Assembly (NCBI GenBank): GCA_030390025.1
Contig: CM059429.1
Span: 18,104,001 to 18,168,000, forward strand
DNA from: Squalus acanthias
Lineage: Eukaryota
DNA: 64,000 nucleotides
Direction: 5' to 3'
The notes below the pieces were generated by a model. The model made no database searches, was not told where the DNA came from, and saw only the letters and a program-made list of their open reading frames with translations. Positions 1 through 64,000 of this stretch are shown piece after piece; the stretch's first letter is position 1, and each line of letters starts with the position of its first letter. The position numbers were made by a program, and so were the translations under genes.

Positions 1-3000
1 TCTTTAATTCATTTACGGACGATTTGAGTGTAATGAAAGTTGGAAGCGTATTTGGATCAATTTAAAACTGAGGCTTTGATCTCTTTGATGGGTTTCTACC
101 CTCTTATAAGTATCGGGGTTACAGGTATCAACATTGCAGTGTTTAATCACAGCCACATCCACTCGGACCGTTTCAGAAAAGCTTTCCAAAATTACAAACT
201 GTTTAACAACGATAGAGAGGTAATGTACAGAAGTTAGCAGAAATATATCTGTCGGTTTACTGTCGCCAAAATTAGTTGCTTGTGAAAAGCTGGCAGGAGG
301 AATGACCACAACTTTGAAAGTGTATTTCTTTTCCTCACAATCGTTCTGTATTTACACAGTGAGAAGACAGCCACATAACTTGTGGACCCATTTAAAACTA
401 AAGCTATCAGATTTTTAATATTTTCTGGCAATACCAATAAGGATATCGCTCAAATTTGTAGACTTCACAAGTATGTTTTTTGTAAATTGGTCTGTTGTTG
501 TAAAATATTTAAAATATTCGCAAAGATAGTGCTTTGCATTAGTTACACAAATACAACGGCGAGTTTAAACGTGCTTCTTGTTAGAGTAACCATTCTGCAT
601 TGATACAATCCTGTGCATATTATATAGAATGAATGGTGCAAGTTGTCTTGTTTCTAGTTTCTTTCCCTAGCACTTTAGAGTTACAGCCATACACTGGTTA
701 TAGGGGACACAGACCACGATGGCTATCTCCGCGATCAGCGTAGCAGGTAAATGAACGAGTCATATGGTATCCGTTTCTGAAATGGAATTGTGTTTGAAAT
801 CTCGCAATATCCTATATTATTGAGGTTCTATATGCAGTATGTTTACGTTGCGGCGATACTAAAGGTGTAACTAGTGACCTTAAATGAACTATAACTAGAG
901 GTGTATATAGGGTCCCCAGTTTTCTCCGCCATGGTGATAACTTGTTATCACACCCTAACTTCCTTCGATGGGAGAAAGTGTAAAGCATAGTGAAACAAAT
1001 GCTTCCTTCCGTCTAGTACCTCATGCCTGTAGAATACAACTATACTGCCTCGATACAGGTTCCCTAGCCTTTTATTACTTAAATTGTTATTACAAATATA
1101 TAATAGCATTCTTTTTATTTTAAAGCTGACGTTTGCAATATTGCACGTGTGCAAAGCAGGTATGATGTCGTTACTGAAGCATTGTCCAGGCAAAACCAAA
1201 CAATGCAATCAATAGGTGCTGCTTGAAGAATACTTTCAATAATGTCATTAACCAACCAACAGTCTAACGGTTATTGGTACATAAAATTAACATCGTCAGT
1301 TACTAGGGGGAGGGGTCTCTATGCGGCATCATATATAGGGCAAGTACAGAATAAACATTTTTTTAAAGGGAATAAATCGGCAATACAGTAAAGGTAAAGC
1401 GTAACCCTGCTTTCAGTTCTTTAACTTGCACCACACTGATGATGCTAATTAACCGCAGTGTATCATTCAGTATGTTATAGTTACTACGTTTCTTTAATCT
1501 GGGATAGTATTCTTGTTTAATTCTTGTTTCTTAATAGGAACTGTTTGCATATTTTGCACATAAACATGCTACACGACTTTTTCTTAATCAAAATTCTTTA
1601 ACTAAACATTTACAAATGCATCTCGATGAAGGCAGAATGCACCGAATTCTAGCAACATATATGATTACTAATGTAAATCACACACAGCTTGTGTGTGTGG
1701 AGTAAATCCTAGCAATTCATAAACTAGCCCATTCTATTTTGCATTTTTGTGAATGTTATTGCAGGTTTCGTGTTCCTCGATTTTATTTTAAGTTTTTTTT
1801 TGGATGATTGAATGGGGAAATCATTGCCCTTCCCCAGAAATGTAATTGGATCATAGTATTTGTTGACAACGTTCTCAGATTAAACCTTATGATTTAAACT
1901 GCAAACATGCACAAACCCATACACATACAACCAAGGCAAATTAATCTGTAGTAAAAATGAAGTATTTCCTTGTTCATTACGCTAAACGTTTGGTGGGAGG
2001 GTTGAAAGGTACAAGTATAACGCATGGAATCTTGGGAATCTAAATAACAAGGCTTCTAGCTGTTTTTTCAAATCGAGTTTGTGATTAAAAAGGGCTTATG
2101 AAAATATTGCATTAAAACAACGCCAGAGTTGAGCTTCAGTAAAAAGAAAGGGTTTTCCCTAAACTGCTTTATCTCAACGCGTTTCTCGAAAACAAATTTC
2201 GCGAGAAAATAATTTAATTTGGAATTTACACTGCTCAGTTGTAATATAACCAAAGCGAATACCACGCCTATTTGTTGCATTTCTAATAGTTTTTTTTTCC
2301 GCTGGGCTTCACTCTGCACTAGGGTTTAATCAAGGTTCCTTAGCATCTCTGTTGGACTTCTTTAGTGTTGATCCTGTAGTCTGCAAACCTGGAATTCTGC
2401 AATAATTTCCTGTTTATAATGGGGTACAGGAAGCTGTGAACTGCCCGCCATAAGAGGGGTATAACGTCTGCCTCGTGTTATTCTGTGACATCTTAATCAC
2501 ATAGAGAAATATCCTGTCGATATCAAAAGTAGTAGTAACACGCTAATTTCTGGAGCATTTAGTTTGGGGCAAAATATAAACCATATTTAGAGCAAAAAAA
2601 AACTTTCTACACTTTATCAACGTTTACAATCTTTGCAAATAAATTAAACGATAGGCTGGGAGGATCAATTACGTAAAATGGAAAGGTAAACCAAAGAACC
2701 TTCACCTTAACTGTATCTTTAGATATTAGTGTACACATTATGGTACCGTACACATTCTATACTTAACCTAAAGTACAAAACTCTCCATCTGGTTAAATAA
2801 CGTTGACAATGAAGGATCAGCAACGTGATCGCAATGTATATTTCAAATGAAGAGTATTGTTTTCTCAAAAGTCTGTTGTAATGAAATAGTCTTCCTTTCT
2901 AAGTCTTATATTTCAACAACATTAAATAATATAGCAAAAGTCAGAGGTCCATGTAACGTTATGTGTAATAAACGTATACTTGTATAGTATATTGCACTCA

Positions 3001-5879
3001 CTCACAAGCTGTAAATTGGTTATTTTACAATACGATTACTTAGGAGTTTCTATTACACTGTGTTTACGTTTTGGGAAACATTTATATATTGCAACGTGCG
3101 TAAGCACTGTGTCCTTTTCTAGGGACTGTCACTTGCGACTGAGAAATTGCTCGAAAGACAACGGACAAACTGACACCAAGGTGGGGGCTTAACCAGGTAA
3201 TGCAGCAGCACATGTACAAATCCCAGTCTAAGCCTGCAGTGTGAAGCCCTGGAGGCTGAAATACAAACGTGTCAACACTCACAGATCCACATTACATTCT
3301 TCTCTATTACACGTTAGAGCTTTGGGTGAAAAATAACTCCAAATCGTGCTGGTTATTAACTCAGTTTTTGATTCCGAGTGATGGTCTGAGACAGGGGTTC
3401 AACATTATGGCAGATGTAAATAATATGGGCATAAACAGAAAGGAAAATGCCAGCAATTGAAACACTTATTGTAGATAATGAGAAAAATATACTGCGTTAT
3501 GCAGCTTTTAATGCAACTTTAATCTAGCCTTCGTTGTACAGCATTAAAATATTCTAAAGCCTTTACTACCTACATTTGAAATGACTACTCAATAGTGAAT
3601 ATGAGTTAATTACATTTTTTGCATTATCTGAATGGCGTGTCTTCAGCTAATTTACGTTTTGGGGTTTAGTGTTTACAAATTCAGCGAGCCCTTCATTATA
3701 TTTAACTTGCTACGACTGCAGAGAATTGTTTTGAACAACTGTGTGATCTTTTTTTCCCACCGCCATACCCCTACCCCTCCCCCACGTGTTCTCATCTGAT
3801 CATACTTTTTTTTAACCATTTTTCTTTCTTGTTCGGAGTGTTTGCCTGTCTCTGGATATGTTCCTCGCACATATATAGCATTGCCTACGTCTTTCTGCTT
3901 CTTATTTTTCTCCCACCTTAAATTTGCACTTTCTCTTCCCCCCCCCACCCACCCCCCCCCCCCCCCCCCCCACCAATCCCATAAATTTCTGCCCACGCTA
4001 TTGCTCCCACCTCCCTTTCAAAAACCTACCTTTTTCTCTTTCTTGTATTGTAGGTCTGCTGTGCGCTAGACTGCAGGCTTCAAGCCCTGTCGCAGATCAG
4101 CTTAGGACGGCGGCCTAAATCCACGGATATCGCAGCACCAGGTTTCCGTTCCCCCTTTAGCTCTCTTGCTGAACAATCTAAAGGGCTACAACGTACATAT
4201 TTGAGTTAGTAGCCCGTTTTGTCATTCTCCTCCTCCCTGAAAAATAAAGTCTAAACTACTTTTTACGTACATGGCGAGATGGTTAGACAGACGTATGTAC
4301 TCAGGACGAGTTAAACCGACGATGTGCACTGAGGACAAGTTACAGTTGCAGACATAAGACTATATATTGGGAGGAGGGATTGTGGCTAGCAGTACGTTCT
4401 GGTATTAGAAGAAAAATATGAAAACGTGAGGCTGATATTGCGAGCGGAGTTCGGTCTAAACAGCCTCTCATTCATGTGTGTACGGAGACGCATACAAGCC
4501 ACTGGCAATCTATCATTGCGCTATCTTTCTCTATGCCTCCCGATAGTCCACTACAGTTTACTTTTTTCTCCCCCAGCGATGCGAGTTTCCAATTCGCAGA
4601 TTACACAGTGTTTATAGATTCTCGAGGCACGGTGTCGGATCGCCTTCACAGACTGTGTCTTGGAATTGGAAACACGTTTTTTTTTAAAAACTGCAATGCA
4701 CGTTTGCATCCATGTGATGCAGGCGGTAATTCAAATCTCTTGACAATCTGTCGAAACAAAGTATTGAAACAAAAAAAAACTTGCCAAGCCTAAGAAAATA
4801 AAAGTATCTCCCCGCCCCATCCCACACCCCTCCACGAGAGCCACAACTTCCCCGGATTTTGACTTACAGAATTACCAACCCGGGACTGCAGGCAAGGGAA
4901 CTCAGTAAGTTCGTACATGCTGAGCAAAGTTTCAGACTCAGTCTCGGGGAGAGAAAAAAAAAGTTAACAGATGCCTTTGACTGGGGATCTCTTTGATCGT
5001 CTGCGCCGCTAAGAACAACCAGCCGTCTGATTTTGTCAAAAAAACATAACACGCCTGGAAGTCGGCTGGTGTCAGGAGAGATAAAAATCACTAACTAATT
5101 TCCCGCCTGAGCATAACAGGCCATAACCTCATTTTCAGTTCAGTGCTGTCTGTGCCTTCCTTCTTTCCCACAAAAAACTAAATTCTTGCATAAGCCGCAG
5201 GAGCTGGTGTGGATAAATAAAGGGGTGTGCGGGGCACGGTGCGAGATATTACTAAGTAGATGGCCGGCTCGATGGAAGGATAAACTTTCCAACGCTTCCA
5301 ACTGTATATTTGTTCGTGAAACAAACACCCCATAAATTATCAAATCCTGCTGCAATACACTTTTTCGCTGTCCTCTTCAGCCTGATAGACGGTTCCATAT
5401 CAATACCATCATAAAAGTGCGAGTAGATGTCTATTAATAAGCAGCGGATCTAATTTAATTTCATAATGTAAGGAAACTTTAAAAATATATAGATAGATAA
5501 ATAATTAAGGAGTAACCTTCACCAGAACCGTTAAATCCTGTCCCAATCCATCGTTGGTTGATGGATCTTATTGTCTTCCCCCTCCCCTCAACACTCCAAG
5601 AAATGAATTACAAAATGATCAAGTGTCTAACGTAGAGGGTAAAAAAACACTAAACATTCACTCTTTGCGGTAAAAAAAAATCCCGCTCAGATCAACTTTT
5701 AAAATCTGCATTGTTGTTATTTAAGGAAAAGTGGCCTTCAGCAGCAGAAAATCTGTTAAAACGAGCTTACAAAACAGTTACAAGGTTTTGCTAATAAAAT
5801 TAGTATGTTGCAAGAAACCAACAAAACAAAACCCACATCCTGCAGCCAAAAAAGACTTTTCTGTGTTCTCTTCAACACC

Positions 5880-6169
5880 CCTCTCCCCCCCCCCACCCCC
5901 GGTGTAATACGCATGTGCCCTGACTGGGGTCCGTAACTGGCGCTGTCAATCATCGGAAACTGACCAATGAGATTGCGTGTTGCTCGCGGAGCTCGACGGG
6001 CTGCAAAGCTGTTCATGAATCTCAATTCAGTTTCTCAATGCGTCCTGCTGCTGCTATCCGTCTGCACTCTCTACACCGAATGGCTATCCACGTTGGCAAA
6101 GAGCGAGTTTCTAAAGTTCGGTAACTTAAAAAAAAAGTTTCTTTTATTATTTTCCTGCTGTCAGGCATT
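5880..6169 (+). promoter_or_regulatory. Proximal CpG-rich promoter/5' leader of zic4 with CCAAT box
   Basis: CCAAT at 5964-5968, adjacent CAAT-like motifs (5947, 5971), CGGAA at 5954, a C-rich tract at 5877-5900 and a local CpG cluster just upstream of the ATG. Confidence 0.55.
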
Positions 6170-7331
6170 ATGAGCATGGATGCTTTGGGGAGTCCGATGA
6201 TGGACCCATCATTCGCCAAAAGAAACCCAGCGCTGAGATTAGTAGATTTGGCAGGAGCTCACCACCATCATCATCACCATCCCCCTCAGAGTATGACAGG
6301 CTTCCCGGGGCTCAGCGGCCATCCCCACTCAATGGCACACACGCACCCTGGGGAGAGTACTGGAGAACCCCGCCTGGGGCCGAGTCCATTCGGGCCTGAA
6401 CACATGGGGCACCCTGCAGCCGCTGCTGCGCTTAAACTCAGCCCAACCCATCCCCACCACCATCACCACCATCATCATCACCATCATATGGCAGGCCACG
6501 CTGAGGTTGTCTCCAATCCAACGGCAGCTTTTGGCCCAGCGCAGGCAGCAGCAGCAGTCAGTTACTCGGTCTCGCACTCCCACGCCAGCTATACTGCCCA
6601 GGCTATCTCGGCAGGTAGAGACTTCCTCATCCGCAGAGATCTGACATCCTCAGTCATGCCTGGGCTCACTGATCAATATCCTGGCACAAGTTCTCACCAC
6701 GGAATGTTTGTATCAACAACAGGTAGCTACCCCGGACACCATGGTCACCCCGAGGCTGGAAGCCACTCTTTATTCCCTGGACTCCATGATCAGGCTCCCC
6801 ATGCAGCCCCAACTGGACACCATCTGAACGGACAGTTAAGACTGGGGCTACCTGGAGACATGTACGCCAGGTCTGAGCACTACAGCCAAGTGGCAAGTTC
6901 CAGGAGTGATCCCTTTGCCTCTTCCCCTCTACATGGCTACGGTGGCATGAATATTAACATGAACTTAACTGCCCACCACGGTCCAGGTGCATTCTTTCGC
7001 TACATGAGACAACCCATCAAGCAGGAACTGATCTGCAAGTGGACTGAACCGGACCCTGTCACTAAAAAGCCATGCTCAAAAACTTTTAGCACGATGCACG
7101 AACTGGTTACTCACGTAACAGTGGAACACGTTGGGGGACCAGAGCAGTCGAATCATATCTGCTTCTGGGAAGAGTGTCCAAGAGAGGGAAAGGCTTTCAA
7201 AGCCAAATATAAACTTGTAAATCACATCAGAGTCCACACTGGCGAGAAACCATTCCCCTGTCCATTCCCTGGCTGCGGCAAAGTCTTTGCCAGATCAGAA
7301 AATCTCAAGATCCACAAAAGAACTCACACAG
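6170..7331 (+). CDS. zic4: Zic4 zinc-finger transcription factor, first coding exon (poly-His tracts, ZOC-like motif, ZF-NC region, ZF1-ZF3)
   Basis: ATG at 6170. The N-terminus [37 protein letters not shown] is typical of fish Zic4. [14 protein letters not shown] is the Zic ZF-NC motif and is followed by Zic fingers up to KIHKRTHT. A phase-1 donor ACAG|GTCAGT lies at 7331/7332, the conserved Zic intron position between ZF3 and ZF4. Confidence 0.96.
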
Positions 7332-10300
7332 GTCAGTATTTTCGAAGGATCATTAATCCATTTTTATTTCATTTTCGGTGTACAAAGTTAATAAAATAAT
7401 GTTTTCGGTTTAATACCGGTGGGAATTCAATCCAAATGCTCAGCGAAGCTGGGCTTTATGTGGCTTGGAAAATAGCCTATTTTTTACAGTATTTCTATAA
7501 ATCACACAGCTCTGAGAACTTTGTAATGTTGTGGATCATAAATAATTAATAATATTTTAGCTGTAAACGGTCTTCCGGTTACAGATAATAAAGCTGCCCT
7601 GATTCAATTTCTACCGAAATTAAAAGCCACTAGATTTCTTCCTTTCAGTTGCAGTTAAAGGTTGTTACAAAACATGACACTCGGATCTGTGCGAACACTG
7701 TTTTGACGTTAAGTAGGGTTCAGTGGAAGCTTTTGCAGATGATTTAGAATTATTAAAGAGTAGAATACATTGTCTATTTTGTTCTGTTGTTTTTTGTTAG
7801 GATCCACGCACGTAACTATTATTTTTAATCATTGTATGTTGTATCTGTACTGCAAGTGTGTATGTGCTGAGGGTAATCTACTGGCCTTAATATTTAAAAA
7901 AAAATCTAAACATGTTATAGGCCTAAGACTAATGAAAACAAATGTGCAGGCCTACGTTTCGAAAAATGTCATTTGCAGAACCATTTGTGAAACTGGGACA
8001 TGTGTCAAAAACATCTGCTAGCTCCACTTAGCAGCGAGTAAACTGAGTCGATCGAAGCTTATTCAAAGCTACATTTGAACTTCCCAAGCCAGAGTAATTT
8101 ATAAGTAATGAAACCGCACTTATAAAATTTTCACACTCCCTGGAACAGCCTCTATTAATTGGTTTTACAGCAGCGGTTCGATACTTGCTCCTTGTATTGT
8201 AGTCTGCCTTGAGCGCGGCCTTGCTCGGCTACAAGACATTGCAGGGAAATGTAGATCTGAAAAATTCCCCACCGAGTTACTCCTTAAACGTTGGACATTT
8301 TTCAATGTTATGATCCATTCTGTGTTAGCAAAACGTGTTTTCTTGGTTGGTTTCCTTTACGTCTCGAGTATAGTTGGCGGAGGGGAGGATGGGGAGGAGG
8401 GGGTTGGGGGGGGGGGGGGGGGGGCGGAGGGGGAAGATTCTCCGTGAAATCAGTAGACACAATTTAACCCGAGGCACTTTGCTTCACTGAAACTTGTAAA
8501 CTCTTCCCAAACTGTCCGCTTGCGTTCTTTTCTTCGTTCTGCCTCAATTATCTGCTGTATTTAGTCGCTCCATAATTGTGCCATGTTGGTTGGCTTTTTA
8601 TTGGAATCGAAGTGTATTTTCAATGTACATCGGATCACGAGGTGGTTTGTAGGCCTTTTTATAGGTATAATCCTGGTTACATTTTGAATTCAAAACATAA
8701 TTTTCCCTTTACAGTATAAACTAAACATCGCCGATGGCGCCAATAAATTGAAGCGTATGGGTTAAAAAAACAAAATGCTTAGAGCATTGTTGTAGCAGAG
8801 ATAATGTGTAAAATGGATATTGCAAAAATATTTCACGTAATGATGATATTACGTTTAGTACTTTTAAATAGTCTAACGTATAATACATATAAATGCATGT
8901 GTTGTGGGTGCAGAATAGGCACACTGACTGTGCGTATCTGACACTTGATAGCATTGTATTGTGCTTGCCTAAACAAACTTTCCCAGCACTTCATCGACTT
9001 CAGTTCAGCAGTTTAGAGTGCTGAGCACTTAATTTACAAGAGCAATTCATTCGACCGGCCGTATTGCTATTTATTTAAAAATAATATAGTAACCAATAAA
9101 GGAGCTGTGTGTTTAGTAGCGTCGAATGCTTACACATTCCCATATTTCAGTTAAATAGCGATCTCCATATGTTGCAATTAATCACTGTAATTGTGATAAA
9201 TATTGCATTTCTCTTTCAGTTTAAAATTGCAAACACTAATGTTACTAAATTCTTAAATAAAAAATAGCAAGTATAGTAATTCTATTAACAAAGTAATTAT
9301 CTTGTAAAATATTCATGCCGTTTGATTGGCTTCAGTCCTTTATAGGCAAATTTTATTGAATTGAAATCCCGTCCCTTTTACATTATTTATTTCAACAAGC
9401 ATGAAAAGATCGCCTCTGGGTAAACAGAGGCTTCAGTAGTTTTGTCACCTCACTTATAAAATATTACCGTATAAAGTCTAAATCTAGAATTAAACATGGA
9501 TATTAAAAAGATTGATTAGAACGCGCAAACAGCTTGTAGAGTTTATCACCAGGTAGCCATTTTTTTCTAAGTTATCCAATGCAAAGTTTAAATTCAATTT
9601 CAGGGAGGCTTTTTTCGACTTATTTATTTTAGCCAGGACTAAGCTAACTGGTGAGATGACACTTAACAAGGATTGGTCGCAGTTAATCTTACATTACTCA
9701 CTCCTTTATACACAGCATTAATAGTAAAGAAGGAGAAATGTGTAGCCAGGAGGAGTTTAGAGCTCTCGGGAATTGGCAGAGCAGACTTCATGCTCGTAGT
9801 GTCGGACGCTCCAGACACGGCACAATAACAGTGTTTATGAGTCTGGGCTTCCCCATGGGTCCACTAACTTACTACTAGCTTGTACTACACTAATATCGTT
9901 GATTGGTCGTCTCAACCTAGCAAGTGAAGGTCAAATTATTCTAACGGCTTTCTGAACGTTTGGCTAATTACGGTGTAATATTAAATCGACATTTTGAGAG
10001 TTCGGTGAAGGGTCTCTGTTGTAAAGCACGTAGCTTTGCACTGTAGCCGCATTGTTTTACATTTACCACAGATAGTGTTTTTAAAATCTTAGATTTAATG
10101 ATGTTGCAATGTTTTATTAGAATAGTCATAATTAAAGTTTTTTTAAAAAAGTTTGTTATTCCCCACTCCTGCTGTTTCAGAAATCCATTGTAAGCCACTA
10201 TGAGCAAGTGACTGCTGTTTAGGCCTTGGCGTTAAACACTGCTTTAACTTTACTAACAAGGATAAACTATTACTGCACACCGTATCTGCAAGAACGTGCC

Positions 10301-10478
10301 TGCAGCATATCACTGCAATATGAATTCCTCAATTAGCTAATTTAATATTTTATTGAAACGTGTGTTAGCGGTTACGTTGTAGTTTTAATAGTGGAGGATA
10401 ATACCTTAATGTTAATAATGAATGATAATACCTTAACGTTTGTGACTCATCACTCTGCCCCTTGTGGTTTTCTTTTAG
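7332..10478 (+). other. zic4: zic4 intron (3147 nt, GT-AG, phase 1)
   Basis: GTCAGT donor and polypyrimidine-AG acceptor join the two ORFs in frame at the HTG linker. Confidence 0.93.
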
Positions 10479-10915
10479 GAGAAAAACCCTTCAAATGCGA
10501 GTTTGAAGGCTGTGACAGACGTTTTGCTAACAGCAGCGACAGGAAAAAGCACTCTCATGTGCATACAAGTGACAAGCCCTATAACTGCAAAATAAGAGGC
10601 TGTGATAAATCGTACACGCACCCCAGTTCCCTTCGTAAGCACATGAAGGTCCACTGCAAATCTCCTCCTCCCAGCTCGGGCTACGAATCCTCCACCCCTT
10701 CGCTGGTATCTCCTTCTTCGGACTCAGGCCGGGACCCCCCGGCTTCAGCCTCCCAGCTTGACCCCATCACATCTTCCCACGCAGCTAACCTGAGCGAATG
10801 GTATGTGTGTCAAAGCACAGGAGCAAGTGGTATTCCAACACCTCCAAGCAATTCTTCATCACCTGGACCAGGAGAGCACGCTTACAGAAACTCTGACCCC
10901 AGAACTATTCACTAA
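10479..10915 (+). CDS. zic4: Zic4 second coding exon (ZF4, ZF5, C-terminus; long unspliced-tail form)
   Basis: Acceptor ttttcttttAG|GA at 10477-10478 restores HT-G-EKPF. The exon encodes [32 protein letters not shown]...[28 protein letters not shown], and SPPPSSGY is Zic4-diagnostic. Stop TAA at 10913-10915. Joined CDS is 1599 nt = 532 aa. Confidence 0.95.
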
Positions 10916-12350
10916 CCAGGAACCTAAGGCCACTTGGACATGCATCCACAATAAGAAATATTGACTAAGTCTTTGTTCCTATGATGTTTGCAATGCCATA
11001 CTCTCTGCAGCATTTGACTTGAGGAACTACTTGAGTTTCTGGAGGCCGAGCGCCTAGGAAACGTGAAAAATGATGTAATGCACTGGCATACAAAAAAGAT
11101 AAAGACATGTATTAAAGAGAAAGTATCCCTAATTGTAATCTTACACAAGTTGCAGTTAATAGTCAAGAACTACGCATCTTGAACAACACAGCATCACTTA
11201 CAAATGCTCCCCACCATATAGTATTGTTTTCATAAAATGTTGTATAAAGAAAATCGTTGTTCGATTTATCGTTATTATTTTTCTCTCTTGTGGAAAAAAA
11301 TACACTGCTATATCGATTTGTTAAGAAAGTATGTTGCATTTCTTTTTGAAAGCCAGAAGGGTGTTAGAAGATATTCTGTACACCTGATGTGAATAGTAAT
11401 GAACAAAGGCCTTTGTAGGCCGAAACAAAATGGATACTGTCTCTTTAAAAGCCTGCCTAGCCTTTGACTTTGTTTAAACATTTCTGCAAACTACATTTTC
11501 GTGTTAGACATTTTTGCAGAATAAGCCTGTAAAAACATATAAATATTGGTATTGACATATACAGCGTACGTCTGTGTTAAGTATTTCGTTTCTTTTTCTG
11601 TTTTGTTTTCCTTGAAATAATTTATTTAAAATGTTACAATAAAACACATTTTGTATAAATGAACCAAAGTGTTTTATTACAGGGCGATTAGACAGTGTAC
11701 ATTTTTTTCTTAGATTATTTTAAATAATTAGCGTGTGTTCTGTAAATTATAGTGTTTTATAAATGGAGGTTTGACTATGTAGGATCATTTTCTTTCTGTA
11801 TTTTTGATCCTGTTTTGATATACATGGGTACTGGTTTGTAATAAATTGATAATAATAGAAATACTGTTTAAAAACTTTTAGAAATGGACCCATTTGTTGT
11901 TAATATGTATAGTAAAGCATTGGTTCTGTCTTATCTCTGTGACATATATATTTAACCACCACTAAAGAGCAAGCTCTAACTCATTGACTTGGTCTAATTT
12001 TTTTTGTAGTCAGGAGCAACACACATTTTAGTACTTTTGTTTTACGCTACAAGCACGATTTTTTTTAAAAAGCGCATTCTCGTTAAAATGTAACATCGGC
12101 GAAGCACATTTTTTTTGTGGAACCCTTAAAAATAGTTGGTGAAAAAGTTGTAAGACCGAGGTATTGTTACGGTGAAATCCTACTGTTTAAGCAGAAATCG
12201 TTGGAATGTGTACTGAAACCACTTTGTATTTTGCCAATGTACGAATGAACTGTGCATAGTTTATAATTGTATTGTCAAAAACTCACAAGTAAATGCGTCT
12301 TGTAAAAAAATAAATTTTGTAAAATAAAATAAAAAATGGTTGTTTGTTAC
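10916..12350 (+). other. zic4: zic4 3' UTR of the long-tail isoform with several poly(A) signals
   Basis: AU-rich sequence after the stop. AATAAA at 11638, 11840, 12309, 12323 and 12328. The last cluster is followed by a GT-rich tract (tggttgtttgtt). Confidence 0.6.
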
Positions 12351-13592
12351 ACTTTACAATGAAAAGATAACATCACGCAGATGCCTACTACATATTATAC
12401 ATATAGATGATAGTAGATAGAGAGATAGATACATACAGACAGACATAGGTAGATACATAGGTAGTTGGTTGATACACGGACAATATATATATCACATTTA
12501 AATTCTTTTGATTAAAACATCGCACAAAACATTTAATCAACACAAAAAATTGATAAACCACGACTGTGCACAAATTAATTTTGTATCAGTTTAATGCAAA
12601 TATCCCCTTATGTTATACTTGATGGCTCAAAGATCTATATTTCACAAAAATAGTTATCCTTTGGGGATCCCATGAACTGGAAAATAAACTTTTTTTTACT
12701 CAAATGCAAGTAACGATTTATAATTGAAATATGAACTCTCTCTCTTTCTTTCTCTCGCCATTCCTCACACACACACAAAGACTTAACGAGGGAGTTTAAG
12801 GTTTGTCATAAGCAGTTCTCGAAGACTAGTCGTTTTCTCTTCAGGTTTTTCTGCTATGGGGCCTAGCAAATGGGGATATAACGTGTTGCACAGTAAGGGG
12901 ACTAGGTTGCTATGCAAGATAAATAAAATGGGGTTAATATATTCGTTTCTCCCTCAGAGAAAGCCTAATCTACTATATATTCCAGTAAAGTCGGGACAGC
13001 TGTGAAAAGATATTAATAATCCAATCATCTTTTCCTCAGTTTGCTCTGTTGCACCGCCAGTGACTAAGGCTGTCTGACTTCCTTCACAGCTTATTAAATA
13101 CGTTAGTTTGCTCTCATTCCTTAATTATGTTTTCCCCGAGATCTGGCGCAGAAACCATTGCAGGCCAAAAATAAAAGTAACCATGAAAAGAAAATTAAAA
13201 TAGAGGACAGACATCTTCAGAAAGACGTGGCATCCATTTCTTACATTAACCAAATTCACGTGAAAGACATGGAGAGCAACCGAAAGTTTTTTCGATGAAC
13301 AGTTGAGCCAGAAGTTGAGACAACGGAAGAATAATACTAAAGTCCATAAAAGTTGAGTAATAGTATGGATAGTAATGTTTTTATTTAGTATAATCTACTT
13401 TAGATCAGATTATATTGGCGTGTGATATATTCGCTAGAAAGCGATAAAACTAATGACATGGACTTTTGGGCAATTTCTCAAAGTTTTGGAGTCGCAGATG
13501 GTACAAAAAAGTAATTTTATACCCAAGTTTATAAATTGAATTCATTACGATGGGTAGTTCTTCACCTTTAATTTTTCATTTACTTGTTGCAG

Positions 13593-13716
13593 ATGTCCAC
13601 CCAGTTGCTATAGGTAATCCAGGCAGCCGCAACTCAAAAGCCTGAATATCCTCGTGGAGACATCAAAGCAGAAAAATCTACAAAGAAGTATTTCTTCGCA
13701 ACGGTGAATCTTCATG
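13593..13716 (+). other. zic4: Candidate downstream zic4 exon (alternative terminal exon or cassette)
   Basis: Acceptor ttttcatttacttgttgcAG at 13591-13592 and a consensus donor ATG|GTGAGT at 13716/13717. The first base A completes TGA with the TG preceding the donor at 10801. AATAAA at 13970 if used as a terminal exon. Confidence 0.6.
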
Positions 13717-16700
13717 GTGAGTTAGGATTTCTATGGCAATAGACAAGTCATACTTAAATACTGAAAGCCAAGTCTGGAGCTAGTCCAGTCTTTTCATTAA
13801 GGGCGGAATGTTTACGTCTTAAGAACCATATGTAAGCAAGTTTGTGTGTGTATCTATATGTGTGGGGATATATATATATATATATTTGTTTTACGCTGTT
13901 CAGCTCATTGTTATTTAACTTTAAACCGCAAAGAAAGCCTCACGTGAAGCATGACTTGTACCAAATTCAAATAAAACGTCAAATATAACCCCCAACCTCC
14001 TCCCAAAAAGAAAGAGAGGGCTTGAGTTAGAATGTCAATTAACTTGTTATTTCCCGTTTCTATCTGATATAGTTAATCGGGGAGCGAGTTAAACTTTCTG
14101 TAAACTTTTAAAAGGACTAGGAGATTTTTTTCTCCAAAGAACGAGAGAGAAAATAAAAGACACAAGGACTCTAATCAGACTCGGGCTGTTCAAAGAGCCG
14201 GGTTTTAGAATTCCAAAGTGTGAGTTTTATGGTACATCAGCACCGCACGCTAGGATCGCTATGGTAATGAACGGAGCAATGGCAAACTGCCTTCAAAGGA
14301 GGCACACTCGATTCGAGACACTCTATTAAGATACATTTGCGTTGACCTTTGGTTTCATGCTAGGTTAGTACAGTCAATCTTCACTTCATCATAATCTTTA
14401 ATATTTTGGGGTTGGGACGAATTCTCAGGCGGATTAGGGACGGCCTGAATCGAGCTGGCTTGGCTCCTCGGAGAGGGAGCCCAGCGGGTTCGATCTGGGA
14501 CCTGTGAGCAGATAAGTTGGGGATTCGTCTTTTAGTAATTGTCTTGTTGTTTATTTTATACAAGTACCCAGTGAATGGCGAAAAATAAACACGGTGAAAA
14601 ATAACCAAACAGTCGAGTCCTCTTTAGTGAAAACCCTTGTGGCTGAATAAAAAGGATGGTACAATCTCTATTCAGGGCAGAAGTCTTTGAAGTGGGAGTT
14701 ATTATCTAAGGGATTCTTCCTCGTCGTCTTAACGACGCTGATGAAACGGAAAGCGTTCTTTGTCAGCGATTTGTTCTCCTCTCTGTCAAGCGTTTTCTGT
14801 CCGTTAGTTCTGAACCGTTTCTAAAGAGATAAAAGATGGAAAGACTTGTATTACTACCTTGAGCAGACAGGACAGTGTTAGAACTGTTGCTACATTTTAG
14901 ATTGAACGACAATTGTGCTGATGTTTCTGGCGTACCTGTTCAAATCCATGATCAAACATTAGTGCAGTCCGGAAACTTCAAAATGTATATAACTGTTAGA
15001 ATAACTATTCTAGAAACAGAGCGATGACATAAAGGGTTACTATCTTTGAGTGATGTGAAAAGAGTAATTATTTATGATTTTTCCTGCCGTTTAAGCATGC
15101 ATAAAATGAAAACTTCCTGCATTGAAATCGACCCTCTTATTTTCTTGCAACAGTGTAATATCAACGTTGAGAAACATTCTTTAACAAATCTCGGGTTTTG
15201 TATTTCAAACTCCTGCACGGTCGCCATTTTGTTCAATGCAATTTACTCCAGAATTGTATTAAGCTTTAGTTGCAGTAATCTCTATTACTCCGAGGCATTA
15301 CATTTGCTCTTCTCGTTTTAGTTCCTTTCCTTCCTCTCAATTCTATTAGCAAAGTCGGTTTCTACCATTTTGTCTTCCAGTTCCTTTTTTAAGTTTTAAA
15401 TTGGAGACTGAAAAAAACTTTATTGAACAAAGTGTATTAAAAGTAAATCCAGTCGGCGCAATAACATGGCTTGCGTTGGATATGAAATAAATTAACTCAT
15501 TACACGTCATCCATTTAGTTTACAACTCATTTACAGAATCATTTTGCACAGAGGAGTAAAATCAGCACAATAAATACGGATTTCTTTTCCCTTGCTGTTT
15601 ACTATCCCTGAACGGATTTAGGGCCGAGTTCTCCTGGGTAAATGCACCCCCCCCCCCCCCCCCCCCCGCTCTGCAATCGCTTGTAATGTCTGCATCTTTT
15701 GTTTGCTGTTCACTTTTTGATTATGTAGGTTTTTTTTTCCAAGAACACGGCAAATCGGCACTATACAAGAAGTGCTGGGCATTAGATTGCGCCTGACACC
15801 ACTAAAAAGGAATCTGTTAAAAAGCATTCAACCTGAAACAGATTCTTTCAGCCGTTTTTTTCACAAAACCTTGTTTAACAATATAAGCTAGTTTTAATTA
15901 AACTATTCATAGCTCTATCCCTGTCGCCTTTAAAACTGGCCACAATTCCGTCCTGTTAGTTTCCATGTTAAAGTCCACGCTAGGTTAGACCTAAAGAAAC
16001 AATGGGCATCTAACTTTTAATCATGAATTCTTTCGGGTGGGATTATTATAGCATCGCGTCGCAAATCAATCGTTTCCAAATTTGTGTAAATTGTCAGTGA
16101 AATAAGTTAGCAGCTTACTTCTTTCGTAAATAGCTGCTTCTCGACGTGACAGACAAGTTGCAATTTGCAGGAAAGCAATTTTCTAATGAATTCATTACCA
16201 TGATTACAGAATTTCGTCCAGTATAACCCTCCCCCAAGTCCTGGAAGCATTTTCTTATTTTGCATGGACGTTTGGGGGCCTTAAATTGAAACCTGGGTCT
16301 CAGACAAATAATTCATTATTGTCAATCAAGTCGGAAGGAATTATTGGCAGCTGCATTAAGTACATTGTGGTTCTTAATAAAATATCATAATGGATACAGA
16401 AAATCACATCGAATTGCTGTCAAAAGTGCGAGATATTTATTTTAATCGACAGCCTTACACACTCTTGCTGCATACTGATGACTCTTAAGGTCAGCAAGTT
16501 TTTACAATAGTTACTCAGACAGAGTTTGCTGACAGCAAGTATCTTAATGTAGATGTTAAATGACTGGGGGAGACATTTCCTCGTATAACTATAACTGAAA
16601 CAAAAATTAGGGATTGTATTGCATTATACTATCTTTGTATGAATTGCAACACGTAGCTAACAACTTCAAGATGTAATCTCACTCTATTAAAATATTGTTT

Positions 16701-19700
16701 GATTACATCGTTTAACTCAAATTGTTTTGAGTCATGTGGTATCACGTCGAGTGAGCTGCTTGCCCCAATCAATAAATAGAAAACTAATGGAGCTTTTATA
16801 TGCATATCTTATAAAAGTGTTGCATGCACAAATTTTCTTTTGGCTGGGAACAGTTACACGATAGTGAAATAAATGGCATGTGATGTACCCAGACGCTGGC
16901 AAGGCATTCAGCAACACGATTTTGTTAACAGTCGGTTTTATATCAATCGAATGGTTTTGTCTTGATGGACATATTTTAAAACATAAACGTAGCAGCAACG
17001 ACTAAACAAGTAAAACCATTTTAGTTCACCTGAGCTCCCCGTTTAACATAAAAATCACAGCCCAGCTCTGTAACTCCGTTAAAACACGTCGGAATCTAAA
17101 GTTACACGCATGCGCTCTGTTTTACGATATGGTTGATGGTGAAGTGAGCAAGCAATTTTTCCGGTGACTTAACAATTTTTGTGTCGTCTCTAATTTATGA
17201 ACCTTTAAGGACCATATGGATTCTTAAGTTATCAAAACGGTGAAAATCGAAATCTAATCCCACATTCGCTATATGTTCACACACTTGCTTACTTTGAAAT
17301 TTGTCCAAAATGGTGGCCAGAAAAAATGAAGAGGTGACAACACTTACTAATTAATCCACACGGTGAAAGGCTATAATGCTTGACTGAGGATATGCAGTTA
17401 TTACACTTGACTATAGTCAACAAGAGATGGAAAGGCACGTTGGACAACATGGTGAGAGACGTGTGGCCATCATTAGTGGTTCTTTTATTGACACTGGCTT
17501 TTCTTTCTCATCATTGACAAACCATTTTGGAGGGATTCATCCCCTGTTGCTTCCTATCATCCACCCCATCCAAGCTTCTGGAGAGCATTAATTAACGTCC
17601 ATTCACTGATAAGTCCTGACAACAAAGCAATGCATGTATAAGGACTAGCACCCCGAAACAATACGGAGACCAGAATACAAAACTATGAAGTGGGCAAAAA
17701 GTAATCAACTCATATTTATACCCCGCATCCTGATTTTCTAAGTAATCCTTTTGGTAGTGCAGATTTTCGATTTTGCACGTGAATCCAAAAACACGGTGCC
17801 TTGTTGCCTCGTTTCTAATGACTACTATGCATAAAACGTGACGTCAGAATTTATAAGCTAAACAAAATTTCAGCAACCGATCGGTTAAAGCACAATAACC
17901 GCACACTCGGTAACCTTCTGAGCCAATATCCTTACGATAAGCAGACCGTGCTCTGTCCCCTTCACTGCCCTGCATTTGTACGAATTAGATGAAAGTGATA
18001 TGTGATCGATAATGAATGAGGCATTCTATAAACAGCGATTTTAATTTTACTTTTCCTCCTTAGGTTTCTTAAGCTTTTTTTTTTAGATTGTAACAGCTTC
18101 TTGCGGTGTCGTTATATAACATTTAGTTTGAGGCGTGGATCCGCAGTGTGAACAGTTGAAAAACATCTAATGCTAGATTCACGGACATATCTGGTACAGA
18201 TTTAAAAAAACCTCAACTGTGGCTTAGAATGAATTTCCCAGGGAAAGGCCCACCTCAACTTAAGGCATATAATGTTAATAGAGGAAGAGCCTCTTTGGGA
18301 ATGATAGACATCTATGTCATTTTAGTCAATGCTAGTCTACAGATATCAGATTGCAAGACAAGCAAATTATTGGTCCAACATTTCATGTTCGGTGCGCTCC
18401 AGCTCAACTCTGTTTGATCCTGCCACGTTCATCATCTTATTTTTTTTATCTTCCTTTATATATGGAACAAGATGCGCCTTGCAACTTGGTTAAGAAAAAA
18501 GCCGCCCCAATATAATTTGAGTAATATTGCTTAATAACTCTTGGTTATAGTCAAACTAATAAGAACTAGAAATAACGGAAGATCGCTTCTCAGAAACAAT
18601 ATTTGTCCGAAGCAATCACCCCTGGTAGAGATTCTGACGTCTTCAATGTCACCCACATGACTTGTTAAGACCGTATAGCTTCGGTAAACCTTTGAAGCTG
18701 TGGACCATATGTTGATTTATACAGATCATAATAAACCATGGTAACATCAGATATTATGTGGTGAATGCGGTACCTAAATACGCGAGCTAAAAGCGCGCTA
18801 GCGAGTAAGGACAAAACAAGGCACTGTTTAACTGACTAGTAAACATTGAACTGAGACTCCATAGAATCCAAATGATAGTTAAAATTTATTTACTCTCCCA
18901 AACAGGCAATAAACATTTCAAAATCTTTTAAATAGTTTTTAATTTTACGGCCATTCCAAAAACATAATTAAACACCTGCATCTTAAGACCGCTTTTCAGT
19001 TTTACTTCTATGTAACCTATTTTTATAATAAAGAGGTAAGTCTCAAAGATATCGTGAAATTTACTTTTCTTTTCCTACTTCTGGTGGAATCATTCTTAAG
19101 AAAACGCACCAATAATAGAATGGGCCTTGACATCTGTAAGTCTGTAATCCTGATATTTTTAATATTTGAAGGATTACATTTGCAGTGCATTTAACAAAAT
19201 ATCTAAGCAGTAAAACTCAGTTCTACTCAGTTGATGAACAATAATAATGACATTTTATGTTTTTAGATATTAAAATAAAAAAGGTACGCTGTTAAAATTG
19301 GATAGTTCTCATACAGCTTACATACACTGCCACATACACATTACACGCATATTCTATACATACTGGGATTCCGTGTTACATGATAATAAACATTAAAGCT
19401 AATCTTGTTGGTGTTTACCAGCTGTATCAAGTATAGACCCGATTAGAAGTCACATTTACAGTCCTATTTCTAACAAAACATTGAAACGAACCTTTAAATC
19501 ATGTTCACCGCGACAGATATTTCAGTGGCGCAATTATGAAACGGCACAGTACAATTTAAAATACCCAACATTTCCATTTGGCGTGTGAAACACAGGAAGT
19601 CGAATGAAAACATAGTAAAAATTCTAATAAATCAACCACAAGTAAGGTAGCATTCGCCAAAATGATCTCGACAAATGAATCCAGCGCTGTTTTCTTTTTA

Positions 19701-22692
19701 ACACCTACAAATGTCTTCTGAATTACATTTTCTTTAACTATTGTCAACAAATATTGTGGAAAAGATGTCTGGATAAGCAAATTAGGATAATTGCGGTGGA
19801 GTATTTCTTAAAGGTTCATCCAATGCCACTGATAATTTAACTCAACATTTTTGTTGGTTGGTTTAAGAAAAGGACATTTCTACACTGATACAGATTTTAG
19901 AAAATTACTGTTGTTCTGAAAAACGACATTTAACGTCTTAATACAGATAGACCCAAAATATAGACCTTTAATGTAAAAAAATCCACTGATTACGACTTAG
20001 CTGAAATTATCATCGGTTGTATTATGGTACATGTTTTATAGGTTTTTATTAAATAAATACAATAAAATTATGACCGTCAAATGTTTTGCTCTAGATATAA
20101 TGGTGCAATATAGTTTTTGCAACATGTTAGTTTATAGAAAACTTGGTATGCCCCACAAATATCAAATGACTTTGAAGTCCTTATTCGGGGTATAGAGACA
20201 TAACTGCAATTCAGGTAATGCAAAGGTCGGACGATATACATATGGTGATGTTCATTTTCTAAAGTTGAGATTAATAACGTGTAGTGGTGTTTTCATACGC
20301 CCCAGTATTTCTTATCCCTGCATCTGGTGCTGCTCTACATACATCAATCAAGCGTGCAAACTTCAGCTTTGCAGAAATGACAAATACAGCCAGTCTGGTG
20401 TTTATGCAGCATGTCTTAATCACGAATATATGTCAATATGATTCTTGGTATAATATTACTGCTATGTTATATCTTGTGTGTGTATGGGGGAGTAAAAAAA
20501 AACCCACGTTGCATTCACCGATATTTGCAGGTGTATACTCTGACGTGTATATCGGATGTGTGTGACATTACACGTATATATTTTATATGAAGTATTTGGA
20601 AACAGTCAAAACCATATTATAAATACATATATAATTGTAAATATACCTGCTGTAAGGCAATCAATTGGAGCCTAACTCCATTTTAATAAAATTTGAACGA
20701 GTTACAATATTTTTCTGGACCCGGAATCATATCTGTTGGAAAAGAATTTCAAATGGTTTAATTGTCGTTTTGCCTTTTCCCTTGCTTGCGTTTTTTGGGC
20801 ACAGCAATTGCATTCCGAGAGTTTCAAGCTTACACTTTAGCCTCCATCATATGTGAATTTGGATACACCGATTTATGTATTTTTTTCAATACAAGTTTAT
20901 CAGCATAACATAAGATGATTGGAAAATTGAAGTAATACTGAGTCGTGGGTTCAGTGGCTGAGTAGGAAAGTTCAAATTTATATTTCAATACATGCAGTCA
21001 AATAGTGAAATACCACATTAGAAAAGAAAAAAAAAGCCTGGTTTCTTCATTGCATTTTTAATTACGGCTGCGGGTAAGGAGATTATTGTCATCCTGTGTT
21101 CATAAAAGAATCAAGCTCCCCTTTAGATTTCTAATTTCTGGAAAATAGAGGCTGACCTTTCAGAAGCTGTTATAGAAATACAGAGGTTCATTTGAGTGTG
21201 AAATATCATTTCATTGAAAAATAATGGAGTCGGTAATCCCACTTCCGGAAACTGTCCTGAATTATTTAACAAGACTCCTTTAATAGGGGATTAGTAGGAG
21301 CCTTAGAAAAAAATCTTTGCGTTCTATTCAATGTCTTATTTTATGTTATAATTACTAGATATAAAGATGTACAGATTAGTATGCAGAAATCGTCCTGACA
21401 ACACGCAGGTGCTATTCTAATCATTCAGCTTTCTTAATTAACGAATCATGTAAGAAAATAGAATAATAAAAACATTTCCGTGAAAGCTGAGGAGGTTTTG
21501 TTAGAGACTGTGTGAATGATGCCTTTAACAAGGAGCTGAAGGGTCAGACAGCAATGCACTGACTTACGACCTTTTATGTGGAAACAATCTCCTTTAAGTT
21601 TTAACTTGCAGCTTGTATATTAAGGAGACTCTACTTTTTAGTAAATTGTATCTCTTCTAGATTCAACATAACTTAATCGTCTCAAGTCCGTCGACAAACG
21701 CAAGTTACGTTCTGCTGTCAATGCATTGAAACTAAACAACCCCACTGGGGTGTGTTGCAAGTCGAGATATCTAAAACTGCAGTCTTCAGTATGCATCGCA
21801 CCTCTAGCAAAGTTCAGTATAATTGCCGGAAAATTTTATACATTGCCTTGTCTCATGCTCTCGCTAAAAATATGGACGCCAAACATTCGTATATTAGCCT
21901 TCACTATAAAAGGGAACTGTTAATATTTCCTCTTGACAAGGTTTTGCACGTGACGTGAAATTTTGAGGTGGACACTAGGTATATTTTAGTTATAGTACAG
22001 ATTATATGTACCTGAGATGAATGGAAAATGGGAGAAATAATTGATCACAATGGTTGTTTAAACTCATAACCTTAGCCTTAATAATATATTTATTCCTTTG
22101 TATATTTAGTCTGTTTATTTATTTCATTTTATTTTGGTCTTAGTGTGCAACGATTTTTTTAAATTTAAAAACAAGAACATTTGAAGTTTACTTACATTAC
22201 GTTCAGTCTAGTACTGGTCGTTTTTGGTATTTATTTGCACATATGTGTATATATATATATGATATTTGGATATATATTACATATCTATGTATGTATAATA
22301 GTTTAAATTATAATACAACTTCATTGTGGTACTATTTGAATGATTAATAACATTACCTCAAAAATGCCCCTGAGCAAGCTGTGATCCCTAAATGGTCACA
22401 TGACTCACATACACTCAAGAATGAGAGGATCCATATTTTTCCCAATAATATTGGGACCAATTACAACGAGCAGTTTACTAACTGAAATAACCAGTCGACA
22501 CACGAGTATGCAAGTACAGATCCGATTAAGTAGGATTTATATAATCTCCCTGTTTACTTTTAATTGCTTTTCCCCCCAAACTTGTCGGGCTCCTGCGACC
22601 ACTCATGTGTTTTTATATTCCTTTTTTTTTCATTTGTGCCACTTACCTCGTTCATTCTGACCACTCCCTCCCGTTTCCTTCCTCTTTCTCCA

Positions 22693-22704
<12 letters not shown>

Positions 22705-22726
<22 letters not shown>
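22705..22726 (+). repeat. (CA)n microsatellite
   Basis: About 11 CA units read directly. Confidence 0.85.
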
Positions 22727-24689
22727 GTGTCAATACTCATTTCTAAGATTAGTGCAGCGGGTGTAAATGATAGGTTTCTAAGAAGCGATGCAAAGTACTC
22801 CAGCAGTTTTAGAACACAATAAAAGTATTAGGATATCAGCCGCACTCCAAATGATCACGCGTTAAATTATTTTGCTTTCACGGATGAAGAGGCTTTCTAC
22901 AATGTAAATCAAGCGCCTTCGTTATTAAGTCTGAACACTAATCTCTAACAACCTTTACATAATGTGGCAGAATGTGCCACACTATTTCGCACCTGCACTA
23001 TGAATAGAACCGTCTTTTGAATATAAGACACGCTTGTTGCCCTTCTGTTCCAAAGCAGTTGTCTGAATAAGTCAAGCGTCCTGAATGCCCATACTTGCTT
23101 TTCTGTTCCTCCTTTGATCACAGAAAATTTCTTCTAATTTGTCCTTTTCTTTGTAACAACGTTTCCAAATCTTTTTTTTTAATCACTTTCCAAAACGCAT
23201 TTTGTAAAAAGAACATAAATCGGCAGGAAGACAAAAGTCCTTGGGAAACATTTAAAGTCATTCAGGGTTTTGTAAGGCTGTAGAATACAAGAAAGATTGT
23301 TGCATGTTACTTGACTGAAAGTGATGTTTAAATGAACATAACCTTGAATACCAGTGCCGGGCAGTTTGCGGGGAGAACATTTTCACAAATATCAAACATT
23401 GTTTGGTCAAAGCTGACCCATCCCTTTGTTTTTAATTAATCGGGCTGATTAAAACGGGAGGCTTACAGAAACCCTTGTCTGTACACTCTAAATATTAAGG
23501 GGCTACAGCAGACTTCGCACAACATTATTCGACAATCTGTTTTTAAATTAAACGTCTTAGTGGGCTTTTCTCCTGGACCCTGAAGGAAAGACGCTAAAAT
23601 ATGAAGCAAAATCGCAGCTCACAATCCATTGTTTCCTTAAACTTGTCAGCACATACCCAGAGCGTTTTCAATACTGCCTGCAATTATATTCTCCCAGTAC
23701 CATAGTCGGCATCTGACATTTTATTGTACTCTACACACAGGGAAATACTAAAGGGGTTGTTACATGTTTGATTTGAACACAGATGATTATCTGTTTATTT
23801 CAGTACGTTCAATTTCATGCCAATAAATGTACATAAAGGTTTGCTTTCGAGCGGGGGGGGGGGGGGGGGAAGGGTGCTTCTTTTTTGTAACTAGACTAAC
23901 TAGCAGTTCACCAAGGAAGTTTTTTTCCCCGGAAGGTGTGGCTGTGAAAATCCCTTCAGGATCAGCTGCAATGGAGTGTCCTGGAACTAAACAGCAAGGG
24001 TAACAGGCTGAGTGACCCGGGGCTGTTCGAGGTCAAACGAAAGACCAACTGGAAGGCAACAAAAATCATATTCTAAGTTATGAATAGAAAATGTAGAATT
24101 ATTTACAGGATCAATAATTATGATGTAGAACACATAGAAAAGCCAGGCATTTGTTATAAATGTTCCCTATTTTAATAACCGGCTGTATGTAGATATGTAT
24201 AGATGTAATGGAAAGAAAACCAAAGATTAATGCAACACTCACCACTTTTTGGTTCAATATAAATAACACATTTAAAATGTTATATTCCAACAAATCTGTG
24301 ATAGTCTGATTGTCCAGGCAGAATACTATAAATGATCAGAAAGGTGCTAACAAGAAGCGACCGATTACCTACTTCTATCTCCAAGCGCTGTACACAGATT
24401 GATGCATTTGAAGTATAGTCTATAGGTAATTTGCTCTATTTATATGCTTAGTTTTTGTTTATTTATTTTTTCCTTCAGCCCCACTCTCCTGCAATAATAA
24501 ATGTATTTCCATCTTTTGGAATTCTACCATCACGACCAGGAAATAAACCTATAGAGCAGAAGTCAATATTTGTTTTTTGTGCATCAGGTGTTCAGTTGTC
24601 TCTGGAAAGATATCGCAACTTACTTTCTCAGTTCAGTGTGCAACAACCACGGGGGTCTAATACAACCCAAATAAGGGCGATTGCAGTGG

Positions 24690-24860
24690 AAACAACTCAC
24701 TAAATTAGCGCCACGTCAGTGTATCTCTCGACTTCATTAATATGTAACAGGGCTGCCTGTTAATCTCCTAAACCTGTGTTCTCCCTCTAAAATGGCACTC
24801 TGGGACAAATTGTACATTAGATCAATCACGCCTAATGCAGCAAGGTTTACTGAAGAAAAA
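24690..24860. promoter_or_regulatory. Candidate conserved non-coding element/enhancer
   Basis: Non-repetitive block with homeodomain-type (TAAT/ATTA, ATCAATCA) and bZIP-like (CCACGTCA) motifs. Inferred from motif content only. Confidence 0.3.
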
Positions 24861-27800
24861 AGCTATTTACACCTTCAAATGGAAGCTTTTCAGATTTAAG
24901 AGAAAGGGTCATACATCACCAAGAACAAATGATTATGAATTGGTAAACGCGCCCTCCAGCGATTAGTTCTTCGACGCTATTTATCATTTTTTTTTGTCTT
25001 TTAAAATCATCTGGCAGTCTCGCAGGAAGCATGACGATCAGAGAAGAAACTAACACTGCAGGAAAGTTTGTTTTATGTACGTCCTATAAGTCATCAAAAC
25101 CCTCCCGTCAAAAACTAAACGAGTGCCACTCTGTCCCAGGGCAGACAAAAGTGCCCCTCAGCTTTTCTCTGTTATCTGAACACAATGTTGGTACACAAGA
25201 ATTTCCATGTCACACTTGTTTGGCAATTAAGAAAAAAAAACTTAGGTCTACGCTTTACACAACAAACAAATAACAAATATGGTGTAATAGATAAGTGCGC
25301 TACACCCATTCGATTGTGTTTAATAGACTGGTAACATAAATTGGCATGTCACAATCCAATATCTACTGTAACCACCATTGTTGTTTAAATGAATGCTGTT
25401 GCACCAGGCAAAATGTCACTGAGATGAGGAAGTATAAAACTTCAAGTAAATTATAATTCGAAGATGAGCGGACCAGAATATGAAAGATGGGGGAGGGGGA
25501 TTGAGGATAGGTGAACTGCATTAAACGTGTTAAAACGATTACATTCAAATGGCCAACCTATGATGTCGAGAAACACAGGGAGAAAGGGTGCTTTGTAATA
25601 CAACCCAGACTGCAGCACAGTCCAAAAGGTCTGTTCAGCAACAAGTTTCATGCAAATCCTCAGGGTTTATCCGAGAAAGAATGGAAATAAGCAACACCGA
25701 GGCCGTTTGTGCATTTAAAAATAAATGTACATCACCAGAAATTGATAATAAGTATTTAGTTACACTATGATTCTCACCTTAGACTCAAAATGGGTAAGGT
25801 GATGATAAAACGGTTCGGTGAGATGTTTCACCTACTACATTAATTGAACAAGATTAAGTTAGACTATTGAAGTCTGGTTTAAGTTCTGCTTCCCCTTCCC
25901 TTCACACATCATACGCCAGTATAGGTTACCCTTTTATAAGATATGCAAAGAATAAAACGATATCATGACTTGGGTGTAATACTATATGTGTTCACAAACG
26001 CTGGGACAATCCGAGGGGCCTCTCCCCCGCTGTTTAAATACATCAAGATTCTGTTCCTTCTGCATCTTGAAGTGACCTTCGTTCTCCTCTGTGCAAAAGA
26101 AAAATCATTAGTTAATCGTTACACAGACGTGCCTGTTGTATAAATAATTAAAACAGCTAGTTGATAGAATATGACGCCCTTTTATTAAGCAAAGTTGGTC
26201 CTCCGACAAAGAATTAACTGCACAGAACTTTGGATTTCCTCACCTCTTTAAGAGCCCCGCCCGCAAAGTGCAGAATATTTGATACAGGTAATAACTGCAT
26301 TCGAAACATTCGAAGGCTTCATTTTGTTTCTGATAAATCGTTTTTAAAAAAATAACAATTTGATGCAGGTGTTACATATGAGCAGCAGCGCCCCAGAGCC
26401 GACAATTTCAGAATCAGTAGTCAAATGTTTCATATTGTTGTGCCATAAATCGGCTTTCAATAGAGTGACAAGTACGTATTTTCTTGAAGTATCAAATTTA
26501 ATATGTCTGGTGAACATGGATGGTGGCTATAACTCTCTCAGTAGGAAGTCTTCTCTTTTAGGTCGTCGTGGTGTAAACTTTTAACAACAGGAACATTGAA
26601 ATATTCACGAGATTACTCAATGAGGTAACTTCCTCCTGAAGTGTGTTTATCAGGGGCTGGGGTGAGGGGCTACACCTTTAGATATGCTCATGGGAATTTT
26701 CAACGTATGACGTAGATTGTTTCCTGCACCTCTGCTTAAAAAACTCTGAAGTTTTGCTTTTTTTAAAAAAACACAACGGTTTTGACCATATAGGCAAACT
26801 TTTAGTACAAATATATGAACAAACGTGTAACGAAATAATTCGTTTGTGTTCGTTAAAGACGCTGCGAAATTGTTAATCAAACAGAAACTTCTGGCTCACC
26901 AGTTCGCGTTTATAATTCCGAATAAAATTATTGCAGGACTTTGCAGGTAAGTGGGTTTTGTTAAGGTGATAACTCCAGATAATCTCTACAATGACACTGT
27001 AAATATCCAGATTTAATTCGTTCGGCAACGTAATTAATCAACGACAGGTGATGGCGACAAGGTACATTTACAATATTGGTTTTGTGAGTTAAACTGACTG
27101 TTACTAAAATAAGTATGGTTTATTCAATCTACAACAAATGAAATGCAACAAAAATCTTATATATGCACCCCCAGTACTATTCATATTAAGATATTATATG
27201 TATATTTTGCAAATGAACCCTGTTCTCAATAATTGTCTTTAAATTACCAAATTCTTTTGGGGAGAATATTACAGATAAGCATTGCAAATAAATTAAATTA
27301 GATTTAACTTATTATCTAAACGATCGTATCATCTAAGTACAATTTTCTTCTTCATATTAATATTCGATACACAATGAGTTGTCTTATTAAAATGACACGA
27401 TTTTTTGTCAATTTAATATTCGGACGATTTTTAATTGCATAAATTCTATAACTGACGTTTTCAGGTTTAATGCGATGAATTCATAATTAATTGTTAGACT
27501 TTTATATGGGTGGATTGATAAATATACATGCAGGTATGCAAATATATATTACAACATATTTTACAGCATTTCTTGCACTGTTTTACTTGATCAAAATAAC
27601 TTTGGCTGATTTGTAATATTCTATTATTCCTGAATACTTTGCCTGTATAACAGGCTTTTTAAAAAGTTTTAACATGGCATACAAATGATGCAGGCCGACA
27701 TGTTTTGGTGCCTCTTCCTCCATGTGATACAGAGAGGTAGTCATCAGAACTGGCCTCTTGTGTTGTATACGTACCCTGGGCGATATTGGTACAGTATCAA

Positions 27801-29599
27801 AGGCAGCAATGCATGGCACACGATGGAGACAGGTGCGATGTAAAGAGGTCGAAATATTACTTGCACCGTCGCCCTCACCTCATGCAAGATGTGCAAGAGA
27901 TGAACAGCTTGTTCCTGTTTTAAAATAGCTCACATTGGTTTATCTGCACTATTTCACACGTCAGTTACACAGTGTGTTGTGTAAAGTGAAACTACTGTTC
28001 CAGATACATAAATTCATCTTTGCGCACTTTACGAGGCATCATACAGTTTGGGTCATTTTGTGGTCTCCCGCAGAAAAGACATTATGTCTCCCATATTTAC
28101 ATACTTTCTAATATTTGTCAAACAATCATAAATTATAAATTAATGAAATGTTGTGTGGTCTTTGGAGATCCGACTAATGAAGACATTTACCTTTTTGTGA
28201 TTTTCAAACGTCTATTTGCAGGTTTAATGACATCTAGGCTATCACGGCTTATTAAGCTTTATTAGATTTTCTCTTCACTCCCGCTGTCACTCAGATGTCT
28301 CAGCGTCAATGTCACCTGCTACAGGTACAAAAAACGCGCAAGGCTTTCCAGGCTAAAATGTGCAAAAAGCGAATGCTGGAGCTCCAAATGTCTTCAAAAA
28401 CATTAGATTACAATTCATTTGATATACCAGCTGTGGCACTATATGCACTATTTCCCCCTTCATCTCAATTTAATCTCAAAATTCATGCTGTATAGTTGGA
28501 ATATAGTGCTCTTCCCCGCATGACATCTATGGAGACAACAGCAATACAACAGACTTCTATTAATCAGAGGCACAAAGTACAACCATCCAGTAGTCTTGAA
28601 ACACTATTTTGCAAAACACGCCATCTTTTCAAATGCCTTATTTTAGAAATATGTTAGCAATTATTTTTTTGATTTCTTTAAACACTTTGATTGCGAATAA
28701 GACAAGTTGTAATTCTTTCTCTTAAACTCTATGAATATTAAAATGAAATACTAGGCAATGTCAATCAATTTTTGTGAGTAATTCAATTTCTCTAACCAGT
28801 TTTGCTGGGTTGCCTCGCAACAAAGACACGAAGATATAAAGAACTGGGATGGAAGCTAATGCAATCAAGTGGTATAATTCGATTGCTTATTTTACAAATT
28901 TCATGAGCATGTGGTAAAACAAGTACTCTGTAATGTGACTATTCGAACAGACTCTGATCAAACCTCCCTGTGCAAGGTCCACATGGGATATCATTGGTGC
29001 CTACTTGAACCCAGGCACTCCCTTAATTTAATTCCCCCCTCTTGCGATCCAGTTGGGAAGAAGAAAAAGTAAGCGTCCCCATTAAATTATTAATCTCCTT
29101 CTGTACTAAATAAATCACTATACCATGTGAGGACATACTTTGTGTCAAACTAGTTACCTGCGTCAACAGAACCTTCTTGAGCATGTTTGACGGCTCCAAA
29201 GGTTTGTGGCGACTGGGAAAGCAAGTCTAAATCTCTCAGACGTAAACGAGAGACTTTGTTCCACTCTGATTACAATAAAATCGAACAAAACAAAATAAAA
29301 TAATTGCAGTGTAAATTAAACTGTGGACGAATGCAAAATCGCACACGAGTTACATTTAAATTACATTTCGAATTTCAATTTGCTTTGACCGTTTGTTTTT
29401 AGAGTCTGCTATTTATTCCCAAACAAGAAATTACTTTTAATACACAGAGGAGAATTGCTAAAGTGCATGTTGGTAAAGGGAGCATGTGTTCTGTAATCAT
29501 CAAAAATTGATATGTGCCGCCAGTAAAGTAATTATGCACCATCCTGAGAATATGAGGACAGTATATTGTTAATCCACTTGCACACCCGTTGACTTGCAG

Positions 29600-29830
29600 C
29601 ATCAGGCTGCAAATAGCTTAATTAAGTCTTACACGTGGAATATAAGCATATTGTTACTTTATATTATGCACACTATATCTTAATTTATGGGGCAATTAAT
29701 GTACGTGACAGAATGCGGGAGAAAATGTTGACTGTGGAGACCTAAGTTGCTCACTGCTGGCAATTGTGTCAGGATGTATAAAAGCAGTCAGGGCGATACC
29801 TGCATAGTAGAGCTAATCTGTCCACTTTAT
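29600..29830. promoter_or_regulatory. Candidate conserved non-coding element/enhancer
   Basis: TTAATTAA, CACGTG, TTTATGG, CAATTAAT and TGACAG/TGTCA motifs clustered. No alignment available. Confidence 0.3.
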
Positions 29831-30339
29831 TTCTTAATGTCAGCTTGCTTTCAACCTGTTCAAATATGGAACTTTTAGACCGTCCGCATGAAAAACAATA
29901 CAATCTTATCAAGCATCTGAGCTCGATGCAATTTCACTGTGGCTCCCTCTGTCGACTCTTGTGTCATATAAGATAATCAATACATGATATGAACAAACTT
30001 CATACCTTTATGCAAAGGATCGACTTATTCTCTTTGATCCCAAGCAACTCCAATACTGTACATCATTGCCCAATGTCAAATTGAAATGTCCCTTTATAAT
30101 TGAGTGCAAATAAGAAAACAATGTACTGTCTCTTTACTGCCCATGTTCAGCTTTCTATCAGACAATGCACAATGCCTATTATATTTATGTAGATGATAGA
30201 ATATATACAATGCATTTTTCCTTTTTTTGTAAAACAACTATATTTATTGTGATAATTATTAAAGCTGCTTTAAATACCAATATTTGTACTATTTATAGAA
30301 ACATAACAGAAAGGGCAAAACATGCGTCTATTTACAGTC

Positions 30340-30800
30340 AAGAGCCAATCAGAGCTTTGAATTTTGAACACCTGCACCAAACGAACAATAACTGAATTCA
30401 TCAGGTGCGACGGGCTAATGTGATGACACCACAGCATTCTGCAGCCACTATTCTGAGGCTCGCAGGCTAGTTAATTAAAATCATTCTACCCCAATCAGCT
30501 CATAAATGGACAATAACTAACCGGTGACTAACTGGTTAATGCGTGAGACTCGCGGTTTAATGACATCTACATGCACTCGACATTTATCGGAAGTGAATTA
30601 TTTTTTGATAATTGAGTTGATTTCGAAACAGCTTGTTTCTTTCGGGTGCATTTAGTGGAAACTGTGTGAAAGAGTGAATATATTTAATCAGAATGCTCAG
30701 TGGAAAGGAGTATTGCCCTTGGTAAGATGCTGTCAGCACACTTTGTGCTGTAAATTTTCCCCTACGGTCGCAGTACAAGTTCAAAGTAATCGGCAACTTG
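30340..30800. promoter_or_regulatory. Candidate enhancer or non-coding promoter
   Basis: CCAATCAG at 30345 and 30491, ACAATAACT at 30385 and 30510, E-boxes at 30369 and 30402, TTAATTAA at 30471. Confidence 0.4.
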
Positions 30801-33639
30801 CAGACGGAAGCACGTGACGTTCACCTTTGTTTCTACTATGTGTACAACACATTGATATTCTATATATTATCCTCACGTCCAAAGTTTGGATTCAGTTTGA
30901 ACCTATTTCATTGTTGTATTTCTGTCTAAAATGCAAAATAGGAAGAAGCGTAAACATTGCTTTCAATGAACATCTAACTATTTATCTAATACAGTCTATT
31001 TTTTGAAAGGTCAAAGAATAGAGAAAAACAAATGTCTTTTAAGTGAAATTGTTTTATTCCATTGAATTAAACAGAGTTCAAGTTATGCCAACACATTGTT
31101 TTCTGCAATGTTTTATTCGCATATGCATTGAGCATTCACAGATCAGGAGTTCAGGGTGTAATGTATATGTTGCACAATGTTTGCCTGTTTATTTGTAATC
31201 GACCAGTTTTCAAAATGTTGAATTTGGTGTTTTGAATAATAGAAGTCAAGTAACATTGTTGTACAGTAGGTGACAGTATACGATTCATGCTGCAAATATG
31301 GTGCATTGTGCACTATGGACAAAACAGTATCGAATTAACTGGTGCTACCAGCTGAAATGATCCACTTAGCAGAAACTAATCCACTGAAGTAGATAGAAAT
31401 GTTATTTCAATTATCAGGTGCTGCCTTAGGGTACAGATGTTCTACCGCTTTTGTGTCGACATCAAACAGTTCTGGGTGTAATGCATGGCTATAGTGGGGG
31501 TATAACTTTGGATTCCCTTGTTCAGTGCACCAAAGCTGGCAGATATGAAGACCCCTGTAGGACGCCTTCACGTATCACGTTGAGTTCCCACCGGAGTGCA
31601 GTATAACTCCGGCCGGATGCCAAGTGGCTTATAAAGTAACTTTTCAATATTTTTAATGTTATTGAAGTGGATACTCTGTCAACTCTCATCTAACATATGC
31701 ATTCAGCCACTTGGGTTCCACATGCTCCCAAGCATGTATATGCAGTGGCTTTAGTGGCAGTCCTAAGTGAAACTCGCAACCATCGGCAATCGACAGTATA
31801 ACTCTAGTCTGCCAGTTGAGATGAAACTCCACTGATATCAGTATGGTTCATTTAGTTGTAACATAACCACAGCCTAAAATGGAATCAAATACATTGTGTA
31901 TAAGCAATAGATTACCATAGATATAAACTTATAAGACTGTGTTAAATGCAATAATCTTTAATTTGACGCCACCATTTGACTGATTTGACAATTGGTGAAA
32001 ATAGTCGCTCTGTGCGTGTTTATGTGGCTTGTATGTGTATATAAGAAGTTGAGTTTGTATTTGCTTGTATCTATAAATATGTGGGTGGATGGTTGCGCAT
32101 ATTTGTGGGTTTTTTGTGTATTTGTCTCTTGTGTGTAGGGGAAACGATTTCACTGAAGTTTTAGATACAGAGTGAAGCACAATCAGTTCTATAATAATAC
32201 AGACCGGAATCTGAGAACAAACACACGGGGCACAAGGTACACAAAAGATTTCGTAATCCACATTAATGAGATTCGCACAGTGTTATTTGAAACAGATTGC
32301 ATTTCTGTGAGAACAGGGAAATACATTTGGATTTTATTTTTCAAAGCTGCACAGTGCAGGTACAGCAACCCTTTCAAAGATAAGGAATTGCAATAAAAAC
32401 AACCCTTGCCCGTTTGTAAAAAAAAAAGTATTATTATTTTAGATCGGACGGAAGGAGGGGACTGCGAGCTAAATAGTTTGGTTTCTCGTCGTCCATATGA
32501 CAAGCAATTGCACAGCCTGGTAAAATCAAACATAGTTTACCCAAACATGTTACTGATCTTAAGGGGGCTTTGGTCTGAAACGTGATGAATTGTCATTGAA
32601 TATCATAATTCTGAAATGTAATTTTGCCAAGATGGCATTAATCTGCTTTAAAATTGTCGCTATTCGATGTAATTATGTTTAAAAAGTCGAATGAAAAGAA
32701 AAACATTAATTTTTAGTTCCTTTTCTCTCAATTTAACAAACCAAAAACAACACTTCTTCAGTAATTGAATGATGAAATCGTATAGAATTAGATCACTGTG
32801 AAAAAGAACAAATGTAATATTATCAAAACGTGACCCATTGAAGCATAACACAACCAAACAAGTTTCCAAGATCACTTGATTACTCTGTCTTTGAAAACAT
32901 ATTTTCTGCCCTTTCAGTTTGTCCAACTCCAAAGCAGCTGCCGGGGCTGTTTACCTTGGAAAGGCAGAGATTTACCACAGATAGGACCATCTGGTTGTTT
33001 TTCGGCTGATAACATCTTTTCATCTCTCACCCATGGTATATGGCTGAAGCTTAAATTCTCTACCGTCTCTCTTTTTTAAAAAAAAAGAAAAATTAATTCA
33101 TCAGAAGCGAAGTTTCCCTGAGATTTTTAAAGGGCTAAAGTAATAAGGCGACCACTGTGACATTCTCTCAGCTTAGGCCATTTTTCATAACGCAGCTGAT
33201 ACCCTTTGTGTAGCTATAGGGACTTCACAGATGAATAACGAGAAATCTCTTTAGGAACTCTCTTGCTCTTCATATATGCTTAATAGTTATATGTTAACGG
33301 AGGGTATACAGTATCTGACGTTCAGATAACAAATGGGAGAAAATAGTGATTTGGTTCCTTTTGAAGCCATTGTAAGGGCAACTTTTTCTTCCATTTGTTT
33401 CAGTAACAAGTTGCAAAGCATGTACAGAAACTGCACAGGTGGCGCTGAGAGGATCAGGGTCACTGGGCTGTGAAGACCTGTTCACAGAGAAACAGTTTAA
33501 TACAGAATATCATCCACCCCTCCCCCCCCCAAAAAAAAGTTTTTATCAGGACTAGGAGGACAGAGGACCCCAGTCTGGAAAAAAAGATAAGGCGGCAGTG
33601 ACCGCCTGGATGAGTTAGACCAAACTATACTCCTTAAAA

Positions 33640-34300
33640 TGATTGGTAAAATGACCTGCACCTAATTATTCTCGGTAAGTAACTTTCCCTTTCATTTACA
33701 TTATTTTTACAACAACATATTAATATAAGTGTTTGATGTATATTATATATGGAATAATTATTACTTATTACATTTGGATGATCAGCAAGCCGCCATTACA
33801 TATTTAGATAAAGCCATTTAATATTCTCGGTACAGCAACAACAGGTATGGTAGGTGCCCTTGGTGCTACCGAGCCATCTATTTTCTTTTCCTCATCAAGC
33901 ATAACAAAGTATCAGTTATTAAAGAGCTTTCTTTGCAGGGAGATTTCAAATGATTATTAATGTAGTCTTTGCATTTGAAGAACGCGTAATTAGAATGGGC
34001 CGTAGTGCGTGTCCCCGGAGTTACTCTTCAGATGGTGGGAGCTCTCGTTAACCGAGGGGCCTCGCAGTCCACCACAGCCAGTGCACATGCATTTGATAAA
34101 ATCGCAGGGTTGCGCCAGCTTGTGCGTGGACGTGGATCGGTCAGTGGGGCTGTAATTAGCTCTGCTGCTGATGGACCCACTCTGAGCTCCCAGGCGGTGC
34201 CTTCTCCCTTCTAACTACTTACTTGTACACTTGCGTAAGTGTGAAGCAGGAAACTGCAATAAGTGGCGCTAATTAAAGCACTCGCTTACAAAATCAATGC
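33640..34300. promoter_or_regulatory. Candidate conserved non-coding element/enhancer
   Basis: Five TAATTA sites (33663, 33755, 33987, 34153, 34270) and an AT-rich core joined to a CpG-rich flank. Confidence 0.42.
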
Positions 34301-37300
34301 AAAATGACTTAAAAGGAAGTTAGCCTGAACTCCTTCCGACGTGGACGTAACCTACACACTATAACTGACTACAATAATCATTTGCCTTGCGTAAACTGAT
34401 CAGAATGTGTTTGTGGTGAACGAGTTTACTTTTTCGTCTCCGAAGAAACGAACTAATTTTACGTTCACGGTTCTGCCATAATGATAAACAGAGGCTGACT
34501 TGGAAGGAACCCTTCTATCTCCAGTAAATAAATCCTATCAATGTAATTCGATCCATTAGCCAGTATTCCATGCACTATTAGTGCAGCATATTATTAACTG
34601 CAGATGAACTAACCCCACCCCCACTCTTACACCAGGGGCAGTTCAACATTTTTGACACAAGTAAGGAGGAAGACTTTCTCTCCATCCGCTACTCCTCCCT
34701 CATCAATTAACAACGACTCACACAACACGATTTTTTAATGATTTTTTTTTCTTAAGTTGATTTGTTCATTAATCGTTCCCACTAAAATACTCAGTGTACT
34801 TTGAGGAGAAAATGGAGAATTGTCCTTTCCTGCAATAAAAAGTTGTCATTTTCTAAAATATGGACGAGATTTGCAAATTTCTTTTTTGCGCCATTGACCC
34901 GGAGTCCTGACAAGCACATTTCGCCATCATAAGTTAGCAACTTCACTCTTGATGGCACATGACTGGTTTTTCCCATAAATCTCCGAACTGATTCGAATTA
35001 ATAGTGAAAACGGCAGGGAATTTCAGCAAAAGACCTCAGGACTCTTAAGGCTACTTGGGGAATGAGATGTGAACAGGAAAGGAGAGGGGTGGTTGGTGGC
35101 GCTTCGGCCCCTTTCATCTTTGTTAAATGTCTACGTTTGAGATTGTTAAAAAATACAAAACAAAACAAAAAAGTAAAGACTTTAGCCTATTGTTCTGAAG
35201 ATCCGCGCTCAAGAAGGCAAAGGGCAGCCCCGTCATGAAATCTCAATTCCACCGAAGTCAGAGATTTTAAAGAGGCGCAAATTATTGGTTCCATTGAATC
35301 CAAAATGTCAACAAATTTGTTCCGCTTATTAGAGGTGAACTTTTGCAAAATGAGTAAAAGTGCTGCCGCCGATCCTCAGGCTGAATATGTAACTTTACTG
35401 GAAAAAAAAGTGAACGATAAGTTTGCAAGTCGTGGTTTTGTTATATAGGGAGAAGTTTCCAAAAAGGTTCGTCAAATAATACCAGCCTTGTTTATAATAA
35501 AGCTGTCTCCATCACATAGGCGCAGCGTGAGGCGGATATGGAATAATTGTCTTGTATGAAAAAAATCAGTTCATTTATTCATTGGCATACTAAACAAAGG
35601 AAGCTATTTAAACTGTTTAAATTATCTAATTTTCAAAAGGATATAAAGTGCCCACGTCAACTGACCCGCGGACATACTTGGTCGATGCATTCAAGAATGT
35701 GGTTACTTTCTTTCTGGAAAAAATAATCAGTTCGCCCATCATCCTTTTTGTGATGCTGATACAGTGCATCAGCACTTCTCCATCCTATATCTTAAGGCGC
35801 GCTTCATTAAAATATGCGTCTAACAAGGAAACCGGGGATTAAGACTTGTTCATTGCGTTTCTGAAAACTATTTTCTGGCAGAAAAATAATCGCAACTCGC
35901 CAGAAATAGATAGCCACATATAGCTCACTTTAAAATAAAACGGAGAAAATAGCGCTAATTCAAGCATTCCACTCAATCGAAACAGGAGGAAGATAAAGTA
36001 AAACAGTCCGAACAAATAATAAGAGGGGGGGCGGGGGGGATGCAGGGAAAGTTTTTTTTCCTATTGAAATAACCACTTAAGTTGCTGAAATAATAAAGGG
36101 CATCGGATGTCGTGACCTTAACTTTAATCACAAAAATAGATATGACTCTTACTAAAAATTATAGTCATGTATGTGGTGAATATGATTATAGTTTTAAGTA
36201 AATATCGAAAATGACCACCAGACACCAATTCATCAATGAAACCCAATGTAATTCAAATTCACAGAATAGGCAAGAACGGCCAAACAGCCACGACATTATA
36301 TAGACAATAAAGTGAATTGATAAAGGACGGTCTGTGGTAGAATGTAAATATTGCACGTTATGTTTGGGAAATAGAAGCAACCACGAAGGTCATTTATTTG
36401 AATTACTTTACCAATTAATATAGAAACCCACAGGTTAAAATGCCTGGAGGCGCTGACTCTCGTTTAGTGTGTCTATGTACCACGTAAAATGATTAAATAT
36501 AAGGTCTGGTGTACGACAAAAACAAATACTGTTTCATGTTTACAGCAGCGGGGCAGTTCCGACAGATTGAAGATCTGCCAGCATCACCCGAGCTAGAAAA
36601 TAAACAATTAAACAGATTCGCCTCTGCAATGGTGTAAATAGGACCATGGACTACAACACTGTAACGTTATCAGGATATTACACTCACTATTAAACCCTTA
36701 TCAGACACAACCTTCCAACCCCTCCCCCTTAACATTGACTATGGGAGATAGTGGACTGTTCACTGGACAGACTCTGAAGTGGAACGCAATGCAATAGCTA
36801 AAAAAAAAACAGGATTTAAAAAGGTTGCCAAGGAGCCACATATTCATTCGGTTTCTCCATAAAATCATTTAGTGCCGCGATTTCAAATTTACTGGCAACC
36901 ACTTGATGATTTTAAAGTCAGAAGGAAGCCCTGAGCACCATAATTGTAGAGGGCATGCAGAACAGCGCCACACCAACCAAGTCTGTTGCCGAATGGTACC
37001 CAGCAACAAGGAATCGAGTTTATTACTTAGGGTACTTTAACATTTAGAATTCAAGCTAAAATGGTTAACTTATGAAACCATCACTCGCAGAGAGATCGTT
37101 CCACTTTCTTTGAAATATATCGGCTGCATCTTACAACGTTATAAAGCGAGAATATTGCAAAAAAAGTTATGTTTTTCGATAAATACTGGTTTGAATACTG
37201 CAACGTGATTATACCAGAGACCACTTAAAGATGGCCACTGAGTTCTGTTGCACCGTCTTTTATGAAGTTTATATCACGTTCAAAGTTTCTAAGCTTGATT

Positions 37301-38392
37301 ATCGATTACTTCGGAATAGTCTAACGGTAAACGTCATCGAGTACCAACCCAAATCAGTACTCCCGGTGAGACGGGAAAATCACCACTAAACTTTTCTCAT
37401 GGATTACTGCAGCCCCCCTTTTGGCGTGGATGCCAGAATTTAATAATGAGAGAAAATCCATCGCCATTTGTGTATTTCACTCTTTCCCATTAGCATCATC
37501 ACATTCAAAGTAAATCTAATCACGAAGGTACCTGCAATTTGCCAATGTATTTGTTTAGAAGCGTTTCAGGGTACAGTTACCTAAAAAAAAACAATTGTGT
37601 TCAGAATTGAAAACACGAGAACGAATAATTCTAATTATCCGAGCGAGATTTAGTTGATGCTCAAATATAGGACACTGCGAGTCTCTATGAAGTCAGCAGA
37701 AGGGTTACATTCTGTTAAAACACTCCAAGAGCAAAGCTCTGAATTAACCTTTAACACATCTCAGTTTCGCATGGCTAATAAAGGGAATTCTACCCAGCAA
37801 AATAAATTGTCACTATAACCGCCAAACTCATGACCATGCAGTATATATCCAAGGCGAAATTATTATTAAGTATCGCGTACAACTTAATTAGAATAATGGT
37901 CACTTTCCAAAGCTGAAAATGTGTTTTTCATTTCGGCACAACTGAATGGGAACTGATTCAAGCCAACATGTTTCCAATAGCCCACTGACTGATGTAGTCT
38001 AAACATCGAAGGGAGGCTCCATTCGATGTAAAGTGTTGCGGTCTTGAAGCATAGGTGGTGTAATTTCCCTCTGCTTTCCACATTTATTATTTTTTGGGGG
38101 GGAAATATCCTTATTAGTGAAGAACACAAATAAGCATCTAAAATACAAGCATACATGGCCCTCAGATAAGGTCAATGCAACTGTGTATTCCAGGTCCTTG
38201 AACCCTAACTAGATGACTGGATAGTTGAACCAGCAAACAATTGTTCTGAATAGAAGTTGACCTTAGTTTATTGATTTGTTTGCACAAATGTTTGCCTAAA
38301 ATACAATCAGTCCTGACAGGAGTGCCCCCCTGCTGCGCGGTGTTGAGATTTCAACAACCACATTATCTGTAGCCCAACACTAAATAACTGTT

Positions 38393-38452
<60 letters not shown>
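38393..38452 (+). repeat. (GATA)15 microsatellite
   Basis: Perfect tetranucleotide array read directly. Confidence 0.97.
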
Positions 38453-38454
<2 letters not shown>

Positions 38455-40439
38455 TATAAGGAATGCTAAAAGAGAGAAAAGGTAAATATACGCATATAAA
38501 CTGTTAATAAAGATAGAGTATAGATGCAAATCGATGCATGGACAGATTGGCAGAGAGAGAGAGAGAGAAGGAATGTGCGAGAGTTAGATTCATATAGATT
38601 GCACTGTTTATCAATATATCTACTTAGAAAAGCATCAAAGGTTAAAACCGGTTCTGGTTTCCTTTCTCCTTCAAAACAATAGGGAAAATATACACTTTAC
38701 TCCTCCCAATAAAAGACGATGCAATACAATGATTTGTATTTATCTTCTTTAGCAATATAAAAAGGAATCAGTTACGACATCTAACTAATTTAAATCGATA
38801 ATTTAATTGGGAACCATCAGCTATTCCAAAGATATCCAAAGCCATAGGTTTACTAGAAACCCAATACCGGTTCGCTTACTTGGGTACATACCATATTTAC
38901 TTTCCCTGTCCCCCAGAAGGTGTTTGCTTTTCAGCTAAAATACGGCTATTAGTCTTGCGGACTCAATGATTTTTAATTGGTCTGCAAAATAACGGTGGCT
39001 CACCTGGTTTCACCATCCCCACATCACAGGTTCCTTAAATAAGGACGAACCCAAACATTTTCATAGCTATCTTTCTTTATTTTCTCTCTTTCTCCTTTCT
39101 TTCTTCTTTCCTCCTCTACATCTTTCTTTCTCTATATATCTTTCTTTCTCTCGTTTTTCAGTATTTCTTTCTGTGTGCATGTATCAATGTATGCACATAA
39201 TGATGTGAGGACTAGACAGAGGAAGAGAAAGGAGAAAGTTAAATTTGAATTATACTCTATTTCTCCCTCTGTCTGTATATTGTAAAAAAAACAATCTCCA
39301 TAATATATTTCTATTATGCAATACATCTCTTTCTTTCTTTTCTCTTTCTCTCTCTCTCTATTCCATAGGCGTGTGAGACTGTCTCTGAGGAAAACTTGGT
39401 CATTAGCCATATTAACTGGACTTCAAGAGTTGCATTTTCATACAATTTTTAATAATTGAACTCTTGTCTCATATCAATAACGTTGTTTTTACTTGTTTGT
39501 GCGCTGAACGTAATCTTCTAGTGTATCTCAAACATTTGAGATAATTGGACAAAACATTGGACATGTAAATTCCAGATTCACATGAACTCTGTCCATCTTT
39601 TTGTTTTATTATATTTTCAGCCTATAACATCGCCGCTTCTTTAATCAAAGTTGGAATTAGGTTTTGAACTTGCTAATTGCAGAACTTCAATTTAATAGAG
39701 ATGTTTAATAGAGTATGTTCCAGGTAAACAGCGAAAATTGAGGTTAAATATCATTTATGAGGCGGTTTTAAACGATTCTAATTTCTTTGTGATAGATTTG
39801 AATGTTCACGTTAAGGTCGGAGACTGTAATTATGAATCATGATTAATAGAATAAAAATAATATTTTTAAAGAATAAAACAAACTAATGAATGAATTATCG
39901 TTGGATCGATTGGCAAACTGATATTTCCTTTACTGAACAAATCCCACTTTGATTGGTTTTAGACACATCAGTCAACATTTATTGTTACAACTTTCTTAGA
40001 GGACAAAAGGGTGAAGAAAATGAAAGATGAGTTTGCATGGTAGGAAAAAATTAATGATTTAACAATAGGACACTGATTTCGGAGTGCTCCCTTAGAACGA
40101 CCTATACAGTCAGCTTAAGTTTGGCGTCATAAATAAAATGGTAAAAAAAGAGCAGGTAAATGAAACTGCACACGATTTCCACACATCGGAGGTCTTGCTC
40201 TCCTGGTTCAAATTGGTACAAACTCGTTGGTGCTTGAGGACAATACCTTTGAGGCTTTCACAATTAATGTTTACAGTAAATTGGACCAGGTTTATATGAC
40301 CGCATCAGTGTAAACATTGCCCAAACACTTTCCCGGTCTGGACGCTGATCATTTAACCCTCAGGTCTAATCTACTATATCCCTTCACAGGGTCATGTTAA
40401 GTCCTGTTGCTCAAGCCCATATCGGCAAATAGTTAACGA

Positions 40440-40990
40440 ATCCGCTGCTGCTGCAGCACAGTGTCCTTCTTTTGAGTGCACAACTGATTTTCTGCAATCT
40501 GTGTTATGCACTTGGTAGGGTTATACACGTAGCAGGAGTGAAGAGAAAGTTTGCTACAGTACGAGATCTAATTAATCTGGAAAAGGCGATATTTACAATA
40601 ATGGCACTCTAGGATTTCTTGATGAGCTTCCTTAACACATAACTGGCTCAACTCTAGCTGAGAGATGGGCAGTTAACAGATTAGCATCTGCAGTGGTGAG
40701 GATAGTGATAATGAGTGGAGAGCCATACACTTAACAGAAATGGCTGCCATAAAATGAGCAGGGAAACGTGTTGGCTATAAACCATTTCTATCTCCAATCA
40801 ATCAAGCCATTTATTATATATCTCCCATATTTATATCTAGTGGAGTAAGTTTCCCCCATGTATGGCAGGACATCAGAGCCACAGCGCGCATCATAAATAT
40901 CACCTGTATAAATATCACTAGTATAAATATCACTAGTGAAACCGACAGACTTGATTTAGATAGAAAAATAAGCAGATTTTTAAATGCTGC
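40440..40990. promoter_or_regulatory. Candidate conserved non-coding element/enhancer
   Basis: TAATTAAT, ACAAT, CCATAAAA, ATCAATCA and triplicated ATAAATA motifs in unique sequence. Confidence 0.38.
40893..40937 (+). repeat. 15-bp tandem repeat x3 (ATAAATATCACYWGT)
   Basis: ataaatatcacctgt-ataaatatcactagt-ataaatatcactagt. Confidence 0.92.
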
Positions 40991-43900
40991 ACCTCTGTGA
41001 CTTATTTTCACCAAAGCAAAATATTTTCTAACGAAAACCCCGATGCTGTATGTATTTATTTCAAGTGAACATCATACATTTCCCCAAATGCATTAACTCT
41101 TCAAAGCCTAAAAAGGTTTTTATTTTAGTGAAACAATTTGCCACACTTTCCCTTATGTATACACACACACACAGAAAACATTACAGAGCACAAAGCGGCT
41201 AAGTTATGAAAAGGACGCATGAATCATGGCTCCATTTATAGCGCATTCACACAGTCCTGAAAAGATTAATATTCGCTTTAAAAATCACTGACACACTTGA
41301 CCCCGATAAGGTCAGTCGCCAACAAAACTTCAAGTGATTTGGATCAAGACTGAATTGACTTCAATAATTGATTGGAACTTTTTAAAAGACATTCTAACAC
41401 GATGCGTGTCTGTGGTGACCTCTTTAAAAAAAAGGGCCGTGGGGGTGGGGCTGACTTATCTCCAAAAAGTGAGTGAGGAAATGTTAAGATTTATTAGATT
41501 CCGTTACATGAAAGGGTTCTTTTCATTTTGTACCGAGCTCTAGACGCCATTGAAGCATGCCAGGTAGCACATGTGCACACAGAGCCGATTGCTTTTTACT
41601 GTGGATCCGGAGGCTGCGCCCTGTCACCGGGGAGCCCAGCAACAGGGGGAGAAAGCACACCAAACGCCTCAAGGAACTGCAGTGACTTAACCAACTTTCT
41701 CCCCCCCCCCCCCCCCCCCCACTCTTTTTTTATTTTGTATTTTCTGACCTCGGGCAATAAACAATGCTAAGATCCTGTTAATCGATGAAGCAAAGCAGTG
41801 TGTTACAGACTAAACATGCGCTCGCTGCTTTTTTTTAATAGACGCATTTGGGAGAGTTCCATGGCGGGTTGCATCAGAAGTCAGGATTGGAAGTGCACCG
41901 AAGGCGATAAAACGGCCAGTCGTGTTTATTTTGGCGTCCTTAGTGCTTAGTTAAAGTGGGGGATGAAATATCAACAGCTAACTCAAGTATTGTACTTCAG
42001 GAAGGGGCTTTGGACTTTGATGGTGTCCAGTTGGGTGGAGTAACTATCTGGGAAACGTGCCTCTAAAAGCAGCCACTTGTTTTATGGTTATAACTTGAAA
42101 AAATATACTTAGCACCAACTAAAGATATATTGAGTTCCACATTTTCATCACGCAGGGTTGTATGATTTAGTTTCAAATAAACAAACGCAATAAATACACT
42201 CAAATCTCTCGCCACCTTCAGACAGAACCAAGATAACTTCACTGAGACCAACTTTTCAGAAGTTATTTGACTGAAGGAGCATCACATTCAAGATTCGGTG
42301 GCATAAAATATTTGTTGAGGAGAAAGGGAAGGGGAGGGAGGGGGAGGCTCGTTAGCGCCTTGGTTATTTTTCATTGACTGCTTTCCCCCTTTTTAGCTTC
42401 ACAGATCAAAAGGAAGAAAAAAAAAGTTGGCGACCCGAAGATGTACATTGTTAGAATGACAAGCTGACGATCCCCCAGAGAAGCCGCGAGAGAATGCTTC
42501 CTCCATCGGAAGTGGCTGCATAGCAAGCGAAAACTCACTTTTCAAGCTCTTGAAAGTCATTGTCTTTCGGGCTTACCATACAGTAGATTGTCATGGCAAC
42601 GCAACCTGCTGGTGTTACAAAGAGTTTAAAATGTTGAAAGGCAGCTGAACTGACTAGAGTAAAGAGCAACAGAATAAACAGTATTTTGATTCATTTCGAG
42701 GGTTACAAAAAAAAAGCCGGCCATGAATACCGGCATTGTCCATGCTTTTCTAAATCTGATTCACCATATCATAACCCCTAGGAAGAAGAAAACATCAATA
42801 TCGCGAAAGGAAAGAAGATGTTTCTATGGAAAACCTAGGAATTTACTCCATAACAGATCTGGTGAAAAATCAAAGAGATCAAAGCGAACGCTCCTGGGAG
42901 TTAGATGCGGCTCTGAATCAAAGATGTACGAGGTGGACTCCAAAGTGCTTGGCTTCATTTCAAGTCTGAATCCCAATTTCAAGGGAAATGCTGTCGAAAC
43001 TTCACCCCCCCAAATCAGTCAAAACCAACACTTCAGCAGGTGCTGATGAAGGCATAAACATCGCATCAGTCTGGCCAATGTGCATGCATGACATTCAAAT
43101 AACAGTGTTAGAGCCCGTACATTATTACTACTTTGTTCTGCAAATGCATATTAATGAAAAAGAGAAAAAACAAAACAAAACGACACATTCCCCAGACACC
43201 ACTGCAGTTAAAGCATAACAATATAACAGGAGTACTGTACTGTAACTTTAAAAAAGAGTAAGTAACATTCTTATCCTTATCAATTGTAAAAACACGGGAA
43301 TATACAGGATCTATACTTGTTAGTGCAACTGGCGGGATCTATATTTAGCATTCATTATTGTGTATTGCATTCCTAACTGAAACCTTTCCCCAGTGACCAT
43401 TAAAAGTGTTTTCATTTCTAAAAGTTATGCTATTGACACAGAAGCATTGTGCTTTATTGAGTTTGAGCCTGCAGGTCTGGCATATTTGGAAAACTAATCA
43501 AAGGAGTGGATTCTTTTGACATCTGGTACAATCTGGATTTATTTTATATGATATATAAAATGTTTTCCACTATTAATAACTATAAAACAAAAATAAAAGT
43601 GGACGTGATTATTGTCCGGCCAAGTTCAGCTTTTCAATAACTTACGAGGAAAGATAATACCGACAGTATAACACTTTTGAACCTGATCTTACAAAAAATT
43701 GGGAAACAATACAACCAATTACGGTCTGGCTGGAAGGTCCAAAGAGCGTGGAGAGATCCCGAAAGGGGCGGCACTCTGTGTGGTATCTTCTACATGATAC
43801 AGAAAGTTTACCCAAATCAAAAGTTGATAATTTTCATAAAATTCAAGGAAAACGATGAAAAATGCTAGCAGTAATAGTGCAGCAAGGACAACAACAAACG

Positions 43901-44419
43901 CATAATCAACAGTGTCGTCACCGTTTTGAGAGAGTAAAACATTCTTTCCAAGCAAAGACGAACCATTCGTAAAAGGGGTTAGGGTATCTTTACTTAAAAC
44001 CACCTCTTGTATAGGGCTAGACGATTACTATTTTAAAACGATTCGAAAATTAAATTTGACGTATTTGAAACTCTTACTAGATGGTTTCTTAATTGTATTT
44101 TGAATATTTCCAATTGTTGTTTAGGTCATTGCAAACCGTGATAAACAATTACTGGAAACTTCCAGAAAGACTGTGCAAGTGGACACGACGTGCACAACAT
44201 TTTTTCTTTTATGCGTCTATCTATAGATATAAGAAAACTAGATAGATTAGAGATATGATCATGTTGAGCTCTACTTGCTGCTTGCGAAGATGTATTTTCA
44301 ACAGATTTGCCGTGGTAGAGTTAGTTTGTGGTATATCTCTAGTACAGATTAGGTAGGCCGACAAGGGATACTATATCTTATTTTAAGGGTGTTGGATAAG
44401 TGTATGTATAAGAAACAAG

Positions 44420-44800
44420 TGTTACTTGCAGGTCAGAAAGAGAGCCCTAAGTAAACACGGTTCACAGAAGTCTAAACCCTTTGTGGTGCATGTGCAGCTG
44501 GCCAGCCTCTCATTGTCCTGAACTAGACCAAGTGGAAGATCCCTGCTGAACCGCACCAACTGAATGCACAAAAAACAGATTGGGATGTTCTGCATGCATG
44601 GGCAACATTGCGGTCCAGAATCCTCCCTTTCCCCCCCGCTCCTTTTGGAGGGATGACACTCCAGACATTTTCTGACAATCACAAAAGCATGGCCTGCTTT
44701 AGAATGGATTTTGAGCAAAAAAAAAGAGGGTGAGAAAAGAATCAAGTTGATAAAAGCCCCAAAAGAAAGGCCGGCCTGGACAATAGGAAAGGAAGTAAAA
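44420..44800. promoter_or_regulatory. Candidate conserved non-coding element/enhancer
   Basis: FOX GTAAACA at 44451, SOX CTTTGT at 44479 and CATTGT at 44511, E-box CAGCTG at 44495, ZIC-like CCCTGCTG at 44541. Confidence 0.35.
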
Positions 44801-47800
44801 GACAGAAGTAAAAGGGGAGGCAAGAATTATCTTGTTAAACAGTAGTTCTTTTTGTCCCAAGTTGTCTCTGTGAAAGTTGGTAGCAGTATCATGACACAAA
44901 AAACAAGCATGGACCCACACCAATTTCAATCAAGGATCATGAGCTTTTAAAAGCCTTGATGGCTTATTTAGGTGACAGAAAAATTAAGGGAAGCTTAAAT
45001 GACTTTGAAAGGTTACACGGGACGCTTTGAATTGCAGCTCTTCAAAAACACTTGTGCTGCTGGAGTTGACTCAAATTGAATAAATGGTAAACATGAAGTA
45101 AAAAGGAATGAAAAGCTAGTTAAAAAGAGACAAAAACAAGTAGACAATGATAAGCAAAGACCACACGGTAACCCAGCTGTTGTCTGATGGATTGTTTAAG
45201 ACACGAATAAGCAACAAAAAAAAGTGAGTAGCGACAGAAACGTGATCACAAACCGACTCAGTATTTAGAAACAGAAAATGCGCCAACTTCCTGTCTCCTG
45301 TGTTCGGAACTTTAATGTAGAAGTTTTCAGATATGAATAAAAAAAACGAATACAACGTCCAATTAGTCGAATTGTTAAAAAAAACGAGGAAATGCAGCCT
45401 TTGTTGAGTTGTAACTGGGGGGGGGGGGGGGGGGCTCGGTTTTTCCAGCCTTTTACCGATTTAGTGAAAACAGAATGCGTTTGATGTAGGAGAGAAAGTT
45501 ACCAGTAAGAATAAAACAAACAGATTGCAGACTAAACCTACACAGTGCACAAAGAACACAACGTAAAGTAAATCTAGGCTAAAGCTTGTGCCTAATACAC
45601 AAACACATTTTGTGCTAAATCTAAACAGTTGTCTAATAAAAGTGAGAGATTCTTCACCCCACTTGGACTCTAAATAATCTTAGATGATAAAGCTAATTTA
45701 AATTGGTCCCATTTAATTATTTAGAGTGTTTTAGTTACAATCCTTTCTTCAGCATGAGTTAGGATTTAAAACAGAAGGGCGGGATTCGTTTTAAATATTT
45801 AGTAGTTAAAACAACTAGTTACATAAATGTAGAAAAAAACCCAATCTGAGTATTTTTGGTAGCCGTTTTGTTTTATTGTGTCTTCATGGAAATCTGCCGT
45901 TGGTAAATTCCCGTCCTGATATACCGGTTTCTAGTCTATCCCCGAGTATCTGAGCATTTCTGACCTCCTGAAACTATTCTTCGGGGTCCAAAATGTACAA
46001 AACTTCCGTTTAAAAAAAAATCCTGCGTGAATATGGCCCTATTGTGCTGGTTAGAATGGGTAATAAACCTATGGTGATGGGCATTCAGTCATATTCACTT
46101 GATTTGTGAAATGAATGTGTTGCAACAAAAAGCCAGAAAGACTTCTGAATTTTCGCGGTTGTTAAGAGAACCGTGCAAACGGTTTGCATAGCCTTTAGCA
46201 ACAAAAAAAGATGCCTTCACCTATTTAATTTTCAATGGACAGCGTGGGTTTGAATACTTTTGTGGCATAATAATTCTTAAAATAAAAGTAGATTGAATTG
46301 AGTTACAGCGTTTGGAATACTTGTTTTTATATCTTTTAGCCCGGTCTTTGGTATGTGCCTGCAGCAGATGAATGGAAAGCGAGGTCCAGAAATAAAAGGA
46401 AAGGTATGTGAAGAATGTTGCAAAATGCAAAACCTTCTTTCGGGTTGGTAAACTATGCTTCACCGTTTCTAATTACTTTTGGTATTGGCAATTAAATTCA
46501 AAGTTATTGACCAGAAGGTAATGTATACCTTGAAGACATATGGCTTGAAGAACCCTTTTCAGTTCTGGCGGTTGCAGCAAATACTGCAGACTACTTTGCC
46601 TCTATTTTTCTCCCAAATGTAGCTCTGGAATGTGAAAAGTCTCAAAAATCTTTGGGGAAAAAAAGGTGCAGTTTTTTGGATGCATTTTGCATTTTAACAT
46701 CCATGTTGGATGTATTCCACAAAACGATAGAGTTGATGTAAATGCTGCAAAATGTGAATATAAGCACATCTGTAATCTTTTGGTAGGGATGTTTGCGTAG
46801 GGATTTGATCGGGTATTTGTACCTTGTAATCACTTCAGATATCTGTTGCTTCATGATAATGAACTTTCCATTATCACTTTATAAACTTACACTGATTAGG
46901 AATCATTAATCCTTCAGTCAGGATGTCATCAAGTCTCAACTACATAGATTATCCTGTTCCATGATGTCTGCCACGAAACCTTTGCTGGATTAAGTATAAA
47001 CCATAAATAAAGTAAAATTCCTCCCACAAAATCTATCATTAAAAAAAAGCATTTAAAAAGAATCAGTAATCTTATCAAGGTGTGGTGGTGCTTGTAATGC
47101 ATTCAAATATTGCTCTGAAGCTTTATGATGCCATATGAATTTACTAATGAGATTGTCTTGTAATCACTCATGGATATTTTATTCTATGTATGGTAATATA
47201 TTTTTATATCTAGGCTTATCAAACTAGAAAGAACTAAAACAAGATGAAATGCTTACGGTGACATTCATGTCAATTCACCAAAAATTTGTGTTAAGATTTA
47301 AACTTTAGTGCCAGTTTATTTTTCTGCAATGGTTTGAGTGTAAATTACATTTGAATGCAGTAAAAACACATACTGTTTAATTTCTAAAAACAACTTCTAT
47401 GCTAATTTAAAATGTATACTACTATAATGTTTGTAGACATAGCTGATCATCAAATTATTGGAAAATACAATTATTTAGCTGTTTCCTCAAAGTGCAGGTG
47501 CATTTTGTCCAGTTTCAACAACATGTTATGCAATTTATCACTATAACAGTACAGATCGTATGCTGAGTGAGGAGGCAGAAAGTTGAATAAAAAATGTGAT
47601 AGGTGAGTACCTTAACTATATTGGCTCACCTGTTCCAGAGTAATAATTACATAATCTAGCTGTTAGTAGGTAGTTAGGATGGAGGATGGGGAGTGTTCTT
47701 TAAACCAATACTGTGGTCAAAATGTAAACAACATTCATAGATTGTGGTAGGGATTGATATGCAATCAGTGGCCAATCAAGTCAGAGAATTTTAGTGACCT

Positions 47801-48734
47801 CCTCTAACATTAGGTCCATACTTCAAAAACTGTTGCTTAGAAGGACATCTTAAATAATTACTTTCCCCACCAATTTGGTTTGTGATTCAAAAACCAAAAA
47901 CAGTGGGCGTTAATGCATTACAAAAGCTCACATCCATAAAACAATCATTATCTACTAATGACAATGATGAACTTTCCAACATAGTTTGCGCTGGAATAGG
48001 GGACTGAGAGCAGATTAAAGCAGGAGGCATAGCTAAGTGCTTTCATCAGTTAAAAGTCCCTAGTTCCAGCATCAAACATGACAGAAAATTCACCAACTCC
48101 ATTAGTAGACAGTGGTCATTCTAAGGACGCAGATTTTTATTATGGTTTCAAAAGTGTTGCTTCTGCCAATCAAATCACTCATTTTATTCAATGCACATAG
48201 CAATTTGCTTTGCCACAGTTATTCAAAATCTTGAGAAACTGATTATTTAAAATGTAATTCTAAAGAATTATATTAATGTATTGATTGGAAATGATCTAAA
48301 CAGCATCCAACCCAACATTAAACAACCAAATACAGCTCCATCTGATATATCTCAAGACAACACAACAAAAACAACATTGCACAACCCAATGCAAGTATAT
48401 AGTGAAATGTAAGAGGTGAATGTGTGCAACATGTAAAGTGATATACTTTGTCAATGAGTAACTATTAGTAATGATCATAATTGGCTCATGTTTTGAACTA
48501 TGGAATAAAAGCATGAAAATATTTTAGTTGTTTGTAAAGATAAACCCAGTGACCTAATGGTACATTGTGTTGGTATACCACTGGTGGGATGCAGATTCAC
48601 ATCCATGATCCCCAACATCTTGAGTTCCTCATTTAAGCTGGATCATCCTGGATAAATCATACAGTTAAAGCAAGGTAGTGCAGTGTTTATGTTACTGGAC
48701 TAGTGTTCCAGAATGCTGAATTGAGTGGAATTGA

Positions 48735-49030
48735 GCATATAGACCAGACAACGCCAGGTTTGATTCCCTATCTGCACTGAAAGTTGCTGATCTTCATCAT
48801 GTGGCAGTAGGAATGCTACAATTGGCTTCAGCACGCCATGACCAGGGAGCGAAAAATTAACTAGGGTTCAACTCCTGCACCCTTTCCAGTAACCCCTGTT
48901 GTTTGCACGTGGATGCCAGGTAGGGATCAAGCTCAACAGTGTTGTTCCCACTGTCAAAATATCATTCTAACACTCACTACTCAGCTCACACATGAAGAAT
49001 GGCCTCTTGGGTGGGATACCACAGGGAGCC
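48735..49030 (+). mobile_element. Degenerate tRNA-derived SINE
   Basis: B-box-like GGTTTGATTCCC at 48757. It shares blocks with the reverse complement of 62345-62740 (cacacatgaagaa[t/c]ggc, ggcttcagca). Confidence 0.6.
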
Positions 49031-49151
49031 CAGAGCCTGAGGAATCATTACCCCATCCTGATCCAGTGCCTTCAATACAGGAAGGGAGAAATTGCATGAT
49101 GAGAATAAAGGCACATACATTTCTGCCACACACCCCAAGAACAAACGTAAT

Positions 49152-49403
49152 GGATAGATTTTCCCATTCCTGCACCTGGGTTTATTAAATCACCTGAGTG
49201 CAGTGTATAGAGGATATCTGTCAGGGGGGATCGCACACTCGTAAAGGAGCCTGCCTGATTTTCCAACCATTGATTTAAATGGATGGAGAATTGTAGGGGT
49301 GGGGTTACCTTACGGGTACATGATCCTCTCCAGCTTATTTTCCCCTAAGCCCTGTGCCCAGGTGATCCCATATACTCAAGTGCAGGAACAGGAAAATCTA
49401 CCC
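49152..49403. mobile_element. Palindromic MITE (non-autonomous DNA transposon)
   Basis: 13-bp TIRs GGATAGATTTTCC / GGAAAATCTACCC with 1 mismatch, TAAT on both flanks, and an internal hairpin centred on ccatt-gattta-aatgg (49267-49282). Confidence 0.7.
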
Positions 49404-50589
49404 TAATAAAAATGTCAGCCATTAGTCCCTCACTCAAGGCTGCCATAATATACTTCCTCATATTGAACGCATAAATTAAGATTCTTTTGCAGTTATATAT
49501 AAAAAAATGATTATCAGCCACACAACACATGTATAATACTTTTGAAATAATTATACTGTGATACTGTACATGGATTGACACCAATGTTCTAATAACACAA
49601 TTCAGTGCAAAGTATTTGACCTGGCAGGCTGTGGTACTCGCACTTAATGATGGATGTACTTTCCTTCTCAGAGGCCATGAAATTACCTTGTGCTAAGCGT
49701 TTCTATGAAATTCTTTTGTTCATTATTTTAACAGAGGTATTAATATGTTTAATTCGGATAATTTGTTCTTTTAAAAAAAAAAAATTGTATTTAAACAATG
49801 CAGATGGCACCTTAGAGAAATTAATGTGCCTGAGAGTGTAAGAAGCATAAACCTGTGAGTATAGTTTAAATGACATTATAACTAAAACACTCAGGGATTG
49901 ATGGTTCATAAGTATTTAACGATGTTAATGCAGCTTCATCACACTGTTGAGTTAAGTCACTCCTAGAGACCAGCTCCAATATTCTGTCTCACATCCAGAG
50001 CTGTACAAATGCAACAAGACATATCAGCCTGCATTTTTTGATCAGTGTTTTTTTAATGGTGGTGGTAACCCATTTATTTTGAAGTGCAAGTCATTGGCAT
50101 TAAAATAGCACTTATTGGAAAATCCAGCTCTGTTATCTGAAATGATGATATGGAGAATTCAGCTCTCCATCTTTCCTTGTTGACTGTAGTCATGGTGCTC
50201 CCAAAGATGTGATCCTGTGATAAACATAGAGTTGAAGGGTGCTGCAAATTGTTTGTGTTACTGCAAATTGCTCATTCCAACAGTGCTAAACTTGCATTGT
50301 GAGTCTGGATCTATACGGCTTCAGAGCAGAATGAGACTCCCTGGCTTCGGTTTGACATCCCATGTAGGATAAATCCACTGTGGTGTCAAATCTGGTTTAC
50401 AAAGTGCCCAGGTGGTCCATTGGATCTTCTGGGCACATATTAAATTTACGTTACCTCAATTTAAATGTATAAAGGGCAGGGATCCTTCCTCTCCTACTCT
50501 AAACATGCAAATTTACAACTATTAGGAGAGAACTCTGTTCAGATGTATAATCAACCCACCTGATGGGAATGGTGCTGTCTTGTGGGAAG

Positions 50590-51263
50590 GGGGGTGGAGG
50601 TTAAGATGACGGGGATGGTGGTTCGTGCCACGTTCCCGATGCATTCCCACATCCCACCATTTTAACTAGCCTGAAATCAGGCATGGGAAGGCCACCTGCC
50701 TCAGAGCATCGAGGGCTTAATTTAAATGGTGAAGTCATGTAGCAGTGACATCATATGGACAGGCTCACCATTTTAATCACAGGCCTAACTAAAGCCCACA
50801 CGGTTTCAAACCCTCCAGCTGGCAGCAAGCAGGATCCAGGGCACAGGAGACCCAAGTATGCACATTTGTTTTGTTCACTTTTACTGGTTCCTTGTGGGCC
50901 AGGAGAAGCAGGGGTGCTCCTCCTGGCCCCACAAGCATACCTTGGATCTCCCCTGCCCCAGGCTTCCCCCAACCCCCACCCCCTCCCCGATCATGAACTT
51001 ACCGACCAGCCCCAGTTCTTTACTTACCTTGCCACGGACCATTTCTGTAGGTTCTCAAAGACAGACTCACCAGGAATTCTGACTCCTGCTCGCTGGTGGT
51101 GATGCCATTCTCACTGGTTTCCAGCGGGAGCCAGAGTCAGAGCATGTAAATGAAGCCCGGGAGTTAAAATCATGATCTGGGGGGGGGGTGGGCGGCTGGA
51201 CGGTTTGCCACTCACTTTGCCCCCCTTGCACATCTGATTCCTGCTTTGAGTTAAAATCGGGGC
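50590..51263. mobile_element. Probable old GC-rich MITE/DNA-transposon remnant
   Basis: GC-rich patch in AT-rich background with attttaac near the left end and gttaaaatc (51163, 51250) near the right end. The left boundary is uncertain. Confidence 0.35.
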
Positions 51264-52192
51264 TATCTCAGCTGCAATGTAAATACACCATTAGGCTCTC
51301 TGAGGGTGGTGAGAAGGGTAAGATGCTACCCACAGGGAAGGAGGAGATATTAAAGGGTGATTCAATCTTTTCCAACCTTATACAGCTTCTAGGAGTTAGT
51401 TACAGAACAACATTGGATCAAGTCTCTTGTTTGCCTTTTCATTTCGGGAATGATACATATCACAGGAAGAGAGAATGTAAAGAGGGGATAGAAAGAGGCC
51501 ATGCACTCAAAATGAGTCTGGTGCAAATAATAAACTCAGAGCTACTCTACCAAGAAAGAATCTGCTTGAATTAGGGACTGGAGTGAACAATAATCAGTTA
51601 GCAAATCTTTGTCCCATGGCAAATACAAATATTCATTCAGCAATTAAATCGCAACAAAAACAATCCTGAACACCCAAAACAACATTTATTCAGCAATAAA
51701 TTCAGTGAACAAAATAAGAGAACATTCAATTTTATAAAAAAGTTTATGTTTCTATGATACGCTACTGTCTATGAAATTTGGCAGAGGATGTATTAAGTGA
51801 GTTGAGCATTAAAAGCCAAATAAATTGGGAAACATTTTATTCTTGGATCAGGATTTTATGTTCAACTGTTAGGTTTGGATCAGGTACTTAACTCCATGGA
51901 GGGAATGGGAAATGGCATTGGAATTTTACTCTCGATCAGAATTATGCTTGGATTAGATTTTGAGTTTATTTGGAATCTAATCTACTTGAAAGAAACTAGG
52001 GAATGATTTGGAACCTGTTATAGAAAACTGGTAAAAATAAAATTAATGCTCTAATGCACTGAAGTGAGTGGTCGAGTATGTTTCATAGCCATGATTCCAT
52101 ACCTGGGAAGTGTTGTTCTCCCTGAATGCAATGCATAGCAAAATTATGATGTGCAAAACTTTAGAAAGAATGTGCCTATAATTTTGCTACAT

Positions 52193-52403
52193 TTTAAAAA
52201 TATTAATTCCTGGGATGTGGGCGTCGCTGGCAAGGCCAGCATTTATTGCCCACCCCTAATTGCCCTTGAGAAGGTGGTGGTGAACCGCCGTCTTGAACCG
52301 CTGCAGTCCGTGTGGTGAAGGTACTCCCACAGTGCTGTTAGGGAGGGAGTTCCAGGATTTTGATCCAGCGACGATGAAGGAATGGCGATATATTTCCAAG
52401 TCA
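52193..52403 (-). mobile_element. 5'-truncated CR1/L2-group LINE 3' end flanked by a 37-bp direct repeat
   Basis: The minus strand reads DLEIYRHSFIVAGSKSWNSLPNSTVGVPSPHGLQRFKTAVHHHLLKGN*, a WNxLP ORF2 terminus, followed by a short 3' UTR. Flanks 52156-52192 and 52410-52446 match at 36/37. Confidence 0.85.
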
Positions 52404-52741
52404 CTTTAGAAACTTTAGAAAGAATGTGCCTATAATTTTACTACATATAGTGCACGGGAGAAGGTTTCCCCCTCCCTCTTAGGAACATTGACAAGTACAG
52501 GACCAGAAATACTCAACCACGTTAATCTTCTTTGCTACACTGTAGCTGCTGTGAGGACACGTGGCCAAGTATGTTATGTTCACAATTCCAAAGCCAAAGG
52601 TTGGTTGGGGTTGGGTGGGGTGGGGGAGGGTTAAGCGTATTATATTGGGATAATCAGTTTCCCTAAAATTTTCAGACTAAAGTGGGCATTGTATGTTATA
52701 CACGGGTATGTTATCATTGAAAATTTATGCATGGTAAAAAA

Positions 52742-53356
52742 GTTTAGTATACTGTATTCGCTGCTCACCATGCGGTCTCCTTTACATTGGGGAGACCAAA
52801 CGTAGATTGGGTGATCGCTTTGTGGAACATCTCTGTTCAGTCCATAAGGGTGACCCCGAGCTTCCGGTCGCTTGTCACTTTAATTTTCCACTCCACTCCC
52901 ACTCTGACCTCTCTGTCGTCGGCCTCTTACACTGTTCCAGTGAAGCTCAACGTAAGCTCGAGGAACAGCACCACATCTTTCGATTAGGCACTTTACAGCC
53001 TTCTGGACTCAACATTCAGTTCAACAATTTCAGACCATAACCTCTGCCCCTATTTTTTCAGGCGACAGCTTGTTGATGATTCTGCCATCCCTATTGAAAC
53101 ATTTAACCACTCCTGCCTTCCACTCTATCACAGACCGTCCCTTTTGTTCCTTCCTCCCTTCCCCCCTTTCCCTGCCTCTGCACCTGCTTAAAATCTGTTA
53201 CATCTCTAACCTTTTTCCAGTTCTGACGAAGGGTTACTGAGCTGAAACGTTAACTCTGTTTCTCTCTCCACGGATGCTGCCTGACCTGTGGAGTGTTTCC
53301 AGCATTTTCTACTGTTATTTCAGATTTCCAGCATCTGCAGTATTTTGCTGTTGTAT
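52742..53356 (+). mobile_element. Penelope-like retroelement fragment (GIY-YIG endonuclease C-terminus plus 3' region)
   Basis: The frame from 52744 reads LVYCIRCSPCGLLYIGETKRRLGDRFVEH...EEQHHIFRLGTLQPSGLN, the PLE GIY-YIG signature (VYxIxCxxC, YIGET, R..EH, P.GLN). Stop at 53038-53040. Confidence 0.9.
53219..53255 (+). ncRNA. Minimal type I hammerhead ribozyme motif (PLE-associated, partly decayed)
   Basis: AGTT-CTGACGA-A-GGGTT-ACT-GAGCT-GAAA-CG-TT-AACT. It has the CUGANGA and GAAA cores, stem I AGTT/AACT, a palindromic ACGT stem III and a GUU triplet. Stem II has a G-G mismatch. Confidence 0.7.
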
Positions 53357-53861
53357 ATAATATACTTTCTCCTTTCCATTTTGTGGTGTCTGGAGCACTA
53401 TCTTCAGCCAAGAGCTTGAGTCAATAACCTGGTGCCAGCCACTTGGTGACTGTGCTCTGTAGAGGTGTGTGATTGTGGCCTAGGTTGGTTCTTTCTCTGA
53501 TTACCCCTGCCATTACAGAGACGTGCCTCTGCTCAATGTCTCCTTAAGGTGATCATTGATACTGCCGACTCACTAATGTTTTTGGAACCAGTCCGATGCA
53601 CTGCAGGGGCATTTCTGGTTCTGTACTGGTATGGCAATAATGCCGGACACAAGCTGCAGATGAGTGAAGCTGATGTGACAATTTGGCCAGGCCCCCAACA
53701 AGGAAAAGCTGGAAAGCATTCTGTAAAATAAAATAGTGAAGTACAGATGGTCAGTATTTTTTCCAGAGCTGGAATTGGTTTCATTTTAGCTTCTGTGTAT
53801 AATAAACCTCTGCTACTTTTGGACAATTTGGGGAGAAAATGCATAAATTTATGCTATATGT

Positions 53862-54163
53862 AACAGAAAAAAGACCTGCATTTATATAGAACTTTTCACA
53901 TCTTCAGGATGTCCCAAAGTTCTCCACAGTCAATTAATTATTTTTAGAAGTGTAGTCACTGTTGTTTTTGTAAGCAAATGCAACAGCAAATTTGCGCATG
54001 GCAAAGTCCCACGAACAGCAATGGCCGGTAAATATGTTTATTGGTAGTATTGATTGAGGGATGAATGTTGGCCAGGACCCCTGTTCTTCTATAAAAAAGG
54101 ACCATGGAATTGTTTACATTCAGCTGAACAAGCAGACAGGTTTAACGTTTCATCTAAAAGACG
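53862..54163 (-). mobile_element. Deu-domain SINE (SacSINE1/AmnSINE1-related) fragment
   Basis: The minus strand resembles the Deu domain (ttagatgaaacgttaaacc...tctgc...ccatggtcc...gaagaacagggg...tcctggccaacattcatccctcaa) and ends in an L2-like tail (tttgggacatcctgaagatgtgaaaag...tatataaatgca). Recognised from memory. Confidence 0.7.
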
Positions 54164-56237
54164 TATAAAGAGTAATTCAACCAAATGTTCCACTAATATC
54201 CTTCTGTTATTATTTAACCCATGTAGATCTTGGAAGGCAAAGCTTTCCAAGTGATTAAAATATTCTAGAATTTGAAAAGTGTCACTGTCTAACCTTCTGT
54301 TAGAAAGAAATCTGATTCAGTTCAACTTTTGTCCCCCTATCTTCTTAACACTTTTGTTTCGAGCAGTTTTCTAAAGTTAATCATAATATTTCGTCAGTGA
54401 TTTTTAAAAAGGGCACTGATACTGAAAATATTTTTGTTTGAGGTTTGTACTGATTGGTTGATGCTATTAGTGACACCAATTTATAACAAGCATTTTGGGG
54501 TTAATTGGAAAAAAGATGCACGAATCCCCTCTAATAATAAATGACAGCTAACATTCAGAGAGAAATATTAGCAAAGACTTCAGTCACTGGGTTTGGAAGG
54601 TTGCCCCTAAATTAGACCTTAGTGAAGAAAGGAATGAATCCTGTGCTTATTTAATCAGATTTCAGCAGCAGCAATCTAACTAAATGTAGCAAAAGCTTTC
54701 TGTAGATTAGAGCAGTGCCTTCCTGTGTAAATGTGCAGAAAGTTAGGAAGTGTGGATATGGTAAAATTGTGGTTAGATGGATTAATGCATTGTATTAAAC
54801 ACCGCAGGCAGCAGCAGTAACAGGATCGTGTGTCATTTATTCACCTCAGAGACTGGAGAAGAGAAAGTTAGCCCACTGTGAGTTTACATTTCTCTGAGAA
54901 CAAGTAAGGAGTTGAAGTCCAAAAAAAGCAGTCAGACAAATCACAGTTATCGTCCTTGTGCATTGGCTTTTGGAACTCTCAGCCGTTGCATTAGAAGACT
55001 ACACACATTGAAGAAGGCACCCTGAGGAATCTGTTATGAAATTCCAGATGATATTACACTTAGCTCAAAAATCATCTTAGTATAATATGTTTAATATGCA
55101 TATCTGACCTGGTGGCTGAAACAGCCAATTAGACTGCTGCTTAAGTGTCACATGCTTTCCAAATGGCAGTGACTAATTAGTGGGTCTAACTGTTGTTTTC
55201 AGTAACCCCCTAAGTGCGGTTTTTAAAGTTAAACTAAATTGAAATCTCTAAATGGAGAGAAAAAAATATTAAAACAATATTGTTTTGCTGGATGAAAACA
55301 TTTGAAGGGTGGGGATTCAAACTGCAATTTAAAATGCTACAGTTTTGCAGATTAAACAGTTGCATGGTCTGTAAACAGAGCTGTGCCTCCCCCGGAAAAT
55401 TCGGAAATGGTGCCTTCCACATTTACCCAGGAGGTTGTCCAGCAGCTTCATCTGGGATAAAGTCCCACCCTGAATTTCTTTTATTCGCTGTTTAGCCAAT
55501 TATGCTTAGACTTAGAAATCAATTAAGAGATCCATCTCATTGCTGTTTGTGGGTGGTAGTATGCAGGAGGAATGACAATAATGGAAAGATGAAGGGAAGA
55601 AGCAACTCCAATTATATACAGTGTTACACAACTTGTTAACATTTTCACAGGAAAGTTGGATGGCCCAGGGCACGCTCTCCTCAACATTTCAAGACAGATA
55701 AATAATTTAAGAACCAATGCATTTTTCCGAATGTTTAGATGGGTATTTTTTTACAGAACACTCTTTAATTAAAATAGGTAGGCAGGGTGCCACATGGTGC
55801 CAGACTGTTGGGATGTAGCTTCAATCCGCTAGTTTTCCATTCTCAGTTCTTTAGCTGCGGAGGGGTGCAGAGTGGAAGCTCAATTGACCTCGTACAAGAA
55901 GGTTGAGAAAAGTGAAAATCCTCATTCCACTTTTGTACCCCTTCTGGTTAGAAATTAGAAGGTAAATAGCCTCAATAAACAAGCCAGATAGAATAATCAA
56001 ACATGATAGTGAATGGTAAAATTAAACATCGCTAACAAACCCTACTTTGTGCTTTTAATGGGAAGCTTAGAGAATCATGGAACGTGATCCTCAAAACACT
56101 GGTAAAAATCCTAGGATCCTGTGCAATAAAATGGAATATTTATTCAGCTAATGGTCCTGAGTATGGGGAGTAGAAGCCCCTTTGTATATTATGGAAAAAG
56201 CCACTGGCATCCCTTTCTCTGTGGGGAACGAAGATGG

Positions 56238-56574
56238 AATGACAGACTAGATTACCAGAACACTGGTTAATGACAGATTGGATCATCAAAACACTGGTTA
56301 ATGACAGATTGGATCACCAAAACACTGGTTAATGACAGAATGTAGCGCCAGAATACTGGTTAATGACAGAATGAATCACCAAAACACTGGTTAATGACAG
56401 ATTGGATCACCAAAACACTGGTTAATAACAGAATGGATTACCAAAATACTGGTTAATGACAGAATGGATCAGCAAAACACTGGTTAATAACAGAATGGAT
56501 TACCAAAATGCTGGTTAATGACAGATTGGATCACCAAAACACTGGTTAATAACAGAATGGATCAGCAAAACACT
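56238..56574 (+). repeat. 31-bp minisatellite, about 11 copies
   Basis: Unit CACTGGTTAATGACAGATTGGATCACCAAAA recurs at 56261, 56292, 56323, 56354, 56385, 56416, 56447, 56478, 56509 and 56540, with partial end units. Confidence 0.96.
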
Positions 56575-57100
56575 ATAAAGCAAAATTTAAAAAAACCATA
56601 AAGCAAAAACAGAATTTGACTTATTCATTCAACAGATGCCAGCAGTTCTGATCATTAATAATTACAGTTTGTCATGATGTACCAATATTCAGAGTGTTGT
56701 ACAGATGGAGCTGCATTCCCCAAGCAGGCTCTGGATCATTGTAAACTTGAGGTTTTAGTATATATATTTTACCCTATCTCACTTAATTAACAGGGGTGGA
56801 GGGGAGATTAGGGACTTGTGTAATGCGTACATCTATGTGTAAACGCAAATGACCAAGCTTTGTAAACTTTCCAGTTCTTGCGTCAGTGCATAACAAACCT
56901 TTGCTTTATTAAAGTAGTTCAAGGACATTCTGTAACATAAAGCAGTCAGACATGAATCTTGAATATTTAATATTTGTTGTTCTTGCTCCAAACTGGTTTT
57001 TGGAGTATTTATTTTAGAAAGTATCATTATTATAACAAACACAGTATACATTTAAAATGAACCAATGTTAAATATGATGCATTTTGGCGTTTCGCTAAAT

Positions 57101-57142
57101 AATGGCCCTTTTCTGTGCTGTATATTCTACGTAATTCTATGT
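57101..57142 (+). mobile_element. Tiny CR1 3'-tail remnant
   Basis: aatggcccttttctgtgctgtatattctacgtaattctatgt resembles the CR1 terminal segment with ATTCTRYG repeats. Confidence 0.45.
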
Positions 57143-59324
57143 AAAAAAAAATTCTTGAGTATTTCTGTTTTTCAGAAATGAACCTCTAGAGAATACAAGA
57201 CTTAAAATTGTGCTGTATTAGCATACAAATGCTTAATATATTTGTATTAAGTTCCTTTCTCTACTGTTTTAATGGCAGCATTAATTTGTTTATTTTGTAC
57301 AAGTTAATATCTATGTTTTAATTGCAGATAAAAGAATTTCATAGAAATGGGTTAAGCATTGTGATGTTAATATCACACAGTAACCATCAGGCACTAATGA
57401 GAGCTTTTGGTGTGTTCTGGTTGTTTATAATTTTAAACTAGTCATTTTTTTGCACTCTTATTATTCATGCACCAAATATATTGGTACATTACAAAATTCA
57501 AGCTAGTTTAAAGGGTTGAGAACTATTTCATCAGTACATTTTAAAGCAACAAGAATATTTGAGGTACAGAAATATATGGTAAAGCCTGAAGCTAGACAAC
57601 TTGTTCCAGAGTATGATAAATCTCAATTCAGTATATTCATAAACTCATGCATCTTTGGAGCAGAAGAATGGAGGATTACTCTTCCCAGAGCCCTTTTCCT
57701 CTAGGACATCAATCTGAAGATGTGACTACCAGCTATTTGAATCTTTAAACTTTAACAAGGTGGTACTCGGAAGAGGTAACTAATGTTTTCATGACTCAGG
57801 CCAGTAAGTATTTCAGTGTGTGGACTTGATAAGTATAACAGAGTGAGATGTGATTATAATTTTTTTTTTACTTTTATCGCTGAAGTAGTTCAATGCCATA
57901 ATTGACACAGAAAGAGCTACAAAATGATGCATTGTTAACGTTTATGTAATGGTCCTAAAACAAAATTAGCTGTTATTAATGAAAAGTGATTAAGAAGTAC
58001 TGGGGATTATCTTAATCTATGTTAAATGCAAGGGATGGGAAAATCCTTTAAGTATAAATGACAATGGAAAATATTAATGAATATCCACTGCAGACTGGTT
58101 GATAGTACGAAGATCCTCTGCGGCAGCCTGAAATGAGCCTATTTCATAAAAGTTGAGTGCAATGGTCACCTTCATAGCCACAGAGACAGCAGTGTGTGCA
58201 GTCGGTGACAGAGCTGCCTTACTGCCTCTTTGGTGAAGTGCAGAATGACAAATAAAAACATTTCCCTGCTGCAGAAATTGCTATTCAAACTCTCCAGACT
58301 CTTCTATTGCAAAATCTCTTCACTTCTGCCTGTATTAACTGATCCTACCAATTGCGGTGCCTTATAAATTTCAGTCTAAGTTACTAAGAGCACTACTGGC
58401 TCTCATTATAATATATGTTAATGAAGCCAGTCAGACTTTTTCGGCGGATCGCAGGAAGGGCCAAGAAGTGCAAGGGGACTAGGGGAAAGCATTTAATGTC
58501 TGAAATTGGGTGAAATTGATTTTTACCTGATTTTCCTGTCAGAAAGAATTACCTATGCCATTTTTGCACCGCTAACATGCCAAAAAACAGTAAGGGAATT
58601 CACCCCCCGAGCCCCCGCCCCCCCCCACCCACCCAGAGAATTTAATCTACAGTTTCTTTCAAACTCTTTTCAAAAAAGAAAGAAATTCTAAAATCCTGAG
58701 AAAACGAGAGAACATAACTTTGTACCCTTCAAGCCAAACTGATGCATGGATTGCACACTGGTAAATCTTGCAAACTGCACATTAAGAATGCACAGATGTG
58801 ATTGAAAGCTCCGTCCAGCTGTTGTATAGTAAGAATATCTAGTTGAAGCTCAAGCTTTTGAGATGGGTTGAGGCCTTGCAGTAAACACTTCAATGAAAGT
58901 CTTAAAAGATGCAAGGGACAATTCAATGGCTAAATGTAATCATGTTATCCTAAAAAATGTGATTTTTATATTTTGTTTAAAACCTTATTTTTGATATTAG
59001 AAATTTCAGTTACTGAAAAAGAAATGACATGATTTTTTTCAGAAAGCATTTTGAGTGATATAATTGGTTCACCAACAAACTGTGACGAGGAAAAGTTGAC
59101 ATATCGAGATAATGTTTTGCCATTATAATTTTTTACAAATGGATTTCCATTTTAAATGTTAACATTGGCAGTTTCAATGTTAAATGCTGACATAACTAGT
59201 GTGATGCAAAATAGTGACATGGGAGGTAATATATGTCAACAGGATATGCACACTATATCCAGGATCTTTAATAATATATATACTAAAGAATAACACACAT
59301 AGGAACGTGTTTCTTGGCACTAAT

Positions 59325-60208
59325 GGGTAGATTTTTAAGAACATAAAAACATAAGAAATAGGAGCAGGAATAGGTCACTTGGCCCCTCGAGCCTGCTCCG
59401 CCATTCAATAAGATCATGGCTGATCTTGGGCTCAAAGCCACTTCCCTGCCCGCTCCCCATAACCCTTCACTCCCTTATCTTGCAAAAATCTGTCTATCTC
59501 CACCGTAAATGTATTTAATCACCCAGCCTCCACGGCTCTCTGGGGCAGAGAAGTCCACAGATTTAGGACCCTCTGAGAGAAGAAATTCCTCCTCATCTCA
59601 GTTCTAAAAGGGCGACCCTTTATTCTGAAACTATGCCCCCGAGTTCTAGATTTCCCCACGAGGGGAAATATCCTCTCTGCATCCACCTTGTCGAGCCCCC
59701 TCAGTATTTCATATGTTTCAATAAGATCACCTCTCACTCTTCTAAATTCTAATGAGTATAGGCCCAACCTGCTCAACCTTTCTTCATAAGTCAACCCCCT
59801 GATCTCTGGAATTAACCTAGTGAATCGTCTCTGAACTGCCTCCAATGCAAGTATATCGTTCCTTAAATAAGGAGACCAAAACTGTACGCAGTACTCAAGG
59901 TGTGGTCTCACCAATACCCTGTACAGTTGTAGCAAGACTTCCCTGCTTTTATACTCCAACCCCCTTGAAATAAAGGCCAACATTCCATTTGCCTTTTTGA
60001 TTACTTGCTGTACCTGCATGCTAACTTTTTGTGTTTCATGCACAAGGACCCCCAGGTCCCTCTGAACTGTAGCATTGTTGATCAGTCACCCGTGATAGGA
60101 TCCACCCGACTTTCAGTTCCAGTGGAAATGAAATCAGGTGGTTTCTGTGATGGGCGGTCGATCCACAATGCCAGTTTTATGCCCGGGTAACAAGTTGAAA
60201 ATCTACCC
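59325..60208. mobile_element. Palindromic MITE interrupted by the CR1 insertion
   Basis: Left TIR GGGTAGATTTT at 59325-59335 and right TIR AAAATCTACCC at 60198-60208. Hairpin core 60080-60164 is centred on TTCCA-G-TGGAA. The TIR is the same as in the 49152-49403 element. Confidence 0.62.
59337..60076 (-). mobile_element. 5'-truncated CR1 LINE (ORF2 C-terminus, 3' UTR, octamer tail)
   Basis: ORF 60043-59519 has KKANGMLAFISRG, LYRVLVRPHLEYCVQFWSP, YEERL, RRVRGDLIE, RTRGH, FFSQRVLNLW (classic CR1 ORF2). The tail reads TTCTTATG-TTTTTATG-TTCTT. Confidence 0.95.
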
Positions 60209-60400
60209 CAACATGTCTTGGAGTATTTTTGGAACATGCTTACAATTCTGTTCAAGGGAATCTTCACAAATGTATTTCAACTGTCACTTATACATAACAA
60301 CCAGAGGAATTCTTACCCCAGTGCGTTACTACTTTTGTCATGCACTCCCGGCAATCTGTTATCCTAGTTATTTCACAAATCACTGTGTAGAAAGCATTAT

Positions 60401-61075
60401 GGGGGTGAAATTCCCTTCATTTGCGCCTCTGGTGGAAGGCGCTAACGAGGAGCAAATGGCTTTTCGCCCCCCCCCCCCGAATCGATAACCACGCCTCTCG
60501 CGGAATTCCGCGGGAGGTTAGCAGCGGTGCTATCGAGTATCGCCCCGATCTTCTGCGCCCGGAGATCATGACGTCATCTCCAGGCGCAGCGCCCCGGTAG
60601 AGCCTTGGGAGAAAAATTCCCCCTTGTGCCCCGCAGCAGCGCCGGGTGATGTTACCGACTGACTGCAGGGATCGCAAACAGTGAGGCCGGCCGCTCGCGG
60701 GGCACCATTTAAAGGCGCGGTGGCCGGCCGACTTGAAAAAAATCGGTGATTTAACAAAAAAAAATTTCTGAGCACCGGACGCGGGCTGAGTGCGGCGATC
60801 GGTCAGCCCGGCACTCCTGCACCCTGGTGCTTCAGCAGATACCAAATAAAAATGCAGAGCACGCAGCGGGGAGCCCTTCCCTTTAATTGAGCAGCAGCTG
60901 AGCATATCGCCCCGGATCGGGACATTCCCTGCCTCTTGCGCACCAAGAGGCAAGTGGAGCGCTTGATTTCGCGTTCCACTTCCCTCTTGGAGCAAAAAAT
61001 GGGAATTTCAGGCGCTAATTTTCAAACATTTTTGACTTAGCGCCCCAAATGGCCCTCAAGGGGAATTTCTCCCCC
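60401..61075. mobile_element. 675-bp GC/CpG-rich MITE, PIF/Harbinger-like
   Basis: TIRs GGGGGTGAAATTCCC and GGGAATTTCTCCCCC match at 14/15, with a 3-bp TAT duplication on both sides (60398-60400, 61076-61078). No transposase motif. Confidence 0.82.
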
Positions 61076-62344
61076 TATATTTGTAAAAGGTTTACCCCTT
61101 TCTGATCTCTCTAATGGAATGTCAGATTCAGTGACTGAAACAATTTGCTAAACTAAAAGTAACATGATATGGTCATTACTAATTGTTATCTATAGATATT
61201 ACATCCATATTTACAGATGTATAAGTAAGCAGGCAGAAAGAGATAGCGGCCACCGATGTAAGAGTCTGCAATGAAAATAATCTTGCTGATTTGATGACTC
61301 TGCTTTTAATTAAGCTCATTTTCTATCTTGTTGGAACACATGTAAGAGAAAGTATCATCAAAGGTCACTGGGTTCATTGTAAGCTCACATCAAAGAAGAA
61401 AAACATTGTAGCATTTAAACTTAATGGCAGGTGCACATAGGGGTGCCAGGTCATCTCAGGGTGGTCTGGGGAAGACTGCGGAAAGGCCATCCTGTCCTCA
61501 GACCCTTTTATCTGTCAGGGATGGTAAAGACCCTAGGTTAGAAAGAGATTCAACACTGATTAGAAGCAGTGGACTTCAAGGCTCTCTGGTTTCAGCTTTG
61601 CCCAGCATGGAGGCTGTCGCTCTGTTCCCTACCAACAGGAACATCTGGGTAACAGAAAAAGGAACCTCATGGCAGCGTCACCGAACACTGGGCTGTCAAT
61701 GTAATTCTCGAGAAGCATAGTTCCAAGAGTGTTCAAATTATCAGGTCAAAGGCGCTTCAAAGGAGTGTGGGGTGACAGATGTAAAAAAGTTATGATGAAC
61801 ATGAACACTAGGGAGGAAACTGTGGCAGTGCGGAGGGACCTAGTACTCAGAAAGAATACCGGCCATTCAGAGTATATAAGACGAGAAAATAAAGACCGTA
61901 TTTCTTCCCCTGTAAATAAACAGATGTCTCAATTTTCTGACACTCCCTTCCCCCCTCCCCATTGTGAGAAATAAAAAATACCTGAGACTGATGGAATGCC
62001 TACAGTGCCGATGGAACACATTTAAAACCCCATGGATGCTATTATAAAATATTAGTGTGCTCAGTTCTCATTTGGAGTTATGATTTTACTGTTGTTTTAT
62101 GGAGCTGCTCTGAAGTGAATTTATACATAATTCCTTTTGCATTTTCTTTGGTAATTTTGTTCCTCCTCTCCTCTCATTTGTTAGTTATTTCCCCTTGTTA
62201 GGTTTGTCCACTCGGTGCACCATTTCCTGATTGTGCAGCTGATCAGCTGACCTCACCTCGGACCACAATCTGTTCATCTCGGTACTGGGCTATAACAAAT
62301 GATTTGGTTTATTTTCTAACTTTACCCCTCTTTTTTTTAAAGTG

Positions 62345-62740
62345 ACAGCTCATACTGCGCTATAGTACCATCAACAGCGGCGATAGCTCATCCAAACAGC
62401 CGTTCTTCATGTGTGCGTTTTGTTGGATAACGCTCCTGTGAAGCGCCTTGGAATGTTTTACAACATTAAAGGCGTGATATAAATGCAAGTTGTTGTTGTT
62501 GTTGTGTCTGGACAGTAGGTGGCGGTAGGCTAGTCAACCATGGGAGTCATCACAGCCAAGCCTGGTCGTGTCCTCACCCAATATCCACACATACAGGCAT
62601 TTTCCCAGCAGAGATCAGCATGTAGTAATCAAGAGTAGGATTTCTGTCCGATTATTTTCTCCTTACCCTGTCCTGGTAATGCTGAAGCCACTGTCATCCT
62701 GACTGAAATCAGCCAACTCAGCATAGACCAGGAAACAGTG
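62345..62740 (-). mobile_element. Degenerate tRNA-derived SINE, same family as 48735-49030, with a nested insertion
   Basis: Reverse-complement similarity to the 48.7-49.0 kb copy, interrupted at 62416-62504. Confidence 0.58.
62416..62504 (+). mobile_element. L2-type LINE/SINE 3' tail ending in (TTG)n
   Basis: ctcctgtgaagcgccttggaatgttttacaacattaaaggcgtgatataaatgcaag(ttg)5 is an L2-type tail of the same kind as the tail of the Deu-SINE. Confidence 0.72.
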
Positions 62741-62779
62741 TGGAACATGTCCGTGCAGAACACCACTTCAAACTAAACT

Positions 62780-62982
62780 GAGACACTACGACTAAAGTAC
62801 AAGGGCTAAAACTAATGAAGGGTAAATTTAGGACTGATGTCAGGAAGTGATATCTCACACAACCAATGATCAACAAATGGAATGGACTTCTGGGTAGTGC
62901 ACTGGACGTGAAAGCCCTGGAATCAGTTAAGAAACAGGAGGATACTGTGAATGAGCTAAGGTGGGTCAAATGGCTTTCCTCA
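62780..62982 (+). mobile_element. Old CR1 3' fragment
   Basis: Decayed ORF2 end LKLMKGKFRTDVRK*YLTQPMINKWNGL, followed by a CR1-like tail gggtcaaatggctttcctc. Confidence 0.65.
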
Positions 62983-63797
62983 CCATATCTGTCTCAGGAA
63001 TAAGACTTTGATACTTCCCTGGCCTGCGTGCTTCAGTACCATTGCAGGCAGTGCATTTACCCAGTGAGGAATCCTTTCCTTTTTAATCAGAGACATGTGA
63101 TAGTTTAGCTGTTGCTGTCTGAAACATATATCTTTGTTGTTTCTAGAGCCTTGCTACCATATCCAGAGCCTAGATTTTTTTCCCCAAACCATTGTTAGTT
63201 TGGAGTCTATTGCAAGATTAATATGTCTAAAACAAGTCAATACAAGCTCAAGAAGTTTGAATAATATGCATTAATATACTATGTAAAATACATTGAGCAG
63301 TTTAAACCTTGTGTTTATTCCTGATTTTTTGTTCTCACTGTGCCATGCAGTGTTCTCCAGTCAAAAGAGGAGAACCATTTCTCAGTGCCCACAGATGGGA
63401 TTGCAATTGTTGCTCGCTCCCCGACAAATAAGCTTAGATATTACAGTTAGCAATATTAGCTGATAAATGCTCAATGCGTTTGAGATTCCTCTGTTTGCTA
63501 TTTTAGCACAGGCTTTAAACCATTTATTTTAAAAGGGTTAGTACTTCCACTAATGTAGTGGACCAAATAATGTCCTATGAATGCATTAAGCATTTGTCCA
63601 CTAATATTGCCAACAATCATCTTTTAGGTTTTGTTCTTTGGTATACTATATACAGGACATGTTAACAATGTTAAATTTTGTGTTTTGTTCCCTTTTTTTT
63701 GCATTTCCCTGTTCCATGTACCATTCTAGATGAGTCTTCTTCCAGGCTGGTGCATTCACACTACAACTGTGGTTTCCAAGGGAAATGGTTTAACTTT

Positions 63798-64000
63798 AGG
63801 AACATAAGAAATAGGAGCAGGAGTAGGCCATACGGTCTCTTGAGCCAGCTCTGCCATTCAATAAGATCATGGCTGATCTTCAACCTCAACTCCACTTTCC
63901 TGCACTATGCCCATATCCCCTTGATTCCTTTAGTGTCCAAAAATCTATCGATCTCAGTCTTGAATATACTCAACGACTGAACCACACAGCCCTCTTGGTA
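63798..64000 (-). mobile_element. CR1 LINE 3' end (continues beyond the window)
   Basis: Near-identical to 59345-59550 (aacataagaaataggagcagga...gccattcaataagatcatggctgatctt). Confidence 0.92.

Follow-up and report, generated by a model that had tools for sequence, protein, structure and literature searches.

A working internal splice acceptor in zic4 of Squalus acanthias and a candidate exitron spanning its ZOC-like motif

The long first coding exon of a shark zic4 gene contains 108 nt that start with GT, end with AG and encode a ZOC-like motif. Two questions arise from this arrangement, namely whether the segment is removed by splicing as an optional intron within the coding exon (an exitron), and whether its acceptor can account for ZIC4 proteins without ZOC in mammals. 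Both were raised by an original prediction made from sequence alone on a window of 64,000 nt from Squalus acanthias (GenBank assembly GCA_030390025.1, contig CM059429.1, positions 18,104,001 to 18,168,000, forward strand), which envisaged an ancient acceptor acting as a ZOC on/off switch. Coordinates below are positions in the window unless a locus is named, and a slash within a sequence marks a splice junction.

The zic4 locus and its 108-nt segment

The coding exons of the gene are as follows.

6170-7331, + strand: long first coding exon of zic4, encoding the N-terminus, His runs, the ZOC-like motif, ZF-NC and zinc fingers 1-3
10479-10915, + strand: last coding exon of zic4, encoding zinc fingers 4-5 and the C-terminus with LSEWYV

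The gene is ZIC4, which belongs to vertebrate Zic subclass B. Residues 1-280 share 96% identity with catshark ZIC4-like X1, and the product has a ZIC-type first finger (Pfam zf_ZIC at residues 278-322, E 3e-27) together with a C2H2 array. A ZIC1-like exon (L004, its paralog name being our own reading of its sequence) lies on the opposite strand ~7 kb ahead of the window, apparently head to head with zic4. A metagenome scan yielded one teleost DNA locus only (L001), and this served for comparison. The strongest synonymous conservation between shark and teleost in the exon falls at 6326-6410, where 15/15 scored codons are identical against 169/295 exon-wide, and an overlapping regulatory element is possibly present there. 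An in-frame deletion of 12 letters at 6946 was seen in a contig of one related organism (run X11), and ray and skate proteins are also shorter at this place. Elsewhere in the window, open frames at 52738-53040 (+) and 59519-60085 (-) resemble retrotransposon fragments, which we take to be GIY-YIG-like and reverse-transcriptase-like.

The 108-nt segment and its signals are the following.

6615-6722, + strand: exitron candidate, 108 nt (36 codons), in-frame, stop-free, GT-AG
6612-6620, + strand: internal donor CAG/GTAGAG, in codons for Ala-Gly-Arg; CAG/GTAGGG in teleost L001
6617-6637, + strand: ZOC-like motif RDFLIRR, inside the 108-nt segment
6691-6697, + strand: putative branch-point-like TTCTCAC (A at 6696), conserved as TCTCAC in teleost L001
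6697-6722, + strand: internal acceptor region, doubling as codons HGMFVSTTG; partner of at least two upstream donors in the contigs, with further donors in gene models

The sequence features on which the prediction was built are all present, comprising the donor GCAG/GTAGAG at 6614/6615, the acceptor CAACAACAG/GT with its AG at 6721-6722, the TTCTCAC motif with its A at 6696, and a length of 108 nt with phase 1 at both junctions. The polypyrimidine tract, described as weak, indeed contains 45% pyrimidine, compared with three further zic4 acceptors at 65%, 80% and 85%. The AG at 6721-6722 is the first one downstream of the branch-like A6696, and 7/11 letters of the donor agree with the U1 consensus. 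As expected of an exitron, the segment thus combines GT-AG ends, a branch-like motif and a weak tract, and it lies inside a coding exon whose retained form (long models P0002 and P0123-P0125) is free of stop codons through 6615-6722. In teleost L001, CAG/GTAGGG, TCTCAC and CAACAACAG/GT recur at equal spacing, so that the GT and AG, which the prediction required to be kept in other fish, are both intact in this one locus.

The co-occurrence of donor, branch motif and acceptor exceeds chance, the three being found jointly in 0.23% of sequences when the exon was recoded synonymously 20,000 times (4.2% for the donor by itself and 31% for the acceptor) in a test that was devised after the sites had been seen. 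A single GT-AG pair in exon 1 would be unremarkable because three in-frame AG/GTR...YAG/G pairs of 60-400 nt occur there, and conservation is what sets 6615-6722 apart from the other pairs. The same seven letters, CAGGTAG, stand at both junctions of the segment, a direct repeat that is seen in shark and teleost and was absent from the original account. No stable hairpin was found when the region was compared with shuffled sequences (z +1.18 in the shark, +1.33 in the teleost).

The 108-nt region has no Pfam domain. Its RDFLIRR conforms, as RDFL-I-RR, to the wider ZOC consensus RDFL-(1-2)-RR given in PMC2988786, which 59/102 retained ZIC4 entries match strictly. The older consensus (S/T)RDFLxxxR does not fit, since G precedes the R and D replaces the last R. 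ZOC-like motifs in Xenopus Zic4 and mouse Zic5 were already listed in 2010 (PMC2988786), and a 2020 paper classed subclass B, including ZIC4, as being without ZOC (PMC7403390).

Use of the acceptor and of the cut in cartilaginous fish

Of 24 sequencing runs listed, eight were placed on 6495-7000; all are contigs, with RNA origin presumed or uncertain, and the uncovered parts of X2, X5 and X14 were excluded as evidence. The elements that bear on use of the acceptor by upstream exons are listed below.

3123-3196, + strand: upstream exon, donor CAG/GTAATG at 3196/3197 joined to 6723; matched by X1, with like ends in X4 and X5 (start 3123 placed from an AG and a sawfish model)
4054-4204, + strand: upstream exon of 151 nt, donor TGA/GTTAGT joined to 6723; like ends in X2 (152 loose letters) and X14
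5967-6120, + strand: front of the proximal exon, donor 6120/6121 joined to 6723 in three shark gene models (LKFG/SYPG; P0122, P0127, P0131)
6741-6827, + strand: 28-codon frame from an out-of-frame ATG in CACCATGG context (context from 6737), 18 nt past the acceptor
6860-6862, + strand: first in-frame ATG past the acceptor (MYARS), at which ray and skate models P0126 and P0135 start

Contig pieces with a loose end starting at 6720 or 6723 were found in 5/8 runs (X1, X2, X4, X5, X14), representing five organisms and studies. In X1, which is the closest run, the loose ends are identical to 3169-3193 and 4175-4204, and in the window GT donors (CAG/GTAATG and GTTAGT) follow; those of X2, X4, X5 and X14, compared by eye, correspond to the same two exons with few changes. 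At least two upstream exons therefore splice to 6723. A second donor of the first exon, at 3180/3181, is used in a sawfish model, and P0134 maps to 3129-3182. No 6120-6723 loose end was seen in the contigs examined, which were placed on 6495-7000, a region that 5967-6120 lies outside. The AG at 6721-6722 is accordingly a working acceptor for upstream exons, at the same codon position from sharks to humans. The prediction had called this acceptor ancient, and the upstream-exon junctions in 5/8 runs bear this out; that it is ancient and identical to the placental acceptor discussed below is, in our assessment, highly probable.

Since the 4054-4204 exon is open in the zic4 frame and has no ATG, and the exon ending at 3196 has a stop codon in the frame continued at 6723, Met 6860 is the likely start of upstream-exon transcripts in this shark. 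The 28-codon frame at 6741-6827 ends ahead of Met 6860 and could damp translation of these transcripts. On a visual resemblance, the 4054-4204 exon was considered as a homologue of the tetrapod exon encoding MRYKTSL and rejected, as it ranked 76 of 16,062 and 34 of 16,032 frames. Nothing in the 17 kb upstream convincingly matched the N-termini of short forms from teleosts, frogs and amniotes. The start of a short sawfish isoform agrees at 11/11 residues with L008:6043-6075, which may represent an additional upstream exon of zic4, lying ~4 kb ahead of the window in the direction of zic1.

The 108-nt cut itself was not recovered in the shark contigs. The check proposed with the prediction, a search of shark RNA for 6614-6723 junctions, gave none in the 8 runs; contigs lose rare forms, and the result therefore says no more than that the cut form does not predominate in these runs. 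The retained form is intact in 5/8 runs (X1, X3, X4, X11, X13, of which X11 is probably DNA). A piece of X2 ending at 6622 was discarded as a cut form, its single difference fitting the 6619 change seen in X3 from the same organism. Among 15 listed cartilaginous-fish entries of a 32-member cluster, seven retain the segment, one (manta ray) shows the exact cut, five splice another donor to the acceptor and two begin at MYARS. The variants listed from related contigs spare GT and AG, and the one at the donor (6619 A>G) shifts it towards the consensus. None of the 35 variable sites among three related contigs falls within 6683-6734 (chance 0.013). Taken together, we put the occurrence of the cut in this shark at slightly better than even, and the exitron is probably minor here.

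The cut in other jawed vertebrates and the ZOC-less ZIC4 of placentals

A total of 410 proteins were fetched, the entries being interrelated and the counts hence not independent. The sorting was corrected by hand: P0048, P0061 and P0360 were moved out of the cut set and P0117, P0327 and P0330 into it, three Xenopus entries were moved to ZIC4 and P0404 to ZIC5, and P0076, P0195, P0197, P0339 and partial entries were left out. The segment is missing, at the same junction, from 67 ZIC4 entries that have a proximal N-terminus, compared with 102 counted as retaining it; most of this support for the cut comes from automatic gene models, which are interrelated and may borrow introns from protein alignments. 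Entries of the cut form include manta ray, many ray-finned fish, coelacanth, frogs, turtles, snakes, birds and marsupials, so the predicted short protein is present in gene models from ray to marsupials. Same-species pairs, from 10 species including coelacanth, gar, tarpon, sterlet, seahorse, tailed frog, two Xenopus species and opossum, differ in 11/11 cases by a single clean deletion that begins at the ZOC Arg and runs to TTG (34, 36 or 37 residues). The cut keeps the same two codons despite differing inner sequence and length, and some species are represented in the listed entries by the cut form only (P0132, P0147, P0148). P0117, a teleost protein from a Logan contig, lacks the segment and derives from spliced RNA because it also crosses the constitutive intron; the cut is here an assembled path.

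ZIC5, which has a like segment, served as a control, and there the segment is missing in 1/75 entries. The Gly that supplies G/GT ahead of the ZOC Arg is present in 98/101 scorable retained ZIC4 entries versus 15/74 ZIC5 entries, and the Ala-Gly pair that spells CAG/GT before ZOC in 93/101 ZIC4 entries; Ser or Thr is the usual residue there in ZIC5 and ZIC1/3. Synonymous conservation between shark and teleost at the acceptor is borderline (12/15 vs 169/295 overall, p 0.056), and that at the donor is not elevated (6/9, p 0.38). The donor codon is Asp in a tegu entry, and two galliform entries with a decayed ZOC are without the donor Gly (P0068, P0070, P0051), possibly as separate losses. On balance we consider it likely that the cut reflects true splicing in jawed vertebrates.

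Among the paralogs of this shark, the zic5-like locus (L006 around 1510-1640) has CAG/GT at the acceptor and GC at the donor, zic1-, zic3- and zic6-like loci have neither splice site at the matching codons, and the zic2-like locus L007 gave no motif match. A medaka zic5 model without the paralogous segment (P0192, GYSSS/AYGH) is the only zic5 model that hints at a shared origin. The acceptor might predate the zic4/zic5 split.

Opossum models comprise retained (602 and 519 aa) and cut (566 and 483 aa) forms, as well as short forms whose MRYKTSL start is joined to the acceptor (418 and 335 aa). By comparison, 0/69 scorable placental entries (of 72) carry ZOC or the motifs of the long N-terminus, and 58 have an upstream-exon start, the coding exon concerned having counterparts in frog, turtle and bird models. 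An opossum long N-terminus query returned no placental protein among 107 matches, in a search of proteins of 331-1054 aa. Nine placental entries, eight of them rodent models and one a contig read-through clustering with cetacean, read LFVS(T/P)TG/SS. As LFVS(T/P)TG corresponds to the last intron codons of the shark, the placental and human junction falls on the shark acceptor; the expectation that the human ZIC4 junction lies at this point is thus supported by the protein comparison and by the FVSTTG/SS read-throughs. The long N-terminus with RDFL also occurs in acorn-worm Zic and hagfish entries, and the long form is therefore likely ancestral.

The further suggestion that fixation of this acceptor explains the ZOC-less mammalian ZIC4 holds in part. 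The acceptor is the same, but the loss is placental rather than mammalian, as the form with ZOC is still present in opossum models, and it did not come about by fixing the 108-nt cut. Placental ZIC4 instead joins an upstream exon to the acceptor, which drops the entire N-terminus of ~185 residues. The old acceptor is thus the likely explanation of why placentals make only a shortened ZIC4, and the protein comparisons suggest that the proximal exon has likely decayed in this group.

At the other end of the protein, LSEWYV is written ...GAATG/GTATGT (10790-10806), with a donor-like site at 10800/10801. Fifty-five fetched ZIC4-type entries, including human, marsupials, birds, turtles, a lizard and two amphibians, stop exactly at the E of EWYV and 149 continue with WYV; no such end occurs among the 15 listed cartilaginous-fish entries. 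According to PMC4564895, ZIC4 lacks the conserved C-terminal motif. A second internal splice choice may remove this motif.

Competing explanations and implications

The reading that we favour, and regard as fairly likely as a whole, combines a working ancient acceptor, a true in-frame exitron in jawed vertebrates that is probably minor in this shark, and a placental route through the same acceptor. Transcripts from the proximal start would mostly be read through, giving full-length ZIC4 with the ZOC-like motif, as in the retained contigs, and some would be spliced from the weak donor at 6614 to the acceptor, losing only the 36 motif-bearing residues, as in models from other species and one fish contig. 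Transcripts from upstream exons, whose junctions were seen, would use the same acceptor and lose the entire N-terminus. The proximal exon would thus be dual, serving as a first exon or, from 6723, as an internal exon of upstream transcripts, and there would be three products, namely full length with ZOC, full length without ZOC and N-terminally short. In placentals the proximal coding part would have decayed and the upstream-exon route alone survived, yielding ZIC4 without ZOC, with the codons FVSTTG persisting as a 3' splice site. A stronger version, in which a regulated ZOC on/off exitron has existed since the jawed-vertebrate ancestor, the same dual-coding acceptor let placentals discard the N-terminus, which would make the ZOC-less subclass B ZIC4 a placental novelty, and a second donor may trim the C-terminus, is tentative, and we would not presently bet on it.

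Three other explanations were weighed against this reading. The 7-nt repeat in both shark and teleost, with the joint absent from all 8 runs of contigs, could mean that the acceptor is real and the cut a reverse-transcription jump between CAGGTAG copies that annotation accepted as GT-AG. PMC8240250 treats direct repeats as marks of such artefacts and gives them at ~75% of reported tumour exitrons versus ~25% of annotated introns; the artefacts that it lists were filtered to lack canonical sites. The falsitron in CD19 exon 2 (PMC8240250) resembles the zic4 cut in being a short in-exon deletion between direct repeats (8 nt in CD19, 7 nt here); zic4 differs in its canonical GT-AG, its used acceptor, its conserved position and the lack of a stable hairpin. 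No stable fold would bring the ends together, the 3' end is a proven acceptor, the same two codons are used though the inside varies in sequence and length, and in P0117 the cut is an assembled path. Both ends of true introns, moreover, tend to read CAG/GT. We judge an artefact quite unlikely.

A real but roleless splice, arising as a tolerated by-product when the acceptor pairs with a nearby weak donor, would agree with the want of excess synonymous conservation at that donor, with its low or absent use in cartilaginous-fish contigs and with its loss in the tegu and galliform entries. The Ala-Gly pair before ZOC, kept in 93/101 ZIC4 entries and mostly Ser or Thr in ZIC5 and ZIC1/3, and the species with only cut forms among listed entries (P0132, P0147, P0148) speak against it, and on this evidence a mere by-product is unlikely. 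The absence of the joint from 8 runs, together with the single cut form among 15 listed cartilaginous-fish entries, would also follow if the cut were confined to bony vertebrates and the manta-ray model had been projected from bony-fish proteins. This last view is very improbable given that shark and teleost sites are equal nearly letter for letter and that variants in related contigs spare the GT and AG, with 6619 A>G nearing the consensus.

Exitrons are an established class in Arabidopsis and human (Marquez et al. 2015, PMC4484396). As in the cases treated there, the zic4 candidate is an optional, stop-free intron of a coding exon, a multiple of three in length, with weak sites, and removes a short linear motif. 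Unlike them, it ends at an acceptor that upstream exons also use as their regular one, its exon is both first and internal, and gene models keep the candidate across jawed vertebrates. The same event at the same codons is already predicted by ZIC4 isoform pairs in RefSeq/Ensembl (coelacanth X1/X2, 525/489; opossum X1/X2, 602/566), which are automatic models without description. The cut is thus probably one more exitron of a known class whose isoforms are already in databases. The available parts of two accounts of ZOC (PMC7403390, PMC2988786) make no mention of a ZIC4 motif being spliced out or of a route to its placental loss. A literature search, whose coverage stopped short of some likely Zic domain, Xenopus and medaka papers, found no description of the cut, the isoforms or the placental route. 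Earlier papers on Zic domains and on Xenopus and medaka zic4 may already mention the isoforms.

What the cut would do can be gauged from other family members. The Zic2 ZOC binds a partner and boosts activity (PMC2988786), and ZIC3 without ZOC raises or lowers reporter output depending on context (PMC7403390). By analogy with this ZIC2 and ZIC3 work, the ZIC4 forms may differ in partner binding or activation strength. That the cut is a regulated switch with a function is nevertheless a doubtful proposition at present, more conjecture than expectation. The locus offers a clean test of ZOC function, as a silent change at one Gly codon removes the donor.

ZIC4 is deleted together with ZIC1 in Dandy-Walker malformation (PMC4564895). 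Our results suggest that the absence of ZOC from ZIC4 is a placental condition and that one gene can yield three N-terminal forms in fish, frogs, reptiles and marsupials, which affects how zic4 experiments in fish and frog are read against those in mouse and human. The account of placental ZIC4 would be revised to a loss of ZOC by way of an old, dual-use acceptor. More generally, this locus would provide a traceable route to domain loss in a transcription factor, in which an old internal acceptor comes first and the bypassed coding part decays later.

Follow-up and report, generated by a model that had tools for sequence, protein, structure and literature searches.

With reference to the literature, the closest described arrangement is the composite 3'-terminal exon, exemplified in the accessible part of the source by FLT1 exon 13 (sFlt1), which is conserved from chicken to human (PMC2926593). 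Within the ZIC family, human ZIC3 carries the same splice donor as the one considered here; it is normally inactive, and a variant activates it and leads to a cryptic exon, 3T(170), with the junction-spanning stop W465*, as given in the available portion of that report (PMC11470249). The available text of PMC4564895 states that NEWYV, a motif whose function is not known, is conserved throughout the ZIC family with the exception of ZIC4, that the ZIC1 truncations of craniosynostosis remove terminal residues including NEWYV, and that ZIC1 p.Ala437*, in which the last 11 residues are lost, disrupted 66% of embryos as against 8% for the full-length protein; removal of these residues is described as a gain of function like that of the craniosynostosis mutations. 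The RDFL-(1-2aa)-RR consensus of the ZOC motif had already been extended to Xenopus Zic4 (PMC2988786, in its accessible part), a same-strand non-coding RNA adjoins mouse Zic4 (AK082989; PMC2722021, likewise in part), and table S22 of PMC10807796, which gives no structures, counts 13-17 isoforms of ZIC4 for each cerebellum sample. The accessible portion of PMC11393135 held nothing relevant. Within the coverage of our literature search, outside which the original mouse and Xenopus descriptions of Zic4 lie, no paper describing the ZIC4 splice was found.

Zic4 is a brain-development gene. In this study, a 64-kb window of the Squalus acanthias genome (the whole stretch of DNA analysed) was investigated, and we observed that it holds the chondrichthyan Zic4: the open reading frame of the first coding exon is 96% identical to catshark ZIC4 X1, the closest proteins are ZIC4 proteins, and the gene forms a divergent head-to-head pair with Zic1, a second Zic gene with the tail SSNFNEWYV* being located immediately upstream on the opposite strand. 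The RNA evidence consisted of assembled contigs from 4 runs (X1-X4) out of 24 listed, without tissue labels; these runs are not recorded as RNA and behave as RNA, displaying exon joints and poly(A), and X1 is 99% alike. The features are collected in Table 1, where a slash within letters marks a splice site. The stop codon of the read-through form is found at 10913-10915.

Table 1. Features of the Zic4 locus, numbered from the first letter of the window.
Feature	Positions	Strand	Basis
Zic4 coding exon 1, N-terminus to zinc finger 3	6170..7331	+	open reading frame; catshark identity; loose ends of X1 and X2 contigs lead to 10479
In-frame 108-base exitron with ZOC-like RDFLIRR (predicted in shark)	6615..6722	+	CAG/GTAGAG ... 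ACAG/GTAG
Zic4 last exon, read-through form	10479..12336	+	zinc fingers 4-5, EWYV tail, 3' UTR, poly(A) end
E-W-Y-V codons with latent donor (predicted donor in shark)	10796..10807	+	ATG/GTATGT, GT at 10801-10802
Polyadenylation signal and read-through mRNA end	12309..12336	+	AATAAA at 12309 and 12323; GU-rich stretch behind
Upstream exon of minor spliced RNA beyond the poly(A) site	12615..13351	+	X1 contig 3; 12615 is the contig limit
124-base exon, conserved from shark to mammal	13593..13716	+	acceptor TTGCAG/A; donor CATG/GTGAGT at 13717; exact ends in X1, X3 and X4
Next exon start, 28.7 kb downstream	42397..42420	+	X3 loose end; preceded by pyrimidine tract and TAG

The preliminary description of this DNA had placed a donor at 10801, an acceptor at 13591-13592 followed by A, and a protein ending in ANLSE* that is 38 aa shorter, and both coordinates and translation proved exact. 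GAA occupies 10796-10798, TG 10799-10800, and GTATGT starts from 10801, so that the donor lies inside the Trp codon; the acceptor AG is followed by A at 13593. When 10800 is joined to 13593 in silico, an intron of 2792 bases is removed and TG plus A becomes the stop TGA, giving a product of 494 aa as compared with 532 aa on read-through. All 16 of the 16 synonymous codings of E-W-Y-V spell RTG/GTAYGT; since the W-Y-V codons always spell TG/GTAYGT, a latent donor would be imposed on every Zic gene. An identical donor was found in four other Zic loci of the Squalus genome, with the tails SSNFNEWYV*, VTNLNEWYVC, PPNFNEWYV* and SSNFNEWYV*, which from position and tail are read as probable Zic1, 5, 3 and 2, respectively. 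At a sixth Zic locus (L007, G000:C2186:170041-170274), EWYV codons were not found within the 3.2 kb fetched. This Zic-like exon is 76% identical, shares a contig with a Zic3-like gene about 247 kb away in opposite orientation, and is possibly zic6. By a crude consensus count, 16 of 176 GT sites in 10482-13589 score as high as the donor, and A comes next at 88 of the 244 YAG sites in 10801-20000; as bare shark sequence, the donor and acceptor pattern is no more than chance. Two further observations place it above chance, namely the use of the 13593 acceptor in RNA and the match between the exon and mammalian ZIC4 models.

The 124-base exon is single copy in its own genome and has one other letter out of 124 in each of two relatives. 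Between sharks, other letters amount to 0.8% in the exon against 8.3% in the 3' UTR (Fisher p 0.0009) and 4.5% in the coding part (p 0.08, nominal), and no Rfam family was found in 10400-45000. In line with the similarity to human ZIC4 given in the preliminary description, translations of mammalian gene models, which were compared in three frames in place of exon DNA, match 13593-13716 at both ends. Eleven mammalian models hold DVHRVA...FFATVHLH or its second half, where the shark reads DVHPVA and FFATVNLH; two primate models read KAVFLRHGASSW, for which the shark counterpart is KEVFLRNGESSW*; bird models show MSTPLL and DVYPVA as against MSTQLL and DVHPVA in shark; and the squirrel-monkey model ends in SSW*, like the shark frame. 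In a tblastn search of 373 proteins against the window beyond 11000, proline runs swamped the output and the exon matches, among the matches listed, reached E of about 0.04; hence an anchored three-frame test was conducted with four queries, picked for their resemblance to the exon. With these queries, 13593 ranked first among the 7497 AG positions on both strands of the window, with an anchored score of 74 (next 36; mean -18.9, sd 10.0) and a local score of 109, the best non-overlapping site reaching 65. After LH, all 11 FFATVHLH models continue with a codon starting with G and then diverge, so the exon's own donor appears to be conserved too. For the mammalian continuations beyond this donor, the window, 42397 included, offered no clear counterpart (best scores 35-44). 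On these alignments, the mammalian downstream exon is judged homologous to 13593-13716 at both ends.

In shark RNA, a single X1 contig spans 10477-12336 across 10800 at a depth of 216.7, with 17 loose A letters behind 12336, a position within an A-rich stretch where internal priming is possible, and 10800 is also crossed unbroken by X2 and X4 contigs. Shark RNA thus continues beyond the latent 5' splice site and receives its poly(A) within what would otherwise be intron, one of the properties by which a composite terminal exon is recognized. The proposed check for the 10800-13593 junction gave no support to the earlier claim in sharks: the contigs of the 4 runs read through 10800 and show no such joint, contigs being prone to drop rare joints, so that one present at a few percent would go unnoticed.

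The stretch 13593-13716 was found spliced as an exon in contigs of three of the four runs, namely X1, X3 and X4. X1 contig 3 runs to 13351 and then joins 13593 across a GT..AG intron of 241 bases, X3 joins 13593 from the equivalent place (13291 plus 59 letters) and X4 from about 13412; all three contigs entering the exon therefore come from the 13351-13412 region. The program flagged X4 as probable DNA, but its contig begins and ends at both exon boundaries. The X3 and X4 contigs leave the genome exactly at 13716, and the loose end of X3 behind it matches 42397-42420, directly behind a strong acceptor, with 2 mismatches (0 in 100 shuffles), which gives a GT..AG intron at 13717-42396 of 28680 bases; for one of the two loose-end motifs there was no match within 3 mismatches. 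No long open reading frame crosses the joints of this downstream RNA. The depth of the read-through contig as against the exon contig was 216.7 to 7.89 in X1 (about 27-fold) and 327.8 to 14.3 in X4 (about 23-fold); contig depth is a poor measure, and the exon RNA at about 1/25 of the main form is a crude figure. A further X1 contig over 13959-14252 (depth 4.8) is either an unspliced continuation or DNA. In sharks, 13593-13716 is thus spliced on both sides, as an internal exon, within a minor RNA located past the Zic4 poly(A) site. This RNA is probably non-coding; it may have a promoter of its own and be independent of Zic4, or may represent Zic4 read-through, and it is possibly the counterpart of mouse AK082989. 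The presence of the downstream RNA in X3 without Zic4 mRNA was rejected as a sign of independent expression, as the filter drops conserved contigs and the X3 pieces compared account for part of the X3 word share. The different 3' UTR expected earlier does not take into account that the exon is internal in the shark (13351 to 13593-13716 to 42397). A transcript becomes a target of nonsense-mediated decay when an exon junction follows its stop codon at a distance above 50-55 bases; the predicted TGA stands 123 bases before the 13716-42397 junction, so a shark 10800-13593 product, which the contigs do not hold, would likely be such a target.

For tetrapods, the evidence consists of gene models at annotation level, among which read-through models could represent unspliced pre-mRNA. 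With regard to the junction, human ZIC4 (P0255) ends in ARTADLSE, in agreement with the ADLSE* end given in the preliminary description. Two horseshoe-bat models (P0222, P0236) end in LSE-C-CPPRCSQGSLSPRS, where the shark splice frame reads LSE-*-CPPSCYR; the bat tail, LSE-C-CPPRCSQG, has Cys where the shark frame has the stop, which implies that the first base of the exon changed in the bat lineage. In these models the junction also yields a new 15-residue tail. A frameshifted pangolin model (P0363) ends in PERMMSTALLAR, its stretch PERMMSTALL corresponding to PERMMSTQLL of the shark splice in that frame. At the level of translated models, mammals are thus shown to join the Trp-codon donor to the 124-base exon. 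Both forms were present within one species in 11 exact-prefix pairs of gene models from 8 tetrapod species (painted frog, opossum, fruit bat, two voles, spiny mouse, mouse and rat). Other joints were also noticed: in a squirrel-monkey model (P0267) the exon that encodes zinc finger 3 leads straight into the conserved exon, which a wagtail model (P0017) enters from inside finger 5. On these models the acceptor of the 124-base exon takes several donors.

The distribution of the two C-termini was counted in a protein sample comprising the best 120 of 1727 and the best 120 of 1195 matches plus up to 15 members per cluster, with clades assigned by hand from source names and 11 entries omitted (unnamed or not ZIC4/5). 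Given as models with EWYV / ending at E* / other or partial, the counts were 15/0/1 in chondrichthyans, 51/0/2 in ray-finned fish, 3/0/0 in coelacanth and lungfish, 13/2/1 in amphibians, 13/1/1 in lizards, snakes and turtles, 10/17/33 in birds, 0/5/0 in monotremes, 6/8/1 in marsupials and 47/81/21 in placentals, of which primates contributed 0/18/6; ZIC5, with which P0056 was counted on its tail, gave 21/0/9. EWYV was thus carried by none of the 24 primate entries, and short models are present already in a frog and a caecilian. No LSE-ended model occurred among 72 entries from sharks, ray-finned fish, and coelacanth and lungfish (0/16, 0/53 and 0/3), where fish annotation is thinner than mammalian, and exact look-ups of LSE-ended forms gave 0 of 10 (7 shark, 1 coelacanth, 1 gar, 1 bichir). 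The shark tail after EWYV is paralogous to that of ZIC5 (18 of 35 residues identical); fish, frog, turtle and gecko share 17-24 of the 35, a bird and opossum share 13, and among seven placental models the number is down to 3-15. Since the tail is common with ZIC5, LSE forms are absent from the non-tetrapod models and the mammalian tail has decayed, the read-through form is likely ancestral.

We consider it fairly probable that Zic4 ends in a composite terminal exon whose stop-making splice is used mainly in tetrapods and was built from two older parts, while sharks read through. The default would be that the exon is read through and polyadenylated with the tail kept, as seen in sharks, the donor imposed by the W-Y-V codons staying latent and the 124-base exon, with its good acceptor beyond the Zic4 poly(A) site, belonging in sharks to the minor spliced RNA. 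In tetrapod gene models the donor and this exon are joined, TG plus A making TGA and the protein ending in LSE. Competition between the proximal poly(A) site and splicing would then set the C-terminus, and tetrapods may have moved it towards splicing; bird and mammalian ZIC4 is annotated more often in its short form, and the read-through tail is degenerate in the models, in a presumed order of events. Without WYV, the protein would probably be released from an inhibitory signal at its C-terminus, judging from the paralog, truncated ZIC1. A bolder version, which we hold as a tentative possibility, is that every Zic gene has a self-made donor in the codons of its inhibitory EWYV motif and that Zic4 alone pairs it with an ancient ultraconserved 124-base exon of a downstream non-coding RNA. 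Tetrapods would have captured this lncRNA or poison exon for a split stop codon, giving a natural tail-less and hyperactive ZIC4; together with the ZOC exitron, one gene could then toggle both motifs, and the short form would have become dominant in mammals as the tail decayed.

Counting against an origin in tetrapods, shark and most mammals, the latter as judged from translations, share A as the first base of the exon, which an old stop-making role would fit equally. The switch may thus be ancestral, with sharks also joining 10800 to 13593 in some tissue or stage below contig detection; spliced on to 42397, the product would likely be degraded and the exon would serve as a poison exon controlling the Zic4 level, and ending at a signal near 13970-14152 it would give the short protein. 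In favour of this, the shark has an intact donor, an intact acceptor and the stop-completing A, splicing at 13593 takes place in shark RNA, the exon is more conserved between sharks than the 3' UTR and nominally than the coding part, an X1 contig (13959-14252) lies beyond it, and short models go back to a frog and a caecilian. Set against this, the joint is missing from the 4 runs, the exon is entered solely from the 13351-13412 region, and neither the 72 non-tetrapod models nor the 10 exact look-ups displayed the short form, which leaves an ancestral switch somewhat unlikely. The preliminary claim of a switch conserved from shark to human stands for the homologous exon, for the mammalian models that join the donor and for the pairs in 8 tetrapods; the shark junction, which the contigs lack, is a prediction. 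Zic loci sit amid many conserved non-coding elements, and the element could instead be a DNA enhancer of the Zic1/Zic4 block, with shark splicing as noise and the mammalian junction as opportunistic use of a cryptic acceptor; that the exon-containing RNA is minor, without a long open reading frame across its joints, and that Rfam gave no match agree with this. Against an enhancer speak the precise use of both ends of the exon in three organisms, the mammalian match that begins at the acceptor and stops at the donor (11 of 11 models, then divergence) and the squirrel-monkey SSW* end, which follows the shark frame, and we regard it as improbable. The preferred reading remains a stop-making splice used mainly in tetrapods.

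The predicted exitron of the first coding exon would provide the second toggle. The shark RDFLIRR fits the RDFL-(1-2aa)-RR consensus, and the same 36 aa are absent from X2-type models of coelacanth, gar and opossum. The suggestion that one gene could toggle both motifs was borne out by opossum models, which display all four combinations of exitron and C-terminal splice (602, 566, 519 and 483 aa). Shark X2 models (P0121, P0126) read KNEFLKF-GSYPGHH, which would fit splicing from 6121, where a donor lies ahead of the start codon, to the exitron acceptor at 6723, with the whole N-terminus skipped. Elsewhere in the window, at 59519-60019 on the minus strand, a 166-aa open reading frame was noticed, which we take to resemble the terminal part of a CR1/L2-type LINE reverse transcriptase.

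Taken as annotation and sequence, the anatomy, the conserved exon and the tetrapod isoform pair are real, and shark use of the switch is a prediction. ZIC4 genes have likely kept EWYV in their DNA and lose the motif by splicing, which would explain human ZIC4 without the motif. The natural pair of ZIC4 isoforms makes the role of the EWYV motif testable, and where the 1005-base reference coding sequence has been used to assay human ZIC4 (PMC7403390), it would seem that the tail-less form alone is probed. With the latent donor in ZIC1, 2, 3 and 5, non-coding variants could mimic truncating mutations, as in ZIC3, and the shark locus offers both parts present before, or without, their joining.

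To call this an undescribed system, as was first done, is too strong, since the composite terminal exon is a known arrangement and the short form already serves as reference in human: human ZIC4 (NP_115529.2, ZIC4_HUMAN) ends in ADLSE, the product type predicted for the shark splice, whereas for sharks and bony fish the annotation lists solely the read-through form with EWYV. As far as the accessible part of PMC2926593 goes, FLT1 and ZIC4 are alike in that one exon either runs past its 5' splice site to poly(A) or is spliced downstream, changing the C-terminus and the 3' UTR. In contrast to FLT1, Zic4 yields its longer and ancestral protein by read-through, its donor arises as a by-product of coding for the motif that splicing removes, and the downstream exon supplies the last base of the stop codon alone; the distance from donor to poly(A) is also about 1535 bases in shark Zic4, against a stated median of 238-355. 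In comparison with ZIC1, where the accessible text of PMC4564895 deals with mutations and constructs, the ZIC4 splice keeps N-L-S-E and removes WYV together with the further tail. In ZIC3, on the available portion of PMC11470249, the donor lies at the same motif and the stop spans the junction, and since a variant activates that human donor, the paralogous donor can work in cells. The ZIC3 donor is off in wild-type cells and is triggered by a disease variant, whereas the spliced form of ZIC4 is the human reference protein, and ZIC4, unlike ZIC3, has a dedicated and conserved acceptor exon.
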